Positions 1 through 64,000 are shown, numbered from the stretch's first letter. The stretch: DNA of 64,000 nt from Candidatus Daviesbacteria bacterium (GCA_041690695.1 JBEPVZ010000001.1:14943-78942); one strand, 5' to 3'. Numbers and translations: made by a program. The notes: a model not told the origin generated them from the letters alone.

Positions 1-213
1 AAAGAGACTTATACGCAAGCTAATCTAAGAAAAAAGGTAGTATATTATCTTTCCAGTTCCCCTAAAGGCAAGATTAAATTTAATATGTTTATTAACCCAG
101 AAATAGATAAATATCTATCCTATGTATCAAAAAAGGATAGATCCACAAAGTCCGAAATAATAAGAGATCTTATTCTGGGAAAGATGCGTAAAGACTTGAA
201 TTATCCAACTTAA
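1..213 (+). CDS. 3' end of an ORF entering the window; the C-terminal part resembles a ribbon-helix-helix (CopG/Arc-type) DNA-binding domain (MFINPEIDKYLSYVSKKDRSTKSEIIRDLIL). May instead be a complete 46-aa ORF from the ATG at 76.
   Basis: Hand translation of frame 1 is open from nt 1 to TAA at 211-213. The beta-strand plus SEIIRDLI helix pattern is typical of RHH proteins. Confidence 0.3.
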   Translation, partial: KETYTQANLRKKVVYYLSSSPKGKIKFNMFINPEIDKYLSYVSKKDRSTKSEIIRDLILGKMRKDLNYPT

Positions 214-266
214 TCCAAACAAATTGCCTCACGCGATGGTTAGAAGTATAATTTGGTGACTCACAA

Positions 267-890
267 ATGAGTACTACCATTATGCGTGAAATAAATATAG
301 CCAAACTACTAGTCAATACACCAAAAATAGTAAATTTTTCTCAAAAGCCGTTGATTGTCGTAGCTAAAAACGAAGTTTCTCCTATATACATAAATATCAG
401 GCTGATGTTATCTGATGTATCATTAAGATTAAGTTTAGTTGAAAGCTTTGTCAAAGTTATTGCTAACAAATTTGACTGCGTGGCAGGTATTGAGAGTGGT
501 GGTTCCTATTTTGCGGCTGCAGTCGCTGATAAGTTAAAACTTCCATTAGTATTAGTACGTAAACAGTCAAAAAAGTATGGTGACGTTAGTAGACTTGTCG
601 GTCAAATTCCGAAAAAAAATGCTAAAGTTGCAATTTTGGACGATGTGTTAGCCACCGGTACAACTGCTAATTCAGTAGTAAACTATTTTAAAGGAATTAA
701 TTGTGAGGTTTCACTGTTTATTCTTTATAGTTATGGATTTCATAATAGAGTTGCCAACAGGTTAAATATCCCCATTATCGCATTATCTGAATATAAAACG
801 GTCGGTAAACTTTCCGTAGAAGCTGGTTTGTTCAGTAACAAAGATTTAAAATTTATCGATACATTCGTCACCCGTCTAGGAGAGATCTAA
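267..890 (+). CDS. Type I phosphoribosyltransferase (orotate PRTase-like)
   Basis: PRPP-binding motif VAILDDVLATGTT and GIESGG...LVRK region; ~207 aa; adjacent to tmk and a PfkB kinase, suggesting a nucleotide-salvage neighbourhood. Confidence 0.55.
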   Translation: MSTTIMREINIAKLLVNTPKIVNFSQKPLIVVAKNEVSPIYINIRLMLSDVSLRLSLVESFVKVIANKFDCVAGIESGGSYFAAAVADKLKLPLVLVRKQSKKYGDVSRLVGQIPKKNAKVAILDDVLATGTTANSVVNYFKGINCEVSLFILYSYGFHNRVANRLNIPIIALSEYKTVGKLSVEAGLFSNKDLKFIDTFVTRLGEI

Positions 891-1495
891 TGTCTTACCC
901 GGAAATTAGATTTACGGTTCCAGATCATCAAGATATGTATAGCATAGAAGGGATCGATGGAGCTGGCAAAACAACCCAGGCTAATCGTGTGGGCCATGAA
1001 TTAATTAGGCACGAGATTTCAGTGGCGACCTTAACAAATCCAAGCAATACACCACTTGGAAAATTTTTACGGGAGAATTTAGGAACGCTGCCTTCGTGGC
1101 AACGATTTACTTTATTTGTCATGGATATGTTAGATGTTTTATCAAGAAGCTCGTACAAGGATATTATTATTTGGGATAGATATATAGATTCAACTATCGT
1201 TTCCAATTCAGACACTCATCCTGACTTAGCTGCTTTATGGGTAAACCAATTGCCACGACCTAAACATGCTTTTTTCCTAGACATTGACCCAATTAGTGTA
1301 CTTAAAAAAAGGTCAGGGTCCCTGCATGATCACTCACTAGATATTAGTCACCAAAAGTTAAAATATAGTCGTTATAAAGAGCTCATTTCTAGAAATCCAG
1401 ATCGATTTACTGTAGTTGATGGTAGTCTACCCGAAGCAGTAATCACAGAGAGGATAGCCAGTGAAATTGTGCGTTTATATACAATAAAAAAATGA
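890..1495 (+). CDS. tmk: Thymidylate (dTMP) kinase
   Basis: P-loop EGIDGAGKTTQ, DRY motif (WDRY), ~200 aa; ATGA start/stop overlap with the upstream gene. Confidence 0.7.
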   Translation: MSYPEIRFTVPDHQDMYSIEGIDGAGKTTQANRVGHELIRHEISVATLTNPSNTPLGKFLRENLGTLPSWQRFTLFVMDMLDVLSRSSYKDIIIWDRYIDSTIVSNSDTHPDLAALWVNQLPRPKHAFFLDIDPISVLKKRSGSLHDHSLDISHQKLKYSRYKELISRNPDRFTVVDGSLPEAVITERIASEIVRLYTIKK

Positions 1496-2352
1496 TCGAG
1501 ACAGAAAATATTTTAATTGTTGGTAGTCTAGTTAAAGATATTATCTTTGGTCAAGAAAAATATGGAGGCTCAGCTCCAGTGATAGCTTCCAATATAAAGG
1601 GATTAGGGATAAATGCTGGAGTTTTATCTGTAGCAAGCCGCGATAAGTTTAGCCAAGAATACCTAGAACACTTAGTAAAACTAGGAGTAAATATAGAGCT
1701 TATTTTGACAACACTAGATGAGCTTCCAAAATGCATTGTCGATAAAACGGATAATAAGGACACTGATAGCACTTGGGTAGATAATGGTGGGCATAGTGCC
1801 TTGGATGAGTACAACCTTTCAACGCAATCATTACAGAACTATCCATATATTCATTTAGTCAGTTGCCCTCCGGGACTAGCTAGAAGGCTGGCTAATTCGA
1901 CTAAATCTCGTCTTTCATACGAACCTGGACCAAAAGTTCTATTTGACGAAAGCTATTTTGATTACAAAGTATTTGAACAAAGTGATTGTATGTTTTTTAA
2001 TGAGGAGGAATATACGAGAGTAAGTGCAGTCATAGGAGTTACCTCACCATTAGAATTAATTGATGGTTCTAATAAGATAGTTGTGATAACTAAAGGAAGT
2101 AATGGGTCAGATATTTACACCAGTGCTGAGCTGGAACCACTCAGAATTAAAGCTGCTCCAATAAAACAGCTGATTGATTTCACTGGTGCTGGTGATGCTT
2201 ATAAATCAGGTTTTTTAGCAGGTATGGTTAGAGGATTAGACATGCCCCAAAGAGCATTTATAGGTTCACTAATGGCAGCTGAATGTATTCAGCAAATTGG
2301 GGGGATATTACCGGTAGACTATCTAATTGGACTAAGACATAAATATATGTAG
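1492..2352 (+). CDS. PfkB-family carbohydrate/nucleoside kinase (ribokinase-like)
   Basis: C-terminal PfkB signature DFTGAGDAY..GFL; overlaps tmk stop by 4 nt. Confidence 0.65.
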   Translation: MIETENILIVGSLVKDIIFGQEKYGGSAPVIASNIKGLGINAGVLSVASRDKFSQEYLEHLVKLGVNIELILTTLDELPKCIVDKTDNKDTDSTWVDNGGHSALDEYNLSTQSLQNYPYIHLVSCPPGLARRLANSTKSRLSYEPGPKVLFDESYFDYKVFEQSDCMFFNEEEYTRVSAVIGVTSPLELIDGSNKIVVITKGSNGSDIYTSAELEPLRIKAAPIKQLIDFTGAGDAYKSGFLAGMVRGLDMPQRAFIGSLMAAECIQQIGGILPVDYLIGLRHKYM

Positions 2353-2353
2353 C

Positions 2354-3106
2354 TTAATTAGCTGTTTTTGCCATAGACCAAGGTATACAGAAATCTTCTA
2401 AAATACTTATTAAAGAATAAAATAAAATGCCAGTAGTGCTTGATAAAAAAATTGCTGAGAAAACTAAGGGAATATCAAACGTGTAGTACCCACTAATAAT
2501 GATATAACCTAACCCTCCATTTACGGTAATAAACTCGCTGACGAGAGCTCCAACTATCGCTAAAGATATCGATATTTTTAATGATGAAAATATATACGGG
2601 AGAGATGCAGGTAGAACCAATCGTCTTATAATTTGATATCTTGAAGCTGAGTAGAGTCGGAAAAAATCTAGATATTCATTATTTATCGACTTAACCCCTC
2701 TGACCAGGTTTATTAATGAAGGGAAAAAAGATATCAAGCCAGCTGCAATTATATGAGAAATCCGTCCAGATCCCAGCCAAAGTACTAATATTGGGGCAAA
2801 AGCAATGACTGGAATAGTCTCTAAAATAACGGCATAAGGCAGAATAATCTCTTCCATAAAACTGAATCTAAATACCAATAAAACAATTGTAAGGCTAAAT
2901 ACGTTAGCTATTGTAAATCCTCCAATAGCCTCAACTAAAGTTATCAGCCAGTTTTCACTAAGTAGCTGGATGTTTTTAGAGAAAGATGCATAAACCACCT
3001 CGGGGGAAGGAAAAAGATAAGAGGGAAGGTCCAGAGTTTTTGTCAGAAGACTCCAAAGCGATATTAAGAAAAAGAGACTTATTACTAAGTAAATCAGTTT
3101 ACGCAT
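2354..3106 (-). CDS. ABC transporter permease, NitT/TauT (SsuC/ThiX-like) family
   Basis: Six hydrophobic segments and the inner-membrane-component signature region; start overlaps the upstream ATPase gene. Confidence 0.7.
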   Translation of the reverse strand: MRKLIYLVISLFFLISLWSLLTKTLDLPSYLFPSPEVVYASFSKNIQLLSENWLITLVEAIGGFTIANVFSLTIVLLVFRFSFMEEIILPYAVILETIPVIAFAPILVLWLGSGRISHIIAAGLISFFPSLINLVRGVKSINNEYLDFFRLYSASRYQIIRRLVLPASLPYIFSSLKISISLAIVGALVSEFITVNGGLGYIIISGYYTFDIPLVFSAIFLSSTTGILFYSLISILEDFCIPWSMAKTAN

Positions 3107-3836
3107 CTGTAAGCTCTCTTCTTAAAAGTTTTAGATATTTTATGAATTTTGGAGAAAACCTAGTTTGTGTATTCCTAGTAGAAAAGTTTATATCAAGAAT
3201 AGTTTTTACCTGAGTAGGCCTCCTTGAAAGGATAACCACCTTGTTGGATAAGTAGATTGCTTCAGTAAGGGAATGTGTGACCAAAATGGTTGTCATTTTT
3301 CCTTGATCGTGTGTAGTCAGCAGTTTGTCTTGGAGAAACTCTCTGTTTGGTTCATCAATCGAAGAAAAAGGTTCGTCTAACAACAATAGTTCCGGATCAA
3401 GAATTAAACTTTGGAGAATACAAACCAACTTCATGGTACCTCCGGAGAGATGTTGGATAGGCATATTTGATTTACCGGCTAAATTCACCATTTCTAATAG
3501 GTCAAGAGCTCGTTGGTAATCTTTATTCGATACTATTTGTTGTGGTAGCATGATGTTTTCAATGGTATTTAACCATGGAAAGAGGGTCGGTGTTTGAAAA
3601 CATAGGCCAATCTTACTTTTTTCGCGTAGTGATTTAGCTGGTTTGCGATTTATGGTTATTTGGCCAGAATCGAGAGGAAGGAGGGTTGAGATTAGTCTTA
3701 GCAAAGTCGTTTTACCACAACCGTACGGCCCAACTATCGACACAAAATCTCCCTTGTTAATATCTAAATTAAGATTATTGATAACTTTGACGTTTTGATA
3801 GCTTTTCGAGACTCCCCGCAAGGAGACGAAGCTCAT
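3099..3836 (-). CDS. ABC transporter ATP-binding protein (SsuB/TauB-like)
   Basis: Walker A GPYGCGKTT, LSGG signature, Walker B LLLLDEP, H-loop. Confidence 0.8.
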   Translation of the reverse strand: MSFVSLRGVSKSYQNVKVINNLNLDINKGDFVSIVGPYGCGKTTLLRLISTLLPLDSGQITINRKPAKSLREKSKIGLCFQTPTLFPWLNTIENIMLPQQIVSNKDYQRALDLLEMVNLAGKSNMPIQHLSGGTMKLVCILQSLILDPELLLLDEPFSSIDEPNREFLQDKLLTTHDQGKMTTILVTHSLTEAIYLSNKVVILSRRPTQVKTILDINFSTRNTQTRFSPKFIKYLKLLRRELTDA

Positions 3837-4837
3837 TCGTTAACAAATTGATTGGTGAAAGCTTGATCTAAAGTTATTGATCCTTTTAGAAGGTCCTGGG
3901 AACTTAAGATCTCTTGCATACCCTGCCAGATTTTGGTATCTGATAAACCAATCTTCTGATCAGTAAAGATTAAGCTTTGGCTTAGATTAAGAGAATCTAA
4001 TTCATGTTTTCTATTGAGTGTGTTGTTTCTAGCTAAGGTTGAGTTGATGGCTCCTTCTTTATCAATAAATGCCATATTCCATCCTTCAAGCGTGGCAGTA
4101 ACAAACTTTTTTACAATATCGGGATGATTTTTGACCATATCTTCAGTTGTAAAGATAGTATCTCCGTAAAAATTTATGCCATAGTCACGCGGCTTTATTA
4201 TATTGACATCAATACCTTGGTCAGCCAGTAAAAGAGGTTCGTTAACTTCATAACCTACTTCCGCATCTATGTTACCCGTGATAAATTGAGTAAGATCAAA
4301 CGTTTTTGGAACGGCGTTTATACGATTATTATCTATGCCCTGTTTTGATAACAAGGCTCTATATATTATTTCATCGTCGTCAGCAGCAACAACACCAATC
4401 TTTTTCCCAACAAGATCAATAGGTTTTAGGATATTTAAAGATTTTTTTGAGTAGATAGCGATCGGAGATTTTTGGTAGATGACTGCAACAGCAACAACGG
4501 GCACTCCTTTATCACGAGCTAATAAGATTTGATTACCACTCGTTATACCAAAACTATCTGCTCCAGATACCACCATTGCTATAGAGGAAATATTTGGGCC
4601 ACCTGGATCAATAGAAACATTTAATCCTTGATTGGCATATAAACCCTTATCCTGGGCGACATAAATTCCGGCAAATTGACTTTGATTTAACCACTTTAAC
4701 CTAATAGAGATATTAATTGCCGCATGCACGGAAGGACTGGTATTCGATATTTTGGGTTGATTTAGTCGAAAAAGATAATAAACAAATAGTCCTAAAACTA
4801 GGAGTATTATAATAATTGTGAGTCGTTTAAATGACAT
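3833..4837 (-). CDS. ABC substrate-binding protein, NMT1/THI5-like (SsuA/ThiY-like)
   Basis: N-terminal signal anchor; periplasmic-binding-protein-like composition; first gene of a three-gene operon with 4-8 nt overlaps. Confidence 0.55.
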   Translation of the reverse strand: MSFKRLTIIIILLVLGLFVYYLFRLNQPKISNTSPSVHAAINISIRLKWLNQSQFAGIYVAQDKGLYANQGLNVSIDPGGPNISSIAMVVSGADSFGITSGNQILLARDKGVPVVAVAVIYQKSPIAIYSKKSLNILKPIDLVGKKIGVVAADDDEIIYRALLSKQGIDNNRINAVPKTFDLTQFITGNIDAEVGYEVNEPLLLADQGIDVNIIKPRDYGINFYGDTIFTTEDMVKNHPDIVKKFVTATLEGWNMAFIDKEGAINSTLARNNTLNRKHELDSLNLSQSLIFTDQKIGLSDTKIWQGMQEILSSQDLLKGSITLDQAFTNQFVNE

Positions 4838-4840
4838 TTT

Positions 4841-4864
4841 TTAATACTCATTAATGAGTATTAA
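4841..4864. promoter_or_regulatory. Perfect palindrome TTAATACTCAT-TA-ATGAGTATTAA (11-nt arms), ending ~6 nt upstream of the substrate-binding-protein start codon; putative operator or translational control hairpin
   Basis: Read directly in sequence; flanked by T4/A4, which extends the symmetry. Confidence 0.4.
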
Positions 4865-4924
4865 AAGGATTGTATGCCTACTATTCTAGTGTGTCAAGCT
4901 ACGACAAAAATATCTAGGGATTAA

Positions 4925-5371
4925 TTAAACAGCTTTCAAAGCATCAAACCCTTTAAGAATATATTTATCAACATTCGGTGAGAAATCATAGTCACCAATT
5001 TGATCTTCCGAGATCCATTGAACTTTGCTAGTATCTTCTAAGGCTTTTGCTTCCCCAGATTTCCAGTGACATAAAAAAATCAAGGCGATGACATGCTGTC
5101 CTGTCGATCTGAGAAAAGTATTATTAGATAGAAGAGTTACATTGTCTTGAATGTCTACTCCCGTTTCCTCCTTAACTTCGTCGGATAGGGTCTTTTCTAT
5201 AATATTCCAAACATTACCATCAGTTCGCTCAACTTTACCGCCGGGTATAGTCCATTTTCCAGGATCATGTGTTTCTTCCATGCTCCGTTGTGAAGCTAAT
5301 ATTTTTCCGTTCTTTTCTACCACCGCATTTATAAGTACTAAATGAGTTTTATCAGTAGCCAGGTCGCTCAT
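4925..5371 (-). CDS. NUDIX hydrolase
   Basis: Nudix box GGKVERTDGNVWNIIEKTLSDEVKEETGV. Confidence 0.7.
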   Translation of the reverse strand: MSDLATDKTHLVLINAVVEKNGKILASQRSMEETHDPGKWTIPGGKVERTDGNVWNIIEKTLSDEVKEETGVDIQDNVTLLSNNTFLRSTGQHVIALIFLCHWKSGEAKALEDTSKVQWISEDQIGDYDFSPNVDKYILKGFDALKAV

Positions 5372-5419
5372 ATAACATATATACTAAACTAATCGCCAAT
5401 AAAATTCAATTAATCTATC

Positions 5420-5926
5420 TCAAGATATATTGTCTATTCTAAAACTTCTACGCTGAGAATTAATCTTACCCGAGCAAACTTGGTTCACTTTTCTACCAAT
5501 TAGAATTCGGGCAATCGGAGATACATAGGAAATTGAATCCGGTTGCCCAAAAACCATATAACTTCCTATTCTGTAGCTTAGCAACTCTTCATAATCAAGG
5601 TCAAAAAAATCAACTGTTCTTCCCAGACCAACATACCCAGCTAAATAATCAGGTAATACAATTTTTGACTTTTCTTTGACCTTTAATAAATTTACGAACT
5701 GTCGGGAGTGCCGTTCATGTTCGCTTTGAGCATAATCGAAAGCAAAATTGTCATGCCAGGTTTCTCCACCACCATGAGTGGCATCGCCAATCAGTTGACC
5801 AGCTTGTAGTACATCCATACGAGCCTTTTTTATCCCTTGCTCGAGTAGTAAGTAGTCCGGTTCTAGAAAATAAATGTTCGTGGGAAGAGATGGTATTTGA
5901 TTTCTTTCACCCCTACGTTCCGGCAT
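5420..5926 (-). CDS. GreA/GreB-family transcription factor homolog (divergent)
   Basis: C-terminal FKBP-like motif ISYVSPIARILIGRKV and central GD..E..Y..AQSE region resembling GreA. Confidence 0.4.
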   Translation of the reverse strand: MPERRGERNQIPSLPTNIYFLEPDYLLLEQGIKKARMDVLQAGQLIGDATHGGGETWHDNFAFDYAQSEHERHSRQFVNLLKVKEKSKIVLPDYLAGYVGLGRTVDFFDLDYEELLSYRIGSYMVFGQPDSISYVSPIARILIGRKVNQVCSGKINSQRRSFRIDNIS

Positions 5927-6018
5927 CCTTGATTTTTAACACAACTCAACTTCAATATCAACATAACCTTAATTTAGGGACAAGCCTAGATGCCCGCTTT
6001 ATTTAATTGAAAGACGAG

Positions 6019-6090
6019 AGCGGGATAGGGGAATCGAACCCCTTACATTCTGCTTGGAAAGCAGACGTTCTACCAGTGAACTAATCCCGC
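6019..6090 (-). tRNA. tRNA-Gly (anticodon TCC)
   Basis: Hand-folded cloverleaf: 7-bp acceptor GCGGGAT/ATCCCGC, D-stem GTTC/GAAC, anticodon stem TCTGC/GCAGA with loop TTTCCAA, T-loop TTCGATT, discriminator U; no encoded CCA. Confidence 0.75.
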
Positions 6091-6157
6091 AGGATGACCC
6101 CTATTTTCCCAGAACCTACTCTAGTTTTCAACCCATAAGTGCTATATTTAATAGTAG

Positions 6158-6886
6158 ATGCGTTACACCCATGGTATAAAGTTAATTCGGAAACGTCCCC
6201 ACGTTGGCAAGATCTCTTTAGCCATTACATTGACGCTGGTCTTATTAATTGTCGTTTTGGGTTTCACTTCCTTAAATGCCGAGCGGTTTTTTATTGGATT
6301 TGTCGAAAGTTTGTATCGAGTCAGCTTGTCATATGTCATTGCCTTAGTTTTGGCTTTAGTTTTAGCCTTAATCATCAGTGCTTCAAAGGTCGTTGAAGAA
6401 GTCTTAGTCCCAATTTTGGATGTTTTACAAAGTTTTCCATCCTTTGCCCTATTTCCATTATTTGTGCTCTGGTTTGGTAAGACCTCAATCGTGACCATCA
6501 TAATTTTAATTGCCGAGATGATCTGGCCAATCTTATTTACAGTTTTAACTGCTCATAAACAGATTCGTGAAGATGTTTTAGAAGCGGCTAAATCTTTTAA
6601 AGCCCAAGGTTTAAAATTACTCTGGTTTGTAATTATCCCGCTAATCTTCCCGGCTATAATTACCGGATCGATCGTGGCCTGGGGCGAAGCTTGGGAAGCA
6701 ATCATCGCGGCTGAAATTATCGTTAATATTGCAGGGGTTGGTAGCTATTTGGCTGATATTGCCGCCAGCAATCATCCCGAAAAATTGGCGATTGGGATTC
6801 TAGCCTTAATGTTAATCTTATTCTTAATCAATAAATATTTGTGGTTGCCACTTTTAAATATCAGTACTAAATATCAACAAGACTAA
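6158..6886 (+). CDS. ABC transporter permease, NitT/TauT family (second system)
   Basis: Multi-TM permease paralogous to 2354..3106. Confidence 0.7.
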   Translation: MRYTHGIKLIRKRPHVGKISLAITLTLVLLIVVLGFTSLNAERFFIGFVESLYRVSLSYVIALVLALVLALIISASKVVEEVLVPILDVLQSFPSFALFPLFVLWFGKTSIVTIIILIAEMIWPILFTVLTAHKQIREDVLEAAKSFKAQGLKLLWFVIIPLIFPAIITGSIVAWGEAWEAIIAAEIIVNIAGVGSYLADIAASNHPEKLAIGILALMLILFLINKYLWLPLLNISTKYQQD

Positions 6887-7611
6887 TGCTAACTTTAAAA
6901 AATATCTCTAAAAATTACACAGACGAGGGTAAAAAAGCTGTTATTTTAGATGATATTAATCTGGAATTTAAAACTGGCGAGCTGACAACTTTGATTGGGC
7001 CGTCCGGTTGTGGTAAATCAACCCTCCTACGAATTATTTCTGGTTTAACTCCGCCCAGTCATGGCCAACTAGTCTGGGCAGAAACTCCACAAATTGGTTT
7101 TATCTTCCAAAACTATGCTCTTTTCCCTTATTTAACAGTTTTTGAAAATATCGAGTTTGGATTAAAGATGAAAGGCACGAGTAAAGCCGAGCGAATAAAA
7201 ATAGTTAATGAGTTGATCGAGGAAGTTGGTTTAAAAGGTTACGCTGATAAACATCCCAAAGAACTATCGGGCGGGATGAAACAACGAGTTGGGATTGCCA
7301 GGGCTTTAGCAATCTCACCCAATGTTTTATTAATGGATGAGCCATTTTCATCACTCGATGAGTTTACGGCCGAGGATTTAAGAGCCTTACTGCTTAATTT
7401 GTGGTCAAAAAAGCATCTGAGCGTTATTATGGTCACTCATTTAATTAGAGAAGCGCTCCAATTGGCAGATCAGATCGTGGTTTTATCAACCAAGCCTGGT
7501 CGAATTAAAAAAGTCATGACCAATGAGCTAGCGAGACCAAGAAATTTAAGATCTGATGAATTTTTCAAACAAGAAGATCGTTTAAAAGAATTAATCCATC
7601 AAGAGTTATAA
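6886..7611 (+). CDS. ABC transporter ATP-binding protein (second system)
   Basis: Walker A GPSGCGKST, LSGGMKQR, LLMDEP; ATGA overlap with the permease. Confidence 0.8.
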   Translation: MLTLKNISKNYTDEGKKAVILDDINLEFKTGELTTLIGPSGCGKSTLLRIISGLTPPSHGQLVWAETPQIGFIFQNYALFPYLTVFENIEFGLKMKGTSKAERIKIVNELIEEVGLKGYADKHPKELSGGMKQRVGIARALAISPNVLLMDEPFSSLDEFTAEDLRALLLNLWSKKHLSVIMVTHLIREALQLADQIVVLSTKPGRIKKVMTNELARPRNLRSDEFFKQEDRLKELIHQEL

Positions 7612-8004
7612 AGCGGCTTTAATCTTGTCAAAATTAGAAATTTGGACCGACTCGTCATCACTTTTTTCTGCAAAGTGAAGTTTAACCTCATCGTTATGAA
7701 ATCTTGGTTTAATATGGAGATGAAAATGGTTAACTTCTTGGCCAGCCGCTGGCTCATTATTTTGAATCAAATTAACTCCATCAGCATTAAGACCTTTTTT
7801 AACCGCTTTTGAGATTTTTATCGCCGCCGACATAACCGCCGCTCCGGTTTGATCATCTAAGTCATAAATCGTAGCGATATGTTTTTTGGGTACAACTAGG
7901 GGATGGCCCTGAAGTGACAAAAAAACGATGACCTCCTTATCTTCAAAGATAGCTTTGTGGGGTAATTTTCCAGCAATAATTTTGCAAAAAACACAGTCTT
8001 CCAT
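7606..8004 (-). CDS. HIT-family (histidine triad) nucleotide hydrolase
   Basis: Histidine triad HFHLHIKPR; N-terminal CVFCKI motif. Confidence 0.8.
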   Translation of the reverse strand: MEDCVFCKIIAGKLPHKAIFEDKEVIVFLSLQGHPLVVPKKHIATIYDLDDQTGAAVMSAAIKISKAVKKGLNADGVNLIQNNEPAAGQEVNHFHLHIKPRFHNDEVKLHFAEKSDDESVQISNFDKIKAAL

Positions 8005-8012
8005 AGCAATTA

Positions 8013-8489
8013 TTATACCAAAATTCTACGTTGGGTAGGACGGACGCTGGGTCGTTGACGTTTAAGTTCTTCTAAATCGCGTAATAATTTTTGAAGATCT
8101 CCTTCAATATTATCAAGAGTTACTCGAGTTTGTTTATCACCTGATTCGTCATCATCTTGAAGCTCCTCAACATCTTCCTGAAGCTCACCTAAATCATCTT
8201 GAACTTCTTCGATATCATCAGCCACGCTGGCTAAACTTTGCGCTTGGCGATTGACTGTCATTTGAATAAAGATCGCTAGATAAATTGCTTCTAGAGAAAC
8301 GGCGGTTGTTAAAATTAATAAGATACTATCAAGCCCTAGGCCAAATAAACGCAAGCCAAAAATACCAATAAAGAAGATTGTGTGAGCCACGATCGAGAGA
8401 GGCGTACCAACTAAGTTGGTTAAACGAATCGAAAATTGAGCTAGGCCATTAAGATTATTATCAATTTTGGATTTAACTTTTTTAACCAT
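8013..8489 (-). CDS. Membrane protein with DUF1003-like core plus acidic coiled-coil tail
   Basis: Two TM helices followed by the IQMTVNRQAQ motif resembling the DUF1003 consensus, then a D/E-rich heptad region. Confidence 0.4.
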   Translation of the reverse strand: MVKKVKSKIDNNLNGLAQFSIRLTNLVGTPLSIVAHTIFFIGIFGLRLFGLGLDSILLILTTAVSLEAIYLAIFIQMTVNRQAQSLASVADDIEEVQDDLGELQEDVEELQDDDESGDKQTRVTLDNIEGDLQKLLRDLEELKRQRPSVRPTQRRILV

Positions 8490-8613
8490 AAATTAGGATC
8501 TCCACTCATATAGGCGTTTAATGATTGTAACTCAAAAAATTGACGATAGGCAATAGTCTGAATGTAAAAGTATTAGACTTCATATCGTCATTCTGATAAA
8601 ATCTATTCCAGTT

Positions 8614-8698
8614 GCCGCAGTGGTGGAATGGTATACACGCGCGCCTTAAGAGCGTGTGAGCTACGCTTATGTGGGTTCGACTCCCACCTGCGGCACCA
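8614..8698 (+). tRNA. tRNA-Leu (anticodon TAA), type II with long variable arm, CCA encoded
   Basis: Acceptor GCCGCAG/CTGCGGC, 3-bp D-stem, anticodon loop CTTAAGA, 14-nt variable arm, T-loop TTCGACT, 3' ACCA. Confidence 0.85.
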
Positions 8699-8751
8699 AA
8701 TTGATTAGGCCATTGACAATTAAACTGTTGGAGAGTATACATACTTCATAT

Positions 8752-9477
8752 ATGCCAGGCGAGCATTTATCAGAATTTACTCCTCCAATTCCAGAACATC
8801 CTTTCATGGGAAATATTAAAAAATCACTTGTTCTTTATCAAGGAAGCCAGGTTCAAAGAAGACCATCAAGAGAAGTTATTGAGAGATATATTACATTCGA
8901 CGATGAGGATTTCCCAGACACGGCCCGTTTAAATGATTCCGATGTCCCCGTCTGGGCAATTATGGGAAATATAGATACACCTCATGAGACGCAAACGCTT
9001 AGAGGAGTTATTGAACAAACAGCTGATGACAATGATGTATCACTCGACGAGATGCAGGCGGCAATTGTATTTTATGGTGAAAATATAAGGGCGATTGATA
9101 TAAGACGGGCAGAGAATAATGGATATCAACCTCCTCTAACAACTTTTGGAGAGCTTGCAGCTGAAGAAAATGCTTGGCTTAATCAAGGGAGATCGCAAGA
9201 AGACGATCCTGCCGATGAATTAATGGCAGAACTAGGAATGCCACCAGAAGCTAAGTTTGACTTTTTTGCAGCTGGGTTAGAAGCTATGCCTGTAGAATTT
9301 TGGACAGACCTAGTTGAAAGTGAAGTTATAGATAATGATAATATTACAAATCCACGCCCTCCTTATACTCAAACACAGATTAGTGACATGATTCAATATC
9401 AAGCGACTGTTGATGAAGAAGAACGTCTTACAGCGGAACAACACAAAAACGAACCTCGATTAGGCAAAGATCAATAG
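8752..9477 (+). CDS. Hypothetical acidic protein
   Basis: The tracked ORF from 8656 (GTG) overlaps tRNA-Leu, so the first ATG at 8752 is preferred. No recognisable domain. Confidence 0.35.
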   Translation: MPGEHLSEFTPPIPEHPFMGNIKKSLVLYQGSQVQRRPSREVIERYITFDDEDFPDTARLNDSDVPVWAIMGNIDTPHETQTLRGVIEQTADDNDVSLDEMQAAIVFYGENIRAIDIRRAENNGYQPPLTTFGELAAEENAWLNQGRSQEDDPADELMAELGMPPEAKFDFFAAGLEAMPVEFWTDLVESEVIDNDNITNPRPPYTQTQISDMIQYQATVDEEERLTAEQHKNEPRLGKDQ

Positions 9478-9566
9478 TTTTACCTCTACTTCTGTTTCAT
9501 ATTTTTCTTGAACATCCAGGAATGGATAATTTGTGCTAGTACAATTTTTTTGCTAGAATCCGAGGC

Positions 9567-10124
9567 ATGGCAGGAGAACGATTAGATCCATCAGTTCGGT
9601 ACATGGAATTAGTTGCCCAACTAAGTAAAGGTATTACTATTCATCCTCGCATACAAGAATTTACTGCTTTTCAACCTCCACCTGACTGGGAACCAGTAGG
9701 TATTGATCGAGATGACATAATGAATATGTATAAGATGAAAGCATTAAATCGAAAAGAGGGCGTGTTTGTTAAAGCCTTCTCTCCCACTACTGAAGATTAT
9801 GGTTTAAAAGTATTTTCTACATTACGCCAATTAGCAACATTAGGATTACGTTTTCCTATCCTTTCTCCCGTCTCTTTTCTTGATAGAATGCTGATATATC
9901 CACTTGGGGAAGATGAAGGAACGATACGTTGGGGGATGTTACCTCAAGAAGACACTGAACGGGTGAGAGAAGTAGTTGAACAGCATGGATTGACACCGCT
10001 TGAACATTATAGTAGTGCGCCACTAGTTGGTATAAATGGTAGAACATATGTAACTGATCCAATAGAAGATAGTGCTAACTCTATTTATGAGTATCTTGAT
10101 GTGAAGAGAAAAGGTATCAAATAA
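9567..10124 (+). CDS. Hypothetical protein
   Basis: 185-aa ORF; no recognisable motif. Confidence 0.35.
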   Translation: MAGERLDPSVRYMELVAQLSKGITIHPRIQEFTAFQPPPDWEPVGIDRDDIMNMYKMKALNRKEGVFVKAFSPTTEDYGLKVFSTLRQLATLGLRFPILSPVSFLDRMLIYPLGEDEGTIRWGMLPQEDTERVREVVEQHGLTPLEHYSSAPLVGINGRTYVTDPIEDSANSIYEYLDVKRKGIK

Positions 10125-10154
10125 TCCTTCCTGTAAATACTCTATAATCTAATT

Positions 10155-10316
10155 ATGACTCAGCAACATCATAAGCATACATCAGCAGATCACCATGCAC
10201 ACTCTAATCTAGTTATCGAGCAACGTGGCGGGAAAAATAGAACGGTAGCGGGTCTTTTGGCACTCTTACCGGGCGGTATCGGTATTCACAAATTTTATTT
10301 AAGCAAAGTTGGCTGA
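10155..10316 (+). pseudogene. Short ORF (~53 aa) encoding an N-terminal TM2-domain-like fragment (LLALLPGGIGIHKFYLSK); probably truncated
   Basis: Hand translation. The GG(L/I)GxH(R/K)FYLG motif is typical of TM2-domain proteins, but the ORF stops before the second helix. Coordinates approximate. Confidence 0.25.
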
Positions 10317-10389
10317 ATATTTTGCTTTTTACTGAACAGAAATCGCCATTTTTCTGATATAATTGGCTTCAGTATTCTTCATGTAGGCA

Positions 10390-10448
10390 CGCCTTATTTC
10401 ACGAATCCAGGCTAAGAGGTGTTCGAACAAAAGTGCATGGAGGGCACC
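10390..10448. repeat. Copy A of a ~58-nt intergenic repeat (CGCCTTATTTCACGAATCC...GTTCGAACAAAAGTGCATGGAGGGCAC)
   Basis: ~86% identical to copy B at 11497..11553. Contains the small hairpin GTGC-ATGGAGG-GCAC. Lies just downstream of a minus-strand gene. Confidence 0.5.
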
Positions 10449-10567
10449 AAAGGAGACACCTAGTTAACCTACTAGCCATATTTGCATTTTGAAGTACGAG
10501 TATTTGATATTCCTGTAAATCCAAGATTGTTTATTTCTGGTGATCCGACATAATGATATTTACAAAG

Positions 10568-11425
10568 TTATTCGGGAGTAGGGTTTAATTCAACCTTATT
10601 TATTAGATCCCTCCCATGATCTTTGAGATATACCATACCTCTTGTAAGGCGATCTACAGGTACAGTAGGGAGTAGCAATTCAGGAATGGAATGCCGAATA
10701 AATGGATCATCATATTCTGGATAAGATATACCCTTATATAGCAAATCTCTTCCGCCAATGGCTTTATCACGTAATTTTCCCCAACCAACAGCAAAAAGAT
10801 TAAGAACGTTGAAAGCGGCGTTAGCCCCAGCATAAAGAGCTGCGACTGTAGCCGTACCATGTAGTACTTCTACAGGGCTCGAGCTATGGAGTAAGGTCTC
10901 CATTTCTACAAGGGGCAAAAGTAGTAAGTCTTTTGTCAAAAATGTCCAATAGCTAGAAAGAAATGCAATATTATATTCTCCTCCATTAAGAAGCTTTTCT
11001 CTTTTTAGAACATCTTTTATCCCTTTGTTAACTTCTTGTTGAAATGCGTCAACATAAGCTTTATCAAAGTTTCCTCCTTCGTTTGAACGTGATACATGTT
11101 GAGCTAATTCCTGATCGTTAACTGCTACATACCATGTATCACTTTCTTTTCGTGTTTGTACGATATTGTTTCTATTCCAAACATCCATTCGAGGCATTTG
11201 TAAAAATTTGGCTATGCGGACTGTCCCAATTTGATCATAGTCAATTGCTCTATCTTGAGGTTTTTGAATAATCGCAATATCACCCCGTATATCAGCAGTC
11301 TGCATAAATCCATCGGCAACAGGATGATTTACTTCCATAATATCTCGTGCAACTCCTCGATATTCATCAAGTGACACTACCTTATGATGTTTGAATTGGT
11401 ATCCTTGTGGTGCATGTTCTGCCAT
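10568..11425 (-). CDS. Hypothetical protein (285 aa), bracketed by repeat copies A and B; locally higher GC
   Basis: Tracked ORF with no recognisable domain; composition differs from neighbouring genes. Confidence 0.4.
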   Translation of the reverse strand: MAEHAPQGYQFKHHKVVSLDEYRGVARDIMEVNHPVADGFMQTADIRGDIAIIQKPQDRAIDYDQIGTVRIAKFLQMPRMDVWNRNNIVQTRKESDTWYVAVNDQELAQHVSRSNEGGNFDKAYVDAFQQEVNKGIKDVLKREKLLNGGEYNIAFLSSYWTFLTKDLLLLPLVEMETLLHSSSPVEVLHGTATVAALYAGANAAFNVLNLFAVGWGKLRDKAIGGRDLLYKGISYPEYDDPFIRHSIPELLLPTVPVDRLTRGMVYLKDHGRDLINKVELNPTPE

Positions 11426-11496
11426 GATCGGAATATATCATATTTTTGAAGCTGATATCAATTATAGGTCAGAATGGCTATAATTTAAGCAAAGCT

Positions 11497-11553
11497 CGCC
11501 TTATCTCATGAATCCAAACGAGGAAGTGTTCGACAAAAGTGCATGGAGGGCAC
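11497..11553. repeat. Copy B of the ~58-nt intergenic repeat
   Basis: Aligned by eye to copy A with 8 differences including a 1-nt indel. Lies between the stop of the 11564..13684 gene and the start of the 10568..11425 gene. Confidence 0.5.
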
Positions 11554-11563
11554 TAATAAAACT

Positions 11564-13684
11564 TTATTTTAACTTTCGTCTCTTTTCGCGAATAAATAAG
11601 GCTGCCAAAGTAATAATCACTAAAAATAAAACACCCATAATAATTATTACTTTCGGTGACGATAAAGGTGATTGTGGTTTAACCTGAATATTTAAATCAA
11701 ATTCTTTAACATCACCTGATAAATTAAGAGACTGCTCGCCTTGAAAACCATTGTAAGCTACTAAAACTTTATGATCTCCTGACTCGACATTATGAAAGGT
11801 TGCAAAACCATCTTTATCAGTTTTAGTAACTTGGGGAGTCGAATGGATCGTCACCGTTGCTCCTTCAACTGGTTTTTTATTAGTATCAAAAACCTTTATT
11901 TTGACATTATATCCACCTGATGCACGCGAAGGAGAAACTTGACCAGGCGGTTGATCACTCTCACTCGGCTTGGGTGAATCCAACTCAGAGCTTGGGAGAT
12001 TAGATTGATTAATCCTTCCTAACGACCCGGTCGAAGTTGAAACTTCATTTGACCATGGACCCGTGGCACAGCCATTTCCACCTCGAACTCTAAAATAATA
12101 TGTCATATTGGGAGAAAGAGAGCCAACTAAGAAAGTCATTTGGGAGCGCGAGTTTATCCCCATATCCGAAACCCCATAAAGATAACTTCCAGATTTCGTG
12201 CCATACTCTAAAACGTATTTATTAACTGGGTTATCGGCGGCAGTAAATGAAAGTAGAATATGATTACTGTCATTTGAAATAGGTTTAGATAACTCTGGGG
12301 CTTGCGAACCAGGAGATTGATCTGTACACACCCCTGGTGAGTTTGAAGACGAATTTTGATTTGAGTTTGAGGTCGAAGTTGAAGGGGTCGTTCTGGTAAA
12401 ATTGACACTGTACTCATAAATTCCATAATGCAGCCAGGTCGAGGCTATAAAATACATAGTCTGGCCATTATTAACCAGAAACGAGTCAGTCACATAGGGT
12501 CCATAATAATCCCAACTTGGGTTACTAATCGTAAATGGCATGGTTAAAGTTAGGGGAGCACTCCATGGTCCTGTCAAACTATCCGCTAAATAATAATGAA
12601 CAACACTCGGTAAACAACCATCACTGCCTGTCATCAACATATATTTTTGCAAATATGGATTATAGATAACCGAAAACTCAGCAATCGTTAGATATGTGCA
12701 TTCACTTTGCCCGGAAGGGTAGGGAGCTGTGGCATAATCTTTATCAAAAGTGAAATTTGGATCATTCGGCGGAATTAGCCAAACTACTTGACTATCAATC
12801 GTCGATTCATTAACTACAGGATCTGACCAAACATTATTTCCTTCGTAATAACTGAAGCCTAGTGTCCCGCTGGCGTTCAGAAATTCACTAATTGATGTTC
12901 GGGCTAACTTAACACCACCAAAACGATTAGCCGGGCTACCAATCATGTAGAGATAACCACCAGTATTATCGACGACAAAAGCACTTTGGGCAAAAGCATA
13001 TTGCAAGGTGTTGGAAAAGGAGCGTTGCCAGACATAGACCGAACCTTTGTAAGCTTCGAACAACCCACTTGAGGAATTATATTTGGCAATTTTGGTCAAA
13101 TTTGACCAATGTGTGAATCCACCCACATTTCCGCCCGACATAAAACCGGCAAACATGTAATCTGTGCCTGTTTGGGTCAAGGTAAAAGCTCCATTCGGTA
13201 AATCCGCCGGACCATCGTTTAGTGCCTTAGATGCCAGTGCTCCACCAAATTGCGGGTTTAACATATTATCAACATGAATTCCTTGATCGAGAGTTGTGGT
13301 CGTCGGAGCACTTAAAACCTTAAAAGCATCGGTAGTTAAACCAACCGTATCGCCTAACACAAAATACCAGCGGTTATTATATAGGGTTGGCGCACCGAGA
13401 TCGGCACCTTGAACAAAACCTAAAGAGTTGCTATCAAACTGTGGAATTGACGAAGGGTCTGGCCCACCACCATGAATACTTAAACTCCCAGTCCCAATAA
13501 TTTTCCCAATCATAGTCGCTTGGGAGGTGGTGATGGTCGTACTATCTGCATAAACTGGATGGGCGATCCAGCCACCAATCTTGAGAGGGAGGACTAAGAC
13601 TAAAATAAATAAAAAGGCAGTAACACATTTTGGCATATGTTTTTTATAATATTTATAATTTGAGATGGTAGTAGTATAGGACAA
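11564..13684 (-). CDS. Large secreted, membrane-anchored surface protein P1. Order: signal peptide, beta-rich extracellular domain, S/T linker, FN3-like domain, CarboxypepD_reg-like domain, C-terminal TM + KRRK anchor
   Basis: The track ORF starts at a TTG; the in-frame ATG at 13636 gives a typical signal peptide (MPKCVTAFLFILVLVLPLKIGGWIAHPVYA). The C-terminal ~280 aa are homologous to the C-terminus of 33087..36221. Confidence 0.6.
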   Translation of the reverse strand: MSYTTTISNYKYYKKHMPKCVTAFLFILVLVLPLKIGGWIAHPVYADSTTITTSQATMIGKIIGTGSLSIHGGGPDPSSIPQFDSNSLGFVQGADLGAPTLYNNRWYFVLGDTVGLTTDAFKVLSAPTTTTLDQGIHVDNMLNPQFGGALASKALNDGPADLPNGAFTLTQTGTDYMFAGFMSGGNVGGFTHWSNLTKIAKYNSSSGLFEAYKGSVYVWQRSFSNTLQYAFAQSAFVVDNTGGYLYMIGSPANRFGGVKLARTSISEFLNASGTLGFSYYEGNNVWSDPVVNESTIDSQVVWLIPPNDPNFTFDKDYATAPYPSGQSECTYLTIAEFSVIYNPYLQKYMLMTGSDGCLPSVVHYYLADSLTGPWSAPLTLTMPFTISNPSWDYYGPYVTDSFLVNNGQTMYFIASTWLHYGIYEYSVNFTRTTPSTSTSNSNQNSSSNSPGVCTDQSPGSQAPELSKPISNDSNHILLSFTAADNPVNKYVLEYGTKSGSYLYGVSDMGINSRSQMTFLVGSLSPNMTYYFRVRGGNGCATGPWSNEVSTSTGSLGRINQSNLPSSELDSPKPSESDQPPGQVSPSRASGGYNVKIKVFDTNKKPVEGATVTIHSTPQVTKTDKDGFATFHNVESGDHKVLVAYNGFQGEQSLNLSGDVKEFDLNIQVKPQSPLSSPKVIIIMGVLFLVIITLAALFIREKRRKLK

Positions 13685-13757
13685 TACTTAGGTTGTGACA
13701 ATCATATTTTACCGCTTTATTTAAAATCTTCAGGCTGGTAAAATCATCCATGTACTT

Positions 13758-13829
13758 CGGGGTGTAGTTCATCGGTAGAACGCTCGCTTTGGGAGCGAGA
13801 AGCAGCAAGTTCAATTCTTGTCACCCCGA
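13758..13829 (+). tRNA. tRNA-Pro (anticodon TGG)
   Basis: C1-G72 acceptor pair typical of bacterial tRNA-Pro, D-stem GTTC/GAAC, anticodon stem CTCGC/GCGAG with loop TTTGGGA, T-loop TTCAATT. Confidence 0.8.
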
Positions 13830-13852
13830 CCTAATCAAGATAGAATAGGTGT

Positions 13853-14833
13853 GTGCCAAACAAGAAATCCAAATCACATAAAAAGACTGCTCCTAAATCC
13901 AAGAAGACATTATCTCCAAAACACAAAAATTCCCATTTAGTAGCTTTACTCGTCATCAGCCTAATTATTTTAATTGGAGGATTTTATTTACTTCATGTCA
14001 TTGCCAGTAAATATACTCAAAGCCAATATATTCAAACTAAAGTTTATCAATTTACCCCTAAAGATCTACCTGAAACTGGCAGTAGCAGCGCTACTCCAAA
14101 GGTTGCCAGTATTTCAGCCGTTTTACCACAAAAAGCAGTCTTACCGGCCGCAACAGGTAATTCAGTCCGAGTACCAATTTTGACTTACCATTATATTGGT
14201 AATAATCCCAATCCGGCTGATACCGCCCGTGATAATCTTGAGATTACCCCCGACAAATTTCAAGATGAGATGCAATATTTGTCGACTAATAAATATAATG
14301 CCATTAGTTTAGATACATTATTTAATGCCCTCGACAACCATGGAGCATTACCTTCAAAACCTATTATCTTAACCTTTGATGATGGTTATATTGATTTTTA
14401 TTTAAATGCCTTTCCGATACTTGAGCGTTTTAATCTTCATGCCACCGCCTTTATTCCAACTGGCTTAATTGGTAAACCAGCTTATATGACTTGGGATCAG
14501 ATTAAAGAGATCCAAGGTTCAGGCTTAATCTCATTTCAAGCTCACTCAATTAACCATCCTGACTTAACAAAAGTAAGTCTTGATCAGGCTAAAAATGAGA
14601 TTATTCAAAGTAAAAAGACTCTCGAGTCCTTTTTAGGGATGCCTGTTAACTTTTTTGCTTATCCTTATGGCGCATCTAATGCCCAGACCTGGCAACTTGT
14701 TAAAGATGCAGGATTTATTGGAGCGGTTGGAACGTGGTCGGGGAACGAGGAAAATATCGGTCTAGCTTACGATTTACCCAGAATTAAAATTGCTGGAGCA
14801 ATAAGTCTATCCGATTTTACCACCAAATTATAA
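13853..14833 (+). CDS. Polysaccharide deacetylase (NodB/CE4 family), membrane-anchored
   Basis: GTG start; basic N-terminus plus TM; NodB motifs TFDDG and HSINHPDL. Confidence 0.7.
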   Translation: MPNKKSKSHKKTAPKSKKTLSPKHKNSHLVALLVISLIILIGGFYLLHVIASKYTQSQYIQTKVYQFTPKDLPETGSSSATPKVASISAVLPQKAVLPAATGNSVRVPILTYHYIGNNPNPADTARDNLEITPDKFQDEMQYLSTNKYNAISLDTLFNALDNHGALPSKPIILTFDDGYIDFYLNAFPILERFNLHATAFIPTGLIGKPAYMTWDQIKEIQGSGLISFQAHSINHPDLTKVSLDQAKNEIIQSKKTLESFLGMPVNFFAYPYGASNAQTWQLVKDAGFIGAVGTWSGNEENIGLAYDLPRIKIAGAISLSDFTTKL

Positions 14834-14897
14834 ACCCTTACTCTTTCAAGCAAAGGTTATAATTTTGGTGTAATTAACTGAAAATTCCTAAGGGAGA

Positions 14898-15182
14898 TTA
14901 TCTATCCTCACGAGGTCGCGCTTCGTTAACAACGATTTTTCGACCATCCATATCAGAACCATTCAATTTATTAATTGCTTCTTCAGCTTCATTATCATTA
15001 GCCATTTCAACGAATCCAAAACCGCGACTGCGGCCTGTTTGTCGATCCATTAAAACAGTAGCTGACAAAACTTGTCCGAATGCTGCAAATAATTCTTCTA
15101 ATTTTTTATTATCAATTGCCCAAGGCAAAGATCCTACAAATAACTTTTTAGCCAAACTTAACTCACCACCTCTCACAACCAC
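14898..15182 (-). CDS. RNA-binding protein with a single RRM domain
   Basis: RNP-2 LFVGSL and RNP-1 RGFGFVEM. Confidence 0.8.
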   Translation of the reverse strand: MVVRGGELSLAKKLFVGSLPWAIDNKKLEELFAAFGQVLSATVLMDRQTGRSRGFGFVEMANDNEAEEAINKLNGSDMDGRKIVVNEARPREDR

Positions 15183-15259
15183 TCATCTTTATACATGAGT
15201 ATATCTGTAATCGTAACCTAAATAGCTTAACTAATCAAGTTTTAGTCAATATCCTAAAA

Positions 15260-15829
15260 TTAGGGCTTAGTTATCTTATAAACAGTATGGCCATTTCTCT
15301 TGCGAATTTCTTTAATATCGAGCTTATATTCTCGGCCAATTTTAGGAATTAATCTATTTAAAGCGCTAACCACAACTAACCAATACTCGCCCCGAGCATT
15401 CAGAATTTGATAGGGCTTTAAGATAAACTCTTCAGCAATAGTTTCATCCCCAATCTTAGCTGGAACGTTTGAAACGATTAAATCAAAGGTCTGATCTTTG
15501 ACCGCCTCCGCACCTAAACTGGCCAGAGCTTTGGCATTCTTAATCTGGTTTCTGGCAATATTATGTTCAGTGTAGCGAACAGCCAGGAGATCACGATCAA
15601 TCATAATAACTTCAGCTCTCGGATTAGTTTTAGCTAAAATAATTCCTAAGCAACCGACACCACAGCCGATATCTAAAATAGTTTTAGGCTTATTTGGTGT
15701 AATAGATCGGATTAAGATATCTGTGCCATGATCAATATCAAAGGTCGAAAAAAGAGTATTGGCGGTTTCAAAAATGAACTTAAGACCATTAAAAGTATAG
15801 GTCAGCTCTTTTTTGAAATAGATATCCAT
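15260..15829 (-). CDS. Class I SAM-dependent methyltransferase (small MTS-type, RsmC/PrmC-like)
   Basis: Motif I ILDIGCGVGCLG; catalytic region DLIVSNVP. Confidence 0.55.
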   Translation of the reverse strand: MDIYFKKELTYTFNGLKFIFETANTLFSTFDIDHGTDILIRSITPNKPKTILDIGCGVGCLGIILAKTNPRAEVIMIDRDLLAVRYTEHNIARNQIKNAKALASLGAEAVKDQTFDLIVSNVPAKIGDETIAEEFILKPYQILNARGEYWLVVVSALNRLIPKIGREYKLDIKEIRKRNGHTVYKITKP

Positions 15830-15853
15830 CCTGGAATTGTATCAGACTTAAAG

Positions 15854-17032
15854 CTAAGGTGAGGGACTAGCCGTTTGAGAAGCGCTCGCAGTTGGAGAAG
15901 GAGTTGGACTGGCAGTAGCCGTTGGACTGGGCGACGAAGTCGGAGAGGCGGTTGGAGAAGCTGAAGGTGTCGGAGTAGCTGAGCTATTACTAAAAGTTAC
16001 ACTCGGATTATGGTTACCCGAATCAGTCACATTAAAACCGCGAGTGGTATCAGCGACCGTAAAAGTATCGGTGCCATTAATTGTCGAAATTAAGGAGAAA
16101 GTGGTTTGACCATTCAGAGTTTGAACAGTCACCGATGGTGTAGAGCCATTTATAGTTAAACTTGAGTCAGTAGTGTTGAGTGAGATTGTTAAAGTATCGC
16201 TCACCGGCGCTAAATTATTATTACAATCAAGGAGTTGAATGGCGATACTGCCAGTATTATTTGAATTCGATGTCGAAATTGCTTCCGAGTTAAAACCACG
16301 TGGTGTACCGGCACATGAGCCTGAATTTGAAAAAGTCACGCTCGGATCCTTATAGCCTGGAGCAGTAACATGTAGTGTGTGGTCAGTATCTTTAACAGTA
16401 AAAACTGCGGTTGTTGGGTTTGGAGAGTTGACCGAGAAAGTCACTTTACCATTCTGGGCTTGTATATTAACGGGAGATGACGCGCCATTAATAGTAGTCG
16501 CCGCATCCCCAGAAGACAAAGTTACAGTCAAATGGTCGCTTGAGACATCACTGTTATTACAATCTAATAACTCAATGCTGATATTAACTGCTGAGTTAAC
16601 CTGAGACGTTTTTGATCCAACATAGACTTGAGAATTATCTTCTGTCGGAGTGCCGGCGCAAGCAGAACTATTGCTTGATGGGGCGGTCGATGGGAATGGA
16701 GTCGAGCTAGGTAGGGGAGTAATCGATGGCAAGGGTGAGAAACTTGGCAAAGGCATCGGGGTTGATAAATCAGCTGCTCCGCCAATATTATTTGAAGTCG
16801 TTGAAATACCCAAAACGCTATCGTCAGAGGGACTAGCACTTTCGGTAGCTAAAAGAGCATCTGGATTAGCAGGCAGGGGCGAGTAATTAGAATCATCTGA
16901 AGTTGAATTGACAACTTGAGCGACTGCTTTCGAGAAAAAAGAGCCTCGAACTCTTAGTGCGAAAAAGCCAAATCCAATTAAACAGATTAAAATAAGAATT
17001 AAAAGTTTGTGGGAGAGCAGCCGGGAAATCAT
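15854..17032 (-). CDS. Membrane-anchored surface protein with two tandem ~115-aa Ig-like repeats and a PT-rich tail
   Basis: N-terminal TM; internal repeats (SSACAGTP...VTFSN / SGSCAGTP...VTFSN); C-terminal (A/S)PTxSPT low-complexity stretch. Confidence 0.5.
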   Translation of the reverse strand: MISRLLSHKLLILILICLIGFGFFALRVRGSFFSKAVAQVVNSTSDDSNYSPLPANPDALLATESASPSDDSVLGISTTSNNIGGAADLSTPMPLPSFSPLPSITPLPSSTPFPSTAPSSNSSACAGTPTEDNSQVYVGSKTSQVNSAVNISIELLDCNNSDVSSDHLTVTLSSGDAATTINGASSPVNIQAQNGKVTFSVNSPNPTTAVFTVKDTDHTLHVTAPGYKDPSVTFSNSGSCAGTPRGFNSEAISTSNSNNTGSIAIQLLDCNNNLAPVSDTLTISLNTTDSSLTINGSTPSVTVQTLNGQTTFSLISTINGTDTFTVADTTRGFNVTDSGNHNPSVTFSNSSATPTPSASPTASPTSSPSPTATASPTPSPTASASQTASPSP

Positions 17033-17069
17033 CCCGTCAATTTTACATCTTTGGCGGAGTTTTTGTTAG

Positions 17070-17429
17070 CTAGCGTTCCTCATTAAACGGTTTATAATCT
17101 TCAAATTCCCAACTACCATACCGGGATAAATATTCACTAAGTTTATCCCAATCCATTCCTCTCTCGTCAGCCTGAGCACACAACTTTTCAATAATCAGTT
17201 TAAAATCAGATTCATTAAATTCTTCGACAACAATTAAATGTCGCCCTAGAATATATTTTTTTGACTTTAACTCCCTCCCCAAAAAAGATGGTGAACAAAA
17301 ATGGAACTGAAAAATTTCAGCCCCATCAGAATCATCCAGACCTAATTCGACCTCAACCCAAAAGCTAAAATTAAATTTATCTAGAGGAATTTCATCGCTT
17401 GGTAACCAACTTTTAATAACTACAGCCAT
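17070..17429 (-). CDS. Hypothetical small acidic cytoplasmic protein (immunity-protein-like fold suspected)
   Basis: 119 aa, beta-rich, C-terminal WEFE motif; no secure family assignment. Confidence 0.3.
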   Translation of the reverse strand: MAVVIKSWLPSDEIPLDKFNFSFWVEVELGLDDSDGAEIFQFHFCSPSFLGRELKSKKYILGRHLIVVEEFNESDFKLIIEKLCAQADERGMDWDKLSEYLSRYGSWEFEDYKPFNEER

Positions 17430-17451
17430 ATTAAATTAATTTTAGCAAATT

Positions 17452-17772
17452 TTAGGGTGAAGAGTCTTTGAGCAAAAAACAGACATAATCAGCCCCATCT
17501 GGTAAGTTATCTGTAGTTAAATGACGAGCAGCTAAAATAGTAGCAGGGGAAGTATTTATACCTGCGCTATTAATCTCACCAAAATCAGTCGAATTTATCT
17601 CTACTAAATTTGTACCTCGACGTTGCCAGAAATCCATTCCGATAATAATAGCATCCATGTTCTGACAATCTTCGATAATTTTCAAGGCTGTTTGATGATC
17701 AAACAATAAATCTCCACCTTTGATTACAGCTTGGCTTTTATATTTTTGGTCAATTAGTTGGTTGATACCCAT
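17452..17772 (-). CDS. Hypothetical small protein
   Basis: 106 aa; lies 22 nt upstream of 17070..17429. Confidence 0.3.
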   Translation of the reverse strand: MGINQLIDQKYKSQAVIKGGDLLFDHQTALKIIEDCQNMDAIIIGMDFWQRRGTNLVEINSTDFGEINSAGINTSPATILAARHLTTDNLPDGADYVCFLLKDSSP

Positions 17773-17807
17773 AGCTAAATTCTAACATGACGCTAAAAGT
17801 TAATCTC

Positions 17808-18362
17808 TTAAAACTTAAACAGACCCTGGCGTAAAATTTCAGGCTGGCCATTGACAATTTTAATGACAGTTGAAGGCTCGGAAACTAGTTTACCGGCATC
17901 TTCATAAAAATCGACTTTGTCTCCAAAATAATTTCGAGCTTCCTCGATTGTGTTAGCGGATGGTTCGCCTTGAGGATTAGCACTAGTTGAGACCAGTGGG
18001 CCAGTTTGGCCGATCAAGTTTAATAAAAAGTCGTTGTTAGGCATCCTAAAAGCCAAAGTGTTACTACCCCGATGTAGAAAATCCCACTTATCTGAAACTG
18101 ACAAAATAACACTCACTGGATTTGGCCAAATTTTAGTTAATAAATCAACTAACTTCTGATTTAAATCAACTCCAAATTGTTTAAGATCGTGAACATTTGC
18201 AATCACCACAATTAACGGTTTATGATCATCCCGACCTTTCAGATCGTAAATTCTTTGAACTGCCATTTGGTCAGAGGCCAGGGCATGGAGACCATAGATA
18301 GTGTCCGTTGGTAAAACTGCGACACCTTGATTATTTAAAATTTTAATTAATTGTGAATCCAC
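17808..18362 (-). CDS. tsaC: L-threonylcarbamoyladenylate synthase (YrdC/TsaC family)
   Basis: YrdC motif LPTDTIYGL; ~184 aa. Confidence 0.7.
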   Translation of the reverse strand: MDSQLIKILNNQGVAVLPTDTIYGLHALASDQMAVQRIYDLKGRDDHKPLIVVIANVHDLKQFGVDLNQKLVDLLTKIWPNPVSVILSVSDKWDFLHRGSNTLAFRMPNNDFLLNLIGQTGPLVSTSANPQGEPSANTIEEARNYFGDKVDFYEDAGKLVSEPSTVIKIVNGQPEILRQGLFKF

Positions 18363-18381
18363 AAGGCCATATTTTAGCAGA

Positions 18382-28967: not shown

Positions 28968-29298
28968 ACTATATACTTTTCCTCAATTTATCCTTGAAAT
29001 ATTTGTAAATTTAATAATCATTCCCCAAACACCCCTTGAATAGATATTTCTTCTTTGTGGTATATAAAACCAAGTTTCTTTAATTTTTCATAAGTTTCCA
29101 TCAGACTTGGATAAATCTGGTTCCACCTGAGGGCAAGCTCACCAGCCCGAGTCTCGCTTAGCGGGACGAGGTCCAGATAGTGTAGCGATCTGGATATCTT
29201 AATTCCAAATCTCCCGTTACCTTAAATTAATTTATCCTATAATATTTGATCTTTAGGAGACTTAAGTCTATAATTAGCCGAAATTATAAAGGTTAATT

Positions 29299-30363
29299 AT
29301 GGATGTAGAAAAAAGATCAGGCTTTTCTGAGCCCCAACCCCCAATATCGCTCCTAAGTCGATCAAATCGACGGGACTTTCTTCGGTTGCTTGGTGCAACT
29401 AGTCTTGGGGTTGCCGCCAGTGGAGCTTTTAGGGTTTTGAATCCAGAAATACCAAGGACTGCTGAAATTACTCCAGCCGAACTCGATCGTACTAACCGAC
29501 TTTTTTTGGGTAGGGAGATCCTGGCTTTGCCAGATTCAGCAATTAAAGGGAGCTTAATTAGCCGGATGTTGCCTCTACTCGAAGATAATCCATCAAAGGA
29601 AATTATGTTAGGTGGGATGTCTATTCGGGTTCAACCAATTAAAGTGATGATTGGAGAATCAACAAACTCGGAGATTCAAGGATCATCGGATATGTGGGAG
29701 GATGATTCTCCAGTAGTTTATTTTAACTCTGATCAAAGACTGAAAATGCCTTATCTTGGTTTAGTGAAACCGGAAGAGCGAAGTAGTTTTTCAACCGATA
29801 ATAGCGGTACTGCCTTTCTTGATAGTAGTGTTTCGGTTGGAGATTCACTTATACCTGATTTAACGCCATATATTAAAGTTACGATACCTCAACAGGCTGG
29901 ACGTTCAGAAAATCTGCGTTGGGTAGATCAAGAAATAAAAAAGTTTGTAGCAGTTAAAGAAGTTATTTCGCTTTGGCTAATCGCCCTTTTTATAGAAGCC
30001 ACAATTAATAAAATGAAAGCTTTGAATATGTCGACGATGGCAGAAGTCAATCTTCCAGGAATGAAACCATATTCCACCGAATTTGTGACCGGGGCGTTAA
30101 AGGTTATTGATCGTCACGTTGGTCGATTACTTTTATCTTTAGATATCGGTGCAACTGTTGCAACTTTGAAAGCTTATCAAGGAACAGCCATGATTCCTTT
30201 AATTACTCGGAGTGACTCTCGATTAGCGACGGCAAATAGCCAGGTTGCCAAAATTGATCTGGGAAATAACGAACAGGATATTTTATTTAATTCCTTAAAA
30301 TTGGCTTATACTGATCATAAATTATTAGTTGTGCCACATCACGGCAGCCTACAGTTTCCTTAA
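29299..30363 (+). CDS. Secreted hypothetical protein with a twin-arginine (Tat) signal peptide
   Basis: SNRRDFLRLLGATSLGVAASGAF matches the S/T-R-R-x-F-L-K plus hydrophobic h-region pattern; GC higher than neighbouring genes. Confidence 0.45.
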   Translation: MDVEKRSGFSEPQPPISLLSRSNRRDFLRLLGATSLGVAASGAFRVLNPEIPRTAEITPAELDRTNRLFLGREILALPDSAIKGSLISRMLPLLEDNPSKEIMLGGMSIRVQPIKVMIGESTNSEIQGSSDMWEDDSPVVYFNSDQRLKMPYLGLVKPEERSSFSTDNSGTAFLDSSVSVGDSLIPDLTPYIKVTIPQQAGRSENLRWVDQEIKKFVAVKEVISLWLIALFIEATINKMKALNMSTMAEVNLPGMKPYSTEFVTGALKVIDRHVGRLLLSLDIGATVATLKAYQGTAMIPLITRSDSRLATANSQVAKIDLGNNEQDILFNSLKLAYTDHKLLVVPHHGSLQFP

Positions 30364-30494
30364 CTCAACAAAAGTGGTTGTGCACTCCAAAATGGCGAAC
30401 TGTTCAAATAGATTAATTAAAACTGAGATGATTCCCAGTTAAACAAGTTTCCAAATCCTCAACCATTCTTGGCAAAAAAATATTCGATACATAT

Positions 30495-31001
30495 TTAAAT
30501 TTCAGCTACGGTCGGATCAAGGCTGGCTACAGTGATACCAGTAACAGAGATCGCTCCTTCTGAAAGCTTCCGTCCTCTTGCCGGCCCATAAATTTCTTCA
30601 TACTGACCAATAAATGAAAAAATAAGCCCTAAATAGCGACTCTGGCCACCTACTTCTAACCGGTCCCATAACCATTGAAGTCTATCTTCGGGATATTTAT
30701 CAATAGCCGTCTTATACCTTTGAATATCTATCTCTCCAACCTCGAGTTGCCGACCTTCAGATTCCAGTTGCATTGTAACTAAATCGTAGGCAACTGCTGC
30801 TCCTAAACCCCAACTCATATGCTGTCCTGACTCCATACCCCGAACACCAACAAAACGGTGAAGGGAGGGATGTCTTTCCTGCATTCTGAGTAGTTGACCA
30901 AAATGATAAGATTCACTTTCGCTGGCAGCCCTTCTTAACCTGGATAGAGCAAAAGCTTCATTTTCTTCTGCAATCTCCAAAACCTTTCTTTCAATTGACA
31001 T
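30495..31001 (-). CDS. Hypothetical protein
   Basis: 168-aa ORF, no motif; GC-shifted like its neighbour. Confidence 0.3.
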   Translation of the reverse strand: MSIERKVLEIAEENEAFALSRLRRAASESESYHFGQLLRMQERHPSLHRFVGVRGMESGQHMSWGLGAAVAYDLVTMQLESEGRQLEVGEIDIQRYKTAIDKYPEDRLQWLWDRLEVGGQSRYLGLIFSFIGQYEEIYGPARGRKLSEGAISVTGITVASLDPTVAEI

Positions 31002-31118
31002 ATTGGGGAATTATAGTTAGAGAAGTCACTTGAGTCAATTTACGGTATTAACTAATCAACCCACGACTGAATGACTTCTTACATATTTTTTATAAAAGAG
31101 TAGTAAAATAGTTTAATT

Positions 31119-32024
31119 ATGCAAAGAATTGTTCCTAATTTTTGGTTTGACCATAACGCTGAGGAAGCTGTTGATTTTTATCTTTCAGTCTTTAAGGACA
31201 GCAAAATCAAGGCAACGTTCCATTATCCAAAAACTGAAGAAGAAGGATTAGCTGACTTTCAAACAGATTTAGCTGGAAAAGTGTTAACTATCGATTTTGA
31301 AATAAGCGACTATAGTTTTACGGCGATTAATGCCGATACGACATTTAAGCCGACTCCATCAATATCATTTTTTTACACCTGTGATACAAAACAAGAAATT
31401 GATGAATTATGGGAAAAACTATCAAATGATGGGAAAACATTGATGGATCTTAATAAATATCCATTTAGTGAATATTATGGTTGGGTACAAGATAAATTTG
31501 GCTATACTTGGCAGCTTATTTTAAACAATGCTCAAGGTGATAAAAGACCAAAAATTGTACCTTCACTTATGTTTACGAAAGATAGAGACGGACAAGCCCA
31601 GGATGCAATGAAGTTTTATACCTCGGTCTTTAAAGACAGTGATATAAGTAAAAACCTTAATTATTATCCCTCAGATATACCTGATAGAGAAGGTAAGATT
31701 TCTTATGCTGATTTTCGACTGTTTGATCAATGGTTTGCGGTTATGGATGGCGGAAAAGATCATGATTTTAGTTTCAGTCCGGCAATTTCACTGATGGTAC
31801 GATGCAAAGATCAAGAAGAGATCGATTATTACTGGGAAAAACTATCAGCAAATCCGGATTTTGAACAATGTGGTTGGCTTGAAGACAAATATAGTGTTAA
31901 TTGGCAAATTGCACCTGAGAATATAGATGAATTGATAAGGCTGCCTGGGGCATACAAAAGTATGATGAGTATGAAAAAGCTTGATATCGCAGGACTACAA
32001 GAAGCTGATAAAAATGACGAATAA
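31119..32024 (+). CDS. Tandem-duplicated PhnB-like (3-demethylubiquinone-9 3-methyltransferase domain, VOC/glyoxalase superfamily) protein
   Basis: Two internal repeats begin IVPNFWFDHNAEEAVDFYLSVFKDS and IVPSLMFTKDRDGQAQDAMKFYTSVFKDS. Confidence 0.5.
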   Translation: MQRIVPNFWFDHNAEEAVDFYLSVFKDSKIKATFHYPKTEEEGLADFQTDLAGKVLTIDFEISDYSFTAINADTTFKPTPSISFFYTCDTKQEIDELWEKLSNDGKTLMDLNKYPFSEYYGWVQDKFGYTWQLILNNAQGDKRPKIVPSLMFTKDRDGQAQDAMKFYTSVFKDSDISKNLNYYPSDIPDREGKISYADFRLFDQWFAVMDGGKDHDFSFSPAISLMVRCKDQEEIDYYWEKLSANPDFEQCGWLEDKYSVNWQIAPENIDELIRLPGAYKSMMSMKKLDIAGLQEADKNDE

Positions 32025-32085
32025 TATTCTGTGACCTTCGGTACTAAATAGACTATCTCAAAACTGTTTTTGGTATAATCACTTC

Positions 32086-32307
32086 ATGGAAGACTTAGTA
32101 GTTGTTAAAATATTTAATACTCGTATCGAAGCGGAGATTGCTAAAGGTTTACTAGAAGCAAATAAGATAGACTCAATAATCCAGGCTGATGATGAGGGTG
32201 GAATGGCTCCATTTCCTTTTAAACCGACTTCTATGGGTATCAGATTGCTTATTAAACAAAGTGATCTTCAAAAGGCAGAAAAATTATTAAAAGCAAGAAA
32301 GTTATAA
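32086..32307 (+). CDS. Small DUF2007-like protein
   Basis: 73 aa; VVKIFNTRIEAEIAKGLLEANKI resembles the DUF2007 N-terminal consensus. Confidence 0.35.
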   Translation: MEDLVVVKIFNTRIEAEIAKGLLEANKIDSIIQADDEGGMAPFPFKPTSMGIRLLIKQSDLQKAEKLLKARKL

Positions 32308-32314
32308 TCAACTT

Positions 32315-33007
32315 ATGCCAGAGATGGATCTTTTAAATAGCGGCTTAGAAAAAACTAATTGGTGGGTGGTGACCGGTGGTCCATCATCGGGTAAAAGTAC
32401 ATTATTAACTTATATGGCATTCAAGGGGCATCGAGTAATTCCAGAAGCAGCCCGAGTTTTAATCGACCTTAAGCTGAGCCGTGGCCAAACTTTAGCCCAA
32501 ATTCGCCAAGACGAAAGTCTTTTTCAAGATCAGGTTTTTGATATGAAAGCTGGATTGGAAAGTCAGTTATCTCCCAATCAAGAAGCTTTACTCGAGAGGG
32601 GTTCACATGGGGATACTCTTGCTTATAAGCTACTCGGAATGATCTGGCCGGACAAAGAACACACTCCACCAGCTGACTACTCACGAAGATCAGGAATTCT
32701 CGATAGAATAGAATCTACCGATTTTCTAGGTAGACCCGAAACAACCTATATTCTTAAAAGACAGTATGCTGGGGTTTTTATCCTTAACCGTTTACCTTTT
32801 GTGAAGGATTATGCTCGGACTGAAGACGATCTTCAAGCCGAGAGGATTGACAAGCTGCTGCATTATAGCTATCGTCTACTTGGTTATCAGCCAATTGATG
32901 TACCAGTAGCGCCGGTTGATCAACGTGCCAACTTTATACGAAGACATATTCAGATATTGAAGACTGAGAGCGTAAAAGATTGCGAGCAATTGCTCAAACG
33001 ATGGTAA
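32315..33007 (+). CDS. P-loop ATPase/kinase (AAA_28/NadR-like)
   Basis: Walker A VTGGPSSGKSTL near the N-terminus. Confidence 0.45.
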   Translation: MPEMDLLNSGLEKTNWWVVTGGPSSGKSTLLTYMAFKGHRVIPEAARVLIDLKLSRGQTLAQIRQDESLFQDQVFDMKAGLESQLSPNQEALLERGSHGDTLAYKLLGMIWPDKEHTPPADYSRRSGILDRIESTDFLGRPETTYILKRQYAGVFILNRLPFVKDYARTEDDLQAERIDKLLHYSYRLLGYQPIDVPVAPVDQRANFIRRHIQILKTESVKDCEQLLKRW

Positions 33008-33008
33008 G

Positions 33009-33116
33009 ATGAGAAAAATAATAACTACTACATTTATTACTCTTGACGGTGTTATGCAGGCTCCAGACGGGCCGGAGGAAGATACTTCAGATGGATTTGC
33101 TTATGGGGGTTGGCAG
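33009..33116 (+). repeat. Truncated duplicate of the first 36 codons of the RibD_C/DHFR-like gene at 36437 (108 nt, ~92% identity); direct repeat partner is 36437..36544
   Basis: Aligned by eye: ATGAGAAAAATAATAACTACTACATTTATTACTCTTGACGGTGTTATGCAGG... versus ATGAGGAAAATAATAACTACTACATTCATTACCCTTGACGGTGTTATGCAAG..., 9 mismatches, then abrupt divergence. The copy encodes MRKIITTTFITLDGVMQAPDGPEEDTSDGFAYGGWQ and then a short out-of-context tail. Confidence 0.7.
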
Positions 33117-36100
33117 TTGACTATTCACTGTTTTTTTCGTTCTTATTAAAACAACTGATAATACTATTATAATTAACGCCATCACACCTGTGACTCCTAT
33201 TACGAGAGGAGAAAATGAATTTGTAGGTTTTACTACAACATTGACACTGAACTCTTTTTCGCTACCCGTCAGATTAAGTGATTCTTCTCCTTTGAAATTC
33301 CCATAGGCAATGAGTAGTTGATGATTTCCTGACTCGACATTATGAAAAGTAGCTACACCATTCTTGTCAGTCGTAGTCGTTTGTGGTGTTGAGTGAAGGG
33401 TTACCATTGCCCCAGCAACAGGCTGTTTATTTGTATCAGTAACTTTTATATTTACATCGTGTACCAGTACTTGATTACTACTATTACCTGTAGAACTACT
33501 TGGAGACATTTGATCTGAAGCGCTTTGAATTTTTAAATCCCATCCAATATTTAAGTTCGCGGATGAGCTAAGAGAGGGATACTCATCTTGATTGTCTTTA
33601 ATAATTTGCGCTATTTCTTCTGGAATAGTGATCTGGAGATCGTTTGTTTGTATTACGAACGAAGCAATAGACCAGAGACTATCTCCTGGCTGGACTTTAT
33701 ACGACGTGCTATTGCCCAATGGAATATTTGCAACTGGTTGCACCGTTGTTGATACAAAAGGTGTTGAACTACCAAACAGATTATTTCCGTTTGTTGTCGC
33801 CGATATTTCATTTGACCAAGTGCCCGGAGCACAACCATTAGCAGCTTGAATTCTAAAATAATACGTAGTATTCGCAGCAAGGCTTGAGACTAATGCAGTT
33901 CTAGCGCCACTTCCTCCAATATTTTGGGAACCGTAGGGATAATTTCCAGAAGTTGTTCCATACTGAAGAATATAATGATCCAGAGGTCCATCTGCACTGG
34001 CAAAGTATAAGAGTATATTCTGACTATCTTGAGCGTTGGCGGCATATAGCCAAGGCGCTTTTGCACCAGGTGATGGGTTTCCACAAGATGGTGTGGTCGT
34101 ATCGGAAGATGAAGAATTTGAGGATGAAGCTGAAGTAGGCGTTGGGGTTGCAGTTGGAGCTATTGCCACAAAAATATCTATAGCACCATTATTAAACTGA
34201 CTAGCTGATGCTCCACTTGCAACAAGTGGTTTCATTAACTTCACGTACGCTATTTGATTTCCTGTATCAACGTAGGTAAGATAATCAGTATTTTTTGTTA
34301 ATGATGTTGATCCAATTTTCACTGTAGGATCTACGAGTGAGGTGTAATTAGCAATTTTATAGATATTGATCCAGCGCTCTGTCACATTACCCGTGATCGT
34401 AGGAGTAAAGAGTACTTCGTTACCTGAGGCGGTCATTTGATAGGCTGCTTCATCGTAACTAAAGCTACTCATGGATCCTGTTGTCATAATCCCTGATGTA
34501 TCGGGATTTAAATAGTCTGCTGCTATTGAAATAGCGTCACCGGAAGTCAGATTTTTATCTAGTACTTGTAAGTAATAAAATGTTTTTGTTGTTAAAGCAG
34601 AGAAATTAGCAATTGTTGCATATTCATATACTTTTAGGCGAGAAGTATTTTGATCGTAATCCACGACGTTACTTGAGCCACCATTACTCGTCAGTTTCGT
34701 TTTTATTACGGTCTCAACACCTGTAGATATTCCACTGGCATTTTTAGGGGTGATATAGACATAATCAGGGTTTGTACTTGTCAGTGTCGGCCAGCCAACT
34801 GTATTGGAGCCACCTACTGTACCATATCCTCCATTGGAAAAATCCCACACGTTCTCTCCTACTTCTTGCAATCCACCGATAAGGGTCACTTCAAGAGAGT
34901 CGGCAGCCCCAAGTGTAATTGCTGACCCACTCGGATTTGTTGCGTCGACTCTATCAGCTATAAATCCAGGATTTCCTGGGTAAATTGCTGTCTTAACAAG
35001 ATAATTAAATCCATTGGCGTCTGTTCCGGAGGTAGGAACCGTTCCACTATAATAACGTCTGAAGCCCGTTCCTGTCGGTGTTTGTTCGGCTAGAGTGTAG
35101 GCCGAAGACTCTGTTCCAAGATACGTTCCCGACCTGTTGGTTAACCAATGAATAAAACCATCGGGAATAGTTGTTGCTAAGCTAGTTTGGTTAATACTTG
35201 TGGTATTGCTTGCGATCTCATACCAGGGAGAGATTATTGCACCCCCATATGTAGGAATAAGTCCCACTTGCCATCCGTCCCCAGAACTATTTGTCCAGTG
35301 AATATCTGTTTCTGCCTGGTTGTTGCTAAAGCCTCCGGATATACCGCTTTGGGTTTGGGATGTTACGACCAATCCTGGTGCTGCCGTTGGGGTAGGCGTA
35401 GGAGTGGGTGTGCTAGTAGGGGCGGCGGTACTTGTAGGGGTCGGAGTACTCACAACATTGTCTCCGACTGAAAAGTTATCGATAACCCAACCCGTTGAAC
35501 CTGCAAAACCTTTAATCCCGGCTTTTCCTGCTGCAAGAGGTGAGGTGTCAGTTACTTGTCCCGTCCAGCTAGCTGGTTCTGCTGTCCCGTCCTGCCATAC
35601 TTTAATAGAAAGGATGGCATTACTTCCTGATGTTGCTACATTAAACCGTATCCAATAAAACGTGTTATTTGCTTCCGAGAGTGCCACTGTAGTGGAAAAT
35701 GGTTTCGTGCTGACTCCAGCTTGTGTTTTTAATATATCAACTTCACCCGTTGCACCATTTGCTCCAAAGCCTGCAGCATAGGTATTATTTATATCTGTAA
35801 ACCGTAACATGATACGCCCACCATCTGTAACAATTTGATTACTCTCATAGCGTACAAGACTATCAGCAGTAGAGATCGAGGTACTTCCCAATGTTAATAG
35901 CTGGCTTGCCCCTGAGTTGATAACGCGTCCTTCGTTAGCATTGACAGAAACATTGGCAGCCGTACCACTTTGTAGCGTCCAGGCGTTCCCATCTGTAGCT
36001 GTTCCCCAACCATTTGCAACATTTGATCGTGTAAATGTATCTTGAAGAAGAACGGAGCCCGTTACGTCTGGATTTGTTGCGTATGCTTTTTCAACAAGCA

Positions 36101-36221
36101 CAAGCGAAAAGAAAAAGAGTGTACTCATGAACATTAGAAGGAGAAAAACTGTGCTAAAAATAACTTTTTTGTAAAAGATAAAAGTGGACTTAATTCGTCC
36201 ATTTTTTAGGGGGATGACCAT
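33087..36221 (-). CDS. Large secreted, membrane-anchored surface protein P2 (1044 aa). Order: N-terminal TM/signal, jelly-roll/LamG-like domain, PT linker, large beta-rich region, FN3-like domain, LysM-like segment, CarboxypepD_reg-like domain, TM anchor
   Basis: C-terminal ~340 aa are homologous to P1 (for example YYFRIQAANGCAPGTWSNE vs YYFRVRGGNGCATGPWSNE, and VATFHNVESGNHQLLIAYGNFKGEESLNL vs FATFHNVESGDHKVLVAYNGFQGEQSLNL). YKVQPGDSLWSIAS is LysM-like. The last 10 codons and the stop are encoded by the reverse complement of the 33009..33116 repeat. Confidence 0.6.
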   Translation of the reverse strand: MVIPLKNGRIKSTFIFYKKVIFSTVFLLLMFMSTLFFFSLVLVEKAYATNPDVTGSVLLQDTFTRSNVANGWGTATDGNAWTLQSGTAANVSVNANEGRVINSGASQLLTLGSTSISTADSLVRYESNQIVTDGGRIMLRFTDINNTYAAGFGANGATGEVDILKTQAGVSTKPFSTTVALSEANNTFYWIRFNVATSGSNAILSIKVWQDGTAEPASWTGQVTDTSPLAAGKAGIKGFAGSTGWVIDNFSVGDNVVSTPTPTSTAAPTSTPTPTPTPTAAPGLVVTSQTQSGISGGFSNNQAETDIHWTNSSGDGWQVGLIPTYGGAIISPWYEIASNTTSINQTSLATTIPDGFIHWLTNRSGTYLGTESSAYTLAEQTPTGTGFRRYYSGTVPTSGTDANGFNYLVKTAIYPGNPGFIADRVDATNPSGSAITLGAADSLEVTLIGGLQEVGENVWDFSNGGYGTVGGSNTVGWPTLTSTNPDYVYITPKNASGISTGVETVIKTKLTSNGGSSNVVDYDQNTSRLKVYEYATIANFSALTTKTFYYLQVLDKNLTSGDAISIAADYLNPDTSGIMTTGSMSSFSYDEAAYQMTASGNEVLFTPTITGNVTERWINIYKIANYTSLVDPTVKIGSTSLTKNTDYLTYVDTGNQIAYVKLMKPLVASGASASQFNNGAIDIFVAIAPTATPTPTSASSSNSSSSDTTTPSCGNPSPGAKAPWLYAANAQDSQNILLYFASADGPLDHYILQYGTTSGNYPYGSQNIGGSGARTALVSSLAANTTYYFRIQAANGCAPGTWSNEISATTNGNNLFGSSTPFVSTTVQPVANIPLGNSTSYKVQPGDSLWSIASFVIQTNDLQITIPEEIAQIIKDNQDEYPSLSSSANLNIGWDLKIQSASDQMSPSSSTGNSSNQVLVHDVNIKVTDTNKQPVAGAMVTLHSTPQTTTTDKNGVATFHNVESGNHQLLIAYGNFKGEESLNLTGSEKEFSVNVVVKPTNSFSPLVIGVTGVMALIIIVLSVVLIRTKKTVNSQLPTPISKSI

Positions 36222-36436
36222 GTAATACTGTGTATATGATAGTAGGGTTTTTCTAGTAGAAGGTCAAGTAAAAATTATGAATTATCCCTTTTTGAAACTC
36301 TAAAAGACCAAGTGGGGGACATTATACACGATGCTTCTAAAGTTTAATGTTTAACTTATTTTTACGCCCTAGCAGTATTTTTAGCCTTAAAATCTAATGA
36401 TTTTCAATAAACTAACGGTGTAGTAGAATTGTTTAG

Positions 36437-37048
36437 ATGAGGAAAATAATAACTACTACATTCATTACCCTTGACGGTGTTATGCAAGCGCCCGGTGGGC
36501 CGGAGGAAGATACTTCAGATGGATTTGCTTATGGAGGTTGGCAGCTTGGCTGGGACGAATCTGACCCAATAGCGGAGAAAATTCTGGAAGGTTTTATGAC
36601 CGCTCCTTTTGAGCTGCTTTTAGGCAGACGGACTTATGATATTTTTGCCTCTTACTGGCCAAATCATGAAGAGATAGAGCAGGTCGCGAAACCATTCAAT
36701 AGCACCAAAAAATATGTTGTCTCACATGAATCTTTTAAACCGTCCTGGAATAATTCAACGCTTATTACCGGAGATGTGGTCACAGAGATAAAAAAGCTTA
36801 AAGAGTTAGACGGTCCAGACCTAGTAGTCTGGGGGAGTGGCAACCTTATCCAAACACTACTTAAGCACAATCTCATCGATCGCATGCAGATATTGACCTA
36901 CCCTATTACGATTGGCACTGGCAAAAAATTATTCGCCGAAGGCACACTTCCTGAGCGCTTTAAACCAGTAGATTCAAAAATCACCTCGACAGGTGTAGTG
37001 TTTGCTACCTACGAACCAGCAGAGCCACTCAAACCAAGGTCGTTATAA
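36437..37048 (+). CDS. Dihydrofolate reductase-like protein (RibD C-terminal domain family)
   Basis: N-terminus MRKIITTTFITLDGVMQAPGGPEEDTSDGFAYGGW is typical of RibD_C/YwjB-like reductases. Confidence 0.65.
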   Translation: MRKIITTTFITLDGVMQAPGGPEEDTSDGFAYGGWQLGWDESDPIAEKILEGFMTAPFELLLGRRTYDIFASYWPNHEEIEQVAKPFNSTKKYVVSHESFKPSWNNSTLITGDVVTEIKKLKELDGPDLVVWGSGNLIQTLLKHNLIDRMQILTYPITIGTGKKLFAEGTLPERFKPVDSKITSTGVVFATYEPAEPLKPRSL

Positions 37049-37080
37049 AGTTATTAGTATACTTTCGATTAATACTCAAT

Positions 37081-37659
37081 ATGACAAATGAAAAGAAGAG
37101 ATGTGGCTGGGCAGAATCCGATCCATTGAATCTTGCCTACCATGATTTGGAATGGGGAATTCCAATGCATGATGATAAAACTCTCTTTGCAATGTTAACG
37201 CTGGAGGGTGCCCAAGCCGGACTGTCTTGGACAACAATTTTGAAAAAAAGACAAAATTATAAAAAAGCTTTTGACTCATTTGATGTCAATAAAATTGCAA
37301 AATATACTCCATACAAAATCAACTCACTTCTTGCAGATAGTGGAATTATTAGAAACAAACTCAAGATCGCCGCAACTATTCAAAATGCCAAAGCTTTTCT
37401 TGAGATACAAAAAGAGTTTGGAAGTTTTGATAAATATATTTGGCAGTTTGTCGGAAATAAACCAATTAAAAACTCACTCCAAAATTTAAGTGAGTACCCA
37501 ACTAAAACTAAGGAATCAGAAGCTATGAGCAAGAATTTGCTGACAAGAGGATTTAAATTTGTTGGCCCGACAATTTGTTATGCTTTTATGCAAGCAGTTG
37601 GGATGACCAATGATCACCAAGTAAAGTGCTTTCGTTATAAGGAAATGTCTTCTTTATAG
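37081..37659 (+). CDS. tag: DNA-3-methyladenine glycosylase I
   Basis: N-terminal CGWAESDPLNLAYHDLEWG and the LTLEGAQAGLSW motif characteristic of Tag. Confidence 0.8.
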   Translation: MTNEKKRCGWAESDPLNLAYHDLEWGIPMHDDKTLFAMLTLEGAQAGLSWTTILKKRQNYKKAFDSFDVNKIAKYTPYKINSLLADSGIIRNKLKIAATIQNAKAFLEIQKEFGSFDKYIWQFVGNKPIKNSLQNLSEYPTKTKESEAMSKNLLTRGFKFVGPTICYAFMQAVGMTNDHQVKCFRYKEMSSL

Positions 37660-37671
37660 TATTACGATTGA

Positions 37672-38160
37672 TTGATCCTATCTTTATTGGGGAATATAAT
37701 ACCTAACATGCTCGAGGGTGAATATTCATATAAGTCTTTTATGGCTACTTCCGAAGGAAAGTTAGATTTAGGCGATTATTTGCCTGCTGTGGCAAATTTA
37801 TATTCTAGCCTTCATGTCGTGCCACAGGACTCTTGCCCAATCGAGGAATTAGAATTTAGTCTAGGCATTCAAAATCCGTCAGTGGTGATCGCTTTAAATA
37901 CGAGTTCAGAAGTTGTTGGGTATGGCATCCTTCGGATCATTACCCCTAAAATAGCAGACTTAAGTAGCGCTTTTGTTAAAGAGTCAGACCGAAGACGAGG
38001 TATTTATAAAGAACTTGTCAAACGAAGAATTGACATCGCCAAACAAAAAGGGTCACAACGCATCCAAATCTATCCAGCCCATTCTGACTCCATTCAGATA
38101 CCTTATTTCCTAAAAGAGGGTTTTCAGCAGCGAGATGAATGGTATATAAAAGATTTGTAA
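37672..38160 (+). CDS. GNAT-family N-acetyltransferase (putative)
   Basis: Acetyl-CoA-binding-like segment RRRGIYKELVKRRIDIAKQKG in a ~160-aa protein. Confidence 0.4.
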   Translation: MILSLLGNIIPNMLEGEYSYKSFMATSEGKLDLGDYLPAVANLYSSLHVVPQDSCPIEELEFSLGIQNPSVVIALNTSSEVVGYGILRIITPKIADLSSAFVKESDRRRGIYKELVKRRIDIAKQKGSQRIQIYPAHSDSIQIPYFLKEGFQQRDEWYIKDL

Positions 38161-38176
38161 AAAGTTTTGATATAAT

Positions 38177-38809
38177 TTGGACATGAAATATTACTTATCC
38201 TCATACCGACTTGGAAACGAGATTGAGAAATTAAAATCGCTTTTAAAACAAACCTCAGGTAAATTTGGATATATTCCCAATGCTTTAGATTCAGCTAAAT
38301 CTGATACAGATAGACTAAAAAATCATATTGAAAAAGACATGAATAGTCTAAAAGAGTTGGGAGTAGAGATCGAGTTACTTGATTTAAAAGATTATTTTGG
38401 AAAAGAAAGTGAGTTAAAAGACAAATTAGCCAAGTTAGGTGGGGTCTATGTCAGTGGTGGTAATACTTTTATTCTTCGCCAAGCCATGCAGATTAGTGGC
38501 TTTGATAAAGCTCTTGTCGAGATGTCAGATCGGGAAGACTTTGTTTATTGTGCATATAGTGCCGGTGTTTGTGTCTTAGGACCCACTTTAAGAGCCTACG
38601 CGATTGTCGATGACTCAACCGAGATGCCTTATTCCGAAATTAAAGAGACAATTTGGGAAGGCTTGGGAATTTTAGACTTTATCTTTGAGCCACATTATCG
38701 ATCAGATCATCCAGAATCGGAGACTGTTGAAAAAGAAGTTCAATTTTGTATTGATAATAAACTCTTGTTTAAAACTTATAAAGATGGGGAAGTTTTGATC
38801 ATAGAGTGA
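38177..38809 (+). CDS. Peptidase S51 (peptidase E / cyanophycinase-like) family
   Basis: GGNTF nucleophile-elbow motif (YVSGGNTFILRQAM); ~210 aa. Confidence 0.6.
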   Translation: MDMKYYLSSYRLGNEIEKLKSLLKQTSGKFGYIPNALDSAKSDTDRLKNHIEKDMNSLKELGVEIELLDLKDYFGKESELKDKLAKLGGVYVSGGNTFILRQAMQISGFDKALVEMSDREDFVYCAYSAGVCVLGPTLRAYAIVDDSTEMPYSEIKETIWEGLGILDFIFEPHYRSDHPESETVEKEVQFCIDNKLLFKTYKDGEVLIIE

Positions 38810-39052
38810 GCCTATAACTTGCTTTTTTAAGGTTTTTGTGGTATAATACATTTACTTAAAGTTAATAAATCGCAGATTGAAGATTAATATCTGCATATTC
38901 AAACACACTTTTTCTCTCGAATTTTATTTTAGAAACAGCCAAATTTAATCGCTAGTTTTTATAAGTTCACGGATCTTAGCTTCTGAGTAGGCAGTTATTT
39001 ATTTTCAATCACTAAATCGATCTTATTAGCTAATTTAAAAACCTGGGCAATA

Positions 39053-39550
39053 TTGTCAAAGGCTTTTTTTAAAAATTTTGATGACGTCAGACTTTGGTAT
39101 AATCCCGCCATGGAAATAATAGTCGAATCGCCCAAATCACCGCTCAAACAATTTCGTTTTTTGGAAAAACTATGGGAAGTCACCTATCGTGAGTCGACAC
39201 AAGTCACCGACGGGGTAAGATGTGATGTTTATACATTTCCCGAAGATCCTAAAAAAGATTTAGCAATTTTAACCATATCGGCGGGTAAGAAAACCCCACT
39301 CCAAAGAATTAGAAACGGCGATTTAACTCTTGAAGAATATCTCTCTGGTGAAGGTAGTTTTTTTGTAACAAACCTTGCAGGAAAAACTTATGAACACATT
39401 GTTGGGACTGTCCCAACAGATAGATCATCCTTTGCCGTCAGAATAGGGGAGACTATGCAGTGGCGAGCAGCCCATGACTCTGGGCTCGTGGTTTATGAGA
39501 TTTGTTGGCCACCATATCAAGATGGTCGATTTGAAAACCTAGAAGATTAA
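39053..39550 (+). CDS. Hypothetical protein (possibly cupin-like)
   Basis: ORF only; the true start may be the internal Met at ~39110. Confidence 0.3.
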   Translation: MSKAFFKNFDDVRLWYNPAMEIIVESPKSPLKQFRFLEKLWEVTYRESTQVTDGVRCDVYTFPEDPKKDLAILTISAGKKTPLQRIRNGDLTLEEYLSGEGSFFVTNLAGKTYEHIVGTVPTDRSSFAVRIGETMQWRAAHDSGLVVYEICWPPYQDGRFENLED

Positions 39551-39591
39551 AATTGTTGCTTGTTAAAGCTTAGTCATCTATTATTCTTGGT

Positions 39592-40527
39592 ATGGAGAAG
39601 TTGGCAACAACAGTTCTAAGTCCTCGACTTATAATTTTCTTGCCGATTAGTCTTTATTTAATTGTCGCGACATATTTTATCTATCATCGAACCGCTCTAA
39701 CTCCAGATCAATCGTTTTTAATTCTCTTTATTTTTGCAATCTTTTTTCATAAAGGTCGAGAATTTTTAAAAGATTGGTCAATTCCGATTGGTTTAATTAT
39801 TTTTTACGACTTTTTGCGTGGATTCATTTCTAATTTAGACAGATTACCTCATATTAACCCAATGGTTACTTTTTCTAGAAAACTTTTTGGGAGTACGTTG
39901 AGTGGCAGATGGCAAAAAGCGCTTTTTACCCAAGGTCACTTTCATTGGTATGACTACCTAACTGATTTTGCCTATATGATTCATTTTATTACTCCAATGT
40001 TTGTCGGATACTTGCTTTGGGTAAGTGATAAGAAAGCTTTCAAACAATTTTTTTATAGCCTGGTTTTACTTTCGTATATGGCTCTGATAACTTTTTTAGT
40101 TTTTCCATCGGCTCCACCTTGGTATGCGGCCGCTTATGGATATATCTCTCATAATATCCATTTAGGAGATCTTATTAGCGCGACACTGCCGAAAACTATT
40201 TATTTGCCAACTATTTATTATTTTGTGCCGGCTAATATCTTTGCAGCAGTGCCATCGCTTCACATTGGATATGCTTGGGTAGTCAGTCTAATCGCTATCA
40301 GGAAATCTAAAAAGTTTATTCCGTTAGTTCTTTTCTATGTTTTATTAGAAATATTTTCAGTTATTTATTTGGCTGAGCATTATATTTTGGATGCTTTTTT
40401 AGGTTTAATATACGCCAGCGTTGCCTATTATTTAATCGAATTATTGCTTAGCTCCAAACCTAACTTTGTTCGGAAATTAGTGAAGTCAACTAAAAATCGG
40501 TTGACTTTAGTAATTAGCAGAATATAA
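39592..40527 (+). CDS. PAP2-superfamily integral membrane protein
   Basis: Multiple TM helices; PSLHIGYAW (PSGH-like) and AEHYILD (SRx5Hx3D-like) motifs. Confidence 0.5.
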   Translation: MEKLATTVLSPRLIIFLPISLYLIVATYFIYHRTALTPDQSFLILFIFAIFFHKGREFLKDWSIPIGLIIFYDFLRGFISNLDRLPHINPMVTFSRKLFGSTLSGRWQKALFTQGHFHWYDYLTDFAYMIHFITPMFVGYLLWVSDKKAFKQFFYSLVLLSYMALITFLVFPSAPPWYAAAYGYISHNIHLGDLISATLPKTIYLPTIYYFVPANIFAAVPSLHIGYAWVVSLIAIRKSKKFIPLVLFYVLLEIFSVIYLAEHYILDAFLGLIYASVAYYLIELLLSSKPNFVRKLVKSTKNRLTLVISRI

Positions 40528-40534
40528 TTTAGCC

Positions 40535-40897
40535 ATGGGTTTAATTCCGGAGATCTTTGGAGGTTTATTACATCACGATCATTCCGTTAAAGCTTTTACG
40601 ATCAGTGGCGATTCAGAAGATAAACTGCTACAACAAGTCGAGCGACATGCCCATTTGCCTAAAGGTGGCCTGTCAGTGGAGCCTGACGATTCACTAGCTG
40701 AGGACTTTGAGCCGCTTCGATCAAAAAGAATCATCTCATATCGCCCTCACTCTCAGGTTGGGGTATTATTTGAGCAACCGAAAGGCCCGCACTCACCTTT
40801 AATTGAAATTATTGGTCAAGGCGCCAACTTACCAGTCCATTCCTTAGTAGCTACTATTTGGCCTCAGACTAATTGGCGATTAATCGATAAAGAATAA
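40535..40897 (+). CDS. Hypothetical protein
   Basis: 120-aa ORF; no motif. Confidence 0.3.
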   Translation: MGLIPEIFGGLLHHDHSVKAFTISGDSEDKLLQQVERHAHLPKGGLSVEPDDSLAEDFEPLRSKRIISYRPHSQVGVLFEQPKGPHSPLIEIIGQGANLPVHSLVATIWPQTNWRLIDKE

Positions 40898-40927
40898 TCT
40901 CTAATATAATTGTGATAACATCGATCT

Positions 40928-41377
40928 ATGGCTGAGGAAAAAAAACGGGTTGGGGCTGGATTTGGAGTCGTGTTAGTTAAAAACAGCAAAATTTTACTTG
41001 GCCAACGTCATCCTGATCCGGATAAAGCTGATTCGGTCTTTAGAAGTGCCGGGGAATGGTGTTTACCCGGCGGCAAACTCGAATATGGTGAAAGTTTTGA
41101 GGACGGAGCTATTCGCGAGGTCAAAGAAGAGACTGGTATTACTATTAAAAATCCGGAGGTTATCTCGGTTCATAACTGTAAAAATGAACATGCTCATTTT
41201 ATGACCGTGGGATTGGTTGCTAAAAGTTGGACAGGGGAGGCTAGAGTTATGGAACCGGATGAGATTATCGATTGGCAATGGTTTGATTTAAAAAAGTTAC
41301 CCAAACCTCGTTATTTTCCAAGTTTCGAAGTTATTGAGAATTATTTAAAAACCAAGTTTTATATTAAACGCCTTTAA
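40928..41377 (+). CDS. NUDIX hydrolase
   Basis: Canonical Nudix box GGKLEYGESFEDGAIREVKEETGI. Confidence 0.75.
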   Translation: MAEEKKRVGAGFGVVLVKNSKILLGQRHPDPDKADSVFRSAGEWCLPGGKLEYGESFEDGAIREVKEETGITIKNPEVISVHNCKNEHAHFMTVGLVAKSWTGEARVMEPDEIIDWQWFDLKKLPKPRYFPSFEVIENYLKTKFYIKRL

Positions 41378-41759
41378 GAATCTGCTCATGTAATTTAGTT
41401 GTGTCAAGATTGACACCTAATCTAAACGCAAGCAAGACTGCTCTTTTGGTCTGTTGCTCGACAGGACCATCAAAGTTCCAAAATGTTCTAGCATATTCAT
41501 TGTAATCTCTCGGGAATTTTCCAGGATCTGACCAATTCACCGCCTGATCAATACTTAACTGACCCAATCTTTCAGTATTAACTCTGGTTCGAGTTTGGAC
41601 TTTTAAACCTCCGTTACTCCGAGCCAAAACAATACTTTTAATGGCTTTTGCATCAGGTCCTAAATGCTCGATTAAACCATCAACCACTTCTTCATCAGGT
41701 CTTTGAAATCCAGCCACGTATTCTTCCGGATAACCTTGTGAATTCCATTCCTCAGTCAT
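41364..41759 (-). CDS. Hypothetical protein
   Basis: 131-aa ORF convergent with the NUDIX gene. Confidence 0.3.
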   Translation of the reverse strand: MTEEWNSQGYPEEYVAGFQRPDEEVVDGLIEHLGPDAKAIKSIVLARSNGGLKVQTRTRVNTERLGQLSIDQAVNWSDPGKFPRDYNEYARTFWNFDGPVEQQTKRAVLLAFRLGVNLDTTKLHEQILKGV

Positions 41760-41844
41760 AACCCAATATTACTAAATTGATCTTTAAGAAACTAGAGAGA
41801 TATTCAGTTGCTTTAATAATCTATTTGTGAAATTATATCTTTAG

Positions 41845-42153
41845 ATGGCTTTATCTAAAACTTGGACAACCGTTACACCCTTATCCAAAACTTTAGCCTT
41901 ACTTCTTGTTATCGCTTTACCATTTATCGGTTTTTATTTTGGTACTAAATATGCGACACCACAATTACCACCCCAACTTCACGCGGTTTTACCAACTCCA
42001 ACCGCTTCATCAGGTGATAATGGCACTAAACTTTGTTCCTCAGATAGTGATTGCTCGAGCGATCAAAATTGCGTCACTCCAGGCCCGGTTCACGTAGATC
42101 CGAGCTTAAATAAAAGCTATTGCTATAACAAAGGCACAGCTATTCCACTGTAG
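41845..42153 (+). CDS. Small secreted cysteine-rich protein
   Basis: N-terminal hydrophobic segment; C-terminal CSSDSDCSSDQNCVTPG...YCYNKG with 5 Cys. Confidence 0.35.
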   Translation: MALSKTWTTVTPLSKTLALLLVIALPFIGFYFGTKYATPQLPPQLHAVLPTPTASSGDNGTKLCSSDSDCSSDQNCVTPGPVHVDPSLNKSYCYNKGTAIPL

Positions 42154-42192
42154 TCTTCTTTTGACCACTTAACGCTGTATAATCAGTAAACT

Positions 42193-43371
42193 ATGGACTT
42201 TAATTTTGACACCGATTTAGCTATTTTTAATCCGCTCTTAGCCCGCCGACCAGAGATTGATCAGGATAAGCTTAAGATCGATTTAGAAAACTATTATTTA
42301 CCGTATTTAAAAAAGCTGATTGCCATTTATAAACAAAGGCTCTCAACTGAAGGTCTCATTGTCGGAGTTTCAGCCATCCAAGGAGCGGGTAAAACCACTC
42401 AAGGCGAGATCGTCGAAGTTTTACTTAAACATCTCGGATTTAACTCGGTTCATTTATCTCTTGATGATCATTATCTAACTCATCTTGAACTGTCCGAACT
42501 TCAGAAAAAAGACCCTCGATTTATTCGTCGGGGAGTCACCCATGATATCGTTTTGGCTTTAAGAGATTTACACAATTTAAAAACCATGTCGGATCAGCCA
42601 ATTTTAATTTCCGGTTATGATAAAGGCGCCCACCATGGGGCAGGCGATCGGTTTAAATTTATTAACCCTATTCCCAAACTAATTCAAAACTTTACCATTC
42701 AGGATCAGACATTAATTTTAGTATCGGCGACTTTTGAGGGCAAGTTAATTAAATTGCCCGATAATATGGGGGCTTCGATTAGACTTGATGAGCCTAACTT
42801 ACCGATGGCTTTAAATAAATTACTGGAGAGTCATTCAAATCGGGGAGTAGAGTTAATCATTGAAAATGGTCATGCTGAATTTAAAACTCATAAGGATAAT
42901 TTTCCAATCGACTTGAGCCATTTACCAAATGGCTGGAATTTAGTTACTGAAAAGCCAAACTTTGTCTTTTATGATGGCTGGATGTTAGGCGTTAGGCCAG
43001 CCAAAAATGAGCGCGTCTTTGAAACTCAGTTGCCAGCTCTTGAAAAACCAGAAGATCAGCAGTTTGCCAAAGATGTCAATAAAAAACTGGTTAATTATCA
43101 GCCACTTTGGGAGATGATTAATTTTATGAATGTTTTATATGTTCCCAACTATCAGATCTCAATTACCTGGCGAGATCAGGCTGAACAAAAATTACGTGCC
43201 AAAGGCGAGGGGATGAGTCCTCAGGAGATAATTGACTTTGTTCATTATTTTTGGCGATCAGTTCACCCAGCTATTCAGATTGAGAATTTAATCCAAGATC
43301 ACAACCATAGCCAACAAGTGGTGGTAATTAATGATGATCACAGTATTAAAGGCTTTCTGAATCGGACATGA
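42193..43371 (+). CDS. P-loop kinase of the PRK/uridine-kinase superfamily, D-glycerate-3-kinase (GLYK)-like
   Basis: GVSAIQGAGKTTQ P-loop, SLDDHYLTH and RRGVTHD motifs, resembling GLYK-type kinases. Confidence 0.45.
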   Translation: MDFNFDTDLAIFNPLLARRPEIDQDKLKIDLENYYLPYLKKLIAIYKQRLSTEGLIVGVSAIQGAGKTTQGEIVEVLLKHLGFNSVHLSLDDHYLTHLELSELQKKDPRFIRRGVTHDIVLALRDLHNLKTMSDQPILISGYDKGAHHGAGDRFKFINPIPKLIQNFTIQDQTLILVSATFEGKLIKLPDNMGASIRLDEPNLPMALNKLLESHSNRGVELIIENGHAEFKTHKDNFPIDLSHLPNGWNLVTEKPNFVFYDGWMLGVRPAKNERVFETQLPALEKPEDQQFAKDVNKKLVNYQPLWEMINFMNVLYVPNYQISITWRDQAEQKLRAKGEGMSPQEIIDFVHYFWRSVHPAIQIENLIQDHNHSQQVVVINDDHSIKGFLNRT

Positions 43372-44093
43372 AACACCACCCAGTTGAAGCTATCTTTGAA
43401 GAAAAAGCCAGGATTGGTAAGCTCTCTCAAATTAGAGAGTTAGTTTTCGGAGCTCAAGATGGATTACTTGTTCCCTTGGGAGTTATCTCATCTGTGGCCG
43501 GAGCATTTAATAATAATCACTTTGTATTGGTGGCGGGAATTTCAGAGGCTCTGGCCGGAGCATTTTCGATGGGAACCGGAGCGTACTTAGCATCACAAGC
43601 TGAGAGACAGGTTCATGATTCTGAGATCGCGAAGGAGCAGGCCGCTATCAAAAAAGATTTTGGCCGAGAGAAAGGTGAGATGGTCTTAATTTTTGAACGT
43701 GAAGGTCTTAATAAAGATGATGCCACCCACTTAGTTGATTATTTATCTAAAAGTGAGCAATCTTTTTTTACGACTATGGTTCAAAAGGAGCTTGGGATTG
43801 ATCCTGATCCGGTCGGAACACCAGTTGGTGATGCGGCTTTTGTCGGACTGTCATATTTAGTTGCGGCCGTGATACCTCTTTTCCCGTATTTTTTCTTACA
43901 CGGCGGAATTGCGATTATTACCTCAATTTTAGCAACCTTTATTGCGCTATTTGGAATTGGGGTTTTAAAAGGCAAGTTTGCGACTTTGCCATACTTAAAA
44001 AGCGGACTACAAGTTTTATTGGTTGGAGCAGGCTCAGGGATTGGGGGATACTTACTAGGGAGTGTTTTACCTCACCTGCTTGGCATTAAATGA
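43368..44093 (+). CDS. VIT1/CCC1-family iron/manganese transporter
   Basis: RELVFGAQDGLLVPLGV N-terminal motif; five TM helices with a central cytoplasmic loop. Confidence 0.6.
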   Translation: MKHHPVEAIFEEKARIGKLSQIRELVFGAQDGLLVPLGVISSVAGAFNNNHFVLVAGISEALAGAFSMGTGAYLASQAERQVHDSEIAKEQAAIKKDFGREKGEMVLIFEREGLNKDDATHLVDYLSKSEQSFFTTMVQKELGIDPDPVGTPVGDAAFVGLSYLVAAVIPLFPYFFLHGGIAIITSILATFIALFGIGVLKGKFATLPYLKSGLQVLLVGAGSGIGGYLLGSVLPHLLGIK

Positions 44094-44146
44094 GCCTGAG
44101 CTGGCTCTTGCATTTTAGCTTATGATTTGGGTATAGTTTTTAAATC

Positions 44147-44602
44147 ATGGACGAGCAAGTAACTGAGGCTGAAGAGACCACTACCCCAACCGTTGGACTA
44201 CCTAACGATAATTCACCGGCCATGGTTATTCTTAACTTGGAAAATTTAATCCGGACTCATCTAACTTCGATCGATACCATGGAAGACGAGTTAAAAAAGC
44301 ACTCCGATATGTTAAATGATATCTTTGAAAACGATCCAACTTACAAAGAGCACGCTGAAAAATCTAAAGAAGCCAGCCGAGTTAAAACTAACACCAAACT
44401 CCAGATTCTTAAACAACCCCAAGCCGCCGAGCTTGATTCTAAAGTCAAAACCTTTAAATCTGAGCTGGGAGATACCAAAGCCGCTCTAGCGGATTATGTC
44501 CGGGAATATGCCCGTTTATCAGGGCTGACTGAGATTACAGGCGACGATGGCGAGATTAGAGAGATTGTCTATACGGCTAAATTAGTTAAAAAAGCAAGTT
44601 AA
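44147..44602 (+). CDS. Hypothetical coiled-coil protein
   Basis: 151-aa ORF. Confidence 0.3.
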   Translation: MDEQVTEAEETTTPTVGLPNDNSPAMVILNLENLIRTHLTSIDTMEDELKKHSDMLNDIFENDPTYKEHAEKSKEASRVKTNTKLQILKQPQAAELDSKVKTFKSELGDTKAALADYVREYARLSGLTEITGDDGEIREIVYTAKLVKKAS

Positions 44603-44628
44603 TAAATAGGAGAGGAGGTGACTTTTTA

Positions 44629-44898
44629 ATGGATAATACAAATCAACCAACCGGCACAGCCGATCCAATGACGCCACCTGCAGCCCCAACTGGAATGCCA
44701 GGAACTGAACCAATGACTCCTCCAGCAGCCCCAACAGGCATGCCAGAGCCAACTTCAACTCCTGCACCTGCAAGTGATGGTTCAACTCAACCTTGGCCAC
44801 CAACAACTCCAACCTCAACCGGTGGAGATGTGCCAGCAGCACCTGAAGCACCAATGACCCCTCCAACAGGAACGGGTACACCTGGAGCAGCTGTTTAA
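44629..44898 (+). CDS. Small Pro/Thr/Ala-rich protein with internal PMTPPAAPTGMP repeat
   Basis: Strong upstream SD-like AGGAGAGGAGGTGA; low-complexity product. Confidence 0.3.
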   Translation: MDNTNQPTGTADPMTPPAAPTGMPGTEPMTPPAAPTGMPEPTSTPAPASDGSTQPWPPTTPTSTGGDVPAAPEAPMTPPTGTGTPGAAV

Positions 44899-44923
44899 TT
44901 AGCTGACTTTGGAAAACTTTTAT

Positions 44924-44943
44924 CCCTGACTTTTAAGTCAGGG
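44924..44943. terminator. Near-perfect hairpin CCCTGACTT-tt-AAGTCAGGG between convergent genes (likely bidirectional, or Obg terminator)
   Basis: Read directly in sequence; 9-bp stem; U/A tract on the minus-strand side. Confidence 0.4.
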
Positions 44944-44954
44944 GTAAAGGTTGG

Positions 44955-45914
44955 TTAAATGAGAAGTTTAGTTTTCAATTTTTCAAGTGAATTATCATCC
45001 AAAACTGAAACTGTTAAGATTTCAGGATTAAGTTTTTTCAAGATTTTAAGCTTATCTTTCAAAATATCTTCTGTCACTTCGTCCGTTTTAGTCACAATTA
45101 TTAGTTGAGGTTTTTTAATTAGCTCTGGACTAAAATGATCCAACTCTTGTTGAATAGTTTGATAATCAGCTTTTGGATCAACAGAATCAGCCCCAATACA
45201 GTGGAGAAGTAAGCTGACCTTTTCAATATGCCGCAAAAATTTAATGCCCAACCCTTTACCCATCGAAGCCCCTTCAATTAGTCCTGGAATATCCGCTAAA
45301 ACTTTTCTCTGGCCATTTTGATCAGTTAAAACGCCTAAGTTCGGATCAATAGTTGTAAAGGCGTAAGGCGCAACTTTAGCTTGAGCATTAGTTAAAGCGT
45401 TTAATAAACTACTTTTACCAACATTTGGTAAACCAATTAAGCCATAATCAGCAATTAGTTTTAAAACCACTTTAAAACGTCGCTCTTGGCCATCTAAGCC
45501 CGGTTGAGCAAATTCCGGAGTGGTCCGAGTTGAAGACCTAAGTTCATAATTACCTCGGCCACCCAAGCCACCCTTACAAACTAAGATGGGCTCGGTTAAA
45601 GCGTTAATTTCAACTTCCTGATTAGTTTCTAAATCAGTTAAAGTCGTTCCAGCTGGAAATTCTAAAATTAAATCTTGACCGTTCTTACCAGTTTTTAAAA
45701 AGGTATCGCCAGGTTGACCATTTTCAGCGATTAGTAAGTTCTTTTTGACATAACGATTTAAGGCCGTTAAATCGGTCGTGGTATGAATATAAATATCGCC
45801 ACCTCGACCACCATTGCCGCCATTTGGACCAGCTTTAAGTTTGGGGTAAAATGACATTTTGCCCGCTCCACCGTGGCCAGCTTTTAAAATTATATTTAAC
45901 TCATCTGTTAACAT
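44955..45914 (-). CDS. obg: GTPase Obg (short form lacking the C-terminal OCT domain)
   Basis: Gly-rich N-domain GPNGGNGGRGGDIYI; G1 GLIGLPNVGKSSLLNA; G3 DIPGLIEGA. The start is placed at the ATG (MLTDEL) at 45914 rather than the tracked 45986, which would overlap dedA. Confidence 0.75.
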   Translation of the reverse strand: MLTDELNIILKAGHGGAGKMSFYPKLKAGPNGGNGGRGGDIYIHTTTDLTALNRYVKKNLLIAENGQPGDTFLKTGKNGQDLILEFPAGTTLTDLETNQEVEINALTEPILVCKGGLGGRGNYELRSSTRTTPEFAQPGLDGQERRFKVVLKLIADYGLIGLPNVGKSSLLNALTNAQAKVAPYAFTTIDPNLGVLTDQNGQRKVLADIPGLIEGASMGKGLGIKFLRHIEKVSLLLHCIGADSVDPKADYQTIQQELDHFSPELIKKPQLIIVTKTDEVTEDILKDKLKILKKLNPEILTVSVLDDNSLEKLKTKLLI

Positions 45915-45956
45915 GAGGCTATTATAACAAGTTAAGGTATAATTATTTTCTAAACT

Positions 45957-46559
45957 ATGAATTTTCCAGTTGAAACCTTGCAGCAACTACTCGATAGTTG
46001 GGGATATTTAATTGTTTTTGGTTTTGTCGCGATCGAGAGTACCGGTATTCCTTTTCCGGGCGAGACGATGTTAATTGTAGCGGCCGTTTACGCCGGGCTC
46101 GGCAGTATTAGTATTTTAGGAGTGATTGTTTCAGCAGCTCTCGGCGCGATCTTCGGTGATAGTTTAGGTTACTGGATCGGACGAAAAGGTGGTTATCCAC
46201 TTCTTCAAAAATATGGTAAATATATTTTTATTGACCAGCCCAAAATGGATTGGGCTAAGCGTTATTACCATAAACATGGTGATAAAACCGTTTTTCTAGG
46301 TCGGTTTGTGGCTGTTTTAAGAGCTTGGTCGGCCTTTTTAGCCGGGGTTAACCAGATGCCATGGCCAAAGTTTTTACTCTTTAATGCGAGCGGTGGAATT
46401 GTCTGGGCGACGACTTTTGGATTGCTCGGTTTTTATTTATCAAACAATATCGAGTTTTTACATCGTTTGATTCAAAAACTAGGCATTATTTCGGTTATTA
46501 TCTTAATTATTTTGCTTGGCTTAGTTTACATAACCTGGAAAAGACGTAAAGATAACTAA
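45957..46559 (+). CDS. DedA/VTT-domain membrane protein
   Basis: FPGETMLIVAAVYAG and GRFVAVLRAW motifs. Confidence 0.7.
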   Translation: MNFPVETLQQLLDSWGYLIVFGFVAIESTGIPFPGETMLIVAAVYAGLGSISILGVIVSAALGAIFGDSLGYWIGRKGGYPLLQKYGKYIFIDQPKMDWAKRYYHKHGDKTVFLGRFVAVLRAWSAFLAGVNQMPWPKFLLFNASGGIVWATTFGLLGFYLSNNIEFLHRLIQKLGIISVIILIILLGLVYITWKRRKDN

Positions 46560-46610
46560 CTCCACTAGGTGACATCTTCTATTAACTTCTTGTAAGATAT
46601 ATTTAGGCTC

Positions 46611-47978
46611 ATGAACGAAGAAACTTTTGAAAAAGTAGTTGAGGCTCCGGCCATTGCCCTTGATCAAACGGTTGTCCAAACCAAAAAAGTCCTCGATGCA
46701 TTCGGGAGTGGCTTATATATTAAAAAAGCCAAGGCTTATTGGCATAATCTCGGCCCGGGTTTAACAACTGGTGCAGCTGATGATGATCCCTCCGGCATTG
46801 CGACTTATTCTCAGACCGGTGCCCAATACGGTTTTAATTTTTTATGGCTAGCGGCTTTTACTTTTCCGCTCATGTCGATTGTTCAAGAGATGTGTGCTCG
46901 AATTGGAATAGTGACTGGTCAAGGTTTAGCCGCTAATATTCGAATTCATTTTCCGAAGTGGGTTTTATATACCTGCACCCTGTTACTTTTTGCGGCCAAT
47001 ACTTTAAATATAGGGGCTGATTTAGGGGCGATGGCTAAAGCTAGTCAATTAATATTCCCTCAATTTAATTTTGGAGTTGCGGTTATTACCTTTACAGTCT
47101 TAAGTTTAGGTCTCCAAATTTTTACGACATATGAGCGCTATGCCAAATATTTAAAATATCTGGCCTTGATACTTTTATCATATGTTTTTTCAGCTATTAA
47201 CTTAAACTTGAATTGGGGAGAGTTATTGCAACATGCAGTTACTCCAACTTTTAGTTTTTCTAAAGATCAGATCTTTTTAGTCTGTGCTATTTTAGGTACA
47301 ACCATCTCGCCATATTTATTCTTTTGGCAAACCTCCCAAGAGGTTGAGCAACAAATTCTGGATGGTAAGACCACCTTAAAGTTGCGCCAGGAACAGACTA
47401 GCAAAAGAGAGATTAAAGATATGCGAATTGATGTTTGGTCAGGGATGTTTTTATCAAACTTAGTCATGTTCTTTATCATTACCGCTTGTGCCATTACCCT
47501 CTATGCTCATGGTATTACCAATATTAATACTGCCGAAGACGCCGCCAAAGCTCTTGAGCCCATTGCCGGACATGGAGCATTCTTGTTATTTGCCTTAGGT
47601 ATTATCGGTACAGGATTACTGGCCGTTCCAGTTCTAGCAGGTTCTGTCTCTTACGCCTTATCTGAAAGTTTGGGATGGAAGATGGGGCTTTACCGCAAAT
47701 TAAAATCCGCCTACTCATTTTATGGCGTGATTATGTTATCGATGTTTATTGGTTTATTTTTAAACTTTACCGGTCTTGATCCGATTAAAGTTTTAATTTA
47801 TTCAGCTGTCGGGAATGGATTGGTCGCACCGGTAATTTTAGCTTTAATCACCATTATCAGCAGTAAAAAATCAGTCATGGGACCTTGGGTTAACAAGCCA
47901 CTAACGACCGCTTTTGGCTGGCTGGTGACGGCAATTATGACTATTGTGGCTATTTTTGCTATAATGACATTCTTTTAA
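46611..47978 (+). CDS. mntH: NRAMP-family divalent metal transporter
   Basis: Nramp signature GPGLTTGAADDDPSGIATYSQTGAQYGFNFLW, then MSIVQEMCARIGIVTG. Confidence 0.7.
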   Translation: MNEETFEKVVEAPAIALDQTVVQTKKVLDAFGSGLYIKKAKAYWHNLGPGLTTGAADDDPSGIATYSQTGAQYGFNFLWLAAFTFPLMSIVQEMCARIGIVTGQGLAANIRIHFPKWVLYTCTLLLFAANTLNIGADLGAMAKASQLIFPQFNFGVAVITFTVLSLGLQIFTTYERYAKYLKYLALILLSYVFSAINLNLNWGELLQHAVTPTFSFSKDQIFLVCAILGTTISPYLFFWQTSQEVEQQILDGKTTLKLRQEQTSKREIKDMRIDVWSGMFLSNLVMFFIITACAITLYAHGITNINTAEDAAKALEPIAGHGAFLLFALGIIGTGLLAVPVLAGSVSYALSESLGWKMGLYRKLKSAYSFYGVIMLSMFIGLFLNFTGLDPIKVLIYSAVGNGLVAPVILALITIISSKKSVMGPWVNKPLTTAFGWLVTAIMTIVAIFAIMTFF

Positions 47979-47980
47979 CG

Positions 47981-49240
47981 ATGGCTAAGTATCAAATTAT
48001 TGGCGGAAATAAGCTTAATGGCTCGGTCACAATCTCCGGGAATAAAAACTCGCTTTTTCCTTGTGTGGCAGCCTGTTTATTAACCAATCAACCAGTAGTT
48101 ATTAAAAACATCCCCGAATTTGCTGATGCGGCCGTTTTATTTGAAATTCTGAAACTGATCGGAGTTAGAGTTGAACAAGGTGCCGACTCCACAACTTTCA
48201 CCGCTGACCAATTAACAACTCATAAACTACCTGACGAGTTAATGGTTAAATTGAGAGGATCAGTCGTTTTAGTTGGGGGATTATTGGCTCGCTTTAAAAA
48301 GGCTGAATTTGTTCACCCAGGGGGAGATGTCATTGGCAAAAGAAGTATTGAGGCTCACTTATCTGGCTTTGAAGCTTTAGGATTTCGAGTTAAACGTTAT
48401 GATTTAAAAATTGGTGTTAATTCAGCCAGACGGGCTGCTCATGATATTGAATATTTCTTAGATGAAGCGTCAGTAACCGCCACTGAAAATCTAATTTTGA
48501 CTGCGGCAACGATGACTAGTAAAGTCACTTTAAAAAATTGTGCTAGTGAGCCACATATTATTGACTTATGCCAGATGCTAACTCAGATGGGGGTTAAAAT
48601 TGAAGGAATCGGTAGTTCAACTTTAATTATTACTGGTAAACAAAAACTAACGAGTACTGAATTTAGTCTTTGTCCAGATTATGTTGAGATCGGGACTTAT
48701 GCGGTGGCAGCAGCCATTACTGGTGGAGAAATTAGTCTTCAAAATTGTTCATCTAAAAATATTGAATCAGTTATTTATCCACTCCAAAAGATGGGCTTAA
48801 ATTTTCAAGAGATATCAGGGGGACTTAAAGTCTCGGCTCGAAATCTCCGGGCTATCCCAAAATTACACACCAACATCTGGCCAGGTTTTCCAACTGATTT
48901 AATGAGCGCGATTATTGTTTTAGCAACTCAGGCTAGGGGAGTTTCTCTCCTTCACGATTGGATGTACGAATCACGGTTCTTCTTTGTCGATAAATTAATT
49001 GCCATGGGCGCCAACATTACGATTGCCGATCCTCATCGGGTGGTGGTTTATGGACCGTCAAAATTAGTCGGCCGCCAACTTGAGACTCCTGATATCCGAG
49101 CGGGCATGGCCTTAGTCCTGGCAGCACTAGTTGCCAAAGGGGAGAGTATTATCAATCGGGCAGAGTTAATTGAAAGGGGTTACGTCAAAGTCGTCGAAAA
49201 CCTCCAAAATTTGGGAGCAAATATCCAAAGACTGGACTGA
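47981..49240 (+). CDS. murA: UDP-N-acetylglucosamine 1-carboxyvinyltransferase
   Basis: N-terminus YQIIGGNKLNGSVTISGNKNS; ~419 aa; EPSP-synthase-like fold motifs. Confidence 0.8.
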   Translation: MAKYQIIGGNKLNGSVTISGNKNSLFPCVAACLLTNQPVVIKNIPEFADAAVLFEILKLIGVRVEQGADSTTFTADQLTTHKLPDELMVKLRGSVVLVGGLLARFKKAEFVHPGGDVIGKRSIEAHLSGFEALGFRVKRYDLKIGVNSARRAAHDIEYFLDEASVTATENLILTAATMTSKVTLKNCASEPHIIDLCQMLTQMGVKIEGIGSSTLIITGKQKLTSTEFSLCPDYVEIGTYAVAAAITGGEISLQNCSSKNIESVIYPLQKMGLNFQEISGGLKVSARNLRAIPKLHTNIWPGFPTDLMSAIIVLATQARGVSLLHDWMYESRFFFVDKLIAMGANITIADPHRVVVYGPSKLVGRQLETPDIRAGMALVLAALVAKGESIINRAELIERGYVKVVENLQNLGANIQRLD

Positions 49241-50010
49241 TGATTAAATACCAGCTAATTGGAGCAGCCTTCCTAATTCTAGTTATTATCTTTTTAGCGA
49301 TTACCTCACATAGCAATACTCTTAAACAAGTTTCAACAGTAACTTCATCACCATCGTCAAGTTCAACAACTTATCCTGCCGGCTCGCTTCAAGAGATACT
49401 TCACAATAATTGCCACTTAGCCAAACTTCAAAATTATGTTATTACCAACGGAGTCGCTATGGATAAATATTTAGCAATTGAGATTGATAAATTACCAGTT
49501 AACATTAAATCAAATCCAGCTCCAAGTGCGTCATGTTTTACCGAAGACTATGAAGATAGTATTAATGTCGATCGTGACATTAAAATAAACCATGAAGGGG
49601 TCAGTTTAGTTTTTTCAAAGGGTAGTATTGCTCTTCGAGATAATGACAGACCATTAATTGACGGAACTAATGGAGATCGCGGCTTAATTAAAACAACCAA
49701 CGATATTAATTACTATGCCAATATTGGAACAGGGGGTGATGGGGGATTTTATACGACTTATATCTATTGGTGGGGAGTTCGGGAGATTACTTTAAAAACA
49801 GGTGAGAAACTTTATGCAACTGCTAAAACCCAAGAGGGAGCACAGCGAATATATATTGCGAGTGATGACCACCCGCTTCCTACGTCATTACCAAATGTTG
49901 ATTCAAAAACTTTTCTAAAAACAACTGTTGAAAATTATTTTAAGGATCACCCCTTATCAAATAGCCAAACTCAACCGATAGAAGATCTCCTTAATTCAGT
50001 TTCAGACTAA
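49240..50010 (+). CDS. Hypothetical membrane-anchored extracytoplasmic protein
   Basis: N-terminal TM; no motif; ATGA overlap with murA. Confidence 0.35.
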   Translation: MIKYQLIGAAFLILVIIFLAITSHSNTLKQVSTVTSSPSSSSTTYPAGSLQEILHNNCHLAKLQNYVITNGVAMDKYLAIEIDKLPVNIKSNPAPSASCFTEDYEDSINVDRDIKINHEGVSLVFSKGSIALRDNDRPLIDGTNGDRGLIKTTNDINYYANIGTGGDGGFYTTYIYWWGVREITLKTGEKLYATAKTQEGAQRIYIASDDHPLPTSLPNVDSKTFLKTTVENYFKDHPLSNSQTQPIEDLLNSVSD

Positions 50011-50043
50011 CTAATAAACAGATTTAGAGTTATACTAATTATA

Positions 50044-51456
50044 ATGCTTCGTTCAGCTGCCATAATTATTTTATTGGTACTCAGCATTTTGGTCGGTCTG
50101 ATTGTTTGGAAACATCACAAGTTATCCTCTAGCTCAGTTCCGACCGGACAAACTTCAACTAACTCACCCTCCCAAGTAGCTGGTATGAACGGTTTTCCAG
50201 GGATTAGTTTAATTTATATCAACCCAACTGATATCAATCCAAATGCAAAGTCTTATCAGATGGCTGATTACGATGCTAAACGAAATCAGGTCATATTTTA
50301 TCCATACGGAGAACTTAGCCCAGTCGTTAACAACGGTATCTTACTAACATATAAAGTCGACCAGGATTTTACTAACCTCAGCAGCTGGCAAACAGCTGAC
50401 TTAAGTCAAATTATTAATAAAACAGCTGTCAACTTTGGTGGCGGATTTCTAGATGATGCTGATAATTATGCTTATCTGCCAGCTGGCCAAAAGACTGACA
50501 GAGCTCTCTCTAATACAGCCACGACAGTCCGAGTCAATCTGGCTAAAGAAGCTGTAAATCCAAACGATCCAAGTGCTTACGAGTCAATTGATTTAAGAAA
50601 TTTGCCTGGGATTCCAGCTACAGGCGGGTTTGCTGGGGTATTTGGTAATGGATACGCCTATTTTGCTCCAACCGTAGACACCAAGACAGGTGACTTTCAT
50701 GGAATTTTCACTAGGTATAATAGTGCAAAAAATTACTCTGATCCATCAGCTTGGGAATGGTATAACTTAAATAATATTACTAACCCTCCCGACCATGACT
50801 TAGGTGGCATGCAATCTTTATCTTACAAAGCTCCCTACGTCTACTTGATCCCATTTTTAAATGGCACTGTCGCTTCAAAAGGTCAAACAAAGCTTGCTAC
50901 CAAATTAATTCGCTTTGATACAACCGCTTCTGGTGGATTTACCTCAGCCTCTTCATACCAAGTATTTGACCTGGCAAAACTACCATTTCCGTCCTCGATT
51001 CTAGGCAAGTTAAAAGGGTTAACTGGTGGAGTGGTAGTTGGAAATCAGGTCGTCTTTGTGCCTTGGGGATCACGAGATTTAGAGCAAACCTCATCGGTGG
51101 CCTTAATTTTTGATACAACCAAGAATTTAAATGACACTAGTGCTTGGCAATATATTGATTTAACAACTATTAATTCTAAGGCTGGTGGCTATCAGTTTGG
51201 TTGGCTAGATAAAAATGGTTTTGTCTGGTTTGTGCCAACCCATAATTACAATATCAAGCCCGCTAATCCACCATTTGTAGTTTGGAATAGTAAATTGCCA
51301 TTCAATGATCCTAAATCGTGGACCTCATACCCAAGCCCTGAACGAATCTGGTCAACGGGAGCAGCTTATGATCCAACTACCAATACCGCTTGGCTATCGC
51401 CATATGGAGCAGTCGCGGTTTTAAGTGGAAACATTACTCAAGTTCAGGAAAAATAA
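50044..51456 (+). CDS. Hypothetical secreted/anchored protein
   Basis: N-terminal TM; 470 aa, beta-rich. Confidence 0.35.
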   Translation: MLRSAAIIILLVLSILVGLIVWKHHKLSSSSVPTGQTSTNSPSQVAGMNGFPGISLIYINPTDINPNAKSYQMADYDAKRNQVIFYPYGELSPVVNNGILLTYKVDQDFTNLSSWQTADLSQIINKTAVNFGGGFLDDADNYAYLPAGQKTDRALSNTATTVRVNLAKEAVNPNDPSAYESIDLRNLPGIPATGGFAGVFGNGYAYFAPTVDTKTGDFHGIFTRYNSAKNYSDPSAWEWYNLNNITNPPDHDLGGMQSLSYKAPYVYLIPFLNGTVASKGQTKLATKLIRFDTTASGGFTSASSYQVFDLAKLPFPSSILGKLKGLTGGVVVGNQVVFVPWGSRDLEQTSSVALIFDTTKNLNDTSAWQYIDLTTINSKAGGYQFGWLDKNGFVWFVPTHNYNIKPANPPFVVWNSKLPFNDPKSWTSYPSPERIWSTGAAYDPTTNTAWLSPYGAVAVLSGNITQVQEK

Positions 51457-52499
51457 TCTTTATCAACAATTTCGACAGATTGGTAGTTTTTTAAAGTTAA
51501 TTGATCAAATTTAAAATCAAAGATCTTTAATTTATCTTTAATCTTTTGATATTGCTCTTTAGAAATAATTCTGGGGGTAAAACCATCCATAGTTTTTTCT
51601 AAAATCCCTCGTCCAATCCAAAAGTCAACAGCTGAAGCATAGGTTGACCCTAAAGTAATCCAACGGCTAACATTATCGGGCGATAAGCCAAATGAGAAGC
51701 AAATTCCTAACCGGTTATCCTCAGTAAAATAATCACCCAAAAATTCAGCTCTAGCTTCGACATCATAATAAGCTAGTTCAATCAGTCGGGATTCAATCAT
51801 CTTTTTGTCTTTATCAGCCTCCGAAAGTACGGTTAAATCATCTTTACCATTCCAAAACACCGACCGTCGACTTCTTTTAAGTTCGAGCTCTTTTTGATCT
51901 TCAGTATATGTTTGCCATTTTTGCCACCTTTCAGGTAAAAGTTTTTCAACTTGTTCAATAATCTCTTCTTTATTACATTTATCGCCAACCCGAAAATATT
52001 TAATATTAAGATTAGCCGGTAAAGATTTCCGATAAACACTAAGTAGGGTGGAAAAAGCCTCCGAGTACTTTTCTAAAGCCTGATCTGGATAGTTATTCAT
52101 TCGGGGCAAGATCATATCTTCGGAGACAAACTCAATAACTACTCCAGGTTCATAAACAGCCAAAATAGGTGATACCCAGTCAGTTAGGAACTTCAAACTA
52201 AAAAGTTCAGCCCAGTCGGGCTCAGGATGAGATGGGTTCCAGTAATGCTTGTAGCCTCCGAAAGGAATCGTAAAATAAATTGGCTGATTCTGGTTAACCT
52301 TAGTGGTTATTTTGTCTTTGAACTCTTTAATGGTATCCGAATGTAACTTTTGCTTTCGAAATTTTTTGCGAAATAATTTTTGAAGAATGAAGTCAACTTT
52401 GTCCCGGTCCAAGACTTTCTGATCTTCATCAGTCAAATTGTAAGGTTGAAAAGTAGTTAGAAGTTTATTTAGATAATCTTCCGGATTTAGATCAGCCAT
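51444..52499 (-). CDS. Hypothetical protein
   Basis: 351-aa ORF. Confidence 0.35.
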   Translation of the reverse strand: MADLNPEDYLNKLLTTFQPYNLTDEDQKVLDRDKVDFILQKLFRKKFRKQKLHSDTIKEFKDKITTKVNQNQPIYFTIPFGGYKHYWNPSHPEPDWAELFSLKFLTDWVSPILAVYEPGVVIEFVSEDMILPRMNNYPDQALEKYSEAFSTLLSVYRKSLPANLNIKYFRVGDKCNKEEIIEQVEKLLPERWQKWQTYTEDQKELELKRSRRSVFWNGKDDLTVLSEADKDKKMIESRLIELAYYDVEARAEFLGDYFTEDNRLGICFSFGLSPDNVSRWITLGSTYASAVDFWIGRGILEKTMDGFTPRIISKEQYQKIKDKLKIFDFKFDQLTLKNYQSVEIVDKDYFS

Positions 52500-52677
52500 A
52501 TTTTAGAGCCAGAGGTAAGCTTTGAACTTACATTTTTTGAATACAATCCAACAGTTTTACTATTAAACTACTCTGGCAATAACTGAATTATATCAAGTTC
52601 GAAGATAGAAAAGATTTATATCGTTATAGGAAAGCAAGTCAGACTTGCCTACTTCGCCCCGCTGAGCGAGACTCTTG

Positions 52678-52749
52678 AGCGGAAGAGGGGACTTGAACCC
52701 CCGACATCCTCGTTGGCAACGAGGCACTCTACCACTGAGTTACTTCCGC
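52678..52749 (-). tRNA. tRNA-Gly (anticodon GCC)
   Basis: Acceptor GCGGAAG/CTTCCGC, anticodon stem CCTCG/CGAGG with loop TTGCCAA, discriminator U. Confidence 0.8.
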
Positions 52750-52755
52750 ATACAG

Positions 52756-52828
52756 TGCCACAGGCAGGAATCGGACCCGCATAACTTGTTCTTCAGACAA
52801 GCGCCTTGACCAACTTGGCAACTGTGGC
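52756..52828 (-). tRNA. tRNA-Phe (anticodon GAA), with an unusual T-loop TCCGATT
   Basis: Perfect 7-bp acceptor GCCACAG/CTGTGGC, U8, D-stem GCC/GGC, anticodon stem CTTGT/ACAAG with loop CTGAAGA (G37), discriminator A. Confidence 0.65.
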
Positions 52829-53260
52829 ATTACTAACCCTATTATGTGTTCTTTGCCTATGACAATTAGCACAAACTAAATCACATTTAGCTATTTCTAA
52901 TTTAATCTTTTCAAAGTTCGATGTATTTCGTAAAGCCATCCACGAAATACTGTGTAATTTTTGGTCACCATCTCGATGATCAAAATCCATCACCCATGGA
53001 GGATATATTTTACCACAATCCAGGCATGGACGATTTTTAATTTCTTCAAGCCATCGTCTTCGCTCATTTTTATAACGAGCTTTTCTTAATAAAGCAAAGG
53101 CTAATTGGCGATCATGGTTCTGGTGATAATACTTACGTCCTCTATCTTTAAAACACTCTTTACATCGTTCGTAGTATTCACCAGCACGTTCTCCACTCTT
53201 CCGTTTATAGAATTGCTCAATACTAAACTGACAATCGCATTTTGAGCAGACTTTCTGCAT
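52793..53260 (-). CDS. HNH endonuclease with N-terminal Cys-rich (zinc-finger-like) region
   Basis: HNH core DFDHRDGDQKLHSISWMALRNTSN...CANCHRQRTH. The last 12 codons overlap the 5' half of tRNA-Phe. Confidence 0.55.
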   Translation of the reverse strand: MQKVCSKCDCQFSIEQFYKRKSGERAGEYYERCKECFKDRGRKYYHQNHDRQLAFALLRKARYKNERRRWLEEIKNRPCLDCGKIYPPWVMDFDHRDGDQKLHSISWMALRNTSNFEKIKLEIAKCDLVCANCHRQRTHNRVSNATVAKLVKALV

Positions 53261-53312
53261 GTGATCTGAGGCAAATTTTACGTTTTTTCACCTAAAAAGG
53301 CAACAACCGTGC

Positions 53313-53771
53313 TTAGAAACGTTTTGGAGACCGGGTGATAAACCAAAATAACTTTTGCCAGATATCACCAAAATAGATTATGTTAATTAAAACTAAGGTG
53401 ATAACCACGATCGCTTCATAACTAATCCGGGCATAGTATGAGTTATTAAGATGAAACCATAAACTAAATTCATCAAAAGTTAATCCCAGTCCAATCCCGA
53501 ATATAGCGGCCAGTTTACCCATATGTCTAGTCCTTGGTAAAACCATTCCTAAATAGCCCGAAATCGTCAGTAAAAAGATCCCATAATTTAAGTGATGAAC
53601 GTGAGTTTGGCCTAAAAATAGATATAAATCCGGTAAAATATCAGCATCAATTAGATAAACAACCGTTCGGGATAAGATAAATGTAAACAAAAAGACCACC
53701 AAGATAATAAAGGAAACTCCCCGTTGGTGGTTAGCAATAACATTTGTATAAATAGTTTTTAATAAATTCAT
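53313..53771 (-). CDS. Hypothetical polytopic membrane protein
   Basis: The tracked ORF to 53843 overlaps tRNA-Val; the start is trimmed to the ATG at 53771 (MNLLKTIY...). Four to five hydrophobic helices. Confidence 0.35.
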   Translation of the reverse strand: MNLLKTIYTNVIANHQRGVSFIILVVFLFTFILSRTVVYLIDADILPDLYLFLGQTHVHHLNYGIFLLTISGYLGMVLPRTRHMGKLAAIFGIGLGLTFDEFSLWFHLNNSYYARISYEAIVVITLVLINIIYFGDIWQKLFWFITRSPKRF

Positions 53772-53782
53772 AATTTTTGAAG

Positions 53783-53858
53783 TGGTGGGCACTGAGGGAT
53801 TTGAACCCCCGACATCTTCAGTGTAAATGAAGCGCTCTACCAACTGAGCTAAGTGCCC
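53783..53858 (-). tRNA. tRNA-Val (anticodon TAC), CCA encoded
   Basis: Acceptor GGGCACT/AGTGCCC, D-arm GCTCAGTTGGTAGAGC, anticodon stem CTTCA/TGAAG with loop TTTACAC, T-loop TTCAAAT, 3' ACCA. Confidence 0.85.
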
Positions 53859-54005
53859 CTGAATGAGTTAATTCTATCAAACCAGTCCACGCTCAGCAAT
53901 GACAAGCCCTAAAAAAAACCTAGCAATTACTTAAAAAGCAATCCCTTGTGATGAAATTCAAAGCATACTATGATGAATTTAACCTGAAAAAAAGGCCTTA
54001 TTTTC

Positions 54006-54677
54006 GTGGATAAACTCAAATTAATTACTAAAACATCTCAATTTAAAATAGGTATGCTTGCAGCTTTGGCTGTGTTGTTAGTAGGTAGCTTAATAACTAA
54101 TATCTGGTTTTGGACAGAACTAAATAAAACAAAGCAAACTTTAAGCTCAAAAAGCATTCAATCGTCTCTAAATCAGCTGATGGAAGAGCATGTTGTACTA
54201 CTAGTAGAGAGTATTAAAACTACTAATAATCCAGCTGAATATCAAGCCAATACTAAACAGCTTGAGATGAATTCAACTGCCATTTCGGAATGGATTGGTC
54301 AAGTTTATGGTGAACCCGCCCAATATTCATTTCAGACTCTCTGGAGAGCCCAAATTAATGCCTATTTACAATATACCGTCGAAACTCAAGCTAAATCCAA
54401 AGACGCCGCGAAAGAGCTCCCAATTATGACCGCCTTCCCGGCGAATCTGACAAATTGGTTTGTTAAAATTAATCCCAAAACTCATCACGATAATCTCGAG
54501 CCATTACTAAGCTCATATGTCGGAATTACTAAGACGATTATTGACTCAACAGCGGTTTCTGATTTCACTAATATTTCAAGGCGCCAGCAAGATTTATCAA
54601 ATACCATGACTCAGATTGCCAATCTAATTTACCAAGATGCTTCGATCGCGTATCCCGATAAGCTAAAAACCAAATGA
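54006..54677 (+). CDS. Hypothetical membrane-anchored protein; stop overlaps the giant-gene start (ATGA)
   Basis: N-terminal TM, 223 aa; translationally coupled to the downstream giant ORF. Confidence 0.35.
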   Translation: MDKLKLITKTSQFKIGMLAALAVLLVGSLITNIWFWTELNKTKQTLSSKSIQSSLNQLMEEHVVLLVESIKTTNNPAEYQANTKQLEMNSTAISEWIGQVYGEPAQYSFQTLWRAQINAYLQYTVETQAKSKDAAKELPIMTAFPANLTNWFVKINPKTHHDNLEPLLSSYVGITKTIIDSTAVSDFTNISRRQQDLSNTMTQIANLIYQDASIAYPDKLKTK

Positions 54678-57600
54678 AAAAATTATTAAAGAAACCAAAC
54701 TTAAATTATAGTCGTCGAACTTATCTGGCTATTTTGGTCACAGTTATCTTTTTCAGTTTAGCTGCCACGATTTGGGCAGCCATCTCCTCTAATATTGGTA
54801 ACTCTTCAACCACCGCCGCCACCCAAGCCTCAACTGAGAAACATATGGTTCGAACCTCAGAGGGAACGATGCACTCATTTGTTCAAGTTGGAACTCAAAC
54901 CTCGACTTGTGGAGGAGTTGCTAAATCAGGGTTACTTTGGTTTGATTCGACAGATAATGGCGCAACTTGGGTCTGCCAATCCCAACTGTCTTCTGATACG
55001 ACCAATTTAATGTATGCCTCAGCCACAGTTGACTCCTCAGATAACGTTTACGTCGTTTACTCAGTGGCAGTGAACGGCGCCAGTGCTTCAAATGATGTCT
55101 TTTATCAAAAGCTGACTAAGGGCAGTGGAGCAACTTGGACCGTCGGAGCAGCTCAAACAGTCTTGGATGCTAGTGCCTCGACAGGTTATAGCTATGCAGT
55201 TATGGAGGTTGAAGGCACCACTAGGCTTTGGCTCGCAGCTCGCTATTTTGATGGTTCAAATTACCAAGTCACAGTTTATGATTCAAACAACCTAAACGAC
55301 GCACCAACTTGGACTGTTTCGCAAGCGAGTTTAGACACCGCCGGCAACGGTACAACGACCCATTTCCCAGCTATGGTTAGATTTGGTAGTAATATCGGTA
55401 TCCTCTATAATGCTCAACTGCCAACAGCAGTTATGCGCTGGCGGATTCGCAATGATTCTGACGGGTTAACCAGTTGGTCAGCCGAAAATGTGGTATCTGC
55501 CAATTTACCCACTACCCCAACTTTCAGTGCCATTTCTGATAGTGCAGGTAACGTCTATTTTGCTCAAAATAATACCACCAATGTTTTGTTTAATTATTGG
55601 AATGGCTCGACTTGGTCAGCCACGACGGTTGTCTCAGCCACCGCCGCTAGTAATACCTTTGTGTCCTTATCAACCGATGGCACCAATGTTTGGATCTTTT
55701 ATGGAGATACCAATGGCCTCTCGCCAACTTTATCCGGTTCAAGAAAGCTGGTTTATAAAAAGGGCATATTGCCTTATACCGCCACCGAGTTTGATACTAA
55801 TCCAACTAATGCTGTAGCTTACCAAGATACCTTTGATAAATATTGGAGTTTTGTCTCGAGCGCCTATACCAACGATACAGTTGATGCCGGGGATATTGAC
55901 GCCACCAATACCGTCTCAAGTGGAGCCGGTAATGATGTTCAAATGACAACCGCGATTGGTGATATCGCTTATTTCGGAAAAACTGCTAAGTTTGATGCAA
56001 TTTCCTGGGCAATGACCACCAACGGAATCGGAGGAGTAATTGCCTGGGAGTATTGGAATGGTAGTAGTTGGACAGCACTTAGTTTTACAACTTCATCAGC
56101 CCCAAACTTCACGGCCAGTGGCTATGGCGCATTTACCGCCCCAGCAGATTGGGCCACCACCGCTATTAATGGGGAAGGTAGTAGTTTTTTCTATATTCGT
56201 GCTCGAACTACCACCGCCTTTACAACTACCCCGGTCGGCTTCCAAATGACCTCAATTCCATTAATTAATTGGAGTAATTTTCTACCCGCCCCAGTTTCAA
56301 ATACTATTTACGGTCAATGGACTGAAAATGCTAGTTCACCAGTTAAAGTTCGAACCGGCTCGATATCAGTCACAGCCAATACCCCTAACGCCGCTTCAAC
56401 AGCCAATTTAACTGGAGTTATCGGCTATTCCGCAACCAATGTAGCAACTCAACCCTCGAACTTGAGACACATGGTCAAAACATCTGATGGAACGATCCAT
56501 GCTTTTATCCAATCAAGTACCGTTTCACCTTGTGGAGCCAGTACCAGCTCAAATAATGGGATGGGCGTGAACTGGATCTACTCAACTGATTCAGGCTCAA
56601 CTTGGGCTTGCGGAGGGTTACTTTCAAACGACACAACTAATTTGATGTACGCCTCAGCGACGGTTGATTCGTCCGATAATATTTATGTCGTTTATTCCAG
56701 TGCCACGGCTGGGGCTAATGCAAACTTCAAGATTTATTACCGAAAGTTGAAGAAAGGTTCGGGCTCAACCTGGACTGTAGGTTCGCAACAAACGGCTGTT
56801 GATGCTACGTCATCCCAAGGCTTTAATTACGCAACCATCGAGGTTGAAGGAACCACCCGGTTATGGCTGGCAGCTCGCTATTTTGACGGTACAAATTATC
56901 AAGTTTCAGTTTACTATTCTAACGACCAATCAGCCGCTCCAACTTGGACCGTTTCACAAGCCACCTTAAATACCGGTAGTACTGCTTCAATTGATAATAT
57001 TCCCGAGATTGTCAGATTCGGATCGAGTATTGGAGTCGTTTATACAGCTTCAACTGTCAACATAACTCGTTGGAGATATCGCAACGATGGCGATAGCTTA
57101 ACCAGTTGGGTACAGGAATCGAACGTCAGTACTGAAAACTTAGATTCAGCCGCCTTTACCGTGGTTTCAGATGGCAGTAACGTTTACTATGCTTCCAACC
57201 AATTAACAAACATATTCTTCACTTACTGGAACGGTACCGCCTGGCAGCCCACAAATACCATCTCAGCCACCGCCATCGCCGATAACTTAGTTAGTTTATC
57301 AACCGATGGCACCAATGTTTGGATCTTTTACACCGATACCACAAACTTATCCGCCACCTTAACCGGTTCAAGAAAGATGGTTTATAAAAAAGGGGTGGCA
57401 CCGTTTAATGTCGCCAACTTTGACGCCACCGCTACCGCCGTCAACTCTTATGAAGACGTCTTTGATAAATATTGGAGCTTTGTCTCGAGTGCTTATACCA
57501 ATGATACTGTAGATGCAGGTGACCTTGATGCCACTAACACTGCTTCGAGTGGGGCTGGTAATGATTTGCAAATGGTCACCGGAGCTGGGGACATTGCCTA

Positions 57601-64000: not shown

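What the first reader, a model, noticed from the sequence alone, without database searches (positions are those of the whole stretch)
33009..36544. 3.4-kb surface-protein cassette bracketed by a 108-bp direct duplication of the 5' end of the adjacent RibD_C/DHFR-like gene
The first 108 nt of the RibD_C gene at 36437 recur, ~92% identical, at 33009..33116, immediately after the stop of the upstream ATPase gene. The 1044-aa surface protein gene P2 and its promoter region lie exactly between the two copies. P2's last 10 codons and its stop are read from the reverse complement of the truncated copy, so the junction created the present C-terminus. This R-S-R arrangement looks like Campbell-type integration of a circular element carrying P2 plus a RibD_C 5' fragment, or a duplication-insertion event. 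It is not ordinary vertical gene order. It suggests the large adhesin-like genes are exchanged as cassettes.
Basis: seen in the sequence. Interest (0 to 1): 0.65.

Follow-up and report, generated by a model that had tools for sequence, protein, structure and literature searches.

The report
Leftover gene stub beside surface-protein gene
The first 108 bases of a reductase-like (RibD_C) gene occur twice around a large surface-protein gene because a second, once-working copy of that gene was cut off and fused to the surface-protein gene's tail: an ordinary rearrangement scar, with no sign of a mobile gene cassette.

Summary
Bases 33009-33116 and 36437-36544 match at 99 of 108 positions with no gaps, and there is no third copy in the window. 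The left copy starts 1 nt after the ATPase stop. The surface-protein gene P2 ends inside it on the opposite strand (9 codons plus the stop, not 10).

The two copies are not a fresh duplication. Eight of the nine differences are synonymous (dS 0.44, dN 0.012), so both were parts of working genes for most of their divergence. The only amino-acid change, G20D, is in the stub, at a residue that is Gly in all 29 closest homologs.

P2's tail after its membrane anchor is 18 aa against a family median of 8. P2 therefore lost its own stop and at most a few codons.

I found no integrase, transposase, phage link or terminal inverted repeats, and P2's codon composition is typical of the window. No close relative exists in any database searched, so the "empty site" test could not be run.

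Best reading: the stub is a relic of a second RibD_C gene, joined to P2 by one illegitimate recombination event. A deletion between neighbouring paralogs is most likely; another metagenome contig shows such a paralog pair. Campbell-type integration of a circular fragment is not excluded. Cassette exchange of adhesin genes has no support. Low interest.

The parts
32315..33007 (+). AAA_28-family ATPase gene (230 aa). Its TAA stop is 1 nt before the ATG of the RibD_C stub.
   Evidence: ORF list and Pfam PF13521, E 4e-19. Sequence read.
33009..33116 (+). Copy A: the first 36 codons of a second RibD_C gene, now a stub. The open frame runs on to 33149 (46 aa). It carries G20D at a residue that is Gly in all 29 closest homologs.
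   Evidence: Alignment, translation, homolog N-termini, dN/dS.
33069..33106 (.). The 38-nt stretch that is identical in both copies (repeat columns 61-98; partner at 36497-36534). It is long enough to break k=31 assemblies and could serve as a homologous crossover site. Its length is not statistically unusual.
   Evidence: alignment. Logan contig ends. Simulation P = 0.22.
33087..33116 (-). P2 stop codon plus its last 9 codons (LPTPISKSI), read from the antisense strand of copy A. This is a C-terminal extension created by the junction.
   Evidence: Sequence and P2 translation. Tail-length comparison: 18 aa against a family median of 8.
33117..33119 (.). Junction triplet TTG. Either the Leu37 codon of the truncated gene, or P2 sequence, or a 3-nt microhomology shared by both partners. 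The illegitimate join lies at 33116/33117 to 33119/33120.
   Evidence: End of nucleotide homology. tblastn extends the match to 37 aa.
33087..36221 (-). P2: a 1044-aa surface protein with an N-terminal signal/TM segment, Pro/Thr-rich linkers, fn3, LysM and CarboxypepD_reg domains, and a C-terminal TM anchor. It is the only minus-strand gene between 31119 and 41377.
   Evidence: The C-terminal module has 1161 relatives. It shares 75-77% nt identity with the 706-aa gene at 11564-13684.
36222..36436 (.). Divergent intergenic region between P2 and the intact RibD_C gene. It contains weak promoter-like matches on both strands.
   Evidence: The consensus matches are no more frequent than in shuffled sequence.
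36437..37048 (+). Intact RibD_C / DHFR-family gene (203 aa). Its first 108 nt (36437-36544) are copy B.
   Evidence: Pfam PF01872 covering profile positions 1-196 of 197. 7995 homologs, best 82% aa identity. GC3 0.412, z = +2.3.

Best explanation
Copy A is the 5' remnant of a second RibD_C gene that once worked. That gene sat immediately downstream of the ATPase, probably in the same operon. One illegitimate (non-homologous or 3-nt microhomology) join fused its codon 36/37 tail-to-tail to the extreme 3' end of the convergent surface-protein gene P2.

The mechanism I commit to is a deletion. The ancestor carried two diverged RibD_C paralogs in direct orientation a few kb apart, in the order ATPase, RibD_C-A, P2 (opposite strand), RibD_C-B. 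A deletion removed the roughly 500-nt 3' part of the redundant copy A, the intergenic spacer with any terminator, and P2's stop plus at most a few codons.

P2 translation now runs 9 codons into the antisense strand of the stub before reaching a stop. RibD_C-B stays intact with its own upstream region. The stub has since picked up a damaging G20D change.

Shown: the repeat; the junction; the signature of past purifying selection; the derived change in the stub; the over-long P2 tail; and the absence of mobility genes. Inferred: that copy A was once full length here, and that the event was a deletion rather than an insertion.
For: (1) Eight of the nine differences are at third codon positions and synonymous: S = 24, N = 84, Sd = 8, Nd = 1, dS = 0.44, dN = 0.012. 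Both lineages were therefore coding and under selection for most of their divergence.
(2) The only non-synonymous change, G20D, is in copy A, at a residue that is Gly in all 29 closest homologs. This fits relaxed selection after truncation.
(3) Homology starts at the ATG and the upstream sequences are unrelated. That is expected for two genes in different contexts, not for an arbitrary duplicated DNA segment.
(4) Copy A's ATG is 1 nt after the ATPase stop, a layout typical of a real operon gene.
(5) A precedent for the pre-deletion state exists. Metagenome contig L112 carries two full-length RibD_C paralogs, 82.5% nt identical, 3.6 kb apart and in direct orientation, with homology confined to the ORF. 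Eleven of 89 RibD_C loci hold two family members.
(6) P2's tail after the TM anchor is 18 aa. The median is 8 (interquartile range 6-11), and only 4% of 139 relatives reach 18 or more. The paralog in the same window ends REKRRKLK*. The breakpoint therefore sits within a few codons of P2's native stop. Selection would permit exactly this for a deletion ending in a short intergenic spacer or a dispensable tail.
(7) There are no integrase, transposase or phage-family hits in the segment or within about 9 kb. P2's GC3 is 0.304, equal to the window mean of 0.304.
(8) The Logan contigs L001 and L090 break at exactly the columns predicted for a two-copy repeat.
Against: No ancestor or sister genome is available, so the state with two full-length copies is inferred and not observed. 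The deletion model does not explain how two RibD_C copies came to flank P2. A repeat-insert-repeat layout with one truncated and one complete copy is also what a single crossover with a circular molecule produces (PMC3240628). None of the 89 other loci shows a comparable stub, so no recurring pattern supports the model. The selection argument rests on only 9 differences in 108 nt.
Confidence: 0.4

Rival explanations
1. Campbell-type integration. A 3428-bp circular DNA came from a related lineage in which P2 and RibD_C are divergent neighbours. It carried P2, the 215-nt promoter region and the first 108 nt of RibD_C. It recombined once with the resident ATPase-RibD_C gene inside the conserved 5' block, for example in the 38-nt identical core. 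The result is a truncated left copy and a rebuilt, intact right copy.
For: The geometry fits exactly: direct repeats flank the insert, the left copy is truncated, and the right copy is complete with new upstream DNA. Single crossovers of circular molecules gave 109-950 bp duplications in 56 of 60 E. coli recombinants, whereas true homology-facilitated illegitimate recombination (HFIR) gives deletions (PMC3240628). The synonymous divergence fits a donor from a related lineage. The first 110 nt of RibD_C are unusually conserved at the DNA level even between lineages, at 77-82%, which offers a recombination target. The k=31 graph of SRR27874556 cannot tell the integrated form from an empty site plus a circle.
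Against: There is no integrase or replication gene in or near the segment and no viral relatives. P2's GC3 is exactly that of the host. The model needs a prior illegitimate circularisation whose breakpoint happened to fall within a few codons of P2's stop, although a fragment end could lie anywhere downstream. The homology is only 108 nt at 92% identity. None of 89 other RibD_C loci shows a stub or an adjacent P2-like gene.
Confidence: 0.22
2. One-step acquisition of foreign linear DNA by homology-facilitated illegitimate recombination (HFIR). Donor DNA carrying P2 and RibD_C-B was anchored by homology in or downstream of RibD_C. Its far end, the P2 3' end, joined illegitimately at column 108 of the resident gene.
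For: The arrangement has one homologous side and one illegitimate junction. The copies are diverged as expected for donor and recipient. HFIR has been proposed for relics of displaced genes in Vibrio T6SS and Rhs loci (PMC5361080).
Against: HFIR normally deletes recipient DNA and does not duplicate the anchor (PMC3240628). The donor's own columns 1-108 should pair with the recipient's, which would place the illegitimate joint upstream of the ATG and not inside the homology. HFIR is orders of magnitude rarer than homologous recombination. Nothing in the composition suggests that P2 is foreign.
Confidence: 0.1
3. Assembly artefact. The contig is chimeric, or the two sides of the 38-nt shared core were joined in the wrong phase. 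The true structures would then be an intact ATPase-RibD_C locus plus a separate molecule or strain carrying P2.
For: The source is a metagenome-assembled contig. The repeat has a 38-nt identical core that k=31 assemblies cannot resolve. Only one sample contains this lineage.
Against: The A-specific base at column 99 lies only 17 nt (18 positions) before the junction at 33116/33117. Any assembly k-mer of about 21 or more that spans the junction also carries that base, so the stub-P2 join must exist in reads (inference). Even with mis-phasing, a truncated RibD_C 5' end would still be fused to P2's 3' end. Columns 60 and 99 are 39 nt apart and would be phased by any ordinary read. The Logan contig ends fit a true two-copy repeat.
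Confidence: 0.07
4. A recent in-place duplication of the 108-nt segment, for example a long target-site duplication or replication slippage when P2 was inserted, followed by neutral decay of the stub.
For: Direct repeats flank an inserted-looking gene on the opposite strand.
Against: Eight of the nine differences are synonymous. Neutral decay of one copy predicts about 36% synonymous differences (P about 0.002). A test against site proportions (24 of 108 synonymous sites) gives P about 4e-5 (and my calculation). The left edge of the repeat coincides with the start codon. There is no transposase and there are no terminal inverted repeats.
Confidence: 0.03

Closest known systems
Gene remnants left by deletion of one of two neighbouring paralogs (pseudogene stubs in reduced genomes)
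   Same: A truncated 5' fragment sits next to an intact paralog. The divergence pattern shows past purifying selection. A derived damaging substitution is present in the stub. The junction lies in dispensable sequence of the neighbouring gene.
   Different: The stub is fused tail-to-tail with a convergent gene and now supplies that gene's last 9 codons and its stop. The ancestral two-copy state is inferred only by analogy with L112.
Campbell-type single-crossover integration of circular DNA carrying a gene fragment (PMC3240628; textbook insertion-duplication mutagenesis)
   Same: Direct duplication of the homologous segment (109-950 bp in the experiments) flanking the inserted DNA. One copy is truncated and one is complete when the circle carries a 5' fragment.
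   Different: No plasmid, replicon or integrase is present. The copies are 8% diverged. No circle or empty site has been observed.
Prophages that integrate inside a protein-coding gene and bring a replacement gene end, such as phage 21 and e14 in E. coli icd (recalled from my own knowledge; not retrieved)
   Same: The target gene stays intact because the inserted DNA supplies a diverged copy of the gene end, with mostly synonymous differences. The displaced original end remains as a stub at the other junction.
   Different: Those elements carry an integrase and replace the 3' end. Here the 5' end is duplicated, the segment is a single surface-protein gene with no recombinase, and no presence/absence polymorphism is known.
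Homology-facilitated illegitimate recombination and displaced-gene relics in T6SS effector-immunity and Rhs arrays (PMC5361080)
   Same: One conserved anchor plus one illegitimate junction. Remnants of the displaced gene are retained.
   Different: HFIR typically deletes rather than duplicates anchor sequence. There is no array of successive relics here.

Membership tests
Integrative element inserted in a protein-coding gene (phage 21 / e14-icd type) | An integrase or recombinase gene within or next to the element | tested here: not met
   The only ORF in 33117-36436 is P2. Pfam and PHROGs show no recombinase in P2 or in neighbours within about 9 kb.
Integrative element inserted in a protein-coding gene (phage 21 / e14-icd type) | Direct repeats (att core) at both ends, with the target gene restored by element-borne sequence | tested here: met
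   108-nt direct repeats with a 38-nt identical core. RibD_C-B is full length (Pfam positions 1-196 of 197).
Integrative element inserted in a protein-coding gene (phage 21 / e14-icd type) | Presence/absence polymorphism (an empty site) or a circular form | not testable with these tools
   No relative of the ATPase above 42% identity exists. The k=31 contigs cannot phase the repeat.
Campbell-type single crossover with circular DNA | Duplication of the shared segment flanking the insert, with one truncated and one complete gene copy | tested here: met
Campbell-type single crossover with circular DNA | Evidence that the inserted DNA came from elsewhere (foreign composition, plasmid or phage genes, the same segment at other sites) | tested here: not met
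   P2 GC3 is 0.304, equal to the window mean. No viral or PHROG hits. No similar arrangement in 89 RibD_C loci.
Transposon or insertion sequence with target-site duplication | A transposase, terminal inverted repeats and a short (2-14 bp) identical target duplication | tested here: not met
   No transposase. No terminal inverted repeats at 33117 and 36436. The repeat is 108 nt and 8% diverged.
Homology-facilitated illegitimate recombination product | One homologous and one illegitimate junction, normally with deletion (not duplication) of recipient DNA next to the anchor | tested here: inconclusive
   An illegitimate junction is present at 33116-33119, with at most a 3-nt possible microhomology. 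The anchor sequence is duplicated, however, which is atypical (PMC3240628).
Pseudogene relic of a deleted paralog | A truncated copy whose divergence from the intact copy shows past purifying selection, plus later degenerative change | tested here: met
   dS 0.44, dN 0.012. G20D at a family-invariant Gly occurs only in the stub. The rest of the gene is absent from the window (tblastn).
Pseudogene relic of a deleted paralog | Relatives that retain both full-length copies at this locus | not testable with these tools
   The lineage is a singleton in the databases. Only an analogous pair in the unrelated contig L112 is available.

The most novel reading that the evidence does not exclude
The 3428-bp unit (P2, its promoter region and a RibD_C 5' end) is a small cassette without an integrase. 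It enters and leaves genomes by recombination within the ultra-conserved first ~110 nt of RibD_C genes (38-nt identical core here). It rebuilds the target gene much as phage 21 rebuilds icd, and so moves a surface-protein gene between related bacteria. The k=31 graph of SRR27874556 is compatible with the integrated form coexisting with an empty site plus a circle.
Probability: 0.08. Interest if true: 0.6.

Novelty: new member of a known kind. Interest (0 to 1): 0.22.

Why it matters
The scar is a clean, datable mark of genome rearrangement in a lineage that has no sequenced relatives. It shows that this small genome once carried two RibD_C genes, or received one from a related lineage. It also shows that a rearrangement rewrote the C-terminus of a large surface protein without destroying it.

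Practically, the 46-aa ORF at 33009-33149 should be annotated as a pseudogene fragment, and the last 9 residues of P2 as junction-derived. It matters more widely only if read-level data reveal an excising circle, which would be a new recombinase-free way of moving surface-protein genes. Nothing found here points that way.

Tried and rejected
1. Comparison with related genomes for an ATPase-RibD_C "empty site". An exact look-up of the ATPase found only a 1.1-kb Logan contig from the same lineage. The best relatives reach 41-42% aa identity in the GTDB representative genomes and in 5.8 billion proteins. None of the 80 distant ATPase loci has a RibD_C neighbour.
2. Gene context of the three closest RibD_C homologs (81-82% aa): no shared synteny.
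3. Exact look-ups of RibD_C, P2 and the NCBI-called RibD_C variant found nothing.
4. A possible shared junction in the closest P2 C-terminal relative. P0234 and P0269 end in ISKI* and P2 ends in ISKSI*. The P0234 contig L089 has an ordinary terminator-like downstream region and no RibD_C sequence. I treat the shared 8 nt (ATAAGCAA) as chance (my rough estimate P about 0.01).
5. A link to phages or mobile elements: no viral contig relatives and no PHROG hits.
6. Compositional evidence that P2 is foreign: none. RibD_C-B is the compositional outlier instead.
7. Polarising the 9 differences with outgroups. Copy B is closer to the outgroups, but outgroup synonymous sites are near saturation (dS 0.6-1.4), so I did not rely on this.
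8. The 38-nt identical core as a sign of a crossover or gene conversion: not significant (P = 0.22).
9. The promoter and terminator scans gave no more matches than shuffled sequence.
10. Rfam found only the tRNAs and no rRNA that could place the organism.


Full report
OBSERVATION

The repeat is real. Window 33009-33116 and 36437-36544 align without gaps at 99 of 108 positions (91.7%). The repeat finder extends it to 115 nt at 90%, but only 5 of the 7 extra upstream bases match. A blastn of the window against itself gives E about 1e-39 for this pair and no third copy. tblastn with the full RibD_C protein finds only residues 1-37 at the left site, so the rest of that gene is absent from the window.

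The left copy (A) begins with an ATG 1 nt after the TAA of the AAA_28 ATPase ORF (32315-33007). The right copy (B) is the start of an intact 203-aa RibD_C gene (36437-37048; Pfam PF01872 positions 1-196 of 197). Between them lie P2 (33087-36221, minus strand, 1044 aa) and a 215-nt divergent intergenic region.

P2 has a signal/TM N-terminus, Pro/Thr-rich linkers, fn3, LysM and CarboxypepD_reg domains, and a C-terminal TM anchor. It is the only minus-strand gene between 31119 and 41377.

INDEPENDENT SUPPORT FROM A SECOND ASSEMBLY

Two contigs from the Logan k=31 assembly of run SRR27874556 carry this lineage. L001 (ATPase plus copy A) ends at repeat column 90. That is the last 31-mer still containing the A-specific base at column 60. 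L090 (RibD_C 3' part, Tag, GNAT and further genes) starts at column 69. That is the first 31-mer containing the B-specific base at column 99.

These are exactly the break points a de Bruijn graph produces when both variants flank the 38-nt identical core (columns 61-98). Both versions therefore exist in that sample. This graph cannot phase the two sides. The integrated layout and an "empty site plus 3428-bp circle" are equivalent in the graph. The A-specific base at column 99 lies only 17 nt (18 positions) before the junction, so the fusion of a truncated RibD_C 5' end to P2's 3' end must exist in reads (inference).

WHAT THE TWO COPIES ARE

Of the nine differences, eight are at third codon positions and synonymous, and one is non-synonymous. 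The Nei-Gojobori estimate gives S = 24, N = 84, Sd = 8, Nd = 1, dS = 0.44 and dN = 0.012, so dN/dS is about 0.03.

If the segment had been duplicated in place and the stub had then drifted neutrally, about 36% of differences should be synonymous. Observing 8 of 9 has P about 0.002 (my calculation from the site counts). The copies therefore diverged while both were parts of working genes, and the truncation is recent relative to their split.

The one amino-acid change (G20D) is in copy A, at a residue that is Gly in all 29 closest homologs. This fits decay after truncation. Homology begins at the start codon and the upstream sequences are unrelated, as expected for two homologous genes in different contexts.

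WHAT HAPPENED TO P2

The LysM-CarboxypepD_reg-TM module of P2 has 1161 relatives. Among 139 of them, the tail after the TM anchor has a median of 8 aa (interquartile range 6-11), and only 4% reach 18 aa. P2's tail is 18 aa: 9 native (RTKKTVNSQ) plus 9 derived from the junction.

The 706-aa gene in the same window (11564-13684) shares this module at 75-77% nt identity and ends REKRRKLK*. P2 therefore lost its own stop and at most a few codons, and it kept its anchor.

IS THE SEGMENT A MOBILE CASSETTE?

Nothing says so.
- The segment holds only P2. There are no integrase, transposase or PHROG matches in P2, the ATPase, RibD_C or the neighbours within about 9 kb.
- There are no relatives in viral contigs.
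- No terminal inverted repeats flank the segment.
- P2's GC3 (0.304) equals the window mean (0.304, sd 0.046). RibD_C-B is the outlier instead (0.412, z = +2.3).
- In 89 other RibD_C loci (492 kb), I found no orphan 5' stub and no adjacent P2-like gene.

COMPARATIVE TEST

The ATPase has no relative above 42% identity in 5.8 billion proteins or in the GTDB representative genomes. RibD_C's best relatives are 82% identical and sit in unrelated contexts. Distant ATPase loci have no RibD_C neighbour. The organism is probably a Patescibacteria-like uncultured bacterium, judging only from the names on best hits. This is not established.

MECHANISM

Every viable model needs two long-diverged RibD_C homologs and one illegitimate junction at 33116-33119.

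I favour a deletion between neighbouring paralogs (confidence 0.4). The ancestral order would be ATPase, RibD_C-A, P2 on the opposite strand, then RibD_C-B. The redundant copy A lost its 3' part, the spacer was lost, and P2 lost its last few codons.
- A precedent for the starting state exists. Contig L112 carries two full-length RibD_C paralogs, 82.5% nt identical, 3.6 kb apart and in direct orientation, with homology limited to the ORF. Eleven of 89 loci hold two family members.
- A deletion also explains cheaply why the breakpoint lies right at P2's dispensable tail. Surviving deletions can end only in the short spacer or in the tail.

Campbell-type integration of a circularised 3.4-kb fragment from a related lineage fits the geometry equally well (confidence 0.22). 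In experiments, single crossovers with circular DNA gave 109-950 bp duplications, whereas true homology-facilitated illegitimate recombination (HFIR) gives deletions (PMC3240628). This model needs a fragment end to fall, by chance, within a few codons of P2's stop. It has no supporting mobility signal.

HFIR has been proposed for displaced-gene relics elsewhere (PMC5361080). It should not duplicate the anchor (confidence 0.1). Misassembly or mis-phasing is unlikely but cannot be checked without reads (0.07). An in-place duplication followed by decay is rejected by the codon-position pattern (0.03).

CONSEQUENCES (INFERRED, UNTESTED)

P2 and the ATPase operon now converge with no intergenic spacer. 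Any P2 transcript that reads past its stop would be antisense to the first 78 nt of RibD_C sequence. That would make it 92% complementary to the 5' end of the RibD_C-B mRNA, including a 38-nt perfect stretch. The 46-aa ORF at 33009-33149 is best annotated as a pseudogene fragment.

VERDICT

This is a rearrangement scar of a known kind: a gene relic at an illegitimate junction. It is neatly documented but ordinary. The suggestion that adhesin genes move as cassettes rests on this single locus and is not supported by any test I could run.

Noticed in passing
window 54662-64000 (+): A giant open reading frame of more than 3113 aa runs off the window end. It has internal repeats spaced about 1.6-3.3 kb apart at 64-70% nt identity (for example 56630-61113 against 54995-59454). 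Its GC3 of 0.415 is the highest in the window. The first 1000 aa have no significant Pfam domain.
   Followed up: partly
window 10387-10450 and 11494-11556: A 64-nt direct repeat (84% identity) lies just downstream of two minus-strand genes: the 285-aa ORF 10568-11425 and the 706-aa surface-protein gene 11564-13684. It brackets the 285-aa gene. It may be a shared 3' UTR or terminator element, or a small RNA.
   Followed up: partly
window 11564-13684 (-) compared with 33318-33881 (-): The 706-aa protein (DUF4185, fn3, CarboxypepD_reg, TM anchor) shares its C-terminal module with P2 at 75-77% nt identity. This indicates domain-level sharing between surface-protein genes within the genome.
   Followed up: partly
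window 33090-33104; L089 3562-3579: P2's junction-derived ending ISKSI* resembles the native ending ISKI* of its closest C-terminal relatives P0234 and P0269 (8 nt, ATAAGCAA, shared). L089 has no RibD_C sequence downstream, so this is probably coincidence, though it is odd.
   Followed up: yes
window 36437-37048; protein hits: RibD_C-B has unusually high GC3 for this window (0.412, z = +2.3). Its family shows 70-82% aa identity across MAGs labelled as different phyla (Methylomirabilota, Patescibacteria, Levyibacteriota, Peribacteraceae), which suggests frequent horizontal transfer. The first 36 aa are nearly invariant.
   Followed up: partly
L112 5448-12007: A metagenome contig has two units, each a Fic-like gene followed by RibD_C, 3.6 kb apart. 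These are followed by a glyoxalase-like gene and a homolog of the window's 3-dmu-9_3-mt gene (31119-32024). This hints at a recurring neighbourhood of small accessory genes.
   Followed up: partly
window 36437-36481 and 36129-36221: The public annotation appears to start RibD_C at Met16 (P0001, 188 aa) and P2 at an internal Met (P0225, 1013 aa). The family alignment supports the longer RibD_C start at 36437.
   Followed up: partly
window 4839-4866: A perfect 28-nt palindrome lies between the ORFs 3833-4837 and 4925-5371, both on the minus strand. It may be a terminator or an operator.
   Followed up: no
window 32983-32996: The palindrome GAGCAATTGCTC inside the 3' end of the ATPase gene lies about 90 nt downstream of the P2 stop on the minus strand. 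It is the only terminator-like feature available to P2 after the rearrangement, and it is weak (5 pairs).
   Followed up: no
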